Origin: Naegleria gruberi
Taxonomy: Eukaryota
Assembly (NCBI GenBank): GCA_000004985.1
Contig: GG738909.1
Strand: one strand, 5' to 3'
DNA: 64,000 bases
Below the pieces are notes generated by a model. It saw only the letters and a list, made by a program, of their open reading frames with translations, was not told where the DNA came from and ran no database searches. Shown here piece by piece: positions 1 through 64,000 of this stretch. The position numbers were made by a program, and so were the translations under genes. Within the stretch, counting starts at the first letter, position 1, and every line of letters begins with the position of its first letter.

Positions 1-435
1 TTATTATTATTAACATTACCAACATTATTAATTGTTAAATTATTAGCACTATTAGCTCTTGAAATATTATAAGGACCACTCGTGCTTGATGTTGTTACAT
101 ATTGTTGAAGTTGTGGTGATGATATTGGGTTGTTTTTGTTGTAATTTTGATTGGCGGGAAAAGTTGTCGAAGAAACAAGAGAAAAATTGTGATGATGATT
201 AACACCGACTCGCATGAAGGTTTCTTCCGTTGTGGTTGCCGTGTTGTTGTTATTAGTATTATTATTTGATGCAACAACAGAGGTGTTACTTGATGATGAC
301 GTCGGATATTGGTGATGGTAATTGGGAGGCTGGTAATTATAATGATGATGATTATTGTGATGGTGATGATTATCTAGAGTTGTTGATTGTTGTTGCTCTA
401 ACAACAGGTTGCCTTTATTGTTGGTTGTCGTCATT
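1..435 (-). CDS. Partial CDS, the N-terminal part of a low-complexity protein rich in Asn/His/Thr/Ser. The gene continues beyond the window start.
   Basis: The minus-strand frame is open from an ATG (reverse complement at about 433-435) to position 1 with no stop. Composition is poly-N/H/T. It is absent from the ORF track because no stop lies within the window. (TTA)n microsatellite at 1-30. Confidence 0.3.
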
Positions 436-748
436 GGACAAAAACCACAGGCGAGTAGAGGTTTGTTGGTGAGTTGATCTGGTAATGGTGATGGAAACAA
501 GATTAAAGGAGTTTTTTTCTTGAATGTCAAATGTCCTCAGGTCAATTTGGTGATGGTTGAGCAATGACCAACCACACTTAATTGCAAACAGAAAGATAAT
601 AATCCACTCTTTGTCTTTTAAAATATGGCTCCTTATTTCTTCTTTTTATTTCAAGTTTACAATTCACAAGCTATTCCAATAATTAGAAACCCCAAACACA
701 ACAATCACAGAGTGTCACTGAAATTTTAAATTTTTAAATTTAAAAAAA

Positions 749-1402
749 ATGCAAAACTTGTCTTTGGATGATATCTTTTGTGTGATGGAATTTTTGCCCA
801 GTCATGATTTGGCGAATGCTCTGATGACTTGCAAGGAGTGGTATTCCTTGGATCAATTTGAACCATTCTGGAAGACAATTCTACAACACTATCTTACTTC
901 AAATATTATTTTACTATACGGAAAGATTGTCGGAGTTCATAAAGTCTCCATGACGATCAAAAATTATTGGGATCTGCCAAAGGTGAAGAAAACACTTAAA
1001 ACAGGTAATACAAAGGAAAAGAAGGCATTAATTTCATCTTTGAGATCTCTCAAGACGAAAAAAAACTCTAAACTCTTTACTATAGATAGATCAATATTGA
1101 ATATGTTTCTTACCTCATATGATATTCACATATTGCAGGATAAGACAGCTTCTAGAGAGTCTTTGAAAAAATTTATTATTCATGATGAAGAAGTTGGACC
1201 AACAGATGAAGAAATGGATGAATTTGATAATGGAGAAACGTCATCAGAGAGCAAGAGACCAGCAGTGATTGGCAAAAGATTCAAATACTTGATGGAAAAG
1301 CAATTATACTCTAAGAGAACTGTTATTATTTCTACATTCTTAATATCAACAAGAGTAATTATTATCATCGTGCAGATGAGGCTTTCATACTTTCATTATT
1401 AA
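749..1402 (+). CDS. F-box domain protein (first coding segment). It is probably the same gene as 1543-2619, joined by an unresolved intron or frame change.
   Basis: The N-terminus LSLDDIFCVMEFLPSHDLANALMTCKEWYSL matches the F-box consensus. The frame-2 ORF ends at 1402 and a frame-1 open frame begins at 1357. A candidate intron at 1355-1449 (GTAATT...AG, 95 nt) has compatible phase but is unverified. Confidence 0.5.
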   Translation: MQNLSLDDIFCVMEFLPSHDLANALMTCKEWYSLDQFEPFWKTILQHYLTSNIILLYGKIVGVHKVSMTIKNYWDLPKVKKTLKTGNTKEKKALISSLRSLKTKKNSKLFTIDRSILNMFLTSYDIHILQDKTASRESLKKFIIHDEEVGPTDEEMDEFDNGETSSESKRPAVIGKRFKYLMEKQLYSKRTVIISTFLISTRVIIIIVQMRLSYFHY

Positions 1403-1542
1403 GTACATGTTTAGGAAAGGAATATAGAAGTGAGACGTGTTCCGTAGAGGATTACCAACTTGGAAAGGAAGCCTTTTCATTATTTTTCAAATTTCATGAA
1501 CAGTTAGATTATGCTGACAAATGTTGGGCCTCAATATTAGAT

Positions 1543-2619
1543 TTGTGCGTTATGAGCTTGAACGAGTTTGTAAAAGTAGAGGATTATGAGGAGGTTTTGA
1601 AAAAGATTTTGGAGGTCAAATATACTTTCAGTATTGATCTCTCATTGGTTGAATATATATTTTTCCAAACTGATTGCTGTACGAACGGTCTTCTGCCATT
1701 AATAACACAAATACTTGAAAAAAATAGAATGGAGGGCTCCTTTACAAATTACATGATGTATCAGAGTATATATGATATGACTGATGAGCTGAAACTTGCT
1801 AAACAAGTTGCTGACTATTTTACATATTTGGAAAAGTTCAGAACTCGTGAACAAATAATGCAAAGTCACCTTAATGATTTTATTATTTCATCAATGGGAA
1901 GATTGCCAGATACTTATATTGATGAGCTCTTGAAGCTATATCCTATTGATCTTAATTCAGTTTCATTCTCCGATTGTGCACGATTTCAAGTTACTGAAAA
2001 GATCCTAGAGATTGCCAATAGAAGAGGAATTTATTATCCTCTAGAGACTGTAGAGAAAGCCATTGTCGACATATATTACACTCGCTCTTCCTATAATACC
2101 ATCAAATACATTATGGAGCACTATAATTTGGATATTTACGAGATTGAGAAAAGAACCAAATTTTTCTCTAGATTTTTAGGATCGCTCTTAAGATATGATA
2201 TCAATACTGAACAATTGAAATCAAATATTGAAACAATATTCCCAAACTCACCAATAGAATGGAAAAAATTGGCAAGCATACATGATGGAATTAATGAAAT
2301 TACTGAAAGAATCATTAGTCTTGTTCAAACTTGTTGTGAGAGACCGTCAGGTGAAGAGTTACTTTATTTAAGGGAGTGTTTTACACCAAATATTTTTGAT
2401 CTGAATGTCATGGTACGATCACTGTCCAATGCAACACCTGCATGTTCCCTCACTCTCTATAATCTTACCATGTATTCTGAAGATGAGAAACTCTCTGACC
2501 ATATGGATAGAATGCTTAATGAGCAAGATTTTTCACATTTTACAGGTATTGATTTTGCAAATTACGGTCCATCAGATCCTAGATATTTAGTAGCAGTTTA
2601 TCGATTTGTCCACCAATAA
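1543..2619 (+). CDS. Hypothetical protein, about 358 aa, probably the C-terminal part of the F-box gene upstream.
   Basis: Long ORF on the same strand immediately downstream of the F-box segment. The track's start is a TTG. No motif recognised. Confidence 0.4.
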   Translation: MCVMSLNEFVKVEDYEEVLKKILEVKYTFSIDLSLVEYIFFQTDCCTNGLLPLITQILEKNRMEGSFTNYMMYQSIYDMTDELKLAKQVADYFTYLEKFRTREQIMQSHLNDFIISSMGRLPDTYIDELLKLYPIDLNSVSFSDCARFQVTEKILEIANRRGIYYPLETVEKAIVDIYYTRSSYNTIKYIMEHYNLDIYEIEKRTKFFSRFLGSLLRYDINTEQLKSNIETIFPNSPIEWKKLASIHDGINEITERIISLVQTCCERPSGEELLYLRECFTPNIFDLNVMVRSLSNATPACSLTLYNLTMYSEDEKLSDHMDRMLNEQDFSHFTGIDFANYGPSDPRYLVAVYRFVHQ

Positions 2620-3266
2620 ATCATATTTAATAACAATAGATTCAATCAGGAACATTATGTCTAAAGATTAAATGCAAGAGAATTGTCAATATTGACAAAT
2701 TCTATCGGACTGATTTCAAATGAGGGAATGAGCCTATATCTATTACAACTCGTACGAATGGAATCTTTGGAATTAATAATAATTGGCATCCGAGTTTTTC
2801 CGAAAGGGCTCACTTTCTCTCAATTTCTTCCTCCCGCAATCGCAAGTTTAATCCGGTTGTAAAATAGTGGGATAACAATAAGGAAGAGAGTCGTTATCTT
2901 TGTGAGGTATTGGCACATGCCAATAATCCTTTTCTCCTTCTCACTACAGACCAATTCAAAGAAGTATCAATTCCATGATGATGTTGCTCCATTGGAGGAT
3001 CATCAAAATTTCAATCAATTTCCCATTAACATTTGAACTCTCTCTTGAAAATACGTGTTTTCTTCTCTTTCTCTTTACAACATTAAGATATTTTCTTCAA
3101 CTTTCAATATTTCCCGAATCGACCTATTTAAAGAGTAACAAACTTCGCTCAAGTGTTGGATAAATCAAACTTAAAAAAAACTCCTCATCTCTTTTCCGCG
3201 TTTTTTCAGAGCCTTGTTGAAAAGAGAAGTTTTAAATAGATTCAAAAAGAGAGATTTATATAAAGA

Positions 3267-4952
3267 ATGACTGAGACAAGTGGTAGGGTTGTTGCTTCTG
3301 CTGATTTGAAAGAGGTGGTTGATGATCAAGTACAACAACATGCTGATGTTGTCGATAATCATCATCAACAACAATATCAGGCTAGTGCCGAGAAGGCTAT
3401 TGCTAATGGTCAATCGGATGTTGTAGTTAATGATGCTCAAGTTTTGGACAAGATGGGAGAAATTACAAAGAATGAAATGAATCAAACAGAGAGGTTTTAT
3501 TTGAGGAAGATTGTTGCCAAGACATGTAGTGATCCACCTAATTTGATAATTTATTCATTGATTATTTTATTTGGGCTATCTTCGTGGATTGCAGTGAATG
3601 GCATCTATTCAGAGATACCTCTATTGGGTTATGTCATGCCAGAAGGGTATGCTATTGCTGTGGATATGAATTTGAGTTTACAATTGGCTAATATTGTCCC
3701 CTTCATGTATTTTGTGTTTATGATTTTCAAAAAGATGATTCAAAGAAAGCTCAAACCAACTACGACAAGGAAGTCAACATTTGACATTGTGGATACAGTA
3801 TCTATTTTGAGCTTATTTGTGATTGGTATTGGAGCATTGATTGGCATGTCGTTTTTGTGGAATATTCCAATTAATGGAAGGTCATGGCCATTTTTAATAA
3901 TGATGTTCTTGGTTGGAGTTAGTGATTGTACCTCAACATTGTTGTTTTATCCATTTGTATTACATTTCAAACATGCTTATTCAAGTGCTCTATTAATTGG
4001 AGAATCCTTAACTGGTTTGATAGCTTCCATTATTTCCATTATTCAAAATTCAACTCCAACACCATTGTTCCCATTTTGGGTATTTTGCATCATTATTGCA
4101 GGTATCACTGCCATTAGTTTGGTTTCTTATTGTTTATTAAGATTTTTACCATACTCTAAAAAGGAATTGAGAAGAGATGTTGATGCTTTGGATGAGGAAA
4201 CAAGAGAATTAATAGTGAAAAAACGACCACTCATGACATGGTCTACCGTAAGGTTGATTTTTTTCCAATTCTTGATAAGCTGTTCTGAAAACGGAGTTGT
4301 TGTTTCAATCATGCCATATGTCTTTGCTCACTACAAACATCATGCCACATTGTTGCAGTATGCTATCACCATAGGTATGATTATCAGCCCAATAGCTAGT
4401 GGCGTTGCTTACCTCGTTCCATTTTACAACTTTTTCATTGCCATGTTCTGCCACTTGATTTGGATTGTTGGTGCTTGCTTTTTAACAGTTATTGCATTCA
4501 ATAATCCAAATCCTCCATTGAAATACTCGACAGCTTTCGGAGGATTCCTAGTGGTCGTGGCCATTCTCACAAAGGGATTCATGTCATTCTGTAAAACAAA
4601 AGAATTTTTACACAGCCATCAAGTCATTGAAAAGCAGGACGAAATGATTTATAAGAAATTATTATTGGAATCTAGAAAAAAGACTGAACAAACTCAACAT
4701 GTGGAAGAAAAACTCGAGCAAATTGAACCAATTAGTACTGAACAACAAGAAGCAACAATCGTTCCTAATGGAGAGGAAATTATTGACCTACCAATCAATC
4801 AAAAGAAATTAACCTTTGGAGAACGTTTAAGAGATGCTCTAACTCAAATGGATTTGAATCCTTTCCGATGTGCTGGTTTTGGAATTCAAATTGGAGCTCT
4901 TGTAGCTACAGTTACAGTGAAATTATTCTCAGACGCTCATTATTTTTCATAA
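3267..4952 (+). CDS. Riboflavin transporter-like (SLC52/RFVT family) multi-pass membrane protein.
   Basis: 561-aa ORF with about 10-11 hydrophobic helices. The segment SSWIAVNGIYSEIPLL...PEGY resembles the conserved SLC52 N-terminus (SW.AVNG.W.ELP...PEGW). Single exon. Confidence 0.55.
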   Translation: MTETSGRVVASADLKEVVDDQVQQHADVVDNHHQQQYQASAEKAIANGQSDVVVNDAQVLDKMGEITKNEMNQTERFYLRKIVAKTCSDPPNLIIYSLIILFGLSSWIAVNGIYSEIPLLGYVMPEGYAIAVDMNLSLQLANIVPFMYFVFMIFKKMIQRKLKPTTTRKSTFDIVDTVSILSLFVIGIGALIGMSFLWNIPINGRSWPFLIMMFLVGVSDCTSTLLFYPFVLHFKHAYSSALLIGESLTGLIASIISIIQNSTPTPLFPFWVFCIIIAGITAISLVSYCLLRFLPYSKKELRRDVDALDEETRELIVKKRPLMTWSTVRLIFFQFLISCSENGVVVSIMPYVFAHYKHHATLLQYAITIGMIISPIASGVAYLVPFYNFFIAMFCHLIWIVGACFLTVIAFNNPNPPLKYSTAFGGFLVVVAILTKGFMSFCKTKEFLHSHQVIEKQDEMIYKKLLLESRKKTEQTQHVEEKLEQIEPISTEQQEATIVPNGEEIIDLPINQKKLTFGERLRDALTQMDLNPFRCAGFGIQIGALVATVTVKLFSDAHYFS

Positions 4953-5089
4953 TCAGATATAAAGTAAAATATCTGATTAATTTTCAAAATTTCCAAAAAT
5001 AGCAAAACGTGACCATCACGTTTATGCTACAGACTTATTATCATTCAAGCATTGCGAGCACGTTTTGTTTTCAATAATTAAAAAATAAG

Positions 5090-7816
5090 ATGCAAATGCT
5101 TCACATTTTGATAATAAGCGTTTTCCTCACGTTGTTGACACCAGCCATATGTCAATTTATTCCACCTGATATTGAAGTCAAACCTATTATTACTGGCCTA
5201 AAGGGACCCTCTTCACTCTTTTACCAACACGACAGTCTCTTCATCCTAGCAACTAATCAACAAATTCTACTCAAGACAGACTTTCAATCAAAGCCAAACA
5301 TTATTCTTGGCATTAACAACACTTTTGGATACAATGGAGATGGAAAACTTGCAAAGGACACCACTTTAAGTAATCCTCACGGTTTACATGTGAATGGCTC
5401 GTTCATTTATATTCCAGATAAATGGAGTCAGCGCTTGAGAATGGTCAACAAGGAAACAATGATTGTTCAAACAATTGCTGGAAATGGAATCTGTGGTTTC
5501 AGTGGTGATGGACAAAAAGTTGGAGTGCCAAATACACAATTGTGTAATCCACAAGGAGTTTTTGTGGAGAAAAATGAGATTTATATTGCAGATACTTTCA
5601 ACAATAGAATTAGAAAGATAGATTCGAATAATTTTCTTTCGACTGTTGTAGGGTCTAGCTCAATTGGTGGGTTTTCAGGGGATGGAGGTCTAGCAACAAA
5701 CGCCAAACTCTTTAGACCTGAATCTGTATTTGTGTATATGAATCAAGGCCAAACTGATATATTGATTGCCGACACTTTTAATAATAGAATCAGATTAGTC
5801 AAGAATGGTATAACCTCAACAATAGCAGGCGGAAATACCCAAGGATACAATGGAGATGGTATTCTTGCTAAAGATGCGTATCTATGTCAACCTAGCTCTG
5901 TATTTGTTACAACAGTTGGTGAAAGTCTTATTGCTGATTATTGTAATCACAAAATTAGAAGAATTTTCACAAATGGAACGATAACTAGTTTACCAATACA
6001 GGTCAGATATCCAAAATCCATTTTTCTTGATCAAACAAATGGCAATCTTTACATCTCTGAATTGGTTGATGGGACAGTTCAACAAGTGACATTTTACTGT
6101 AAAGAAGGATACAAATTGAATGATTTTCTTGTATGTGAACCTGTTTGCCAACAATCATGCAATACGAAAGGTAAATGTTTGGCTCCTGATGTTTGTGAAT
6201 GTCAGGACAGATACTATGGTGAGTTCTGTGAGGAGTTTACATGTTTTGGAATCTCAAAGGATCATCCAATGGTTTGTTCTGGACATGGATCTTGTATTTC
6301 TCCTGATTCATGTGAATGTGAAGTTAATTACTTTAACAGTAACTGCTCAGCAACTTCTTGCTTTGGAAAGAACTCAACCGAGCCATCTGTTTGCAATTCA
6401 CATGGTAAATGCACTTTATTCAACACATGTAAATGTGAATTCAACAAATATGGTGGCAATGAGTGTGAAATTCCTCTATGCAATGGAAAAAACTCTTCAG
6501 ATCCCAATGCATGCTCTGGTAATGGATTCTGTAGCACTGTCGTTTCTCCCGCTTCATGCATTTGCACTCGAGATATGAGTGGAGCATATGTAGGATCTGA
6601 TTGTCAATACCCAACCTGTATTTCAATCCCCTCTTACGAACCGAGAGTTTGCAGTGGAAATGGTCGTTGCTATGGATTTAATTTGTGTGAATGCAAAGAA
6701 GGATACGAAGGACTGTTTTGTGAATCAGTTACATGTGGAACTGGTTGCAAGATAGCTGCTTCAATTCCTGCGAGCGTTGTAGTCGGAGTTTGTGGTGTTA
6801 TTAGTTTGGTTTTGTTTCTGACGAGAACGAAACTGAAAGAATTTGCTAAAAAGCTCACATATACTGAACTTAAAGATATAGAGATAGTACCTTATCAACA
6901 TTTCTACATTGCTACAGAAGATGAAAAATACGAATACAAACTCAAAAGAATATTAGGAAAGGGAGGATTTGGTAAAATTTATGTTTTTGATGAGATTAGT
7001 GATGGGCAAACCATTGAAGTTGCAGTGAAAATCGTTGAGTCAGTTGATATGTCTGTTCTTAATGAGCCTACAACTATGAGTAGGTTACAACATACCCATA
7101 TTGTACCTATTCGTCGTTTTACAATTGTTGGTGATGGAAAGTATACTTGTTTAATTATGCCACTGTATCTCTGTGATTTGAGAAAGTGGTCTCAAAGCTC
7201 ATTGATGACCATTGAACTGATTATTGAAATTGTTAAGCAAACTGCCTTCAATATCTGCACAATATGAATATGGTCCATAGAGATCTGAAACCAGAAAACA
7301 TACTAGTTGAATCTCCAAATCCTTCACAGGATACGATCATTGATATATCCTCATTCCACTTGCGTGTTGGCGATTGGGGATCAGCCAGATTCGAATCTGT
7401 TGAGACAAGCAATGGTTTCACAGCACAGTACTGCTCACCAGAACATTTTCAAGAAGGAATAACTTCCTGCAACAAGAGTGATATTTGGAGTCTTGGATGT
7501 ATTCTCTATCAATTACTCTCATCAGATTACGAATCGAAACTAAATGTAGTGAAACAAAAAACTCAAAGTGATGAAGACGATAAGGAAATTAGGGAAACAG
7601 TAAGGGGAATGACCAAACTGGATGATTCATTCAAGCTTAATTCCATGTGTGATTTAATGCTAAATATGATCAAGTTCAACCCAGAGGAAAGGTAAGTTTG
7701 CTTTGAATCTAATAATCTTAATCATAATGGATAGAATATCTGCTGATGAAATATTGCACAGATTGAGTACCATTAATAATCAGTCAATGGATATAGCTCA
7801 GAATTCTGGCAATTAA
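5090..7816 (+). CDS. Receptor-type Ser/Thr protein kinase with a signal peptide, NHL-like repeats, Cys-rich EGF-like repeats, a TM helix and a kinase domain. Contains a 1-nt frameshift at about 7237-7245 and an intron at 7692-7734.
   Basis: - Repeated xADTFNNRIRxI units (NHL-like), then multiple CxCxxxxxGxxC EGF-like modules.
- TM segment VVGVCGVISLVLFL.
- Kinase motifs GKGGFGKIY, VAVK, HRDLKPENILV, DWG and SPE.
- The frame switches from 2 to 1 at a run of three A at 7239-7241. Restoring one A gives ...EIVKQNCLQYLHNMNMVHRDLKPEN.
- Donor GTAAGT at 7692, acceptor AG at 7733-7734, last exon 7735-7816 (...FNPEERISADEILHRL*). Confidence 0.7.
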
Positions 7817-7939
7817 GTATTCACTCTTTTAACACAATACAATATGAATTATTCAGAGGCATTTTCCATACATTTTTGTTAGTATCCTGTCAACCTTAAA
7901 ATTCCAATTTCGAATAATCATTTTAAAAAAATTCTCATC

Positions 7940-9161
7940 ATGTCCTTCGATCTTCTTCCATACGACGTTCAAGGTCACATCCTAAGTTTTCTTTCCTTCC
8001 GAAATGGAGTCAAATGGATGTTCATCTCCAAAGTTTGGTACCAATTATTGAGAGAACATTTATTTTCTCAATATTATTATTGTATTACACTTTATGGAGA
8101 TAACTATTTGCAAAGGCAGGGTCATGCTGCTGTTCCGTATGGTGAGGATAAGTTGATTTTGTTTGCAGGATATGATGGTCATGTAACTGATGAACAGGTA
8201 AGTTGATTGTAAAGTTTTTAATAATATTAAAATGTTTATTGTATATTTTTTCATTACATAGACCAACGAATTGATGGTTTATGATTTGAAAAAAGATTAT
8301 CTTAAACACTTACAAAGATTATCAAAAAACTCCAAAAAAGTTCCAATAGGAAGATCTTTCTTTCCAATGTGTTCTATTGGAAACAATGAATTTGTTTTGA
8401 ATGGAGGATATTGTGACTTCATAACTGATAAGCAGTTGAACGATACTTGGACAATCTCCATTCAAAATAACAATCAACTCGAATGGAAACAAGTCAATCA
8501 AAGTGGTGAAATTCCACCCATTATGGACACCCATTCACTGGTTCACTACAATGGATATTTAGTTTTATTTGGAGGAAGTCAATCAGTTTCTGATGAATTT
8601 CAAAGTGTTTATCATGATATCTATGTTATGAAATTAGAAACTGGAGTTTGGTATAAATTGATATTGGATAGAAATAGTATTTCACCTGGGAATATCACTG
8701 GTCATACAGCACATTTAATTGAAGGAACAAATCAAATGATTTTATTTGGAGGACGAACAAATCAAGGAATTCAAAATCAAATTTGGATTCTTCACATTGT
8801 TTTACCAGATAATTCCAAATATTTCCAAGAATATTCAAAATGGGAATTAGTTAAACCAGTTTCCAAATTAATTCCACAACCAACACTTTATCATGCCTCT
8901 GTTTTGGTTGGTGATGAATTATTTATTTTCGGTGGATGGTCCACCTATAGCTCAACTAATCAATTTCTTGCATTCAATTACAAAACAAGAAACTGGAGAG
9001 ACCTTTCAAAATTAGTAATTGGTCGGACAATCAAAGAAGAATTGCCTTATTCATATGGACATACTTTGACTCTGGTGGGAAATAAGATTGTTTTGATTGG
9101 AGGATGTGGAATTAATGGTTATCAAAAGAATGTTTTAGTTTTTCTTTCATTGAAAAACTAA
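7940..9161 (+). CDS. F-box / kelch-repeat protein; join(7940..8197, 8262..9161).
   Basis: - N-terminal F-box-like LLPYDVQGHILSFLSFRNGVKWMFISKVW.
- Intron: GTAAGT donor at 8198, acceptor AG at 8260-8261 (64 nt), phase 0.
- Downstream kelch / galactose-oxidase-type repeats (LVLFGG, ILFGG, LFIFGGW, VLIGG). Confidence 0.7.
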
Positions 9162-9193
9162 ATAATCTAGAAGAAAGTTCCTAAGGATGAAAT

Positions 9194-10176
9194 TTAATGT
9201 TTATGATCCAATTCGAATATGTAAAAGTCATAAACTGGTTTGAAACCAAACTTTTCATAAATTCCAATTCCCATTTCAGTTGCTTCTAAAACCATTTTCG
9301 TGTAACCTAATTGTTTGGCCATGTCTATCATTGAAACCATGAGAATGGTTGCAAATCCTTGGTTTCTGTGTCCATCACGAGTTGCCAAATGATTAATAGA
9401 AGCAACATGTTTTCCCATCACTAATTTTCCACAAGCAACTATTTCCACTTGTCCATTCGAAAGTTTTTGCTTAATTCCAACAGTGAAACTTTTCACAGAC
9501 GAATCTGGAGCAACTGTCGAAGTATCATTTCTAATAATTTCCTTCAAATTATCAGAAATTTGTGGAACACCACTAAATGCATCGGATTGACAAGTCCAAA
9601 ACTGAACCATTTCCTCTGGACTTTTCATTTCTACCAATTCGAATGATTTCTTCTCATTTTCACAAATCTTTCGTCCAGAAAATATTGGAATTGACGAGTA
9701 TTCCATATTTTCCACCATCCATCTTCTCTTTTCCTGATAATATTCAGTCAAATCTTGAATTTGTAAAAGCATGACAGTTTGCATTGTCAAGCTAGAAAAG
9801 CATTCTTTCAAATTCATCTTTTCAAGCTAGAAAAGCATTCTTTCAAATTCATCTTTTTGTAAATGTAAGTGGAGCCAAATTTCAATCGTTCTTGAACTTT
9901 TTCACTCCACAGCAATTGGTATTCTTGTAAGAGAGTCAAATTTTCACTTGTGGCCATATTAATCTTGCAATAATAAAACTGTGGAGTGCCATTGAGTCCT
10001 AAATTTGAAATCCTCGTGGCTGTGTCCATCACATCCTTGGTGTATCCACCAAAAACCTCCAGATACTCCAATCCTACCAATTCAAAGTGACTCATCGTGG
10101 CGTGAGAAGTCGTAAACTCTGCAAAACTATCCTGCACCATACTCATGAGTGCATTCTCTCCTTCCAAACTTGCCAT
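9194..10176 (-). pseudogene. GNAT-family N-acetyltransferase whose reading frame is interrupted by a perfect 35-bp tandem duplication. Either a pseudogene or an assembly artefact.
   Basis: Two adjacent minus-strand ORFs both contain MNLKECFSSL. Removing one 35-bp unit at 9788-9857 fuses them into a single frame of about 315 aa. The C-terminus has the GNAT fold motif RNQGFATILM...LEATEMGIGIYEKFGFK. Confidence 0.5.
9788..9857. repeat. Perfect 2 x 35-bp tandem duplication (caagctagaaaagcattctttcaaattcatctttt) inside the GNAT coding sequence.
   Basis: Read directly: 9788-9822 is identical to 9823-9857. The unit length is not a multiple of 3, so it introduces a premature stop. Confidence 0.9.
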
Positions 10177-10465
10177 TTTCGTGTTTTAAATTTTCAAACT
10201 ATTGTGAGCGGTATTATTAATATTTGTTACATAAAAAAACAATATTTTGCAAATCTTATATGTTGTGGGCTATGAAGCAGTTTCTAGCACAGTGCAAGTT
10301 ACTCGTTTTTTTTGAATCAAAAAAAGAATGCACTAGACGGAGTATTTAATGTACAAATAAGGATGTGATATGAGAAAGAGGAATGGACTAATAAGGACGT
10401 CAGGCAAAGAGAGGTTTTGGTTCAAGATTGGTTGAGGCACTGACAATATAAATTGAAATTTGGTT

Positions 10466-10500
10466 ATTAATGTCTCTTGCATCGTAAAGACCTGAGAGAC
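10466..10500. other. Conserved hairpin-forming motif of about 35 bp (attaatgtctcttg.atc...gacctgagagac). A second copy lies at 53546-53581.
   Basis: 17/18 and 12/12 identical blocks flank a variable loop. The GTCTCT / AGAGAC arms can pair. Both copies are intergenic. Confidence 0.4.
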
Positions 10501-11436
10501 GATGTCAGTCTACAACCATTAAGTTTAGGGTGGATGTTAAGTGGTTGGTTGGACTGAGTCTGTCTGTGGTATTTCCTGGTTAACAGTGAAGCTTGTAACA
10601 AATTGAGTTCCACTACAAATTAACAGCAAGCTTGTGACTTGGCTTGAAATTGAAATTCCCAAGTTGAGAGGAATCTTAGTTATCAAAACATGGAAACGAA
10701 TCTTGTTAAGGTTAAATTAACTGTCGCATGCGGCATACATTTCATCCCTACACTTGCACTGAAAAGATTTTTTTGTCAATACCTTAAGTTGACCAATTTT
10801 GTTTTTTTCAACATCTTTGTAAAAGACCTTTCGTCTACAGTTTAGGTGAACCTTGGACTACGGTTCCTACTACTGTTTTTTGACCATATTGGCAGAACTA
10901 ACACCATACTTGTTAAGCCACAAGATATAGTTGTGCGGTGCCAAATATTGAAATTTGTCAAAAGTCACAAAATTCTTCTTATTGAAATAGTGCTGAACAC
11001 CACAAATATTTTGGAAAACACCATTTCCACGTAAATATTAATTACCTTTTCAATTTTTATGTATCCATATTTCTTTCCATGTCAACATCCCTATTTATAA
11101 AATATTAAAATATTGAAGAGTGACAGTTCACATAGCCATGTAAATTGTAAATTGAAACTATTTTAAATTCTGTAGTTGTACTGTAGAAATACTGTAGTGT
11201 TAGTAGTTGGCTTACAATTAACTACATTATTACTATGCTTATTAATATTTTTTTCAAGTTGACCAAATTTTGACAAGTATTATATTAGTTTCTCAACACT
11301 ATTACAAGATAAACAAATAGTTTACTAATAGTTTCTTATAAAACTATTCTAAACATTTCATTCCATAAAATTGCAAGTCAACCAAGTGTTAAAAATTTCA
11401 ATTTAACAATTTTATTGTACAAGTTTTTTGTTGAAT

Positions 11437-12189
11437 TTAATTCAACCAAGATTGACAGGTAGTTACATCACCTCTCTTTGCAGTTCCAACAGGTGGGAAT
11501 CTCAACCATTCTCTCATTGACACTTGACTTTTACCTAATGTGGAATCATGCATTGGCATGGTGACAACACCTTGAGAAGCACCAACTCCCCATTCAGGGG
11601 AATACAAATCAAAGATAATATTACGTGAGTGATCGAGATTTTGTTGAGCATCTCTCCAACCTTCTTGGAAAGTTTGACTGGTGACTTTGATTGGTTCAGT
11701 AAACTTGGTATTGTTAGCTCTGTAATAGAATGAATAGTAACCAAATTGTGCAATGGCATCCTTTGGAATTGGATATTGAGTCAATGGATCAACGTTAGTG
11801 GAATTCAAACTGACAACTGTCAACATGTCAGCATAAACTCTAATCAATGGACTGCCAAAGAATCTAGATTTGTTAGTAACAGCACCAACTACTGAATATC
11901 CCTCAAAACTTCCCTTTTCCAATCTGAAATATTTTGGTTGACTGTTGGCATTTGTAAAATCAATTCCAAATCTGGTTTTAAAAAATTGCAAACCTTCATT
12001 CAACTTGGCATTTGTAAAACGTTGAGTATTCAATGGATATTCCATTCTCTTTGGAATCAAATCGAATGGTAAAGCATCATCAAATAATAAACTCAATTCT
12101 GCATCTAAAAGTTTACTTGGATCGCAAGCTGCTGATGTGAAATTTACAATACAGCTTAGCAATAATAATGTTACAAGGAGTTTGTACAT
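11437..12189 (-). CDS. Secreted protein (signal peptide) homologous to the N-terminal domain of the adjacent PAP2/haloperoxidase-like gene.
   Basis: 250-aa ORF with a hydrophobic N-terminus (MYKLLVTLLLLSCIVNFTSA). The block LQFFKTRFGIDFT...GYSVVGA..RFFGSPLIRVYADMLTVVSL aligns with FYRNQYGLDIS...GYPTLAG...VYDDAFAIMLTQ of the 12687 gene. Confidence 0.5.
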   Translation of the reverse strand: MYKLLVTLLLLSCIVNFTSAACDPSKLLDAELSLLFDDALPFDLIPKRMEYPLNTQRFTNAKLNEGLQFFKTRFGIDFTNANSQPKYFRLEKGSFEGYSVVGAVTNKSRFFGSPLIRVYADMLTVVSLNSTNVDPLTQYPIPKDAIAQFGYYSFYYRANNTKFTEPIKVTSQTFQEGWRDAQQNLDHSRNIIFDLYSPEWGVGASQGVVTMPMHDSTLGKSQVSMREWLRFPPVGTAKRGDVTTCQSWLN

Positions 12190-12686
12190 GATGTGGAGTG
12201 TGTGTTTGGTTGTTTTTTTTTGGATTTTGTTTATTGAAATGAAGATTGATTGGCGTTTTGTTGAAATTGAGTGACTTGTGGCAGGCTGAATTGATTGAGG
12301 ATCTAATTATACGACAGGAAGGCGCTGTTCTCTGTTACATTATGAAATCGCCCACTATTTATTATTGAACATGTTTGTAAATCTAAGAGTTTTGCTTCCT
12401 TTTTAAAAAACATGTCACTTGCCAATAAAATATAAAAAGTAATGTTTTAATAAACAAAGAAGGAAACAGCCATGTAAGTAAACTAAATAACCTGCTCCTA
12501 TTTAAAATACCGACCTGAAATGTTGATGTGTTCAAGAACGCCAGCTGTCACTTCAACTCATTTCACACACAACCTGCCTCAATAACCAGAGAACTCGATT
12601 CTTTAAATACCTACACCAAACAACTCCAAATACCTTTCACAACACAAAAAAACAAAACAACTTGTATAATAATTAAACTGTATAAT

Positions 12687-14624
12687 ATGTCAGCAAAACA
12701 ACTGACACGATTCCTCGTGTTTACAATGCTGCTGATGATTTCAACACTCATCATGATGGTAAGCTCCTACTCACCTACCACAGAAACTGATCCACAAGAA
12801 TTCGATGCTCAATTCCACTTGTCATACTTGGCAGATGGCATCCAAGCAGGTGACATTGCTCCAATCACTCGTTATCCAGATGCCTATGAAAAAGCCACTT
12901 CTTTCTATAGAAATCAATATGGTTTAGATATCTCTGATAATGGTTCTCGTCTCCCACCTGGCACTCAATTTTTCACATCAGTCGGTGATAAATATGTCGT
13001 TGAATATGCAAAGGTTCGTGGTTATCCAACTTTGGCTGGTTCTCAAGATTTGGGAGTGTATGATGATGCCTTTGCTATCATGCTCACTCAACCACTTGTT
13101 GTTCATGGTGCTTATGGAGGTAAGAATGGTACTTGGGTTGATAGTGGCTCAGTATTGCCATTTGGGTTTTATACCTATTTTTGGAAGGTTAATGGAACGA
13201 CTGCCTTTCCAAGAATTACTTGGTCTAGTCCAATGCCAATGAGAATTTCAGCTGATGGTTCATTGGTTGTCGATTGTGAATTGACTTCAAATATTTGGGG
13301 TAAAGGAATGGCTAGAGGTTTGAATTTGATTAGAATTAATCCTGCCACTGGTCAATATTATGTCTCTGTTGTCAGTTCTCATACTTTCCCAGTTAGTCAA
13401 ACTGATATTAGTCCAAAATGTGCTGCCATTACCACTGAAAAGGATATTTTCAATGAAGATTTCATTATCAAGTGGAATAATGTCTTGTTGGCAACTGTCA
13501 GAGATTTCAAAGTTGCTCCACCTGTTGCTTCCAGAGCTATGGCTATTGTTCACTCTGCTGTTGATGATGCTTTGGGTTTCTGTAGAAGATTGAGATATAC
13601 TGGTAGACCATGTGATTATGCCACCATTGCTACAACTGTTTCCTATGCTGCTCATAGAGTTCTTGGTCAATTGTTCCCAAATAATATTGATTGTTATACT
13701 GCTGCTTTAAAGAGCGCTTTGAAATGTAATGGTTGTCAAGAATATGAAAGCTCAGAATTAACTAGAATTGGTAAGGTTGCAATCTTGGCTGCCGATAGAG
13801 TTTTGAGATCGAGAGATAATGATGGTAGTTCTGATTTTGTTGATTATCAATTCAGAGATGGTCCAATGGATTATCAAAGTCATGCTCCAAACTATGTCAG
13901 AATTCCATTGTTGCCTCAATGGTCAGCTGTTGAACCATTTGGAATTCAAGATGTTGAAAGTTTCAGACAAGGTCCTCCACCACAAATTGGAACTCCTGCA
14001 TTCGAAACTGCCTATGATGAAGTTTTCTTGTACGGTAGAAATGATTCGAGCGTTAGAACCTTCGATCAAAGAAGAATTTCTTGGTTCTGGGATGATGGTG
14101 CAGGTACTGCCACTCCACCAGGTCACTGGAATGTCATCCTTCAATCAATTATTAGAAGTCAAGGAATTACTGACACTTTCAAGATTTCAGCCATGTTCAA
14201 ACTCTTGGGTTGTTCAGTTGCTGATGCTGGTATCGTCTCTTGGGATCACAAATATTTCTATAATGCCCTTCGTCCAGTAACTGCTGTCAATAACAGAAAT
14301 AGAAATCTCAATTGGTTCCCTCTCTTGGCCACTCCACCATTCCCAGAATATACAAGTGGACACTCAACATTCTCTGGAGCTGCTGCCAGAATTTTGAGTT
14401 TATTGTTGGGTAGTGATGATATAACCTTTGATGTGACAAGTGATGGTTACAAGTATCACACCAGAACTTTTAACAGATTGTCAGATGCTGCTAAGGAAGC
14501 TGGTAAATCAAGAATTTATGGTGGTATTCATTTTGAATATGCCAATCAAGCTGGTTGGAATTCTGGTGTTGCTGTTGCCAATGCTGTTTACAATCAATTG
14601 TGTAGAAATGGAAATTGTCTTTAA
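12687..14624 (+). CDS. Secreted PAP2-superfamily (acid phosphatase / vanadium-dependent haloperoxidase-like) protein with an extra N-terminal domain.
   Basis: - The ATG at 12687 is followed by a signal/anchor sequence (FLVFTMLLMISTLIMMVSS).
- The C-terminal region carries the PAP2/haloperoxidase signature: KYFYNALRP, PEYTSGHSTFSGAAARIL, SRIYGGIHFEYAN.
- The track's 12528 start is a GTG. Confidence 0.6.
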   Translation: MSAKQLTRFLVFTMLLMISTLIMMVSSYSPTTETDPQEFDAQFHLSYLADGIQAGDIAPITRYPDAYEKATSFYRNQYGLDISDNGSRLPPGTQFFTSVGDKYVVEYAKVRGYPTLAGSQDLGVYDDAFAIMLTQPLVVHGAYGGKNGTWVDSGSVLPFGFYTYFWKVNGTTAFPRITWSSPMPMRISADGSLVVDCELTSNIWGKGMARGLNLIRINPATGQYYVSVVSSHTFPVSQTDISPKCAAITTEKDIFNEDFIIKWNNVLLATVRDFKVAPPVASRAMAIVHSAVDDALGFCRRLRYTGRPCDYATIATTVSYAAHRVLGQLFPNNIDCYTAALKSALKCNGCQEYESSELTRIGKVAILAADRVLRSRDNDGSSDFVDYQFRDGPMDYQSHAPNYVRIPLLPQWSAVEPFGIQDVESFRQGPPPQIGTPAFETAYDEVFLYGRNDSSVRTFDQRRISWFWDDGAGTATPPGHWNVILQSIIRSQGITDTFKISAMFKLLGCSVADAGIVSWDHKYFYNALRPVTAVNNRNRNLNWFPLLATPPFPEYTSGHSTFSGAAARILSLLLGSDDITFDVTSDGYKYHTRTFNRLSDAAKEAGKSRIYGGIHFEYANQAGWNSGVAVANAVYNQLCRNGNCL

Positions 14625-15019
14625 ATAAAATGTAAAATTTCCAAAACAAGGACTTGCTTTTATTGAAATTATTCTCGATTATATTATCATTAATGATATC
14701 TTGTTGCAACATGTTGATGATTATTTAAGTGTGTGCCAAATGTTAATCAAATGTTCTTGTTGAAAGGTGTGAGGAAAATTGTAAAGTGAAATGCAAAAAC
14801 AATTAAAATAATTTATTGTGTTGATGAGATTCATTAAATAAATAATATTTGAGGGGTTTCTATACAAAAGGAAAAGGCACTCGAGTTATAAATTACAGTT
14901 AGTTCTTATTCTTCACAATCATTCTCATGTTTGCGAAAGAATGTTTTGAAAAAGATCAAAAATCTTCAAAGAGTTTTCGACCCTTGATCAAAGATTAGCG
15001 CACATTAAAGATAATCTGA

Positions 15020-15196
15020 TTAACAATTCTTGTGACTTCTTTCTTCCTTGGTAGCCTTTTCTTCTCTTTGGAAATGATCTTCACCATAGGCCATCTTGTA
15101 TGCATCAGAGATGGTTTTAACTTGTCCTCTCATCTTATCGTAGACTTGTTCAATGCTTTCTTGATTCTTGTTGGTTTGAGCAGCTGAGGAGTTCAT
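15020..15196 (-). CDS. Small hydrophilic protein of 58 aa (MNSSAAQTNKNQESIEQVYDKMRGQVKTISDAYKMAYGEDHFQREEKATKEERSHKNC). Below the ORF-track size cutoff.
   Basis: Clean ATG-to-TAA ORF on the minus strand in an otherwise ORF-free interval. Composition is charged and hydrophilic. Function unknown. Confidence 0.25.
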   Translation of the reverse strand: MNSSAAQTNKNQESIEQVYDKMRGQVKTISDAYKMAYGEDHFQREEKATKEERSHKNC

Positions 15197-15952
15197 TCTT
15201 AATGTTGTAGTTTGTTGTTGTAGTTTTTTTTTGTGTTTTGTAGTGGCTTGTATTCGTGCATTTCTCGCTTTTATACCATCTCGGTAATTTTCCTAACGCG
15301 AATTAGGATTTTCGCGTTTTTTAATTATTTGCTGCGGCCACAAGGATCATAAGGTCCCTCCTTTCATAATGTATAGAGAGTTTACAATGTTTCGTACAGT
15401 TTGTGAAGTATATTGAATAGATAGATGCAGTTGTTATATTAATAGTAAGGAGAATGAAGGAAAATTTTGAGGTATTTTTAATGATAATGTGGTGATGAGA
15501 GTAATGTCATTGCAATCAATAAGAAGAAACAAAAATCTTATTTAATCAAAATTTGTTTCTTCCAGCTCAAATAATATTCGAATATTTCACGTGAACCAAC
15601 CCCGTACAATAATTCATCAGCACCCCATGACCTCAGAAGTATTGGCGCCAAAAAAGCTACAACTTTTAGAATGTTTATCGCGCAGCTTGTAAAGTTAATC
15701 TCATTCAATTCTATAAGGCTCGATCAAGCACAAGCCCTTAAAAAGAACTGTTTCTTGTTGAAAAACATCCCGCGCTCATTTTCTACAGTCATCATTAAAT
15801 TAAATTAAAAAAATAATATCATGATGAAGCTCATCAGATAAAAAAGTACTCACGCGTAGCATTGGACGTCCTGAAAAAAGGTATTCTTAATGAGTTTGCT
15901 CAATAACTAATATTAAACAACATATGAACCTTTATTAACAATAATAAACAAA

Positions 15953-17066
15953 ATGCGCACGCAATATCTCATCTTGTTTTCAATCCTCTCACTTTTCCTT
16001 GCCTTGTTCTTCTATCAACAAGTACAAGAATCAAAAAAAACAACATCATCACTCGATTTTAAACAAGGAATGTCTTCAGCAACAACTTCTGGAAGAGGAT
16101 TAAAAGCCATTGTAGTAGGATCAACAGGTTTGGTCGGAAAGAACGTTGTCAGAGTCTTGTCTCAACAAAATCCTCAAGAATATGCCAAGATTGTGGCCAT
16201 TTCGAGAAGAAAGGACAATCCATTCAATTATGAAACAAGTGTTCCTATTGAACATATTACATTGGATAGTTTGGATAATTTGGATCAAATTTCTGATGTT
16301 TTTAATGAAGTAGAGTAAGTTTTTAGACGAATCATCATGAAATTAATATTTAAATAATCAATTTATTATAATTAATCAATTGATTGCTATTATCATGTAA
16401 TATTCGGAAATTATATTTATTTGGAATATAAACAGTGAAGCATATTGTTGCTTGGGAACAACTATCAAAAGAGTTGGAAATGATAAGCAAAAGTTTAGAC
16501 ACGTTGATTTTGATTATCCAGATTCATTTGCTAATTTGGTTTACAAATCATTCACCAATGCTGCTCAGAACACTTCCGAGAATTTGAAACAATTCTTCCT
16601 TGTCACTTCTACAGGAGCTGATAGCAGTTCAATGTTTTTCTACAATCAAGTGAAGGGAGATATTGAAAAGTCGGTTGCTCAAAAGCAATTGGATTATCAA
16701 CAATTTACTCAAGGAAAATCACTCAATCAATCTTCTTACTGTCACATTATCAAACCAGGTTTATTAATTGGAGAACGTGAAAATGATGAAAGATTTGGAG
16801 AAAAGGTTGCTCAAAATTTGAATAATTTATTATCGTGGGCACTTCCAAGAAGTGTGAGTGGAATTAAGGGAGAGGAAGTTGCCAAAGCAATGCTTCAAAT
16901 TGCTGCCACAACAAGACAACAAAAATTGGATCTTTTGAAGGAAAGAGATTCTCATTCATCTGTTGGAGGAGTGGATCAAGCAACTCGTTTCACAAATCGA
17001 ATCTTTGCTCATGGAAATGCAAATCTCAAAGATTATTCAGATGAGTATGATCTTACTCGTAAATAA
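15953..17066 (+). CDS. HTATIP2/TIP30-like NAD(P)-binding oxidoreductase; join(15953..16314, 16436..17066).
   Basis: - N-terminal TM anchor, then the Rossmann motif VVGSTGLVGKNVV.
- Intron: GTAAGT at 16315, acceptor AG at 16434-16435 (121 nt), phase 2.
- The junction gives ...FNEVDEAYCCLGTTIKRVG.
- Exon 2 resembles TIP30: CCLGTT..., LVTSTGADSSSMFFYNQVKGDIE, IIKPGLLIGERE. Confidence 0.65.
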
Positions 17067-17173
17067 TTGATCTATATATTTCTATATATATTTATTTTCA
17101 AAATATCAAGTTGTTATTATGTACATTAAAGTTTGTGTGTAAATATTACAAGTAGAGAGAGTTTTCAAAAATT

Positions 17174-18301
17174 CTACTTTTTCTTTTCTTTTTGGGATTC
17201 AAAGAACTTTTGAGCATGTGAAGCGACTTGAGTTCTTGTTCTATATCAAGTAGTAGTATTGGAAATTATTATAGAAATTAGAATAAAACATTCGAATTAA
17301 ACTTACCTGGTTTTGACATACTTTTCAGCAATTTCTCTCCATCTCCCTTTTCCACATTCGTTCAATCCTCTGACGAAATCTTCATGTTCCTGATCTGTCC
17401 AAGATCCATCATTGATTCCAATTTGTTGATGTTCAGAATTTACAAATTTGATTTTCGAACTGTCAGACGAAATTGAAAAATTCATAAATTGGAATGAAGA
17501 TGCAGAACTAGAAGTGGAATTTGGTGATTTCCTTGAAGTGCCACTATTTCTTTTCACCAATTTTGGACTATTCGTTATTGGTGAGCTAGATTCTGAACTT
17601 TCGTCATGTTTCCTCTTTTTCTTTCCATTATTTTCAGATGCATTTGAAGAATTTGAAGCTGTCGTTGCCACACTTGGAGTGAAACTCAATGGCGATGTTC
17701 TATTTGGACTAATTATTGGTTTAAAAGTTGCTGGTGATGTTGCAGAAAGATTACTTGTCGTAGTTGACCATTTGTTTTGAAATATTGGAATAGGTTGAGT
17801 AATTGTATTTGGACTATTAGGTTGGATTTTCAAATTAGATTCGTCCCATTTCCTTGTATTGGAATAATTATCAGAGGCAATGTCAGTTGACTTCCACATC
17901 CCATTTATGTATGCATGTTGCTGTTGTAAGAAAGTGGACGAATGATTAAATCGCTGCTCCTCTATGAGAGGACTTGTTGAAATGTTATGGTTGTTGTTAC
18001 TGGAAGGTAATGTTGTAGAAGAAGTGCATGTGTATGAAGTAACTTGTTGGTTATTCGAATGTTGTTGACTATTCGAAAGTAGATGGTGATGAGTATTATT
18101 ATTGAGAGAAGTATTATTGTTGTTATTGTATGATTTGAACCCTACAACAGTAGAATTTTGAACAGTATTTTGATTATTAGAAACATCAGTATTGACTTTT
18201 AACTGTTCCAATTCCTTGACAGATGGCAGAATCACTTTCTCTGGACTATCATTTAAAAGCGAGGCTATCGAAGGTAATTGCATTCTTTGAATTGAGATCA
18301 T
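17174..18301 (-). CDS. SHAQKYF-class Myb/SANT DNA-binding protein with long Asn/Ser/Thr-rich low-complexity regions; complement(join(17174..17240, 17307..18301)).
   Basis: - C-terminus WTDQEHEDFVRGLNECGKGRWREIAEKYVKTR, then across the intron TRTQVASHAQKFFESQKEKKK*.
- Intron: GTAAGT on the minus strand at 17306-17301, acceptor at 17242-17241 (66 nt), phase 2. Confidence 0.6.
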
Positions 18302-19415
18302 GAATTATCTTTTCAATGTCAAAAGTCAACAGGCAAAATGTTGTTTGTTATTAATTGTGTAATTCAAGATTATCCACTTACATTGAGAATGATATTATGT
18401 TTCTTTTTTTTGAGTTTTTAATCCTATTATTCACCTTTTCACTCCCTTCAATTTAGTCGCATGGTATTGCGACAGGTGGCAGTTGTGGAAAACAAACCCA
18501 AAAAGTTGAAGAGAAATATCCTCTGCCTCATGTGTTGGTGATAAGGAAATTTGGAAATTTAAAAATGTTTGACCACAAATGATGCAAAAACACAACACAA
18601 AAAATGAAGAATCCAAACGAAACTGGAGGAAACCAAATGAAACAGATGGACAATTTATCTTGATGTGTTTATGGAACATGTGTCCAAATAAATCTGAGGA
18701 TTATACACCTATTATCATTGTAAACATTCGTAACCCTCAAATTTGCGCTATGACGCAACGATTGATATTGAACGAATTCTTGCGACTCTTCCATGAATGT
18801 AAAAGGATAGGTAAATTGAGCAGTGATTAACAGATTGAATTAACACTGTGCTGGAATCCTGTAAAATACTTATTAGATTTGTAATTAGGATAACAATTAT
18901 TCGAAAGGTGTTGACCTTCATAAATAGGCATTGACTGCGAGAAGGATAGTGTTGAATCTCTGCAGTAACACAGCTAATTACAGATCTACTGTGTTTCTTA
19001 TGCGTTTGTTGATGGTTTTATTCGAAAGTAAACTAAACAACATTTATTTCGAATAGATAATAACCAATTAATTGTAATAAATGCAATTTTCATGCAAGAG
19101 ATTCTAATCGCCTAATTGTCTCTTTGAATTCCAAATGTTTCTAATACCCTCTTTAAAATCTCAAATTAGTAATCCAACGTTCATCCATAAAAGTGCTCAT
19201 CCACCAATATAGTAACTGTATCTAATAAAAATGGCCTGAAAATGAGAATCGTACATTAAATGCACAATATTTGATATTATTCAATGTAAAATCTTCCTAC
19301 ATTTTGAATGTGCATGATTTTAACGTATTAACTCTTTCAGATTTTTTAGTTTCTTCCAGTAATCCGAATCTTTGTAATACAGATGTGAGTAATTCAATCA
19401 TTCCCATCATACTGA

Positions 19416-19814
19416 TACAGCACGTTTACTTCAAGTTTGACAAGATTTGGGGGAAATGAAATTTTTTTTTTTAAAATTTAAAGTATTTCATCTTTCAATT
19501 TTGATTTGGCAAGTAAACTCAACTCCATTTGAAAAGAATCTGTAACGATAATATTTTATTCAACAAAATGCTAATTTCTCGATGGAATTAAGGTAGTTTT
19601 GAAATCTGACTTCAAATTATGAATCCTCGCATTGACATACCCCTTGGGGTGGCAGCATTCTCAAAAATATGTAGAAATGAGTAAGAACGAGTGGTTAGGT
19701 GTTGTTCTATTGAAATGCTTATTTTGGATTTGACAGCAGAAGAACAACAAAATTTTTTCTAAATAATTTATTTTCTTTCAAAAAACGCGTCAAATTTGAA
19801 GTAAACGTGCTGTA
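19416..19814. mobile_element. MITE-like / foldback element of 399 bp bounded by 26-27-bp terminal inverted repeats.
   Basis: The left terminal repeat TACAGCACGTTTACTTCAAGTTTGAC (19416-19441) is the reverse complement, at 25/26, of the right repeat GTCAAATTTGAAGTAAACGTGCTGTA (19789-19814). The interior is AT-rich and non-coding. It lies in a 2.8-kb ORF-poor interval. No clear target-site duplication. Confidence 0.35.
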
Positions 19815-21104
19815 CTGTTTATTAATTTATACCGAGTGTATTGTTATCACATCATTTAAATATTCGAAAGGTTTACAGTTTTTTGAGTATGAGGTTGTAC
19901 CAGGACGAAAGCGCACCTTCTAATACCTCATTTGAAATAAGCTTGTGAGGATTTCTGAGATTAGTAACCAAGATGGAAAGAGCAAGCATCAGGGGAAACT
20001 AATTATCAGAAAGGTTTCACATTACATTCTTGATTAACGTGAACTTCTTACACACAAAAAGGATAAAACTTTCATTTGGAAAGTGTTTATCTTCCTTTAA
20101 GACATGGGTAATTTCCATATTATTTTAAAGTTTACAGTTAATTGAATTTGAGATTTTCATCAATATGCATCGACATGCCAAAGTTAAACAAACAACATTG
20201 GTAAATGTTCTTAATGAAATTGAGTTTTGTCAATTCAACACATTGTTGATGGTTCTAATGATTGTAAAATAACAAAATTAAATAGCAGTAGCACCTTGAT
20301 ACCAATATTTTAATTCTAAATGTTGTGTATGTCAAGTTAACGCTGTTTGGAGCTTGGTATTTGACAGGAGTCAATTTACCATCATGAAAATCTAGGTGGA
20401 TTGGAACAGATTGCTGACAGAAGTTACTGAGCCATATTCGAAAGAAAGGGATTTGATGTTTATTACTGCAGAGGCTACAAATAATGTTGATTCTTACTTT
20501 CCAACATTTAACTTTCAAGAGGGATATATTAGATGATAAAAGTCAATAGAACAGTATCCAAATTATGATGAGACTTTCCATCTGGTGGGAGTAATCCATG
20601 AAATTGGAGAACTTTGCAAGACTTTAGAAGATTGTACTTCAAGCCAATCTTTAAGACCAAAATGTGGATAAATACGATTCTTGCTTGGCTGTCTGGTTAT
20701 TGTTGGTTGTTCATTCAACAACTAGCCTTTAAAGATTGAAAATTTCCCACTGGAAAACTATTAAAATAAAATTAAATTCAAACAATTAATTCACCATCCC
20801 GAAAATTTGATGACCCTTGACGTCTCATTTTTTTGATAATGTAATTTGCCTTACTCTATTAAACTTTGATGAAATCACATCCAAGAAAAACCGTTAGCTT
20901 AGCTCTTAGTTTCAGACTCGTAACATGAGCGAGCCAAATAAGTACCACCTACCAAGAAAAAAAATTTTGTAAATTTTTTTTTAAATTTCTTCAACGCTAA
21001 AAAATACATCAAAACTCTACGCGGCTCGTTGTATTGCTGTTTTGTGGTAAAAGAAAGATCATCTCTGTGTTGTTACACTCTTTACATATAAAATACACAC
21101 GAAA

Positions 21105-24100
21105 ATGGATATGCGTGGATTGTCAGTGTTCATTTCCGACATTAGAAAATGTTAGTATATTGTTTTTTTGTTGGTTTTTTAACTGGCTTTTGGATATGAT
21201 GTTTTTGTTGTTGTTGTTTAAATATTCTTGTCATTATTAATTATAATCGATCCTGATCGTATTGTTGTATTATAATTACTTCCTTTTCAACAATACCAAT
21301 ACGATATTTAACAATGATTTAACTTGTGGATTATACACTCAACAATAATAATACAATAACAAAATAATAACAACAACAAATACTTGCGCGATGATACAAT
21401 AATTGCTCGCTGCTCTATCCAACACCTCTATTGTTGGTCGTCATCGATAATAACAACAACAAAATTTTTATTAATATTACACAATAATTAACAGCAACTA
21501 CAAAGGAAGAAGAACAATCTAAAGTAGAAAAAGAATTAGCCAAGATCAGAGGTAAATTCAAGAATGGTGGAGCTCTTAAAGGATATGATCGTAAGAAGTA
21601 TATCTGTAAATTGCTCTATATTTACATGCTTGGTTATGAAATTGAATTTGGTCACATTGAAGCCGTCAATTTGTTGGCTTCACCAAATTACTCTGAAAAA
21701 CATATGGGTTATCTTGCTTGTTCATTGTTGTTGAACGAAAATCACGAAATGGTTACACTTATTACCCAATGTATGAAGAATGATTTGAATAGCAAAAATC
21801 CAAATGATCAATGTTTGGCACTTACAGCTATTGCCAACATTGGTGGTAAGGAACAAGCTGAAGCTCTTGCTCACGACGTACAAAAATTGCTCATCTCCAA
21901 CGAAACCAAATTGACTGTCAGAAAAAAGGCTGCTCTTACTCTCTTGAATTTGCATAGAAAATACCCAGAAAGTTTGCCTCCAGATTCTTGGTCCGAAAAG
22001 GTTATTGCTCTTATCAATGGTAGAGATCTTGGTGTTATTACCAGTGTTATGAGTTTAATTTTGGGACTTGCCGAAAAGAATCCAGAAGCTTATCAAGATG
22101 CAGTTTCAAAGACTGCTCGTTTATTGATGAAGTTGGTTTTGAACAGAGAATATTCTACATCATATTTGTACTACAAGATTGCTGCCCCATGGTTGCAAGT
22201 TAAAGCTTTCCAATTACTCCAATACTACCCAGTTCCAGAAGATAAGGCCATCTATGACTCTATCATCCAAGCTATTGAAAAAGTTATTCAAATTGCTAAG
22301 AAATCAAAGGAAACTACATCAAAGAGTGTGAGTCAAATTAATGCTGCTCACAGTGTTCTCTTCGAAGCAATGAATCTTGCTATTCACTACGATTCATCAA
22401 AGACAATCTTGGTGACAGCTTGTTCCATGTTAACTAAATATTTGAAGGATAGAGAAACTAACTTGCGTTATCTTGCTCTTGATACTCTCTCACGTATGGC
22501 TTACTCTCAATTCGATGAAGTTTTGGCTACTATCAGAAAGGAACAAGATACCATTTTACTTGCTTTGAAGGATCCTGATATCAGTATTAGAAGAAGAGCT
22601 CTCGATTTGTTGTACAGTATGTGTAACAGAGATAATGCTGGTGAAATTGTTGGTGAATTGCTCAACTATTTGCCACTTTCCGACTATGCTATCAGAGAAG
22701 AATTGGTTTTGAAGATTGCCATTCTTGCTGAAAAGTTCTCTGTTGATCTCACTTGGTATGTCGATGTTGTTCTCAATTTGATTTCCCAAGCTGGTGACTT
22801 TGTTGCTGATGATATTTGGCACAGAGTTATCCAAATCGTCACAAACAAGGGTGAAGAATTACAAAAGTACACTGCTCAAACTGTTTTCAGTGCTGTTTCT
22901 TCTCCAGCTGCTCATGAAACTTGTGTCAAGATTTCTGGTTACATTTTCGGTGAATTTGGTGACTTGATTGCTGATAATCCTCAAACTGATGCTTTTTCTC
23001 AATATGAATTGATCTTGTCCAAGTTCAACTTGTGTTCAACCACTACTAAGTGTCATTTGTTCAACTCTTTGATGAAGTTGTACAATTTGTATCCTGATAA
23101 CCAAGGACTCCGTGATAATATTAAGGATGTTTTCGAAAAGCACACCAATTCTTTCGATGCTGAATTGCAACAAAGATCTGCTGAATATTTGGCTCTCATC
23201 AATACTGGTGATGAAGATCTTATTCAAGCTGTCATGGATAACATGCCAATGTATCCAGAACGTGACTCTCAAGTCATTAAGAGATTGATGGAAAAAGAAG
23301 CTGCCAAGAAGCGTGGTGCTACTGGTACAGGAAGAGAAAACAACGAAGACGAAGAAGAAGAAAATCCAGATTTGGATGTTCAAGTACCTGAAACCAAACA
23401 AGGTGGAAATGATTTGTTGGATATGCTCGATATGGGTGGTTCTTCAAATAACAATAATGCTGGAGGATATAGTATGGATGACATTTTGGGAGGATTTGGT
23501 GGACCAGTTTCTCAACCACAACCAACTAATAATGGAGGAGGTTTGAGCATGGACGATATTTTGGGAGGATTTGGTGGACCAGTTACTCAACCACCTGTTC
23601 AACAACCACCACAAAACAATGTTGGTGATTTCTTTGGAGGAGGTGTTAACATTGCTGCTCAAGCTGCCAACATGGGTAAGCAAAAGAAGGAACAAAGAGA
23701 TACTACCGGATTCAACTTTGATGATGTTGTAGTTGCTAACAGAGATAATGCTCTTGAACAAAACGAACAAGTCCATCAAGACGCTGCTGTTAAGCATCAA
23801 GTTTTGCTCAAGTCTAACGAAGGTGTTGCCATTGAAGACGAACATTTGCAAGTCAAGATTAAGACTGAATATCACGGATGTAAGGGTAGACTTATTCTCC
23901 TCTATGGTAACAAGACTACTAATCCATTGACTCAATTCAAGGTTCACATTCTCGTTCCAAAGGAATTGGAAGCTCAAATTTCCAAGGTTCCACCAATGAT
24001 TTCACCAAAGACTCAAGTCCAACAATACGTTGACTTGGTTGCTAAGGGCCCATTCAGCCAATTGACTGATTTGGATTTGTACTTTGAAGCTAATCGTAGA

Positions 24101-24502
24101 TATTACAGATTCAACATCAAGTTGCCAATCGTTCCACACAAGTTTGTTGAACCATTGGTCATCCAAGGTGCTGAAAACTTCTTTAAACAATGGCACGCAA
24201 TTGGAAAGGAACAAGAAGTCCAAAAGATTTTCCCATGCACTCCTGTATATTCTGATGTAAATGCCTGTGCTAAGGTTTTGTCTGAAGGTTTCCGTTTGGC
24301 CATTTTGACTGGTATTGACAATCCAAGTAATATTGTTGCTGCTGGTTCTTTCTTCTATGATCCTGTTGGTAAGGTTAACGTTTTATTACGTCTTGAATAC
24401 AATGCTCCAAAGCAAGCTTACAGATTAACTGTCAAGGCTCAAGATGCCACTATTGCTCAACAAGTTTTCAATTACATCTTACAAGAACTCACCTCCCAAT
24501 AA
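21105..24502 (+). CDS. AP2A: AP-2 complex alpha-adaptin; join(21105..21150, 21495..24502).
   Basis: - Exon 1 encodes MDMRGLSVFISDIRK, the conserved alpha-adaptin N-terminus.
- Intron: GTTAGT donor at 21151, acceptor AG at 21493-21494 (about 344 nt), phase 1.
- Exon 2 continues STTKEEEQSKVEKELAKIRGKFK...YICKLLYIYMLGYEIEFGHIEAVNLL.
- HEAT/ARM trunk, Gly/Pro/Gln-rich hinge with an internal repeat (MDDILGGFGGPVxQP twice) and a C-terminal appendage. Confidence 0.8.
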
Positions 24503-24622
24503 TTTAAATAAACCTAATTTATTTACTTCGTGTAAAAATGATTAATCTATTATTTGAGCTAGCTCCAATTAGACATTTGCAGCCTATTTATTGGAGAGAT
24601 TCTCAACTTTGTTCATAACATT

Positions 24623-24714
24623 TACTCCAAAGTATTATTTGGAGATAGGTAGGCTTCATAACAGAGCTCAAAATAAATTACTCCAAAGTATTATTTGGAG
24701 ATAGGTAGGCTTCT
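24623..24714. repeat. 36-bp direct repeat (ttactccaaagtattatttggagataggtaggcttc) present twice, 20 bp apart. It spans the stop codon and 3' UTR of cyclase copy 1 and is absent from copy 2.
   Basis: Read directly: 24623-24658 is identical to 24679-24714. The homologous 3' end of the paralog at 53225-53290 carries a single copy. Confidence 0.7.
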
Positions 24715-27700
24715 TGATTGATTGTCAAGGTAATATTATCATTGTTTCTTGTTGGTGTTTTGGGTTCATTCAATGTTTCAAGATTTGCAGAATTTTTCTT
24801 TTGTAAAATGTTTAAACTTGTTCTCAACATGTCAGTGAAGGATGGAACAAGAGCTGGAGTGTGATGTTTCTCATGCAACATGTAAGCAATACATTCACCT
24901 TTTCCTTTCACATTTAAATGTCTTTCTTCAAAAGTGAAACCCAAATCATAAACTCTTTCGTAGGTTGATCTGGAAATTTGAATTCTTCCTGGAATTGAAT
25001 TAGATTCCATTCTTGAAGCTGTATTAATTGTATCTCCCCATAAATCCTATTTAATTAAATATTAAGATGAAGTATTGAAAATGTACATGTTAAAATGTTA
25101 AAATGTTGAAATTAAAAACATACATATGCAAATTTCTTCCTCCCAATAACACCTGCAATAACACTTCCAGTATTAATACCAACACGAATATTAATTTGTT
25201 CAGATGGATGTTTTCCTGATTTTGAATTAAATCTTTGTAAAACATCAAATGTATCAATGGAAAATCTCAAAATTCTTTCAGGATGATCTGATTGTGCATT
25301 CAATCCATGTAATCCACCCACACAAAAATATGAATCTCCAATCGTTTTAATCTTTTCCAAATTATACTTGTCTGTCAAATCATCAAATCCAATTACAATT
25401 TCATTCAACATTTGAACCAATTCAGATGCTTGAATTCCAGTACTCAATTTTGTAAATCCCACCATGTCACTAAAAAAACATGAAACATCATTGAATTTCT
25501 CTGCAATATAAGTTTCTCCTGATTTCAATTTACTTGCTACTGCACTTGGTAAAATATTCAATAATAATTCTTCAGAATGTTTCTTTTCTTCTGTCAATAA
25601 TGAATTATGTTTCTTCTCTGTTGTAATATCCTTAATGAAACAAGTTACAACACTTTGAGAATTGTGAAGAGTGGCAAAAATATTGACACGTGATGGGAAG
25701 CTTGTTTGATTCTTTCTGATACATTCCAATTCAATAGAATCTCCTTTCGAATCACCTCTTGCTGCATTCACCAACATTTCATCAATGAGGTTTTTAATTT
25801 TCGATTGCTCATTCTTTTCAAATAATTGATACAATGATCTTCCAATCGTTTCTGTTTGATTGTATCCAAATATCTTTTGAGCTGCTGGATTGAATATTTC
25901 AATATCAACCTTCTCTCCACTGCACATCACTGCTCCATCTACAGATGCATTCAAAATGCTTCGAACTTTTGAGTCACCTTCCCCTAAATTTGACTTCTTT
26001 TTGAGGAGGGAAGACAATGTATTTGGAATATGGTGATGTACAATGTAATTCTTGATATTTTCATTAGAATCCATTAACTCAATTGATAAATAGTTAAAAA
26101 GAAGACGAAGTTGTTGGACAGAGTTGGCATGTTGATGTAAGGACCAACGAATGGCAAGTGAAATGGAGATAATTGCAATAAATCCAACGAAACTGAATGC
26201 GTAGACAAGTTCTTCATCAGTTATGGCAGCATCTTTTGAAAAAACAGTAGAAAAATCAATCAATTGATCTGAAATGGCTCTGGAAAGATGGAAATGTTTA
26301 ACAAACGTTTCGAACAGCTTCAAGTTATTAATTTTTCCGTTTTCATCCATTAGCTCCATTATTTCATTGGAAATTGTGACGAAATTTGTAATCATATCAT
26401 CAATTCCCATAACGCACGAATGATTACCATCTTCTTTAAACATGTCAGTCAATGTACAATTTTCCTGACCTGCCACGAGTAAATTTACATCATCAAATTT
26501 TCCAAGTATGGTATTTTCTGGATTCTCTCCAATGGATGTTCCATAAATACATAAATTCCAATGGTTTTTCAAGTCACTTGATTTTTCAGTAACATAATGC
26601 TTTGGATTGGATGTAAAATTGTATAAATTAGAAACTCTGAAGAAAGCATCATTGTTGGAGCGAAATCCAGATATAATATACTTCTCAGTGATAAAATTAC
26701 TCAAATATTGAATATCTTCAAAAGTTTGGAATGATTCTTTCATAATAACATAGGATCCGTAACATTGATTCACATTTTGTAAAGTTTCCAATAAGAATAG
26801 CCCACAACAAACTGAAACAATTAGAGAGAGAATAAGAGCCAATACAACTACAACACTCCTTGGATATTTCCAAACACTCTTGACTGGATGAGTTGATGTA
26901 TCATCATTGACTACCTTACTCAATTCATGGAATAATCTTCCTGCATCATTTTTTGAAACATTCTTCTCAATGAGAAGAACTATCTTTGTTATAACAGATA
27001 GATCTAACTTAGAGTAGAATACATAAAGAGATGTATAGAGGAAGTAGACTGTCACAATGATGGAAAAGTAAATGATAAAAGTATTAGTAATTAGTTGAGT
27101 TTCATCCTTTGAACTGGAAACAAAATTCACACAAAAATCAGAATAGGCAGTAACCATTCTCTCGGAATTAAAGTACTGCACATGATTAGAATAAAACTCT
27201 AGAACAACTAACTTACCAATAACATAAAGGGATAACTTGACAGAAAACTCTCTAGGTCTGCTAGTCCAAATTTAGAAATAGTTTCAGAGTGTGTATAGAA
27301 TAAATTTGTAATATCTGCAATAGTGGTATTAGTAGTGGTCGAAATGTTATAAACCTTATCGATTTCTGTTGCTGGCCATGAAGTTGGTAAATTGAAAGTG
27401 TAATAAATTTCATGATATTCAGAGTACATTTCCTGTGTGAATTTTCCGTCATGAACCAATTCTCGCACTGATTTCAAAATGTCCCTGTAAGTATTAATGT
27501 GTTCTAACATTTCTTCATGATAATGTTCCAAAGAAGTATATCCATACTTGGACATGACATTCATCCATTCAACCATTGAGTGATTGTACAAATATGTGAT
27601 TGGTTGAAAAGCTCTCATACTAGACATGATCTGAACAGAGGCGCCAACTGGAGCACAAGCTGTTTCCACTATTTTAACAGTGCCTGAAATATAGGATGAG

Positions 27701-30087
27701 AATGAAACACTCAAAGCCAAACTAACACTCAAAAACAAGATGGAAAATAAGACAAATAGAGAGAAGAGGAAAACTTGGAGAGTGTGTCTGTGTGGAAGGC
27801 TCAGTGAAGTTCTGAATACGTTTTCCTTTCTAAATTCTGGATTATTCTCAATTCCATTGAATTCTGGATTGGTTTCTGCCTCTTTCTGATCGCCATAGAA
27901 TGAACTGCTCTCACTTCTAATGTCGTGTTCCTGGAGATGGATACCAATATTTGGGCCTTCTTGTGTTGGAACTATTCTGTTTTTAAACTTGGACTTTTGA
28001 TTCCTCTTCTTTCTTAATTGAGCATTTCTTTTGGTTTCTTCCTCTTCCAAACTTGATGCTTCAGCATACAGCTCTTGAGCAGCATCCTTATTAAACTTGA
28101 ATTCTTCAATGTATTTGGCAAAATTTCGTAATAAATTCTTGTCATTCTTATAAATTGCCAACATGTTCAAAAACTTGGTTTCACATTCATTGGAAATAAT
28201 TCCCATTCTTACAATGATTGATTCAATCTTATCCCTCAAGACACATTCCTGGAGCATTTCCTTCCAGAACATTCTGTGAAGGGCTTTCAATTCATTTTGT
28301 CTCCTTTCGAGAATGAACATTACTTCACTCATTTCTTCAGTATTTTTGGCATTTGGATTAATTTGATGAACTATAATGTCAACTTCCTTCTGTTTCAAAT
28401 AGATGAGGAATCTATACCATGTATTTGGTCTCTTTTTTATGGCTCTCCTTAAAATTCCTTTGGAAAATGTTGTGGCATTGACATCATTTACGAGACAATT
28501 TGATGCTATAGAACTTGATAAGAGAAGAATATCATTATCGAGTTGTGAGTTGAGTGATGATATACCTCTAACAAGAGAAAGAGACATTTTCAGATTGCTC
28601 AACATATTTGGATTGCTGGAAAGAGTTGGATCTTCTTCATCTGTTGGAATCTTTTCCTTAATGGAGAATTTCAAAAAAAGTTTCAGATAATTCAACTTTT
28701 TGGATTCTAGAAAGTATTGGTAAATATTAATGGAATCCTTCTCGATTGCCTTTTCCAGTAAATCAGGGAAACCATTATTAGATTCATTTCTAATACCTTC
28801 AATTACAATAAATCGAACACTTCTAATCAAAATTCTTGTAATCGCCTCCATTACCATCATTCCAACAAAAAAAGAGATGATAATCATTGCCAAAGTCATT
28901 CCAGCTAGACCAATTCCCAGCACATTATCAACTGACTTGTAAATTGCCGAAAGATTTGGATTATTTACAACGCCACTAATTAGAGAACCAAAACTTGAGA
29001 AGATCCTTGCAGATAACACTCCAACCATAATGGAATTCTCAAATCTCTTAAAATATGGAACGTTTTTCGAAAAACCAATCATTAAACCAATCGAAACTAT
29101 CAAATGCACAATCGATCTGATAAATGCATACTGAGGAGGAATCACATAATGTGAAAGAATTTGGAATTGAGTACAAATCATTGTTCCAATAAGGAAAATT
29201 GGATGATCAGAAGTGAATGGAGAAAAGTGTTGGGGATGACAATTCGTCACAATTAATAGAGAAAAACATGATAATATCATTTGAATGATTATTCCAATAA
29301 TCATGATGGCCATGAAGGCAATATTAATAGTTGAATAACATTCAATGTTCTGGTTTGAATATTGTAAAAAACGGTTGAGAACTGAGACAGAACCAAGATT
29401 ACAATCAAGTGGTGTTGTCAATAGGTAAACAGCTGGAAGAGAAACGAGTAGAAAAAGTTTCGAACCAAGGGCCAAACCTTTCTTTGTCCATTTCAAATAT
29501 TGAGAAGTTGTTTTGTAAGCATACACACTCCAAACCAAGTAAACAATAAATAACAGCTCTACAGCTATAACCACAAACGCTAGAGCCAACGAACCTATAT
29601 AAGGTAACCTTTCGAATGATAAAGTCAAAGGATAGTTCAATACAGAAAAAACCCATGTTCCCCACTCTCCGTATTTCATTTCCATTCCAAGATTTGGCAA
29701 GAATATACCAATCCAAAATACATAAGTATGAAATAGTAAACTAATCAAATAGGAATATAGACCTTCTCTTAATTGTGCCTCTTGCATGAAGAATATAAAA
29801 TCCATAAGTTGATTTCTGAGCTTGATTCCAATCGAAATCTCAGAGCCAGTAATATCTGTTGTTGAATATTTGGAATGTTGGGACGAGAAGGATACATTTG
29901 ATGAGCTAGAGGTATGTTGTCCATGAACTGAGGGAATATTCAGATAACTTGTTGGAGTCGTCTGGTTTCTAGCAACGGTTGACCCACGACGTGAAGTACT
30001 AGCAATAGAGATTGAATCCTCTTCTATGGCAATATTGTTGTTGTTAGTATTATTCAATTGATTTATACTAGCATTGGGATGCAACAT
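24678..30087 (-). CDS. Multi-TM, PAS-domain, class III adenylyl/guanylyl cyclase, copy 1; complement(join(24678..25046, 25124..27175, 27217..30087)), about 1763 aa.
   Basis: - Two clusters of TM helices, a PAS-like segment (ILNASVDGAVMCSGEKVDIEIFNPAAQKIFGYNQTETIGRSLYQLF), then the cyclase domain (FSDMVGFTKL, KIKTIGDSYFCVGGL, DLWGDTINTASRMES).
- Intron 27176-27216 (41 nt, GTAAGT..CAG, phase 0).
- Intron 25047-25123 (77 nt, GTATGT..AG, phase 0) splits FAY|DLWGDT.
- Paralogous to 47986-53257. Confidence 0.8.
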
Positions 30088-30563
30088 GTTTTTTTGTAGT
30101 TGTTTTGTTGTAGACTTTCGTTTGGAATGAATCTAAGAATTATTTTCTAATCCATTGTTTGAAACTTTCTGATTTAAACTTGATAGAGAATTTGGATATA
30201 AATAGAAATATTAAGCAGTGTACCGTTAGAATTTAAAATACAATAATGAGCTAGATGTGTTTTCAGGTAATGCACATATACAGATTATGTAATTCTTGAA
30301 GAAGTATTAAATAACTTCATTTAACTTCATTTAGCTAGAATGCTAGCACCATACAATTATACATCAGATTGATTCATTATGAAAACATGTCTGTGTCCAT
30401 TTAAATACAGTTCCCTGTTTGCATTCCGTGCTTGTAATATAATAATAATTACTATCATCATTAGTGATAATTATCACTACATATTCGAAAAATCAGCTGC
30501 CAAGTATCATCTGTAGTTTTTTTTACGTTATTTTTGGTGGGAAATTTTTAGGGAAAGTTTTCT

Positions 30564-32405
30564 GTGGAGGAGTGTGATAAAATTTTCAAAGCAATAGATA
30601 AACCAAATTTATATCTTCTAACAACGTTTCTTAAAAAACCAATAGATATGCAAAGGAAAAGGGACTTGTGGAAGCAATTTGATAACATGATTCAGAAAAT
30701 GTCAATTCAACAAAAGAAAAAAACATCAATTCATATTTGTGGAATTTCATCATTAGGGAAATGTGCCAATACAATTTCCAATCGGCAATGGATTATTTCT
30801 ACTTGGTGAAGAGAAAATCTAGCTTTATTGGAGAAGTACACTTTGAATAATTTATTAAATTCGTGCAGTACTTTTGGAACGTGGGAGGCTGAGTTTATAT
30901 TTCGAAACATTGAGGCACGTGACAAGTTTCATTATTCCTGCTACATCAAAGCTGGATGCACCACAAAAGAATCTGCTTTAAAGCTGGAAGAATTAATTAT
31001 TAATAGTGGATTTTTCAATGATATAATTGTCCAAACAAGCCTCATTTCTATGTTCTCCAAGTGTGGGTTATTAGAAAGGTCTATTGAACTGTTCAACAGC
31101 ATGGAGAAGAAACCAACAGCAAGATGGAATGCAATGCTTTCCGCATACGCACATCACTCTCTTTACAATGAAGTACTACTGTTATTCAGCGAGATGGAGG
31201 AATCTTCAATTGAGACGGACAAGCAAACTTTTAGCTATGCTATTCTAGCCCTATCGAGTCTTGGAAAATCTCACTATCATGCACTAATCAAGGGATGTAT
31301 TAACAGTTCGAATTTCTCAAGCTTTGAATGTTTTAGAGCTGATGAAAAGAAAGCGAATTCCACTAAGCTCTCGAATATTTATATCACTCATGAATGAATG
31401 CATCAAAAGTGGTATTTTGTATGATGCAAAAGTTTTACATCAAGAAATTGTTGAAAATCTACCTTCTTTTTTGTCTGATCCCTTTCTGGTAGTGTCATTA
31501 ATTAATATGCTTGGTTGTTTCAATCAGTCCCAGGCAGTATTGGATGTTTTTGGTGGGTACAATGGACAAGATGTGGCCGTGTTAAATGTTACATTGTCAG
31601 CTCTTTACAAGGATGGTTTAATTCATAATGCTCTCAATCTATTCTATGAAAATACGAAAAATTACAAGTTTGATGAAAAAACATTTACAATTATTTTAAC
31701 AATGTGCAAAGACATGCAAAACGACGATAGTGTAAAGGGTCAACAATATTTTGAAATGATGAAACAATATGAAGTTGAACCAAATATCTTCCATTATACA
31801 TGTCTTATCAAGTGTTTTCTCTCAGAAAAGCAATTTGAAAGGGCTCTGGATATTCTCTTTGATATTCATTTGAAAGGAATTCTAATTGATGATGCTTGCT
31901 TTAACTCTTCCGGGGGGTCTCTTTAAATCATGATCATTATGAAAATTACAATGGAATTGCATCAAATAATCATCACGATGAAGGAAACTTTTCATTCTTC
32001 TTTTATTGATTTCTGTGCCCAGTACAGTATGAGAGAATTGGCTGGTAGAGTTCACATATAATGAAAGATTTTGGACATAAACCAAATATACAACTCTTCA
32101 ATATGCTAAATATGTACTTGAATGTTGGAAATTTTGAAAAAGCTCTAGAACTGTATAAAGAATTAAGAAATCAAGCCAATATTATCACTTGCAACATTCT
32201 CATATCTGGATTAACTTTGAATGGGCAGGGTAAAGAAGCTATTAGGATATTCAAAGAAATGAATATAGCCCCTAATGGCACCACATTTGCTGCAGTGTTG
32301 AATGCATGTAGTCATTGTGGATTAATTAAGGAAGGATTTCAAATCTATGAAAGTATGCAAACAAATCATGGTATTGAACCAGATGGTCGGACTTTTAATG
32401 TTTGA
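30564..32405 (+). pseudogene. Plant-type PLS-class pentatricopeptide repeat (PPR) gene, degraded: in-frame TGA, at least two frameshifts and a C-terminal truncation.
   Basis: - PLS-style repeats: LISMFSKCGLLERSIELFNSMEKKPTARWNAMLSAYAHHSLYNEVLLLFSEMEESSIETDKQTFSYAILAL and ITCNILISGLTLNGQGKEAIRIFKEMNIAPNGTTFAAVLNACSHCGLIKEGFQIYESMQTNHGIEPDGRTFN.
- In-frame TGA at 30807-30809.
- Frame-3 to frame-1 shift at about 31311-31320, and a further shift between 31926 and 32061.
- The ORF ends at 32405, where the duplicated coiled-coil segment begins, with no E/DYW extension. Confidence 0.6.
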
Positions 32406-32430
32406 CAACCAACCTACATTAAAAGTTATT

Positions 32431-33898
32431 GTAACCTTACAAAAAAACTATTATTGGAGAGATGGTGAACTTTGCTATTGTGGTAATTTCCCGCACTTTC
32501 TATTTTCATTTTTCAACAACAAAAAAAACAAATCAAACAATTATTTAAATAATAATCTAAAACAATTGATAAGAAAGAAAATGTGTACTAATAATAATAA
32601 TAATAATACTCTCACTGGTAAATTAATCATGAGAAAGAACAAGGAAGAAAGTATTGAAAAGGTTTTCCAATTAATTAATTTCGGAGGCTTGAATGAATCT
32701 GTTAGAGAATTTGTTCAAGATTTGTCATCTGCTACTTCTTCTGATGAAGTGTTATTATCCACTTTCAAGATCAAGGCTATTGTTCCATCTTCTGAGAAGA
32801 GAAAAACAATTTATATAATTAATAATGAAAATGATTTTTCTGAAATGATGAAATTAATTCAAGAAATTCCACAAGATAAACCAATTCTTTTCAGAGTAAT
32901 GAAGAAGAAATTGAATCATGAAAAGAAGGAAAGAAAGGAAAAGAAAGAAAGAAAGGTCAAACTTCAATTGACTGAAGAACAATCTCAAAGTCTTTCCGAA
33001 AAGAAGCAACAAGTTGAATTATTGAAAGATGAAATTAAGATGAAGAAGGAACAAATCAAGACTATCAAATTTGAAATGAAATCTTTGAGAAAGTCATTCC
33101 ATCATGTCAATGTTAGCATTGACTCAAATGTTCCATCTACTATTAAGTCATCTCCAAACAAGGAAGAAAGACTTAAACTCAAACTTGAAAAGAAGGAAGA
33201 AAAGAAAGCTTTCAAATTGGAAAAGAAGTTACTCAAAGCTCAATACAAGCTTGAAAAGATTGCATTGAAGAAGCAAAGAAAGCAACAAGGAAATACTTCT
33301 ACTCAACCAGAAACTGTTTCAACTACCACAACTTCTAGTGAACCAACTGTTCCAATTAACGTACCTATTGTTGAACCAGTAATTGTTACTGTACCACCAG
33401 TTCAACAAGTAACAACTGAACCAGTTTCCAACAATGATGAGATTGTCACTCCAACTGTTGATGCAAGGCTCTTGTTGAAACTCCAAAAAAAGGAACAAAA
33501 GCATGCTTTGAAAATGGAAAAGAAACTTGAAAAACAAATAATCAAAGCTCAAAGAAAATTGGAGAAACAAGGTCAAAAGCAAGAGAGAAAGGAAAGAAAA
33601 TTGTTAGAAAAGCAACAAGTTACCACTCCTTCTCAAAATTAATATTAGTTTAGAATAATTTTAACAACTATCATCAGAGAACTATTCATCAATCGTAATT
33701 TCTCCCTCCACATTTGTTGTGTCTGAGAGAATGAATTGTGAAATAGATTTTACTGAGATAGTTTAATTGCACCAGTCAATCATGATATAGCTGGATTTAA
33801 GGATCATGAAACAAATCTAAACAATATCTTGTAAATAACAAAATAAATCAATGTTACACAATTGTATGGCAAGTTTTCTATTTATTGTGGGACTATTG
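32431..33898. repeat. Segmental duplicate B, left arm. The inverted partner is 62227-63690, at about 95-97% nucleotide identity.
   Basis: Partial aligned comparison of the 5' flank, coding sequence and 3' flank. The coiled-coil proteins differ at about 16 of 355 residues, plus a poly-Asn length difference (N6 vs N8). Confidence 0.8.
32581..33642 (+). CDS. Lys/Glu-rich coiled-coil protein, copy 1 (353 aa).
   Basis: ATG at 32581. Poly-Asn tract, a globular N-terminal region and long K/E-rich heptad-like repeats (KLEKKEEKKAFKLEKKLLKAQYKLEK...). A nearly identical inverted copy lies at 62488-63555. Confidence 0.6.
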   Translation: MCTNNNNNNTLTGKLIMRKNKEESIEKVFQLINFGGLNESVREFVQDLSSATSSDEVLLSTFKIKAIVPSSEKRKTIYIINNENDFSEMMKLIQEIPQDKPILFRVMKKKLNHEKKERKEKKERKVKLQLTEEQSQSLSEKKQQVELLKDEIKMKKEQIKTIKFEMKSLRKSFHHVNVSIDSNVPSTIKSSPNKEERLKLKLEKKEEKKAFKLEKKLLKAQYKLEKIALKKQRKQQGNTSTQPETVSTTTTSSEPTVPINVPIVEPVIVTVPPVQQVTTEPVSNNDEIVTPTVDARLLLKLQKKEQKHALKMEKKLEKQIIKAQRKLEKQGQKQERKERKLLEKQQVTTPSQN

Positions 33899-33998
33899 TA
33901 AATATGACAATGTACCAAAGGTTAGTTTAAAAAAAAGAAAACAAAGGTAAAGAAAAAGGAGTGAATACATTTATATTTCACACTTTAAGAAATTGAAT

Positions 33999-34119
33999 GG
34001 CTACGGCCATATCACGATGAATGCACCTCATCCCGTCCGATTTGAGAAGTTAAGCATCGTCGAGCCACATCAGTACTGAGGTTGGAGACAACTTGGGAAC
34101 CTGTGGTGCTGTAGTCTTT
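33999..34119 (+). rRNA. 5S: 5S ribosomal RNA gene (solitary).
   Basis: GGCTACGGCCATATCACGATGAATGCACCTCATCCCGTCCGATTTGAGAAGTTAAGCATCGTCGAGCC...GGGAACCTGTGGTGCTGTAGTC matches the universal eukaryotic 5S pattern (GCCTACGGCCATACC...CCCGTCCGATCTG..GAAGTTAAGC...GGGAA...GGTGCTGTAGGC). About 120 nt. Confidence 0.85.
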
Positions 34120-34122
34120 TTT
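34117..34122 (+). terminator. Pol III T-run terminator (TTTTTT) at the 3' end of the 5S gene.
   Basis: T6 immediately after ...GCTGTAGTC. Confidence 0.5.
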
Positions 34123-34377
34123 CTTAAGAACAGAACTAAATGTAAGTTATCATATTCCTTCCGTTAAGTCTTGTCTTTTCACTCCTTAATTGCATATTTA
34201 TTTTGTAATGCGATCACACCGGCCAGAAATTTCATCATGAAAATTTTTTAGCCTTCAGAAAAAATTACTTGTCACCAAAACAAAAGAAAAATCAAGCAAA
34301 CTTGTTCACTCCAAGAAGAAGATCAAAGGTTAGCGATTTTGCAAGTGTAAATAAAGAGAACCAATAATAACAATAAC

Positions 34378-36228
34378 ATGAGAAAAAGAGAAGCATTGAT
34401 GGACGAGTTTTCCGATCCATCACCAAAGAAATTATTGGATGATGATGACGAGGAAACTTCTGATTTTATTGAACATAAGAAATCGACCAAGAAGAAGAGT
34501 AGTAGCAAGACAAAGAATCAACATAATAGAACATTCTCATCATCGAGTACGGGGAGTACAGGGAGTGGTGGTGGGGAAATGTAACTTTTGGATATGGAAA
34601 AAAGCAACAACACACAAGAACACAATCATCAACATCGAGTACAGGTTCTCCTGTTGGAGGAGGTTATCAATCATCGGGTATATATGATGGTGATTCCTCT
34701 CCTGTTGTTACATCAGATAATTATGATAATAATCGATTGAATTACTCTGCATCGAATAGTAATATTGATAAATACAAGGGAATAAGTTCAAGAGATATGG
34801 GAAAGGTTAATAGTATGCCATCAATTTCGGAATCATATGAAAATTCATCATCATCATCATACTCTAATGATCCACGTATTGGTACCATGAAGAATAATTA
34901 TTATGAACAGGCAAGAAAGAGACAAAACGAAGAGAGTGGTCCATACATTTTGCAAGTTATTGCCGATATGTTAAAGTATATTTATTCATCAATTACAGAA
35001 ACTGCCAATATTGGAGGATCTAGATTGACAAGTGCTGTCTCGGGAATGAATTTCAGACAGAATCAATCCAATGCAAACCCAAGAGCAGGAGGTGATTTCC
35101 CATCTCCAGAGATTTATTTAGAACCTGAAAAGAAGCAAATTTTGGAACAATTCAAAAAGTATTGCTCTAAAAAGTTCGATATTGAGAATGACAAGCATCA
35201 AAAACTGTTATTCTCACTCTACAAGTGTTGTACTCAGAAGAAGACTATTTTAACTGAGGGAGAACATTGGAAATTCTTGGGATTCCAAAACACAAAACCA
35301 GAAACTGGTAAGTAATCACTATTGTTCTTGTGTCATATTAATAATTATCTATTCAATCATGTTTCATAACTTTGCTTGTTCAATTTCATCAATAATTGGA
35401 TCGGAATAATTATTAATAACAGACTTTAGAGGAGCAGGTATTCTTGGGTTGAGAAATTTACTCTACTTCTCCAAACATTACAAGAAGAGATTCAAGAATT
35501 ACTTTGGAAAATGTACAAATGAGATTTCTGTCACTGATGATGGTACTTTCACAAGTTATCCATTTGTTATTGCTGGGTTGAATGTGACAATGTTGCTCTT
35601 GTCCTTCCTAGGTATTGGATTCCAAGCATCTAAGGTACATAATGTGACGGCCAAGAAGAATTTCATTGAACTTTTAACATCCGGAAGAGGAAAACCAGTT
35701 CTTGAAGAGGATGAAGACGAAGAGGAGGATGAAGATTCTACACCTGTAGTTACGGAAGGAACACTGCTTTCCTTTGATGACATTCCAGAACAAAAACCTA
35801 AAAAGAAGGGAATTAATATTTTGGATGATGAAATTTCACCTGTTGTGTGGGATAATAATTCTCTGTCGTGGGATGAACCAAATTCTGCCACTTCCTCGAA
35901 AAATGTTGCTGCTGGTAGTAATACTAAAAAGTCAACAGCTGGCACCAAGCTTGTTCCAGCTTCACCTGTAAAGATATCCCAAAAGACTGAAAAGAAGAAA
36001 AAGCCAAAGGCCAAGACTGAAACTCACCAATTTAATCTCGATCTTTTCAATGAAATGTATGTGGTCGGATTTACTTGCCTTCACAGAGAATGGCACAGAA
36101 CTAAGGCAACCTATTTTGATTTTGGACGTGTTCTTGATAATGCTCGTAAACATTTGGAAGATTTATTAGAATTGAGATTTAACAGTTTTGGAGATGTTAA
36201 GGAATTCAATCAATCATTGAAAAACTAA
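34378..36228 (+). CDS. ELMO-domain protein (ELMOD-like); join(34378..34580, 34619..35307, 35423..36228).
   Basis: - Exon 3 begins DFRGAGILGLRNLLYFSKHY after ...EGEHWKFLGFQNTKPET, the ELMO domain signature.
- Intron 35308-35422 (GTAAGT..AG, 115 nt, phase 1).
- Candidate 38-nt intron 34581-34618 (GTAACT..AG) restores frame between two diverged tandem Ser/Gly-rich coding repeats. Confidence 0.6.
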
Positions 36229-36341
36229 ACATTATTTTATTCTCTTCGTGATTTAACTCTTAACCACAAGCATGGACATGATTACTGACATGCTTTACAG
36301 CCTCATCATTTTGAAAGGAAATACGTTATTCGAACAAAACT

Positions 36342-36824
36342 TTATACACTCCTATTTACAGAATTTTCCAACCAATTCGAATTGGTGGAATCACAAATAC
36401 TCAACACCAAATATTCAAACTTGCTGAGCCATTTCATATTCAGGTGTTGTTTCCTTATTTTCTGAACAACATTTCGGTAGTGCAATGAACGAGCATTCTG
36501 TTTCTGTTCTTCCCTATCAACGTGCGTGTGTGAAGAATTCCTTCTCGTTGTCGTTTTTGTGGCCTTTCCTTTCGTCCAGTGCATGGCCAATAATCGTTTG
36601 ATGAGGATTTGTTCGAGTCTTGATGAGTGCTGTTGCTGTTTGATTGGCAAGTATGTTGCATCTGTTGATAATCTCCTTTCCAACTCTAAATCTTCGTCTG
36701 GATGTGATGAAAAGTTTTGTTGATGAGGACCTAGTTGAGTTGTGTGAATACTAATAGGAATTTCCATTACACTACTATCTTCCTCTTGTTGTTTAACAAT
36801 GGGACTAGTTGTTTCTATGGCCAT
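36342..36824 (-). CDS. Hypothetical protein (160 aa).
   Basis: ORF only. No motif recognised. Confidence 0.2.
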   Translation of the reverse strand: MAIETTSPIVKQQEEDSSVMEIPISIHTTQLGPHQQNFSSHPDEDLELERRLSTDATYLPIKQQQHSSRLEQILIKRLLAMHWTKGKATKTTTRRNSSHTHVDREEQKQNARSLHYRNVVQKIRKQHLNMKWLSKFEYLVLSICDSTNSNWLENSVNRSV

Positions 36825-37132
36825 AAATTCGAGATTTTCTTTTTAGTAATTTAATTTTGCAAGTCTCAGCTTGTTGAGGTATTTAAGGGAATTTCCAAAT
36901 ATGAACATCCCACTTGATGCCTCAATAATTAACAAGCAATGAAATGGCCATTATCAAGGATGCCCTGATGGACCATCTACTCCCTAATGGATCCGTTGCA
37001 AAACATGATGGCATTTTAGTTATCCGTTGAACATCAGATGCATTCAATGATTGGCATTTGATTTCATTCTCTCAATTGACTAGAAAATTGATAGAATTAG
37101 ATAATTGAAAACATTAAGTAATCTGATATGCA

Positions 37133-37615
37133 TCAAAGTTTGTGTTTTTGTTTTATTGAATGAGCATGTGATGGAAATGTCGAATCAAAGAAATCTTCAA
37201 TAAAAGTGACATGTAAGGCGTCATTCTTTTCTTCATGGTTTGGATGGTTAGGAAAATGATATTTGGATAATCTATGTTGGAGAAGAGCTGTCTTGAATTC
37301 TCTCTCTATTTCTTTGAGGGTTGATTTTGACATTTGATTGAGGAAAGTGTCAAGTGATGATGTGTTGGCATCAAATCTAGTTTTGATGTAATATTGTACA
37401 GTGTAGTGTCGCCACAGGGTTGGGTTACTTCTTTCAATTTCGTCTATTAGTAAAGAGTGATGTTTCACGATGAGATTCGAACTGATTTCGTCGGCACTAT
37501 TCGAATCTGAAATGCCACCATTCTGTTCTATCGAATAGTGTCCATAATGTTTCATCAGATTGGAAATCTGTTCATTCGATTCCTCATGATGGCAGTTAAC
37601 ATGCTTATTTCCCAT
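37133..37615 (-). CDS. Hypothetical protein (160 aa) with an MGNK N-terminus.
   Basis: ORF only. No motif recognised. Confidence 0.25.
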   Translation of the reverse strand: MGNKHVNCHHEESNEQISNLMKHYGHYSIEQNGGISDSNSADEISSNLIVKHHSLLIDEIERSNPTLWRHYTVQYYIKTRFDANTSSLDTFLNQMSKSTLKEIEREFKTALLQHRLSKYHFPNHPNHEEKNDALHVTFIEDFFDSTFPSHAHSIKQKHKL

Positions 37616-39481
37616 TGTTGTTTAGTTTTTTTCTATTGGGAATTTAAAAATTTTAAACATTCAACATCTAACAAAGGAGAACGAAAGTTGATTCATTGTT
37701 AGAAATGGATTCAAACAGTATTGCTTTGGTGTATCTGGATTGAAAGAGCTACATCTCTTTGATGACTATTTTTGGAAAGAATCAATAAAAGGCAATTTTT
37801 GATAGTAGGCGAAACTTTTAAACCCTATTCGAAATGAAGTGTCACATTGAAATTCATGACAACCCCCATCTCTGCTCCAAAAACATTTTGAAATATGTTG
37901 AGAATAATAAAATTGGAAGAAAATCGACAAAAATTTCAAATAGAAATTCGAAATTGATTTCTTTTCATTCTCTAAATGGTGTGTAAAAGATTTCAAAATG
38001 CTGATGAGATTGATTGAAATGGTTGTTGAGCATTAAAAATGCTATTCATTGTTCATGAATTTGCAATCTTGTTCAATTGGCAAGTTTACAATAATTTTGA
38101 TAAGAATTTAAATAGAATTTACATACACAGAAATATTATTTATTGAATGATTCTAATCTAGTACGAGAATTGAAACTTTCCCTTACGAGTTTGCTAATTT
38201 TCTGCTCCAAATCCAAATATTGAAATTTTCACATGCACTACTGTATGAAAATCCAAAAAAATTTACAACACATGCACGCATGTGAATGATCCTATCACTG
38301 CTTTCCAATCCCTTGAAAGGTTTTACATCCACACGTCTACACTTTTCCTATCAAATTTCATCAATTCTACTCATTTTCATCATTTTCAATAAAATTCCTC
38401 TCTTGTTTGCGCATGTAAAATTCAAAAAATTCAAAAAATTGGAAAACAGCAAAAGAAAACAAAAGAAAATTAAACATTATCAACTTGGAAGGAAATTTTT
38501 ACATTGTTCGGATCGTAACGTAATTGTCCTTGCATGGTTCTCTTCTCTCTTCGATGGAGAATATAGAAAACCAAAGCACATGGACAACAAAAGATGAAGA
38601 GCAATACCCAGACCCAAAATGGAAACTTTTCAATGTGTCCAAGGAATTTTCCCCTCTGTGCATTGGTGGTGGATGAAGCCATGATGATGATGTGATTCGG
38701 TCTAGCAATTGAGTGGAAAGTGGTTTGATTTTTTTTTTACTGAATTTTTGTTATGATTGACGAGTGAAGTGATGTGAAATGTCATTATAGGCATAATGAA
38801 TGATTCGGATAACCGAACTGTTTATTGGATGACACAATGTTAGATTGTTACCATGTTTGATTCATTAAATATATAATTGCAAAGAAGAAAGTACTATATT
38901 CGTCAACTCTTTTTTGTCCATAGCAAAGATGCATCGATATTAAGCCAAATGCAGAATGAAGAAAGTTTATTCAATGGAATATCACAGCAAGGCAAACAAC
39001 AAGAAAGTGAGTTACGCAGTCGAGACTCTAAGGTTTTGTTTCATTGACATTCCAAGACTTCCTCAACTTGGCGGAGACATGCTGGTGAATCCAACAAGAA
39101 ATGCCAAACTTGGAATATTCCGCGTATTGGTGAACTTATTCTCCTTAATAACTCGACTAGTATCATTTAAGGATGTGCATATATCCAATTTTATCCATCC
39201 TTAGCCCGCCTTTTTTTGCCGCCATTTAGCATTACCAAATCAAAAAAAAACTAAGGGATTCATCCTCCGTAGAGAACAATTTGCTGAATCAAAGGACCAA
39301 ACAAACAATTAAACTTTCTCAATAAAGTATACTTTAAAAAACAAACAAAAGTTATTAAGAGCATTAATATATTAGCTTCATCACACTAATATATTACTAC
39401 GCCTCTCATTATATATATATTAATTGTAATAAGCATCATTATCAAGAAAATTAAATAATATCTTTCTATTAAGGAATAATT

Positions 39482-41043
39482 ATGAAGGTATTGAAAAGAT
39501 GGATCAAGATGATACCCTCCGAGTCTTCCAATCAATGTGAATGTTGTTGTACGTTTGATAGTAGCAAGGGAAATAGTAAGAGTGTTCTTCCGGTGATGGA
39601 AAGCACTTCCAGTGCATCTTGTTATCGAGTCTCCTTTGATGATATGTTGTGTGAAGATGTCATTGTTATAATTTGTTCCTTCTTGGGAGCAGAGGAGTTG
39701 TGGAATAATACTAGAAGGGTGAATACGAGTTTTAGAAATCAAACAATGAAGGATAGATTGTGGAAGGAACTGTATCATTTGAGGTGGGGCAATTTGAATG
39801 AATCTCTTGTTGTCAATTCATGTGTCTATCATCAGCAGATTGAGGCATCAATTCCTTGGTGGCAGATATACATGCAAAGGTTTGTACTGTTTTTCACTAT
39901 CTTGTTAACAAATTATCTTTTGATTTTTCACATAGACACAAATGGTTATCGTTCGAGTTTAATACATTGGAAAGAAAGTGTCCAACACTGAATGTGATGG
40001 AGGAACTGTTCTGCTCTGTGAATTGTCTGGAAAGTGGGATGGCATTCTATGAGAGATTACACTCACTTGGCAAAATCGCAAGCGAATGTGGTCTCCACTT
40101 GATTTCACAGCAACAAACAAAGAATACCAAGTCACAAGCTTCCACCAATCCACTGTATACAGTCCCTAAATCCAATGTTGAAGAATGCGTCATGTTTTGT
40201 AAACTATTCCTCAAGGCCTATTATGGAAAAGCAACAAGTTATGTTCAAGGTCCCAGCAGACTTTTCTCTGCCTTACTAAATTTGCAAGTGATCTTTTTAC
40301 TAGTCCAATCGTATTCTATAAGTGGAGAATACGACAAGACAATTGCCTACTCGACAGAGTGTTTGGATGGCATCCACACTATTAAGCAACAATACTCATC
40401 AGAATCGACAAGCTCTGATGAGCTTATGATGAGTAAGATTGAGGAAAAGTGCATCTTCTACAGAGGTTACTCATCCCACAAGTTGGGACTCTTCACTCAA
40501 GCAGAGAGGGATCTTGAGGTGGCAGAATCCGTGTACTCCGTTTCATCATGTGCACAAGAAGAGTACTGCTCCCCAATAAGAGAAGGTACCATTAACAATT
40601 CGAGAAAGTACTACCACCTCATGAATATTCAATTCACACTCATTAATAACCATATCAAACTGAAACAATTCCAACAATCTTTAGAGTATTTCATCAAATT
40701 GATTTCACTCATGAGAAGTGCCACAGATAGCCAGCAAATCATTGGAAAGTCTTCCATAACCATTGAATCAATGGATGAGAAATCATGGAACCTACTCAAT
40801 TTGTGGTTTCCTGGATTGCCATACTTTTTCCTTGCTGAATTTCTTTACAAACAACAGGACTACTTGTCCTCCAACATTCTCTTTGAGAAATATAGCAACT
40901 ATGAGCAAGGAAGAAAGCTTTCCGTGCATAAGCATCAAAAACAAACACCACCATCCAATCCTTCCAAAGATAAGCAATTGGTTCATGCCATGAGCAGAAT
41001 TAATCAAATAAATTCTGTCATCCAAAGTGATCAAGAATATTGA
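39482..41043 (+). CDS. F-box-like N-terminus plus a helical-repeat hypothetical protein; join(39482..39879, 39936..41043).
   Basis: F-box-like segment LCEDVIVIICSFLGAEELWNNTRRVNTSFRN. Intron GTTTGT at 39880, acceptor AG at 39934-39935 (56 nt), phase 2, joining ...WWQIYMQ|RHKWLSFEFNTLERK. Confidence 0.5.
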
Positions 41044-41078
41044 TCCACAGAAGTATTTATTCCAATATATAATATTAA

Positions 41079-41743
41079 TTAATGTTTTTCAGAGAGACGA
41101 CGAATAGGTTGATGCTTGGCATGTTGAGCTTGAGCAATTGATTCAATAGTTTTGGTCAAATAGTCCAAACTTGTTGTGATATTTTGTTTTTCATCATCAC
41201 TACTAGATCCATAATTATTCAATTGTGTTACATAGAAATTCAAATGATCTTGAGGTGACTTGACAAGTAAATCAACCAATTTACTTTCATCATTCTCAGT
41301 CAACCACTTTTTATAAGCATCATTTGTTTGTTTTTCTCTTTCCAAATAGGAAAGAATTTTAGGAACTGAACTATAATATTGTTTATAAGGAGCCAACAAT
41401 TGTGATGAAACAGTTGAAAATAACGATCCAAATCCTGCATAATTATTCTTATTGGAAAAATCTTCCAATCTTGTCAAGGTGAAATGATGTAATTTTGTAA
41501 TAATATTTAAACTACTAGAAATATTATGAAGATAATTTTCTTCTTGATGATGTTCTTCGGATTGATGACAAACGGAATGAACAAGAGGTGAAGATTCCTC
41601 ATCAGCGAGTGGTAATAAATATTTCTAATAATATTTAGGATAAATCTTGGTCAATTAATATTGAAACTAACCTGTATCAAAGTATTGAGTTGATCAATGT
41701 AGGACTTTTCGGCTTGAATCAAAGTTTGGACAATTTCTGACAT
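41079..41743 (-). CDS. Hypothetical protein of about 205 aa (possible DH/RhoGEF-like first helix, weak); complement(join(41079..41624, 41672..41743)).
   Basis: Exon 1 encodes MSEIVQTLIQAEKSYIDQLNTLIQ. Intron GTTAGT..TATTAG, 47 nt, phase 0. Exon 2 begins KYLLPLADEE... The xxERxYVxxLxxLxxxYxxPL pattern is DH-like. Domain assignment is tentative. Confidence 0.45.
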
Positions 41744-41972
41744 TTTTTATTGGTTTTACTTTGTCATAAATCAATGTCAAATTTACAGAGCACCATTTTA
41801 GTGTTTTGGAGATAAAAATAATGCCAATAGATGTAATATCAAATTATTATTATTTTGTAATTCGTTCAACAAAAAACGTTAAATGATGAATTATTAGTTT
41901 TTTGTAACAATGCTAAAGCACAGTTGTTATGTAGACTGTATAAGTAGAGCATAGATTCAATCAACATGTATA

Positions 41973-42044
41973 TCCCGTGTAGTCCAATGGCTAGGATACC
42001 TGGCTTTCACCCAGGAGGTCCGGGTTCAATTCCCGGCATGGGAG
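41973..42044 (+). tRNA. tRNA-Glu (anticodon TTC).
   Basis: TCCCGTGTAGTCCAATGGCTAGGATACCTGGCTTTCACCCAGGAGGTCCGGGTTCAATTCCCGGCATGGGA folds as a cloverleaf. The 7-bp acceptor stem has one G-U pair and the anticodon loop is CTTTCAC. No encoded CCA. T-runs follow at 42051-42060. Confidence 0.85.
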
Positions 42045-42754
42045 GATAATTTTAGGTTTTGCCTTATTAATTTAAAGTGGGTTTGTCCAAACTACAGTTG
42101 TGTGTTTAAATTTTATTCAAATGAACAGAAATCCCCAGAACCTCAGAGTTCAGATATCGCAAACATGGATGATAGATAGCAAGACCAAATCTTGCCAAAA
42201 ACATTTTCACCTTAATAGGGATGTGCTCGGCAGGTCCTTATATACAAAATCCCCCTTTAGTCCATTAAATTGTCCAAACTGATTCAGTTTCTGAATAACA
42301 AAAACAAAATGAGAGCATTTGTGATTGTAGACGAAACCTCTAAAACCAAAGATCGATGCAGCAACCCACTCCCAAAGACAAAAGCACCCAACAAACGAAA
42401 AGCCACCCAACAACCAGATTATTGTCACAACATCTTTCAGTGGCATTCGGCACCCTCTAACTCGATGGTAAATAATTTCAACAACAGCAGAGAATCTACC
42501 ATGATGCATTCCAAATATCTTCCCAACAATGATGATACCTATTTTGATGACTTGTGGGAAGCATTCATGAATGATTAATTATATTGCTTCATTCTCAATA
42601 ATAAACTTTCCAAAGTAAGCAAAGCAGTTGTTGAAATTACCCAATCTTCAAGATTCTCCGGATTACTAAACTCAATAAAAGACAACAACTCTCTTCTCCA
42701 ATTTCACAAAGTTGCGCTTTTACGAAACGAAAAAAAGTAAGAACGGAGCAAATA

Positions 42755-44988
42755 ATGAAACGAGTCTCTCGAATTGGGATTGAAGGAGAGCAGCAACAAG
42801 AACCTCAGCAACGTCGACAACAACAACCACAAACATCAACAACAGAATTAGCATCATCATGTCCGAACCTACATGTATTAGTACAGCACCAACACCAGCA
42901 CCATAATCCAGAGAAGTATCTTGCTGTTACTACATGTACTAATCTTCATACTAAAAGTCCTTCTTCTTCATCGTCATCAACATATGAACATGAGCATCAC
43001 ACACCAGTAACAAACATTGTCATGCAACAAGCAACAATATCGTTACCTTCTTCACCAGTTGTGAATAACGAATCATCTTTACCATCAACATGTTCAGCAA
43101 GGATAACATTACATCCCATCTCATGTAAACGTTGCAAAAGTAGACATACTAGATGTGATAGAGTCTTACCAGCATGTAGTTATTGTTTAAAGAACAATTT
43201 CGAATGCATGTATGAGACTCCAAAAAAGTTAAGGAAGAATTTCAATGCAGAGTTTGTCGATCTGAATGAGAAGACATCAAGTAGCATGCATGCATCAATC
43301 ACACATCCACAACAACCCAAGTCCAAGTATAAGGTCTATAAGTTCAAGTTGAATACCAAAACTAAAGCTGAAGATGAGGAACCAATGGAAGAATGTGAAA
43401 AATATTGTGTAATTGATGATAAACCAATGTCAGCAAGGAAATTAGTGGAAGAACATTCTCATGTGATGGTGATGGTGATGGTGATGGTGATTCCCATAGA
43501 GAAAATGCTACTTTTGAGTTTAGAAATGAAATCAGACTCTTTGCAAAGAACTTTCTTGAATCATCATTGGATTATTATTCGAAACATATTTCGTAAGTTG
43601 AAGTATTTGATTGGAAGAAGTAGTTACCAAGTTGTATATATGGAAGGTTTGGGAATGACATTATGACAAGGGCAGATGTGTTGACTTTGTTGGACTTGAC
43701 AAACTCGGAAAGTTTACAATTATTCCCAGATGATTTGTTAGCACTAATGTATGCCTCACAAGCATTGATTCTGTATTTTAAGGAAGAATGGCGAGAGGCA
43801 GAGGAATACTACAACAAGTGCATTCAAATATTGGAAGATGAAACCGAATCAAATAGGCTTCTTTGTCTTTCTACCACTTTTGAGAATAGGACAATGTTTT
43901 TCACATCGAATAGAATGGATTCTCAGTCTCTGTTCTTGATAGGAACTAGGTTAATATTGTGTCAGTACAAATTGTCGATGGGAGATTTGAAAGAAGCTGT
44001 AAAATTTGTTAGATTGGCAGATGTCATGCTGGATGAAAGGTTTCCTGTATTTAAGGAACAAAGTTTTTTACCAATCAATGCTAATGAAATACCTCAAAAT
44101 CTATTTGATGGAATATCAAAGGAGGAAATTCTAATTATCAAAAAGAGGATTCATTGTGGAATGCTTTTGGATGAATTGAAATTCACACTGGAAAACCTAA
44201 AAGAATACATACAACCTGAATCAATGGTTTCCTCTCCACTTTTCAATAATCAATCATTCATACTGAAAGAAAGTAGTACTTTCCAATTTTCTTCATTTGT
44301 GAATAGATTTGTCTTTGGAAATTCAATAGATATCAGAGGTAGATGTAAATATGAACTGCTGTGTTTGTTGCAGTCCCCTAATGTGATTTTTAGGAATCAG
44401 ACTAATGTACCCTTCTTAATAATAGGAATAGCTGAGAATAATGTGAAACATTTGGAAGAAGAAGCTTTGGAACAATTTGGAATTGGAAAAGTACAAGCTA
44501 TTTCACTGAATGAATCATCAAGTCTAGATTTAAACGAGTTTAATCAAGTAGTATTCGTGTTACAGAAAATATACTTGACTAGTTGCAGTCTGCTTGTTCT
44601 CCACGAAATAATAATCAACAGCTCCCAACAATTTACACAACAATGTGATAGTGAAATTGTTGAAAAGTGTAAAATATGGAGGAGTGCCTTTGCAGACGAG
44701 CTTAGTGATTATTATGCACTACTACCAACAGAAACAGTAAATATTTGCTTATTGGTTGTGGCTGTGTTCGTGGTGGCAAACATTCATGCTGACCTGATTC
44801 GAAGAGAGCTGCTCAACAAAACTCCTCCGCCCGCGTTACTTGTGCGTAGAATGAGGAATGATTTTAGATTGCTCTCACTTTTAAAGAGAAAGTTTTCCAA
44901 CTGGTTTGGAAGTTATCATAATAAGTTGTGCGAGAATATAGAAAACTTATTGAACGAAATTGCAATACTTAATAAAGAAAATTTATAA
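42755..44988 (+). CDS. Zn(II)2Cys6 (GAL4-type, fungal-type) binuclear-cluster transcription factor, with an apparent 1-nt frameshift at about 43651.
   Basis: - CKRCKSRHTRCDRVLPACSYCLKNNFEC has C-x2-C-x6-C-x6-C-x2-C-x6-C spacing.
- The frame switches from 2 to 1 within a run of three G at 43651-43653. Four G would give ...YMEGLGNDIMTRADVL.
- (GTGATG)n hexanucleotide microsatellite at 43458-43490 encodes (VM)n. Confidence 0.6.
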
Positions 44989-45043
44989 GTATTTCAGAAT
45001 GATAAGATTTCCAACATGGTGTCATACAATGTGACACACGGAT

Positions 45044-46729
45044 TTAGTATCTATGATGATCTGAATCTCTTCCTGGAGTGTTATGCTCTTGAATTGAGGC
45101 AACATTGAAAAAATCTTCATTTTTGTTTCCTTCCTGTTGACTGGTTGTCTTCAGGTAAATCTTTTTCAGTAATCTTTTGAATACACCACCAATTAAGGCA
45201 AGTAAAATACCCAACAGACCTATTCCACAAATAATAAAGAATATCAAAAAGAATTTAGAACCTGAATTTTTCAGTTTAAGATCGCCATATCCAATAGTTG
45301 TTAGTGTAATAAATACAAAGTAGAGACTATCACCAAACACCCAATCTTCAAATGCCATAAAGATGAGAGCTCCAACAATGGAATACGTTGCCACTAGGAA
45401 GAAGAAATATACAATTTGACTAAGAGGATGTTTCACAATTACAGAAACAACTCGTTCTATCCTACTAGTCTTTCTTTGAGTGGAATTGAAACTGCATGAC
45501 ATGCAGAGTTTGATGAAGAATACTATAATATTGGAAATTAAGGTGAGGAAGGATTTGGTGTTTTGCATTAACTTTTTAAATAATACTCCTGTCATGGCTC
45601 CCATCGTTGCCAATCCCAAAATACCAAATAAAACTACAAATAGTTTTCCTGCAACTGTTTGAGGAACAACATCTCCATATCCTACAGTAGTAACTATTTA
45701 GACGAAAGTTAAAAGAATTGTATGATTTGAAATTAACTTACACGTCACAGTACTAAAATACAAGCAATTAGTATAATACCAATGGTCAATATTGAATAAA
45801 TCATAGGTAATGTCTGTCTCATTAGAGGAAGTGGTAACGTTATTAATGGTAAAGTTACTGGTCATTTGATTCAGGGTTTGAGCTTCATAGGTTCCCTCAA
45901 TTAACCAAATTGGAACACTAGCAACAAGGAGGAAGATGAAAATTGATACTATCAACAATAAGGCATAGCAACAATTCTTGGAGAATTGCTTACAGGTAAT
46001 ATCTTCCACTTGGAAATATTCATCAGCTGTGTTATGTCGAGTTCTTTCACTACGTTTGTGATATCTGGATTGGTAATATTCATGATCTACTTTCTTTTCC
46101 TTCCTAAAGCTTTGATTGGACAAAGCCATATACTCATACCTAGCATTTAGACTTTCAAATAAAAAGTCTGAAACATGACACATTGCCATGCAGGTTTCTC
46201 TTTCATCCAATTCATTGTACTGTCCTGTTGTCTTTTTCCACATTAATGATTCAATATCTGAAACATCTGCCAACACTGTTTGAAAAACATCAAAATTCGA
46301 TATCGTTACTTGATAGTCCTTTTTGAAATAATCTTTAGACAGGTATTGTCTCGCCACTACACAATATCTTCCATCAGGGTATTTAGCTCTAGCCACTAAA
46401 AAGTCATCCTGTTCGTCCACATAATTTATTTTCATCCTCCTTGGTGAAATTAGCCTCCTATTGTTACTACTAGTTCCATCTGTATTATCGGTATACAATG
46501 AATTCTTATCAATTTTGACACTAGACAATTCATAATTTCCTGTCATCATTGATGGGTCTTCCGACAATCGTATAGGCACAGAAAGTTCTGGTAACTCTCT
46601 TCTCGATGATGATATTGATGGTGGTAAAAGTCCATCTTCACTATAACTTGAATTCATCACCTGAATATCTGGCACTTCATACGAATCTTTATCTAACAAA
46701 CTTTCCGTTAATTCTTTTCTTGATGACAT
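45044..46729 (-). CDS. Two-pore-domain K+ channel (K2P-like) with a long cytoplasmic N-terminus; complement(join(45044..45693, 45742..46729)).
   Basis: Intron GTAAGT..AATAG of 48 nt, phase 1. Across it: ...YFSTVT|FTTVGYGDVVPQTVAGK (pore 1). The second selectivity filter is TLTTIGYGD. There are four or more TM helices. Confidence 0.75.
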
Positions 46730-47985
46730 GATGTTTTTCTAGAACTATTACCCATGATGTGTCAAAAACAATGACTATTTGGTGTTGAAATAATGACACA
46801 GAGGGTGTGTTTCTAATTTTTTGTTTGGTGTGCTGATGGATAATCTAGAACGAATCATGAGGTGGCAAAAGTGAATGAACCCATTTTGGAGGAATAAAGG
46901 TCCGCAAAATATCTTCTTTACATGGAAGAATCCTTTGATTACCAAGCCATGATAATTTGCTTATAATCTTGCTAGCCTACTACAACAATTTTTTAATTCC
47001 GAACAATAATAAGGCTGTGATTCAAATATTGAGGAAGCCACTCTGGAAGTGACCGTTAAGAAGTTTTCTATTTGGCGCTATTTTTTTAAAAAATATTTAA
47101 AATAAAAAAGTGATACAATGTTTCACCATCACAACAACAGAACAAGGTTGACTCTTCGTATCCTTGTTTTGACCAACGTTTAAAAATGTCTACACAACAG
47201 GGTCAGTTTGTCTATGCGTGTGTCTATCGTAAATTGATCAAACACAAAGGAACAGCAGCAAATATTAGTAATGTTAATCATCACGAGGAAGAAATAATAA
47301 TTTTGGAAGATGAACAGAACAAACCAGAGTATTCCATTGAACCGTAATGCCAGTGCTAATGCTCAGTCAGAATTCAAATCAATTTCTAATGAACCAATAC
47401 TAGAAGAAGAGAGAGTGAAGAATAATGGAATAGTAAGCAAAATCTTGACGTATTTTAATACAGAATATGTTGATCCACTAATCAAGCTTCAACAAGAGAT
47501 AGAAAGGGCAAGAGCTAACTGTCCAGATCGTGTGCTTATGTACAACCGTATAATTGGTACCGATAACAGATATGGTGACTGATTATTGTCCATATTCAGT
47601 TTCATACAAAACATCAGAGGACATTTCAGTGACAGAACAATTGACAAATGTGGATGATTAGTTGTTAATTGAGTATTTTATTGGCCTATAATGACATCAC
47701 CATAATAAGAGTAAGACCGCATGCAAGAATATTCTTCCTACAAAATACCACTATTTAATTAGAAAAACTACGAATAAGGTTGTGATGCTCCATAACGTTT
47801 TCCATAAGTTCATAAGTATTTTGTACCTGACTTCCTGAAAAGAAATATAATTTCATTTTACTACATCCTTATTAGTTTTATATGATTCCCGCCATACAAA
47901 TCTCATTGGTTATGATTTTGTTATTGAGCAAGGTATTTGATTATTTCATCAACTCAGCCAGTTCAATTTTAAAAAAACCAGAATA

Positions 47986-50900
47986 ATGACATCTCTCAAT
48001 GTTAATGTGTTTGACGATAGAGGTTCAAACAGTTCTCAAAGTAATTCGAGGGTGCTGCTCTCTCCACCTCAGGGAGCCAACAATTACTTACTAATTCCAA
48101 CCAGTAACTATGCAGGATCATCAGTATGTTCCTCTGACAGACATTCCAAAACTGACATTTCAGGTTCTGAAGTTAATGCGGTAACAAAACTGAAGAACTC
48201 GACTTTGGAGTTTGTACTCTTCATACAAGACAACCAAGTGAAGGAGGGAATCTATGGTTATGTGATAACCTTGTTGATTCACTTGTACATGTTTTGGATT
48301 GGAATTTTTCTACCAAATCTTGGACCAGAAATGATGTACGGAGATTGGGGAACATGGATTTTCTCAGTACTCAACTATGCTATTACTCTCTCATTTGAAA
48401 GGATCCCTTATAAGGGAGGTATTGTATTGGCTTTTATTGGAGTAGGTATTGTATTGGTATTTGTAATTCTATTGATCTGGACAATCTTTGCCTACAAGAC
48501 AACCTCCCAACATTTAAAGAACTCGAGAAGAGCTATTGCCATCTTTTCCAAAGTATTTCCATTCATATCAGTACCTCTCTTGTACTTGATGACATTCTCT
48601 CTTGATTGTAATTATACAGTAAGCTCATCAAATCTGAATAGATTTGAATTCTATTCCCATGAGGTGATCCAATGCCACGATACTAGCAATATTATATTTG
48701 TGGTGGTAATGATCTTGGCCATCCTGTTATTGATTATACTCAATGTATTCTCCATGCTCATTGTACCAAACTGCCATCCTCAAAATATAGCTCCATTTGT
48801 GACCGATAATCCAGTTTTCATGAGCTTGTTAGTTGCCTTCAATCTGTGGCAACTCTTTTTACACTTTATCATTCCAACACAATACTCTTTTATGAGAGCT
48901 ATTGTTCATAGTGTTGGATCTATTATTTTAATTATAATTTTTGCCAAGCTGATTCCATTCATTAGAAGAATTGAGAATAGTATTGTATTTGGTTGCCTGT
49001 TGGCTAGATTAGCTTCGAGTATTGGAGCTATTGTAACTTCTATTGTAAATAACCCATCCCTATCAAAGATACTGCCATCGGTGGATAATACACTTGGTGT
49101 TGGACTTGCAGGTCTAACTATTGGTTTGATTATTATTGGTTTTGTGCTTGGTTTCTCCCTTATGGAATTGTATACGAGATTTATTGTGAGATCTATTAGA
49201 AACTTTGTTCTGGAATGTATTCAATCAGATAATGATGAAACAAATCTAGATTCCAAAGAAACTGAAAAATACATTGAGAAAGAAGCACAAATTATTTATC
49301 AACAGTTGGTTGAGTCAAGAAAATTAAGGCACCTTAGAATATTCTTTAAATTTTCTATGAAATTCAAAGAAAAATATCCAACGGAAAAATCAGAAACGCC
49401 CACACAGCACAATCTACTCGATATTTATATTTGTATTGCTCTGATTAAGGGGTTCTCTTCCAATAACCAATTAGATAATGAGATTATCCTTCTCTCTAGT
49501 ATGATTATTGCAAATTATTTGCCAAACGAGGTCAATTCTACAACATTTGCTCAAGGACTTTTGAAGAAAGCTTTTAAAAGAAGACCATCCACTTACTATA
49601 ATTTATTAATTAGTCTAGCTCAAAAACAAGTAGAAGCAACGGTCTATCAAACCAATCCAGAGAGCAGAAACAATGTTGAAATGGCCAAGCTTATTGGTCA
49701 CTTAGAAAGAAGACAGGATGAATTACGAGCACTTCACAGAGCTTTCTGGAAGGAAATCATGCAAGAAAATATCAATCATGAAAAATGTGAATCTATTATT
49801 GTAAGGATTGGGATATTGTCTCATGAATGTGAAACTAAATTCAAGAATTTAATGCACATTTACAAAAACGACAAGACAGTTCTTCGATGTGTTGCTAAAT
49901 ATGTAGAATCTTTTAAATTCAATAAGGAAGCTGCTCAGGAATTATATTCTGAAGCAACAACAATTGAAGAAGAGGATTCCAAACGAATGAATGCCTCCTC
50001 TAAAAGAAGAATTAAAAAGAACCAAAAGAACAGAGTGCATCCTCAACAAATCAGTCACGCTTTTGAGACGTTATCTTATGGTGATGCTAATCATCATGAG
50101 GTAGAGTCCACTGTTGTAGGAGATTTGAATAACGATTTTGGTGGTGTTGAGAATAATCCAGAATTGAAGAAGGAGCTTCTGTTCAGGAATGCATTGGCCA
50201 TCTCACATAAGAATCATTCACATCTCACAATGTTTTTCATTTTCATTGTGCTATCCTTGCTAATTTTGGTTTCAACATTAGTAATGAGCTTGATGTTTTC
50301 GAATTATGTTACTGAGAGCGTACTTGTTGTGGATACTGCCTGTACACCGATTGCATCTGCTATTCGAATTGTTAGTGGAACAAGAAGTTATCAGAGCTCT
50401 CTATTGTTGTACAGTTCCAATTCATCAGCTTGGCCTTCATTATTGGCAGAATATGGCTACTCGAGCCTTTCTGAATTCAAGAAAGCTCACAAGAAAGAGC
50501 TAAGGGATAATATTGATTACTTAATTCTATTGAAAGAGCTAGCACAAACAGCCAAGTTTACCACTGATATGTACTCTGAATTTCATGAATACTACTATAG
50601 CTTTAATCAACCAAAGGCAAATACTAATGGTTTGGAAAAGATTTACAACTCTACCACAGCTATCAATATTACCATTGCAGATATTACTAATTTGGCTATA
50701 ACCTATTCAGAGCAGATTTACAAATTTGAAGATGAGGATTATCTACATACTTTCAGCAGTTATCCTTTCATGATACTATTCAACAATAGGAATATTATGA
50801 CAGCAGCTTATTCTTCATTCTGTTACAAATTTGTTGAGGAATCCAAGAGCTATACCAAGACGATTTCCAATACTTTTATTATTTACTACTCTTGCTCAAT

Positions 50901-53257
50901 TGTTGTTTATTTTACTTACACTGCTATTTATTTGTGCTTTGCAAGATTGGATTTGTCTTTTTTGAAAAAGCTTATTGTTTTATTGGAAAAGAATGTGTCA
51001 AAGCATGAAGCAGGAAAAATGTATCACAATTTGGGCAAGCTAGTCCAAGATGACAGCTCTGTAAGACCGGCCAAGAACTCTGCTTTATACCCTAGGAATG
51101 TTGTGGTAGGATTGGGAATTGTGACAGCAATCTGTGTTGCACTCTGTGCTGGTTTGTTCCTAGCTCAAACTCTCAGCAATTCTCAATACAGCTTTGAGTC
51201 CTATGTCACCATGAGGGATGCTTTCAATGCATTAGAAAACTCCCAATATATTGCAGAAGCGATAACTGAGGAATTCATTAATTTAAAAATTGCTGACAAA
51301 ACATTTATTAATGGATTGGTTTCATCTAATACTGAGCGTTCTGAATCTATTCAAGCATCAATTAAGAAATTAAGATTCTATTGGAATATGTGCATGTATG
51401 GGTCTAATTATTACCCAGATGAGACTCTTGTGATTGGTCTTTTCGAAAAGACTGATTTGATGATAAAGGGAGAAGCTAATTGTACATTTGAAAAGATGAT
51501 TTCACATAATTGCAGCATTGGTGTTGATAAATTGATCACAACTTACACGACTAAAGCCACACAACTCACAGAAGATATTGATCTCAAATCAACAACATTT
51601 GAATCATTATTTGATGACTATTTGGTAGTTAGTTTTTTCTCTACCTATGTAAGCAATTCATTACTGTCATTTTCAGATGTATTTGCTATGGCTGCCTCTG
51701 TTCCATCAGACAAGTTGGTGATTCCATTTGCCATTCTTGGATTTTTGACTTTGTTTATATTCTCGATTGGTATTTACATGTCAATGGGAAAGTATTTCAA
51801 TTCAGTCCAACAACTGCGTCTTCTTTTCAATTATCTACCTCTAGACTTGATGGACTCAAACGAAAATATTAAGAATTATATTGTACATCATCATCTTCCT
51901 GACTCATTCTCAAACATTTTTAGAAGAAAGAAAGGTTCTTCATCAGAGGGCGACTCAAAAGTTCGAAGCATTTTGAACGCATCTGTAGATGGAGCAGTGA
52001 TGTGCAGTGGAGAGAAGGTTGATATTGAAATATTCAATCCAGCAGCTCAAAAGATATTTGGATATAATCAAACAGAAACGATTGGCAGATCATTGTATCA
52101 ATTATTTGAAAAGAATGAGCAATCGAAAATTAAAAACCTCATTGATGAAATGTTAGTGAATGCAGCAAGAGGTGATTCGAAAGGAGATTCTATTGAATTG
52201 GAATGTATCAGAAAGAATCAAACAAGCTTCCCATCACGTGTCAATATTTTTGCCACTCTTCACAATTCTCAAAGTGTTGTCACTTGTTTCATTAAGGATA
52301 TTACAACAGAGAAGAAGCATAATTCATTATTGACAGAAGAAAAGAAACATTCTGAAGAATTATTATTGAATATTTTACCAAGTGCAGTGGCAAGTAAATT
52401 GAAATCAGGAGAAACTTATATTGCAGAGAAATTCAATGATGTTTCATGTTTTTTTAGTGACATGGTTGGATTTACAAAATTAAGTACTGGAATTCAAGCA
52501 TCTGAATTGGTTCAAATGTTGAATGAAATTGTAATTGGATTTGATGATTTGACAGACAAATATAATTTGGAAAAGATTAAAACGATTGGAGATTCATATT
52601 TTTGTGTGGGTGGATTACATGGATTAAATGCACAATCAGATCATCCTGAAAGAATTTTGAGATTTTCCATTGATACATTTGATGTTTTACAAAGATTTAA
52701 TTCAAAATCAGGAAAACAACCATCTGAACAAATTAATATTCGTGTTGGTATTAATACTGGAAGTGTTATTGCAGGTGTTATTGGGAGGAAGAAATTTGCC
52801 TATGTATGTTTTTAATTTCAACATTTTAACATTTTATTGTGTAAATTGTACATTTTCAATATTTCATATTAATATATTAATTAAATAGGATTTATGGGGA
52901 GATACAATTAATACAGCTTCAAGAATGGAATCTAATTCAATTCCAGGAAGAATTCAAATTTCCAGATCAACCTATGAAAGAGTTTATGATTTGGGTTTCA
53001 CTTTTGAAGAAAGACATTTAAATGTGAAAGGAAAGGGTGAATGTATTGCTTACATGTTGCATGAGAAACATCACACTCCAGCTCTTGTTCCATCCTTCAC
53101 TGACATGTTGAGAACAAGTTTAAACATTTTACAAAAGAAAAATTCTGCAAATCTTGAAACATTGAATGAACCCAAAACACCAACAAGAAACAATGATAAT
53201 ATTACCTTGACAATCAATCAAGAAGCCTACCTATCTCCAAATAATACTTTGGAGTAA
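47986..53257 (+). CDS. Multi-TM, PAS-domain, class III adenylyl/guanylyl cyclase, copy 2; join(47986..52803, 52889..53257), about 1728 aa.
   Basis: Same architecture as copy 1. Intron GTATGT at 52804, acceptor AG at 52887-52888 (85 nt), splitting FAY|DLWGDTINTASRMES. There is no intron at the position of the copy-1 41-nt intron. Confidence 0.8.
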
Positions 53258-53840
53258 TTTATTTTGAGCTCTGTTATGAACAAAGATGAGTTCTAAATGA
53301 AAGACCTCCAGTGAATAGGCTTGCCAAACGAGGTGCAAGATTAAGCAACAAATCCCAAAATGAGAATTGATTGTGTTTACACTCCGTAATTCACATCAGC
53401 GGTGTTGCTCAGTTTGGAAGAAATTCAAATGGTTCATATTGAGATATTTCACTTTGATAGTTTGATAGGGATGAGTATATTCTGTATTGACTTAATAAAT
53501 TGTAGTTAACCATCAGTTTACTTCACAATAAAGATGTGTAAGTGTATTAATGTCTCTTGTATCAAAAACGACCTGAGAGACCACACTTTTCGGCATTTAA
53601 GGACTCTGTGCAACATTTGAATGATTTGGGTTAAGATTGAGTGCCTAAAGTAGGCAGTTTACTTCACATAATACGCACTTCTAGTTGCTTTCATGTGTTT
53701 CAGAGTAATAAGACGGTGCCATTTTCTGTTGTTCCAACTAAAGAATTTTTCACCACTGTCACATGCAAACCGCCCTCTATGAGAAAACTAATCTTATCAT
53801 ACGTAATTAGTCAACCAATTACTTTCCATCTCATAAAAAA

Positions 53841-54570
53841 ATGGTTAAAGGTTTACTTTTGACTCTTTTAGCAGTCCTTGTTGTCATTGTTGCTGTTGTA
53901 CATGCACAACAATCAACATGTGGTTCCTTGTCAAACAATTCTCGTTACATTAACCTTGTCGGTTCTTGGAGAGAAACTTCGAGTGGTAAGATTTGGACCA
54001 GTGTTCAACAGGGAAATCATTTCACTTGGACACAACAAGGTACCAATAGAAAGGCAACTGGTTTTGTTGGTAAGTAAACTATAGTTTCGAATGAACATGT
54101 CATTTGTGTTTGTGAAAATAGTTGCTCCATGTCAAATTTCTACTGCAGTTGCATATATTACATTTGATGGAAGTACTCATTGGAAAGTTAGTATTTCCTC
54201 CGATGGAGAAATTATTCGTGGACCTTCAGAAACTTTTACTAGAGTGAATGCTACTCAACCAGTTGCTCAACCAAGAGGTCAATATAAGGAAAAGTCAGGA
54301 AAGATTTGGACTGTCACTGGCTCTACTTGTCATGCTTTTACTTTGCGTAATCAAGGTAAGTTTCGAATAGTTTCAGATAATTAAAAATTCTTAATTGAAA
54401 CAGATGGAAGAACTGCTGAAGGTTTCTACTCAAATGATGAATCTACTGGATTGACTACTATCTATATTACATTCCATGATCCTACTGGAGATACTATTTT
54501 GAGATCAACTACTCCTAATATGGATATTTGGCAATTATCGAATGGTGATGTTTTCAGAAGAGTTGTTTAA
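53841..54570 (+). CDS. Small secreted protein with an internal duplication; join(53841..54069, 54122..54355, 54404..54570).
   Basis: - Signal peptide MVKGLLLTLLAVLVVIVAVVHAQQ.
- Two GTAAGT..AG introns (52 and 48 nt), both phase 1.
- Repeated ..SGKIWT..Q.. modules.
- Function unknown. Confidence 0.5.
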
Positions 54571-54579
54571 GGAAATAAA

Positions 54580-56351
54580 TTAATTTCCCACCAAAGAATA
54601 GTTCAATATTTTCAATTTTTTAGAAATATTAGAATTGACTATTTGGGAAATATCCAAATTAGAATGAATCACATTCAATTCAGTTAAAGTATTTCCAAGA
54701 TTGTCCACCAATTTGGATAGATCAGAAATATTCAAGTTTTTAACTCCATTCAGTGAAAGGCTTTGCAATTTTGGAGGAAATTTACAATCAGAAATCGCTG
54801 AAAGATTGCTGAAATTACAAAAATCCATTTTGAGAATTTTCAAATTTCTAAATTGTTGATTCTCAAAGAAATATTCAAAGTCCTCTTCTTTGAGAAGGTA
54901 ATTATTGCTCAAATCTAAATATTCCAAACTTTTAAATCTGTCATCCTTAACTAGATGTTGAAAAATATCGCTTGTCAAGAAACATGATTGTAAATCAATA
55001 AATTTCACATATTTGAAGGGAGTTTTCATAAACAGTTCAAGATTGGGTTTCTTGACCCTAATTCCGCCTTCATTCATAATTCCATTAAATTCACGGCAAA
55101 CTAATCTCATGTTCAGAATGTCATCCAAATCAAAGAATTCTGAAACAGAAAGAATTTCGTCTCGTTTCAAAGGTCTTGCTGTCCAGATAATTTCAATTTC
55201 TGGTTTGGAAAGAATTGCATCCATTAAATTGGTGAATCGAGTGGTTGGAATATTGACTTTCCAATTTGGATCAACTTTATCCAACCATTTGTCCACTTCT
55301 GAAGGTGTTGGAATGAAATTCAGATCGATCATATCAAATGCTGGTCTTCCAACAACTTCATTAAACATTCCAACTAGAGATTCTCTATGGAAACAACAAT
55401 CAACAACAAAGTGCTTGGCAATTTTAGATTCTCGATCCAAATTAAGAAACTTTTCAATGATAAAGTCTTTCACCTCATTTGGATCTGAATCATTTCCCTT
55501 AAAATCCTTAAAGAATGATGAAAGCTTGTATCCTCTCCTAATCTTTTCTCTCAACACTTCAAATTTTGTGAAAATTACATAAAGTCTCTTGATTTCCTTT
55601 CTTTCCAAAACACTCTGAAAAAGTCTATACGAATCGTCAAATCTATTCAAATCCGAAAGTTCATAACACAATTCATTGCACTGAGATAGAGAAATTACAA
55701 AGCAATGTTTACATTCTGAGCTCGTAATTAAATCTTCCCATCTACTTCTCTCACATCTCTGTCCGCCAGTATCGAAACATGTAACTCCACAAACAGTTCT
55801 TTCAACTATTCCAACAGTTTTCATATAGATTCTAGCATAATCCTTTGGTATTAATCTCTGTTTCATATACCTTTCTAATACATTTCTTTGATTGAAATAC
55901 GAAACTGTTTCACTAATTTCTGAAATACAATTTCCTTCAATTTCCTTTTCATGAATACATTTCTGAAATCCAGAATCGTGATACATTAAATAGAAATATT
56001 CATGTATTTCATCATCCAATTTCTTATTAGGTATTCTATTCTTTACCAGTGCAGAATCTTGAACTTTATCAAATGCTTGTCCAAATTTAGTAAAATCATT
56101 CCTGGATGGATTTATATCGGATAGGAATAGTTTAAAACACCAGGGAAGATGATTATATTTTGTGGTGTTGCAACGGGAAATTGTAGGGTTGTTCAATCCA
56201 AGCAAGGTATTAAACAATGTTGCTAAAATATAGAATATTCGAATCCTTTAGAATATTGTAATTTAATTTCTTACTTTTTCCTGATCCACCACTTCCCAAG
56301 AAAACCTTTGCAAAATAACTATGATTGTTAAATTGTGATTTTACTTACCAT
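54580..56351 (-). CDS. G-alpha-like GTPase domain fused to an F-box-like motif and leucine-rich repeats; complement(join(54580..56222, 56275..56305, 56349..56351)).
   Basis: - P-loop VFLGSGGSGKTT.
- About 120-aa helical insertion.
- Switch I RIYMKTVGIVER; switch II DTGGQRCERSRW.
- CFVISLSQ matches the G-alpha IIFCVALS block.
- NKxD is replaced by TKFE, and the TCAT region by VVDCCF.
- F-box-like LSVSEFFDLDDILNMRLVCREFNGIM, then LRRs to the C-terminus.
- The first two small exons are inferred from splice motifs (introns 43 and 52 nt); the ATG-only first coding exon is tentative. Confidence 0.55.
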
Positions 56352-56550
56352 CTTGTCGTGTGATGCAAAATCTTCTCCCTCATTATGTGTTCATTTTTTT
56401 TGTGAAGTTTCGTCCAAGTTCTTAGAATGTTCCAAACTGACCAGTGGTGGCTACCGTCAATTATTAACAATAGTTCCATTGTTGACCTGATGTTTACTTT
56501 ACAAAAATTTCACAATAAATTGACTTGAGAAATTCAACAAATATTTATCC

Positions 56551-58877
56551 TTATTCAATTGTAGTCTTCATGGTGCTTTCCATAAATTTCAAGTAGATTT
56601 GAGTTGTAATCTCAGTCAATTCATCAAATATATCTTCAAAAGTTGGTCTCTCTTTTGGATCAATGTGTGTACATTTCATTCCCAATAAATGAATCTTTTG
56701 AGCTTGTTCTTGAGTGAGGAAATTGAACCTCTCCACCAATTGAACTACTGAAATAAAACTTCCAAAAACATCTGCCATATTGGCAGGTCTATATCCAGAA
56801 ATGAGTGTGTGCATTGTGACTCCAAAACTGAAAATATCCAAAGCTCTAAACACAAACACTGTGTCTTGTTGCTTATTTCTCAATTCTGGTGCCATGTAAT
56901 ATAATGTGCCAGCAGTGGTGCAGGAATAGGTTTCAGGTTTGTCCACTGTGAGAGAAACATCAAAATCTGACAATTTGACATTATCAATAATCTCAACTCC
57001 ATCAATTCTCATCTTTTTCACCAAAATATTATTTGGTTTAATGTCATAATGAATCACATTCTTGGAATGTAAATATTTCATTGTATCTGAAACCTTGACA
57101 AGGGAGAATAATATTTGAACAAGTTCAATAATTGTTGGTTCAGTTATTGAAAATGAAGATAATGAATCATCCATCTTTTCCATGAATAAATGTTCGATTC
57201 CATCTTGATTATAGTGATGTAACAATTTTACAACACCATCATGTTCACAAATTCCATTCATAATTTCAATCTCACTCGTTCCAATATTATTAGAAATTTT
57301 CTCTGCAACAGGAACATTATTCATCAACACTGAATATACAGCTCCATTTGCCCCATTTCCAAGATATGTTCTATTGGCTCTGTTAATGACAGCCCCTTCA
57401 ATGACTGTGGCTCTATTTAAAGTGATAGTTGAAAGAGTTTCTCTTTTCTTCAATCTGCAAGATAAAATATATGACATATTATATGAAAAATATTCTCCAA
57501 GAGACTTGAACTCATCCAATTTCCTATTCAGCATTAAATCAGCTTGTGGAGCCAACATATATTTGAGAATGCTATTATTTGTGATGATTTCTGATTGATT
57601 GTCCACAAGTTTTGGCAAAGTGTAAATGTTAATGAAATATCTGAATGGCTCAATCTCCCCTTCTGACAATAATTCAACCAATGATTCTGCTTCAACACCT
57701 GAACTGAGTAATATTCTGACATCATGGTGATTTCTCTAATTGTAGATGCGAGTTTTTATAAGTATTGGAAATTTTTACAAATAACAAACCTTAATTAGGT
57801 GATGAGCAATTAATAATCTCATAATTTTTGTAAAATTATTAGTTTTGGCAATTTCAAATGGTGTTTCTCCCTTTCTTGGTGTGAATATTGATTTTTTAGC
57901 AAACAAACTTACACACTAATAACCATAAATGGTATTCCAAATAATTTACACTCAAAAACTTACTGACTATTCAAAAAGTTAGTTGGTTATCTTTAATAAA
58001 TACATACACACTGTGAAATGGTTGAGAAATGATCGATTACGAAATCAACTTACATTCTTTTAATTGTTAATGCTTCATTGTGGAAATGAAATTAAACTTA
58101 CATGCTTTAAAATAATTAATTTGAAAAGTAATTGAAATACTTACACACTATAAAAACGTCAGTAAACTCCAATAGATCACTATCAACTTACACACTAATC
58201 AAATTATTCCTCTGCAAAACAACTAATAAGCATACTTACTCCCTAAAATCTCTTATTCGAAACTGTATATGCTAAACTTTACTTACTCCCTAAAACCATT
58301 CAAAATCTCAAATCTACAAATCTACTTACTCCATTCTTATAATCAACCAATGGCATACTCTTCAGTAAATATTTCACAACTTTAACTTGTCCATATTTGC
58401 AAGCAATGTACAACAAAGTTCTCGCTGGAGGATAGTTCTTATTCTTCTCTGGAATTAAAACATCAAGAAGTGATGGTAAATCTTTCATTCGACTCAATTC
58501 TTTCACATTTCCTTGTTTCACCCAATAGGCAGCCAATAATGCATTGTACATTTGTGGAAACAATCGAATAGTTGTTAGTGCTGGACTCCATTGGGATGGC
58601 TGCACCAATAGTTGGAAAATAGGATGAGATGGTTGTCGGAAAGGATAATTGGAAGGAAAAGAAAAAGTGAAAACAAATGGCTCCTCCTTTCAAATTCCAA
58701 TAATTCATTCATCATTGATCAATAAATTGATAAATCTATTCGAAATAAACTCACATCAACAATTTTAAAAGTTACTGTCCATTCCGAAAGTTCATTGTCA
58801 TTCTTAGGTTCGACAGTAAAGCCAGGATGTGTCAGTTGTTTAATATCTCGCAATTCTCTCTGTACTCTCTTCAACAT
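56551..58877 (-). CDS. UEV (catalytically inactive E2-like) - ankyrin repeat - protein kinase gene. Exons: 58755..58877, 58330..58686, 57790..57870, 56551..57735. Between the second and third exon lies a 459-nt tract of ten mini-introns.
   Basis: - Exon A: MLKRVQRELRDIKQLTHPGFTVEPKNDNELSEWTVTFKIVD (E2 N-terminus).
- 68-nt intron (GTGAGT..AAAG).
- Exon B: EEPFVFTFSFPSNYPFRQPSHP...SQWSPALTTIRLF. It has the E2 core, including the invariant SQWSPALT, but lacks the HPN...Cys segment. ANK repeats follow.
- ANK exon: GETPFEIAKTNNFTKIMRLLIAHHLIK.
- 54-nt intron.
- Kinase exon: LGNGANGAVYSV, HYDIKPNNILV, DFD, APE. Confidence 0.55.
57871..58329 (-). other. Tandem array of 10 canonical mini-introns (GTAAGT...AG, 40-48 nt) separated by exactly 3 nt, lying in an intron position of the UEV-ANK-kinase gene.
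   Basis: - On the plus strand, ACTTAC (or ACATAC) occurs at 57907, 57958, 58002, 58048, 58096, 58139, 58186, 58234, 58281 and 58324.
- Each is followed by three nucleotides and then CT. Read on the minus strand this is AG-NNN-GTAAGT.
- Donor-to-donor spacing is 43-51 nt. Confidence 0.6.
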
Positions 58878-59786
58878 TCTCACAAATTTTTTTTGATTTA
58901 TTTTGTTTGATTGGTGAATATTAATAGAAAGGAAAGAAACTGTATCAATTTTGATCTACCAATTGAACTAGCGAAACACATCTATTTAAACGAAGAGAAT
59001 TGTTAACTTTTCAGCAGCAACAACTTTATATTCAATCAAAAAGCAATAAAAAAAATAAAGAAACACTCGAGCAAAACCAACACGTGAAAGATGTCATTCA
59101 TTCTTTGTGATTAATCTTGTTGGTGGTACAAAACTTTTTGATGAGTTTCTTAATCAAGTTGACAAAGAGAAACATTCTCCAACAGATTTAGTTTCTCTAT
59201 TTGCATTGACTATTAATATTAATGTCAGTACTTTGGTTGATAAGATTCCCTCCATTACTCCAATTGACTTTCAACAGTAACATCACCACTTAATTCAAAC
59301 CTTACCAAATCAAAACAGATTTGTTAGGAATAATGGAGATTTATTGCTAACAGAAATTTTCCTGAAACTAGTGGACCATTACAACGAGAATGATTGGAAT
59401 TGTAGATTGGACCGAATGAATGATTTTTTCGACCAGAAATTGAAAGATCAACATGTCAAGATAGGGTTTTCTTTCGATGAAGCTCACCTATTATTCAAAC
59501 ATGCCCAACAAAAGGTGTAAGTCAATGGCCAACTAAAGGGGGGTCTCTTCCATGCTGTTTATGAACAAAATCGACAATTTAACAATCCTGTTTTTCTTGG
59601 CTCAACATTTAACATATCAGATGCCAATCTTGATGTCAGTCGAGAAGGAAGACAATTGGTTAGACGTGTTATTGGAACTCTTCAACCATGGCTGTTGCCA
59701 GGAGTTAACACAGCATTGACTCACTTGTTTCTGGTTCACCTCAAAACGTAACCATTTTACATAGAGAATTATTACAAAAATCATAT

Positions 59787-60700
59787 GTGAATTCAAATGA
59801 CAAATTTTCCATTATTAGAGATGCTCTAGATGTTGTTATTCAATACAAGAGAATGAAAAGTTTATCCAGACTGACATCCTTCCTTAATGAAACTAAATTG
59901 ATTGATATAAAAACACACCTATTACGATTATTATTCAACAAGAATCGCGTGTTTGATTTTCGAGAAATAGACTCTGAGTTGGAAAGCACCAATCATTCCT
60001 ATACTTATTCACAAGCATTCATTGAACACTCAATTGCCCATGTTTCGAAATTATGGTTGATGATATGTGGCAATTCATGTCATATGAGTTTAAAGGAACT
60101 GGTGAGGAATTTGAATTGTTCATGGGTATGCTTCTCCTACACGAAAGTACATCATTGAAAGGACAATCCTTTACAAAAAGTCCACTATTTAAAAGTATAA
60201 CAAACTCAACGTTGAACCTAGAATTGGAAGAATGGTCAATCAACATAAAAAGCTTGCTACATGATAGAAATCTCTCAAAGATAACACTTCAAATCACAGT
60301 TGGTAATAGGTTCACTCAATTGGCAAACAATTATTTTAGAAATTCTTTTATAAAACCATATGATGAAGCATGTCCAGATGGAATGTTTTATTTAAAACAT
60401 CATCAAGAAGAAAAGTATCAATTGGTAATATGTGCCATGACCTTAATTGCTGATCCTGTTACTGACAGGCTACAACCAGATAAGGCTCTCAATTTGCTCA
60501 AAACATTAGTTCTCTACTCTGGAAAAGATGAATCAGAAATTCACACAGAAAACTCTGCTATTGGATGGATTATTGCTCCAAATATGGATGCAAATACGAT
60601 CAGTCTAACAAATTTGCGAAATTTAAAGCAAACACCAACATCTCAAGCTCTATCTTCACTTGAAAATGGTTCTTTGAAATTAATGGTTACAGAGCTCTAG
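59787..60700 (+). CDS. Hypothetical protein in two overlapping frames (apparent frameshift near 60026-60052).
   Basis: Two same-strand ORFs overlap in different frames. No motif is recognised and no intron candidate was identified. Probably one gene with an indel, or two small genes. Confidence 0.3.
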
Positions 60701-60743
60701 TAACAATACAATTACCTTGTATTATGTTTCGAATAATCAAATT

Positions 60744-62048
60744 TTATTTAGTTTTTAAAGATTGTGAAAATGATTTGGTGTCTTCGGTTGAAATAACAGT
60801 CAATCTTCTATCAGTAGCAAACACTTGTGTTCCAGCATTAATAGGAATCTTGAATTCAACTCTAGGACTTACTGAACTATCGCCTGTTTTGAAGATGACC
60901 ATCCCAGTATCACACACCACAGCAAACTTTTCATCATCTACCAAACTAATGTGATTCGAACAATTTTTTGCATTATTTCCAGTAACATAGCTCAAATTAA
61001 TTTCATAAGATTTTGAAATATGAATTCCCTTAATAGAATAACTATATACGAATGGTGGTGAGTTTCTTGCTTTACACATAAAACTAAACGTCTGCGGGGT
61101 AGAAACAATGTTGGAACAATCATTCAAATCAATTGGAACTCCAAATTGATCTATTAAGGCAATAGATGAAGACTTGCCACCTGTATCCATAACACGACGT
61201 GCACTATAATTGACAATCATGTAAGATTTTGGTCCTTTTTGAATAGTAGCAACCAGAGTATTGTCGTAATAAGTTAAGGCAAAGTATTCTTGTCTTCCCT
61301 CAACATGGAACGTATCATTAACCGAATACCACAGGGATCCAGTTGCAGCACTAAATTGATAACCAAAAGCTTTACAAAATACGTGAATGTAATCCTCAAA
61401 AAGGAAGAGTTTAACATGTCCATTAAAATCTCTGTAATGTTCCCAAAGTTGTACACCTGTATCAGAGTTGTAACATATGAGAAGATTATTATTTACGACA
61501 GCAATTCCATTTCTTCCAGATTTAACAAGAATCATTCCATAGATAGTGGAATAACTTCTAGAGGTTGTGAAACTAAAGTGAGTACCATTCAATACGGAAG
61601 TTCTCAAAATAAAGTCCATATTTGTCTTGGGATTTCTTCTCACTGTGAAATAGTAATTGCCCTCTTGTTGATACAGTGGTGAGATCTCCTTAACTAATTC
61701 TCCTTCCTCTGAAGATGGAAATTGAACGATTGGTAACAAGGTTCCATTTACAAGATCAATAGCAATCAAGAAATCCATTCCAGTGGCAATATTATTGGCC
61801 ATTCCATATAGTTGCTTGCTTAATGGATCCATCACGACAGAACGTGGGAGAATTCTCCAACCGAGATGAGCAGTTTGATAGACAGTAGATGTTGCATCAT
61901 CTCTAACATATCGACTTCTCCACATGTTTCCATCAGGCATGGCCCAACTATCATCTAAACTAGCACCATAATCAAGGCACCAAATTCCCTCAATCAAGAC
62001 GAAAAAGCTAAGCAAACAAATAGTGAATGAAAACGGTGAGTTTTTCAT
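60744..62048 (-). CDS. Secreted hypothetical protein (434 aa) with an N-terminal signal peptide.
   Basis: MKNSPFSFTICLLSFFVLIEGIWC is signal-like. The long single-exon ORF is rich in beta-type residues. Function unknown. Confidence 0.45.
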   Translation of the reverse strand: MKNSPFSFTICLLSFFVLIEGIWCLDYGASLDDSWAMPDGNMWRSRYVRDDATSTVYQTAHLGWRILPRSVVMDPLSKQLYGMANNIATGMDFLIAIDLVNGTLLPIVQFPSSEEGELVKEISPLYQQEGNYYFTVRRNPKTNMDFILRTSVLNGTHFSFTTSRSYSTIYGMILVKSGRNGIAVVNNNLLICYNSDTGVQLWEHYRDFNGHVKLFLFEDYIHVFCKAFGYQFSAATGSLWYSVNDTFHVEGRQEYFALTYYDNTLVATIQKGPKSYMIVNYSARRVMDTGGKSSSIALIDQFGVPIDLNDCSNIVSTPQTFSFMCKARNSPPFVYSYSIKGIHISKSYEINLSYVTGNNAKNCSNHISLVDDEKFAVVCDTGMVIFKTGDSSVSPRVEFKIPINAGTQVFATDRRLTVISTEDTKSFSQSLKTK

Positions 62049-62226
62049 CGTCGATACACTTTGAAATATTTGTTTTTGTGTTTTGATGGTGCCCCTGTTT
62101 ATATTAACTGCGAGATGATTGTTTGTACGATGCTACAAGCTTACTAATATCTCATAAATCTGCTACCGTATTGAACGTTTACGGTTGTGATACAGTATTT
62201 GAATACAAAATACAATCTAACATGTG

Positions 62227-63690
62227 CAATAGTCTCACAATAAATAGAAAACTTGCCATACAATTGTGTAACATTGATTTATTTTGTTATTTACAAGATA
62301 TTGTTTAGATTTGTTTCATGATCCTTAAATCCAGCTATATCATGATTGACTGGTGCAATTAAAATATCTCAGTAAAATCTATTTCACAATTCATTCTCTC
62401 AGACACTACACAACAAATGTGGAGGGAGAAATTATGATTGATGAATACTTCTCTGATGATAGTTGTTAAAATTATTCTAAACTAATATTAATTTTGAGAA
62501 GGAGTGGCAACTTGTTGCTTTTCCAACAATTTTCTTTCCTTTCTCTCTTGCTTTTGAGCTTGTTTTTCCAATTTTCTTTGAGCTTTGATTATTTGCTTTT
62601 CAAGTTTCTTTTCCATTTTCCAAGCATGCTTTTGTTCCTTCTTTTGGAGTTTCAACAAGAGCTTTTCATCAACAGTTGGTGTGACAATATCAGCATTGTT
62701 GGAAACTGGTTCAGTTGATACTTGTTGAACTGGTGGTACAGTAACAATTACTGGTTCAACAATAGGTACGTTAATTGGAACAGTTGGTTCACTATAAGTT
62801 GTGGTAGTTGAAACAGTTTCTGGTTGAGTAGAAGTATTTCCTTGTTGCTTTCTTTGCTTCTTCAATGCAATCTTTTCAAGCTTGTATTGAGCTTTGATCA
62901 ACTTCTTTTCCAATTTAAATGCTTTCTTTTCTTCCTTCTTTTCAAGTTTGAGTTTAAGTCTTTCTTCCTTGTTTGGAGATGACTTAATAGTAGATGGAAC
63001 ATTTGAGTCAATGCTAACATTGACAGGATGGAATGACTTTCTCAAAGATTTCATTTCAAATTTTAGAGTCATGATTTGTTCCTTCTTCATCTTAATTTCA
63101 TCTTTCAATAATTCAATTTGTTGCTTCTTTTCGGAAAGACTTTGAGATTGTTCTTCAGTCAATTGAAGTTTGACCTTTCTTTCTTTCTTTTCCTTTCTTT
63201 CCTTCTTTTCATGATTCAATTTCTTCTTCATTACTCTGAAAAGAATTGGTTTATCTTGTGGAATTTCTTGAATTAATTTCATCATTTCAGAAAAATCATT
63301 TTCATTATTAATTATATAAATTGTTTTTCTCTTCTCAGAAGATGGAACAATAGCCTTGATCTTGAAAGTGGATAATAACACTTCATCAGAAGAAGTAGCA
63401 GATGGTAAATCTTGAACAAATTCTCTAACAGATTCATTCAAGCCTCCGAAATTAATTAATTGGAAAACCTTTTCAATACTTTCTTCCTTGTTCTTTCTCA
63501 TGATTAATTTACCAGTGAGAGTATTATTATTATTATTATTATTATTAGTACACATTTTCTTATCAATTGTTTTAGATTATTTAAATAATTGTTTGATTTG
63601 TTTTTTTTGTTGGTTGAAAAATGAAAATAGAAAGGGTGGGAAATTTTATTTCATTCCACAACAGCAAAGTTCACCATCTCTCCAAAAATA
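62227..63690. repeat. Segmental duplicate B, right arm (inverted partner of 32431-33898).
   Basis: See the left arm. The (ATT)n microsatellite at 63517-63548 is longer than in the left copy. Confidence 0.8.
62488..63555 (-). CDS. Lys/Glu-rich coiled-coil protein, copy 2 (355 aa).
   Basis: Intact ORF, about 95% amino-acid identity to copy 1, poly-N of 8 residues. Confidence 0.6.
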   Translation of the reverse strand: MCTNNNNNNNNTLTGKLIMRKNKEESIEKVFQLINFGGLNESVREFVQDLPSATSSDEVLLSTFKIKAIVPSSEKRKTIYIINNENDFSEMMKLIQEIPQDKPILFRVMKKKLNHEKKERKEKKERKVKLQLTEEQSQSLSEKKQQIELLKDEIKMKKEQIMTLKFEMKSLRKSFHPVNVSIDSNVPSTIKSSPNKEERLKLKLEKKEEKKAFKLEKKLIKAQYKLEKIALKKQRKQQGNTSTQPETVSTTTTYSEPTVPINVPIVEPVIVTVPPVQQVSTEPVSNNADIVTPTVDEKLLLKLQKKEQKHAWKMEKKLEKQIIKAQRKLEKQAQKQERKERKLLEKQQVATPSQN

Positions 63691-63786
63691 GTTTTTTTGT
63701 AAGGTTACAACAACTTAATTAACGCCAATCTTGCTTCACCTTTAATAAAAACAAGAACAAATTTCCAATACTCAACTCTTTCAACT

Positions 63787-64000
63787 TTACAATGAATATT
63801 TACAAGGAACAGATTTGCAAATTTGTGCTAATTTAGAAAGTATGGTTGAGCAAAAAATTGGCTCTTCATAATAATCTTCCAATTGTTCTGCCCATTTACT
63901 TGCTTCCTCCTCATTTGTAAATTCAACTTTTTCAGTGCAATATTCAATCAAATCATTTAGTCCATGTTCGTGAGCTTTCTTCATGACGTTTAAGAGATTT
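63787..64000 (-). CDS. Partial hypothetical CDS running to the window end.
   Basis: The 63787-63984 ORF is acidic and helical (…EEEASKWAEQLEDYYEE…). The gene may extend beyond the window. Confidence 0.25.
   Translation of the reverse strand, partial: NLLNVMKKAHEHGLNDLIEYCTEKVEFTNEEEASKWAEQLEDYYEEPIFCSTILSKLAQICKSVPCKYSL

What the first reader, a model, noticed from the sequence alone, without database searches (positions are those of the whole stretch)
62227..63690. Second inverted duplicate pair (coiled-coil gene) at about 95-97% identity; the arrangement is inconsistent with a single palindrome
Segment B (32431-33898, plus) and B' (62227-63690, minus) are about 1.46 kb, near-identical and inverted. 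The cyclase pair A/A' is also inverted.

The orders differ. On the left, the 5' ends of A and B face each other, 2.3 kb apart, with a PPR pseudogene between them. On the right, the 3' ends of A' and B' face each other, 9 kb apart, with four unrelated genes between them. So this is not one block palindrome. It reflects independent duplication and rearrangement events, allelic haplotypes assembled into one contig, or a degenerate-polyploid structure.

The copies also differ in a coding (AAT)n tract length (N6 vs N8). The left breakpoint of B (about 32431) coincides with the truncation point of the PPR gene.
Basis: seen in the sequence. Interest (0 to 1): 0.55.

Follow-up and report, generated by a model that had tools for sequence, protein, structure and literature searches.

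The report
Recent inverted copy of orphan gene
A 1.5-kb piece of the Naegleria gruberi genome that holds one small unannotated coiled-coil gene is present twice in opposite orientation 28 kb apart. It is a real but ordinary recent single-gene duplication, and it sits beside an unrelated gene-conversion patch in two old cyclase genes.

Summary
Window 32423-33898 (+) and 62227-63716 (-) are inverted copies with about 34 substitutions and a few indels. Their edges are sharp and their flanks are unrelated. The window is a gap-free stretch of a Naegleria gruberi NEG-M scaffold.

Each copy carries one intact intron-less ORF of 353 or 355 codons. The ORF encodes an N-terminal domain and three long helices. 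It has no detectable homologue and appears unannotated.

The two repeat pairs cannot form one palindrome: their symmetry centres are 38,967 and 48,070.

The cyclase "pair A/A'" is not a stand-alone duplicate. The two about 1,750-aa TmcB-PAS-cyclase genes are ancient inverted paralogues with saturated dS. Only their last about 1.33 kb has been homogenised (dS 0.058), which is the signature of gene conversion.

B/B' has a similar age (dS 0.050, dN/dS 0.36). B' sits tidily between same-strand genes. B abuts a PPR pseudogene cut in mid-motif and lies 100 bp upstream of a 5S rRNA gene, so B is probably the derived copy.

Whether the copy was made from DNA or from RNA is unresolved. Misassembled haplotypes, polyploid remnants, a transposon and a staggered-break inversion all lack support. 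This is an ordinary finding of low interest.

The parts
62227..63716 (-). B': the right copy of the duplicated unit (1490 bp) and the probable source copy. It comprises about 160 bp of upstream sequence, the ORF, and about 260 bp of downstream sequence.
   Evidence: BLASTN, alignment, edge mapping. It lies 70 bp after the stop of the upstream same-strand ORF (63787) and 178 bp before the ATG of EFC38297 (62048).
62488..63555 (-). B' ORF, 355 codons, no intron. It encodes an orphan K/E-rich protein with three long helices.
   Evidence: ORF list. AlphaFold2 on the single sequence gives helices 114-174, 196-238 and 295-349 at pLDDT 80-92, with an N-terminal domain below 50. No Pfam family passes threshold. 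No homologue was found. No exact match was found in the protein collection.
63523..63546 (-). (AAT)8 tract encoding N8 near the N-terminus of B'.
32423..33898 (+). B: the left copy of the duplicated unit (1476 bp) and the probable derived copy. Weak homology (10 of 16 bases) continues to about 33914.
32581..33642 (+). B ORF, 353 codons and intact. It differs from the B' ORF by 10 synonymous and 15 non-synonymous changes and a 6-nt in-frame microsatellite difference.
   Evidence: dS is 0.050 and dN/dS is 0.36. P = 0.015 against neutrality.
32590..32607 (+). (AAT)6 tract encoding N6.
30828..32422 (+). PLS-type PPR pseudogene or gene fragment. It has no start codon, spans three reading frames, and ends in the middle of a PPR motif at the B junction. 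The E/DYW tail found in its homologues is absent from the window.
   Evidence: Pfam PPR hits. Three-frame translation and tblastn with an E/DYW consensus. Homologues are 700-800 aa and carry PF20431/PF14432.
33929..33961 (+). A-rich tract (24 of 33 bases are A), 30 nt after the B 3' edge. It may be a decayed poly(A) tail, or it may simply be part of the sequence upstream of the 5S gene.
   Evidence: Only 4 comparable tracts occur elsewhere on the 128 kb of both strands, outside the B and B' coding sequence.
33999..34117 (+). 5S rRNA gene followed by a T6 terminator, 100 bp downstream of B.
   Evidence: Rfam RF00001, 105 bits, full-length match. Sequence.
24678..30087 (-). cyc1: TmcB-TPR / PAS / class III cyclase gene. 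My model has 1763 aa with a 41-nt and a 77-nt intron.
24655..25975 (-). A: the recent homogenised tract at the 3' end of cyc1. It covers the last about 406 codons, the intron, and about 25 nt of 3' UTR.
   Evidence: 98.5% identity (20 mismatches in 1321). dS is 0.058 and dN is 0.001. The adjacent 25976-26126 is only 69% identical.
47986..53257 (+). cyc2: the inverted ancient paralogue of cyc1, 1728 aa with an 85-nt intron. Its first 1609 aa match the annotated protein EFC38254 exactly.
   Evidence: Amino-acid identity to cyc1 is 18-67% over the first about 1320 residues. pS is 0.76, which is saturated.
51949..53280 (+). A': the tract in cyc2 that corresponds to A.

Best explanation
The B/B' pair is a real and evolutionarily recent dispersed duplication of one complete small gene unit (about 1.48 kb: leader, a 353/355-codon ORF for an orphan helical protein, and trailer) in the Naegleria gruberi nuclear genome.

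The right copy B' is most likely the source. It sits in a normal head-to-tail gene array. The left copy B is most likely the derived one. It was pasted in inverted orientation 28 kb away, at a damaged site between a truncated PPR pseudogene and a 5S rRNA gene. The event probably happened during repair of a chromosome break, using B' as an ectopic template. An RNA-mediated route is the main alternative for this step.

Both ORFs are still intact and show mild purifying selection. A nearly mutation-free 424-nt stretch suggests the two copies have since exchanged sequence again.

The neighbouring 'pair' A/A' is a different kind of event of similar age. It is a roughly 1.33-kb gene-conversion tract that homogenised the PAS-cyclase 3' ends of two ancient, inverted, otherwise highly diverged cyclase paralogues.

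The two pairs are therefore independent local recombination products. They are not arms of a palindrome, not haplotigs, and not polyploid remnants.

Shown: the existence, extent and edges of both pairs; the mosaic dS pattern; the truncated PPR gene; the 5S gene; the orphan status of the ORF. Inferred: the direction B' to B; the break-repair mechanism; the later conversion between B and B'.
For: - Self-BLASTN and the alignment define both pairs and their sharp edges.
- There are no Ns in the window, and exact protein matches place it on a 250-kb N. gruberi scaffold.
- cyc1 and cyc2 align over their full length at 18-67% amino-acid identity, with pS 0.76. Identity then jumps to about 100% for the last 406 codons, with 14 synonymous and 1 non-synonymous difference and dS 0.058.
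- The B ORFs have dS 0.050 (95% CI 0.023-0.089) and dN/dS 0.36, with P = 0.015 against neutrality.
- The PPR frame ends in mid-motif 18 nt before the B edge. No E/DYW tail exists anywhere in the window, although the homologues carry one.
- B' is flanked by same-strand ORFs at 70 bp and 178 bp.
- A 5S rRNA gene lies 100 bp from the B edge.
- The stretch 32589-33012 has only 2 adjacent mismatches in 424 nt, against about 3% elsewhere in the repeat.
- tblastx finds no other paralogy between the arms.
Against: - The direction of copying could not be polarised because no outgroup sequence was available. Several of the more radical amino-acid differences (W, Y, M, P) are in B'.
- No clear microhomology or filler pattern was found at the junctions.
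- The missing 3' part of the PPR gene requires an accompanying deletion, or an earlier, unrelated truncation.
- The A tract runs past the stop codon into sequence where ancient paralogues should share little homology. It continues weakly beyond a 43-bp insertion. This is slightly untidy for a classical two-ended conversion.
- The near-equal size and age of the two tracts is left as coincidence.
- Read-level evidence for the assembly was not available.
Confidence: 0.7

Rival explanations
1. B is a processed retrocopy. A full-length B' mRNA was reverse-transcribed by a non-LTR retrotransposon enzyme and inserted about 30-100 bp upstream of the RNA polymerase III-transcribed 5S rRNA gene. On this reading the duplication edges are the start and the poly(A) site of the B' transcript.
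For: - The unit is exactly one gene with leader and trailer and contains nothing of its neighbours.
- An A-rich tract (24 of 33 bases) lies on the correct strand 30 nt after the 3' edge of B and is absent at B'. Such tracts are rare: 4 others on 128 kb of both strands.
- A TATA-like TTTATTAAA sits about 23-31 nt upstream of the B' 5' edge.
- The insertion lies next to a Pol III gene. From general knowledge, this recalls the tRNA/5S-targeted elements of Dictyostelium and yeast.
Against: - The A-rich tract is separated from the end of homology by 14-30 unrelated nucleotides.
- The candidate target-site duplication (TACATTAA / TACATTTA) is no better than at 24% of random sites.
- Neither copy has an intron, so the hallmark test of intron loss is uninformative.
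- Simple retro-insertion does not explain the missing 3' part of the PPR gene.
- Only 70 bp would separate the proposed B' transcript start from the upstream gene's stop codon.
- No reverse transcriptase is encoded in the window, and the presence of active LINEs in N. gruberi was not verified.
Confidence: 0.25
2. The pair is an assembly artefact. Two alleles (haplotypes) of one locus, or a chimeric join, were placed in one contig by the assembler.
For: The copies differ by about 2-3%, which could be an allelic level in a heterozygous strain. The assembly is an older Sanger draft. Both repeat pairs in the window have similar length and divergence.
Against: - The window has no gap.
- Each copy is joined on both sides to unique, gene-bearing sequence with base-pair-sharp edges.
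- The copies are inverted and only 1.5 kb long. Haplotigs would duplicate their neighbours as well.
- A chimeric clone would give identical copies, not diverged ones.
- The A and A' tracts are each embedded in-frame in different, fully diverged genes.
Confidence: 0.05
3. Both pairs are remnants of one larger inverted segmental duplication, of an ancient polyploid block later scrambled, or of an inversion made by staggered breaks, which leaves inverted duplicates at its ends.
For: The order A ... B ... A' ... B' is interleaved, as the staggered-break model predicts (p q' ... p' q). The older cyclase paralogy is collinear around one centre at about 39.0 kb. The two tracts have similar dS.
Against: - The symmetry centres differ by 9 kb.
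- A and B are 6.3 kb apart and A' and B' are 8.9 kb apart. The staggered-break model requires them to be adjacent.
- No 3' half of the PPR gene lies next to B'.
- No other gene between or beside the arms has a partner.
- The cyclase paralogy is saturated at synonymous sites, whereas B/B' is recent.
Confidence: 0.04
4. B/B' is an old duplicate pair kept similar over its whole length by repeated gene conversion. On this reading the low divergence does not date the duplication.
For: Divergence along the unit is uneven: 0.5% in 32589-33012 against 3-4% elsewhere. This shows that at least one later exchange is plausible. The neighbouring cyclases demonstrate that conversion operates in this region.
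Against: No decayed homology is visible beyond either edge. The cyclase tract, by contrast, has a 69%-identical shoulder. Conversion cannot create homology past the limits of the original duplicate, so the unit would still have to be a 1.5-kb single-gene duplication.
Confidence: 0.12

Closest known systems
Interlocus (ectopic) gene conversion between inverted paralogues, as in concerted evolution of gene-family members and of palindrome arms
   Same: The A/A' tract shows an abrupt switch from saturated synonymous divergence to dS 0.058. The tract is about 1.3 kb long. It lies inside two full-length paralogues in inverted orientation 26 kb apart.
   Different: Only one tract is seen, and there is no large palindrome. 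The 3' end of the tract runs slightly beyond the coding region. Donor and recipient are unknown.
Small dispersed single-gene segmental duplication by ectopic templated break repair
   Same: The unit is a discrete 1.5-kb copy with sharp edges. It is inserted at a site that also suffered a loss (the truncated PPR gene). It is on the same chromosome, nearby, in either orientation.
   Different: No diagnostic junction microhomology or filler DNA was found, so the mechanism is inferred only.
Processed retrogenes, and Pol III-gene-targeted retroelement insertion (Dictyostelium TRE elements, yeast Ty1/Ty3; from general knowledge)
   Same: The unit is one whole transcription unit. An A-rich tract follows its 3' end. 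It lies about 30-100 bp upstream of a 5S rRNA gene.
   Different: There is no significant target-site duplication. The tail is not contiguous with the end of homology. Intron loss cannot be tested. No reverse transcriptase was shown.
Inverted-repeat-mediated inversion substrates, such as the int22h repeats in human F8 (from general knowledge)
   Same: Two interleaved pairs of about 1.3-1.5-kb inverted repeats at 97-98.5% identity could in principle flip the 26-kb and 28-kb segments between them without breaking genes.
   Different: No evidence of alternative orientations is available. This is a prediction only.

Membership tests
Single block palindrome / large inverted segmental duplication | All repeat pairs share one symmetry axis, and the arms are collinear | tested here: not met
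   The centres are 38,967 for A/A' and for the weaker cyclase matches, and 48,070 for B/B'. There are no other partner genes.
Gene-conversion tract between paralogues (A/A') | A near-identical tract embedded in much more diverged paralogous sequence, with an abrupt change in synonymous divergence | tested here: met
   pS is 0.76 upstream against dS 0.058 in the last 406 codons. The shoulder is 69% identical.
Gene-conversion tract between paralogues (A/A') | Both tract ends lie within pre-existing homology | tested here: inconclusive
   The 5' end lies in a conserved coding block. The 3' end lies about 25 nt past the stop codon, followed by a 43-bp insertion and about 40 nt of weak similarity.
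Processed retrocopy (B) | Introns of the parent are absent from the copy | tested here: inconclusive
   The two copies are collinear, and neither has an intron-sized gap.
Processed retrocopy (B) | Poly(A) tail directly at the 3' end of homology | tested here: inconclusive
   An A-rich tract (24 of 33 bases) is present at 33929-33961, but it lies 14-30 nt beyond the end of homology.
Processed retrocopy (B) | Target-site duplication flanking the insert | tested here: not met
   The best candidate is 8 bp with 1 mismatch. An equal or better match occurs at 24% of random sites.
Processed retrocopy (B) | The 5' edge equals the transcription start of the parent, and a reverse-transcriptase source exists in the genome | not testable with these tools
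   No transcript data and no whole-genome access for N. gruberi were available. The window has no RT domain.
Haplotig / misassembly | Duplicated flanks, a gap or contig end at the join, and single-copy read depth | tested here: not met
   There are no Ns. The flanks are unrelated, at 35-45% identity. Read depth could not be tested.
Inversion by staggered breaks with inverted duplications at the breakpoints | The two duplicates are adjacent at each breakpoint, and the broken gene's other half lies at the other breakpoint | tested here: not met
   A to B is 6.3 kb and A' to B' is 8.9 kb. No PPR or E/DYW remnant lies near B'.
DNA transposon / MITE / Helitron-type mobile unit | Terminal inverted repeats or other element termini, a transposase, and multiple copies | tested here: not met
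   There are no terminal inverted repeats at the unit ends. The ORF has no Pfam family. Only two copies occur in the window. Genome-wide copy number could not be tested.
PLS-class PPR protein with E/DYW tail (the gene abutting B) | PPR repeats followed by E and DYW domains | tested here: not met
   PPR repeats are present. The frame ends in mid-motif and no E/DYW is found in the window. Homologues carry PF20431/PF14432. This indicates a truncated pseudogene.
5S ribosomal RNA | Full-length match to the covariance model above the gathering score, followed by a Pol III T-run terminator | tested here: met
   RF00001 scores 105.4 bits against a gathering score of 38, over model positions 1-120 of 120. 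TTTTTT follows the gene.

The most novel reading that the evidence does not exclude
B is a retrocopy of the B' mRNA that was inserted about 30 bp upstream of a 5S rRNA gene. That would point to a retrotransposition machinery in Heterolobosea that targets RNA polymerase III genes, as in Dictyostelium and yeast, and that can also mobilise cellular mRNAs. In addition, the two interleaved inverted-repeat pairs would make this 40-kb region a switchable structure with four isomers.
Probability: 0.1. Interest if true: 0.45.

Novelty: new member of a known kind. Interest (0 to 1): 0.2.

Why it matters
The main value is for annotation and for assessing the assembly of the N. gruberi reference.
- It documents two copies of an apparently unannotated orphan gene.
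- It shows that the annotated cyclase model EFC38254 lacks its last exon.
- It identifies a decayed PPR pseudogene and a 5S rRNA gene.
- It shows that short-tract gene conversion acts on the very large Naegleria cyclase family. This matters for anyone building trees or dating duplications in that family.
- It predicts that the region could exist in inverted isomers, which long-read assemblies should check.

It does not reveal a new kind of genetic system.

Tried and rejected
- Homology searches for the B' protein all returned nothing: the word-indexed search, the exhaustive phmmer against 1.84 billion representatives, the metagenome and viral contig scans, PDB sequences (best E = 0.23), and Pfam (only DUF6474 below its cutoff).
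- Exact look-ups of six alternative B/B' gene models found nothing. One model wrongly started at codon 2; this was corrected.
- Attempts to obtain orthologous loci failed. The look-up of encoding contigs has no record of EFC38297 or EFC38254. A homologue search with EFC38297 returned nothing, not even its own cluster, so that tool's negative results should be read with care.
- The single-sequence AlphaFold2 model has low confidence outside the helices. No fold search was run because the matches would have been meaningless.
- The target-site duplication test was not significant.
- A short-word BLAST of the junction sequences found no filler origin.
- The surroundings of the tRNA-Glu gene show no comparable insertion.
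- The N. gruberi genome paper is not held in the library. Published heterozygosity figures therefore could not be cited.
- The staggered-break inversion, single palindrome, polyploid block, transposon and haplotig readings were considered and rejected, as set out above.

Full report
**Source of the window.** Three ORFs of the window are exact matches to GenBank proteins of Naegleria gruberi: EFC38246, EFC38254 and EFC38297. All three are on one 250,472-bp scaffold. The window is 33-34% G+C and contains no N, so it is one uninterrupted contig. The surrounding ORFs are ordinary cellular genes: alpha-adaptin, a riboflavin transporter, kelch, PAP2, ELMO, a Zn-cluster protein, an ion channel, G-alpha and kinases. 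No transposase or reverse transcriptase is present.

- A BLASTN self-comparison finds exactly two strong repeats, and both are inverted.
  - B is 32423-33898 and B' is 63716-62227: 95.9% identity over 1497 columns, with 34 mismatches.
  - A is 24655-26126 and A' is 53280-51798: 95.2% identity.
- Outside both edges of B, identity falls at once to the 35-45% expected for unrelated AT-rich DNA.
- The edges were mapped to 32423/63716 and 33898/62227. About 16 nt of weak similarity (10 of 16 bases) lies beyond the 3' edge.
- The N6 versus N8 (AAT)n difference is real.
'2.3 kb' is the distance from B to the 5' end of the whole cyclase gene. The near-identical segment A is 6.3 kb from B.

**What the unit contains.**
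- Each copy has about 160 bp of leader, one intron-less ORF (353 codons in B at 32581-33642; 355 codons in B' at 62488-63555), and about 256 bp of trailer.
- The protein is K/E-rich and has an internal degenerate repeat with a 99-aa period.
- A single-sequence AlphaFold2 model gives three long confident helices (114-174, 196-238, 295-349) after a low-confidence alpha/beta N-terminal region. 'Coiled-coil gene' is a fair label.
- No Pfam family passes threshold. No homologue appears in any of the four searches, nor among PDB sequences.
- None of six plausible gene models is present in the 15-billion-protein collection that does hold the neighbouring N. gruberi proteins. The ORF therefore appears to be an unannotated, lineage-restricted orphan.
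- The ORF is very likely a real gene. A 355-codon ORF in 33% G+C DNA is not expected by chance. Both copies keep it open despite 25 substitutions. The substitutions are biased towards synonymous changes: 10 synonymous against 15 non-synonymous, dN/dS 0.36, P = 0.015 against neutrality.

**The other pair is something different.**
- tblastx and a protein alignment of my gene models show that the two cyclase genes are paralogous along their entire length.
  - cyc1 is on the minus strand at 30087-24678 and encodes 1763 aa.
  - cyc2 is on the plus strand at 47986-53257 and encodes 1728 aa.
  - Both have TmcB-type TPR, PAS and class III cyclase domains.
- Over the first about 1320 residues they share only 18-67% amino-acid identity. 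Synonymous sites are saturated (pS 0.76, dN 0.51).
- From alignment codon 1372 to the stop (406 codons) there are 14 synonymous differences and 1 non-synonymous difference: dS 0.058, dN 0.001.
- The truly recent tract is 24655-25975 against 51949-53280, at 98.5% identity.
- The additional 150 bp reported by BLAST is a 69%-identical conserved shoulder of the old paralogy.
- The short intron is retained in both copies (77 and 85 nt). A cDNA intermediate is therefore excluded.
- This mosaic is the textbook signature of interlocus gene conversion between old inverted paralogues. It is not a 1.47-kb duplication.
- The weaker cyclase matches share the symmetry centre of A/A' at about 39.0 kb. B/B' is centred at 48.07 kb.

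**Which B copy is derived.**
- B' lies in a head-to-tail array of minus-strand genes. It is 70 bp after the stop of the upstream ORF and 178 bp before the ATG of EFC38297.
- B lies directly after a PLS-class PPR sequence. That sequence has no start codon and changes frame twice. It stops at 32403-32405 in the middle of a PPR motif ('...HGIEPDGRTFNV*'), 18 nt before the junction.
- The downstream residues up to the junction still fit the next motif's Y-x-K spacing.
- Its homologues are 700-800-aa proteins that continue into E and DYW domains. No such sequence exists anywhere in the window.
- The left site therefore shows damage, and the left copy is the more likely newcomer.
- The direction could not be polarised formally because no outgroup could be obtained.

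**How the copy was made.** Two routes remain open.

(i) DNA-level ectopic templated repair of a break, with loss of the 3' half of the PPR gene.
- This accounts for the truncation and needs nothing not already seen in the region, since conversion is demonstrably active next door.
- It has no positive junction signature.

(ii) Retroposition of the B' mRNA.
- Rfam finds a full-length 5S rRNA gene at 33999-34117, 100 bp downstream of B, with a T6 terminator.
- An A-rich tract (24 of 33 bases) lies at 33929-33961 on the sense strand of B. There is no counterpart at B'. Such tracts are rare in the window.
- A TATA-like motif lies about 30 nt upstream of the B' 5' edge.
- The unit is exactly one transcription unit.
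- Against this route: the tract is not contiguous with the end of homology; the candidate target-site duplication is not significant (24% of random sites); intron loss cannot be tested; and the route does not explain the missing PPR half.

I rate the DNA route somewhat more likely and retroposition at about 0.25.

**Age, and later exchange between the copies.**
- The synonymous divergence of the two tracts is indistinguishable: B 0.050 (CI 0.023-0.089) and A 0.056-0.058 (CI 0.030-0.093).
- I treat this as coincidence, or as a reflection of a common regime of homogenisation. The two left-hand tracts are separated by 6.3 kb of unaffected sequence.
- Within B, the stretch 32589-33012 has only two adjacent mismatches in 424 nt, against about 3% in the rest of the unit.
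- This hints at a later, shorter conversion between B and B'. The window was chosen after seeing the data, so this is only a suggestion.

**Rejected readings.**
- Haplotig or chimera: there is no gap, the flanks are unique on all four sides, the orientation is inverted, and the copies are diverged rather than identical.
- Polyploid or segmental block: no other partner genes exist.
- Staggered-break inversion: this model predicts the interleaved order seen here, but it requires the duplicates to be adjacent and the other PPR half to lie next to B'. Neither holds.
- Transposon: no terminal repeats and no transposase.

**Comparison with known phenomena, and verdict.**
- Everything seen belongs to well-known classes: short-tract ectopic gene conversion between paralogues, and small dispersed single-gene duplication (possibly a retrogene).
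- The specific instance is new only in that the gene is an unannotated orphan and the locus has not been described.
- Two interleaved inverted-repeat pairs at 97-98.5% identity could mediate inversions of the 26-kb and 28-kb intervals without disrupting genes. This is a testable prediction and is not shown here.
- Interest is low (0.2). The most novel surviving reading is Pol III-gene-targeted retroposition of a cellular mRNA in a heterolobosean. It has roughly a 10% chance.

Noticed in passing
window 33999-34117 (+): A full-length 5S rRNA gene (Rfam, 105 bits) with a T6 terminator. It lies 100 bp downstream of copy B and 260 bp upstream of the ATG of an ELMO-domain gene. It is the only 5S gene in the window.
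   Followed up: partly
window 41973-42044 (+): A tRNA-Glu(TTC) gene, found by both Rfam and ARAGORN. Nothing unusual was seen in its flanks.
   Followed up: partly
window 47986-53257 (+): The GenBank/JGI model EFC38254 (1609 aa) ends at an in-frame stop just inside an 85-nt GT...AG intron (about 52804-52888). It therefore omits the last exon (119 aa) and cuts the cyclase domain at profile position 126 of 183. The spliced model is 1728 aa.
   Followed up: yes
window 27167-27207 (-): cyc1 needs removal of a 41-nt GTAAGT...CAG segment to stay in frame. Removing it restores a gap-free alignment with cyc2, which has no intron at that position. This is either an unusually short intron or a disabling insertion. 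I did not check whether cyc1 is annotated as one gene.
   Followed up: partly
window about 24612-24654 (-): The 3' UTR of cyc1 carries a 43-bp insertion that largely repeats the last coding bases and the start of the UTR (GCCTACC...GGAGTAAATGTTATGAA). cyc2 lacks it. Weak homology resumes for about 40 nt beyond the insertion.
   Followed up: partly
window 30828-32422 (+): An apparently unannotated PLS-class PPR pseudogene. Its best homologues are plant, fern and Balamuthia PPR-E/DYW proteins at 22-26% identity.
   Followed up: partly
window 6212-6736 (+): Internal tandem EGF-like repeats in a teneurin-like NHL/EGF receptor kinase ORF (5090-7267). This is the only other self-similarity in the window.
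   Followed up: no
tool behaviour: The homologue search with EFC38297 returned no hit at all, not even its own cluster, although the protein is in the collection. Negative results from that word-indexed search are therefore weak evidence.
   Followed up: no
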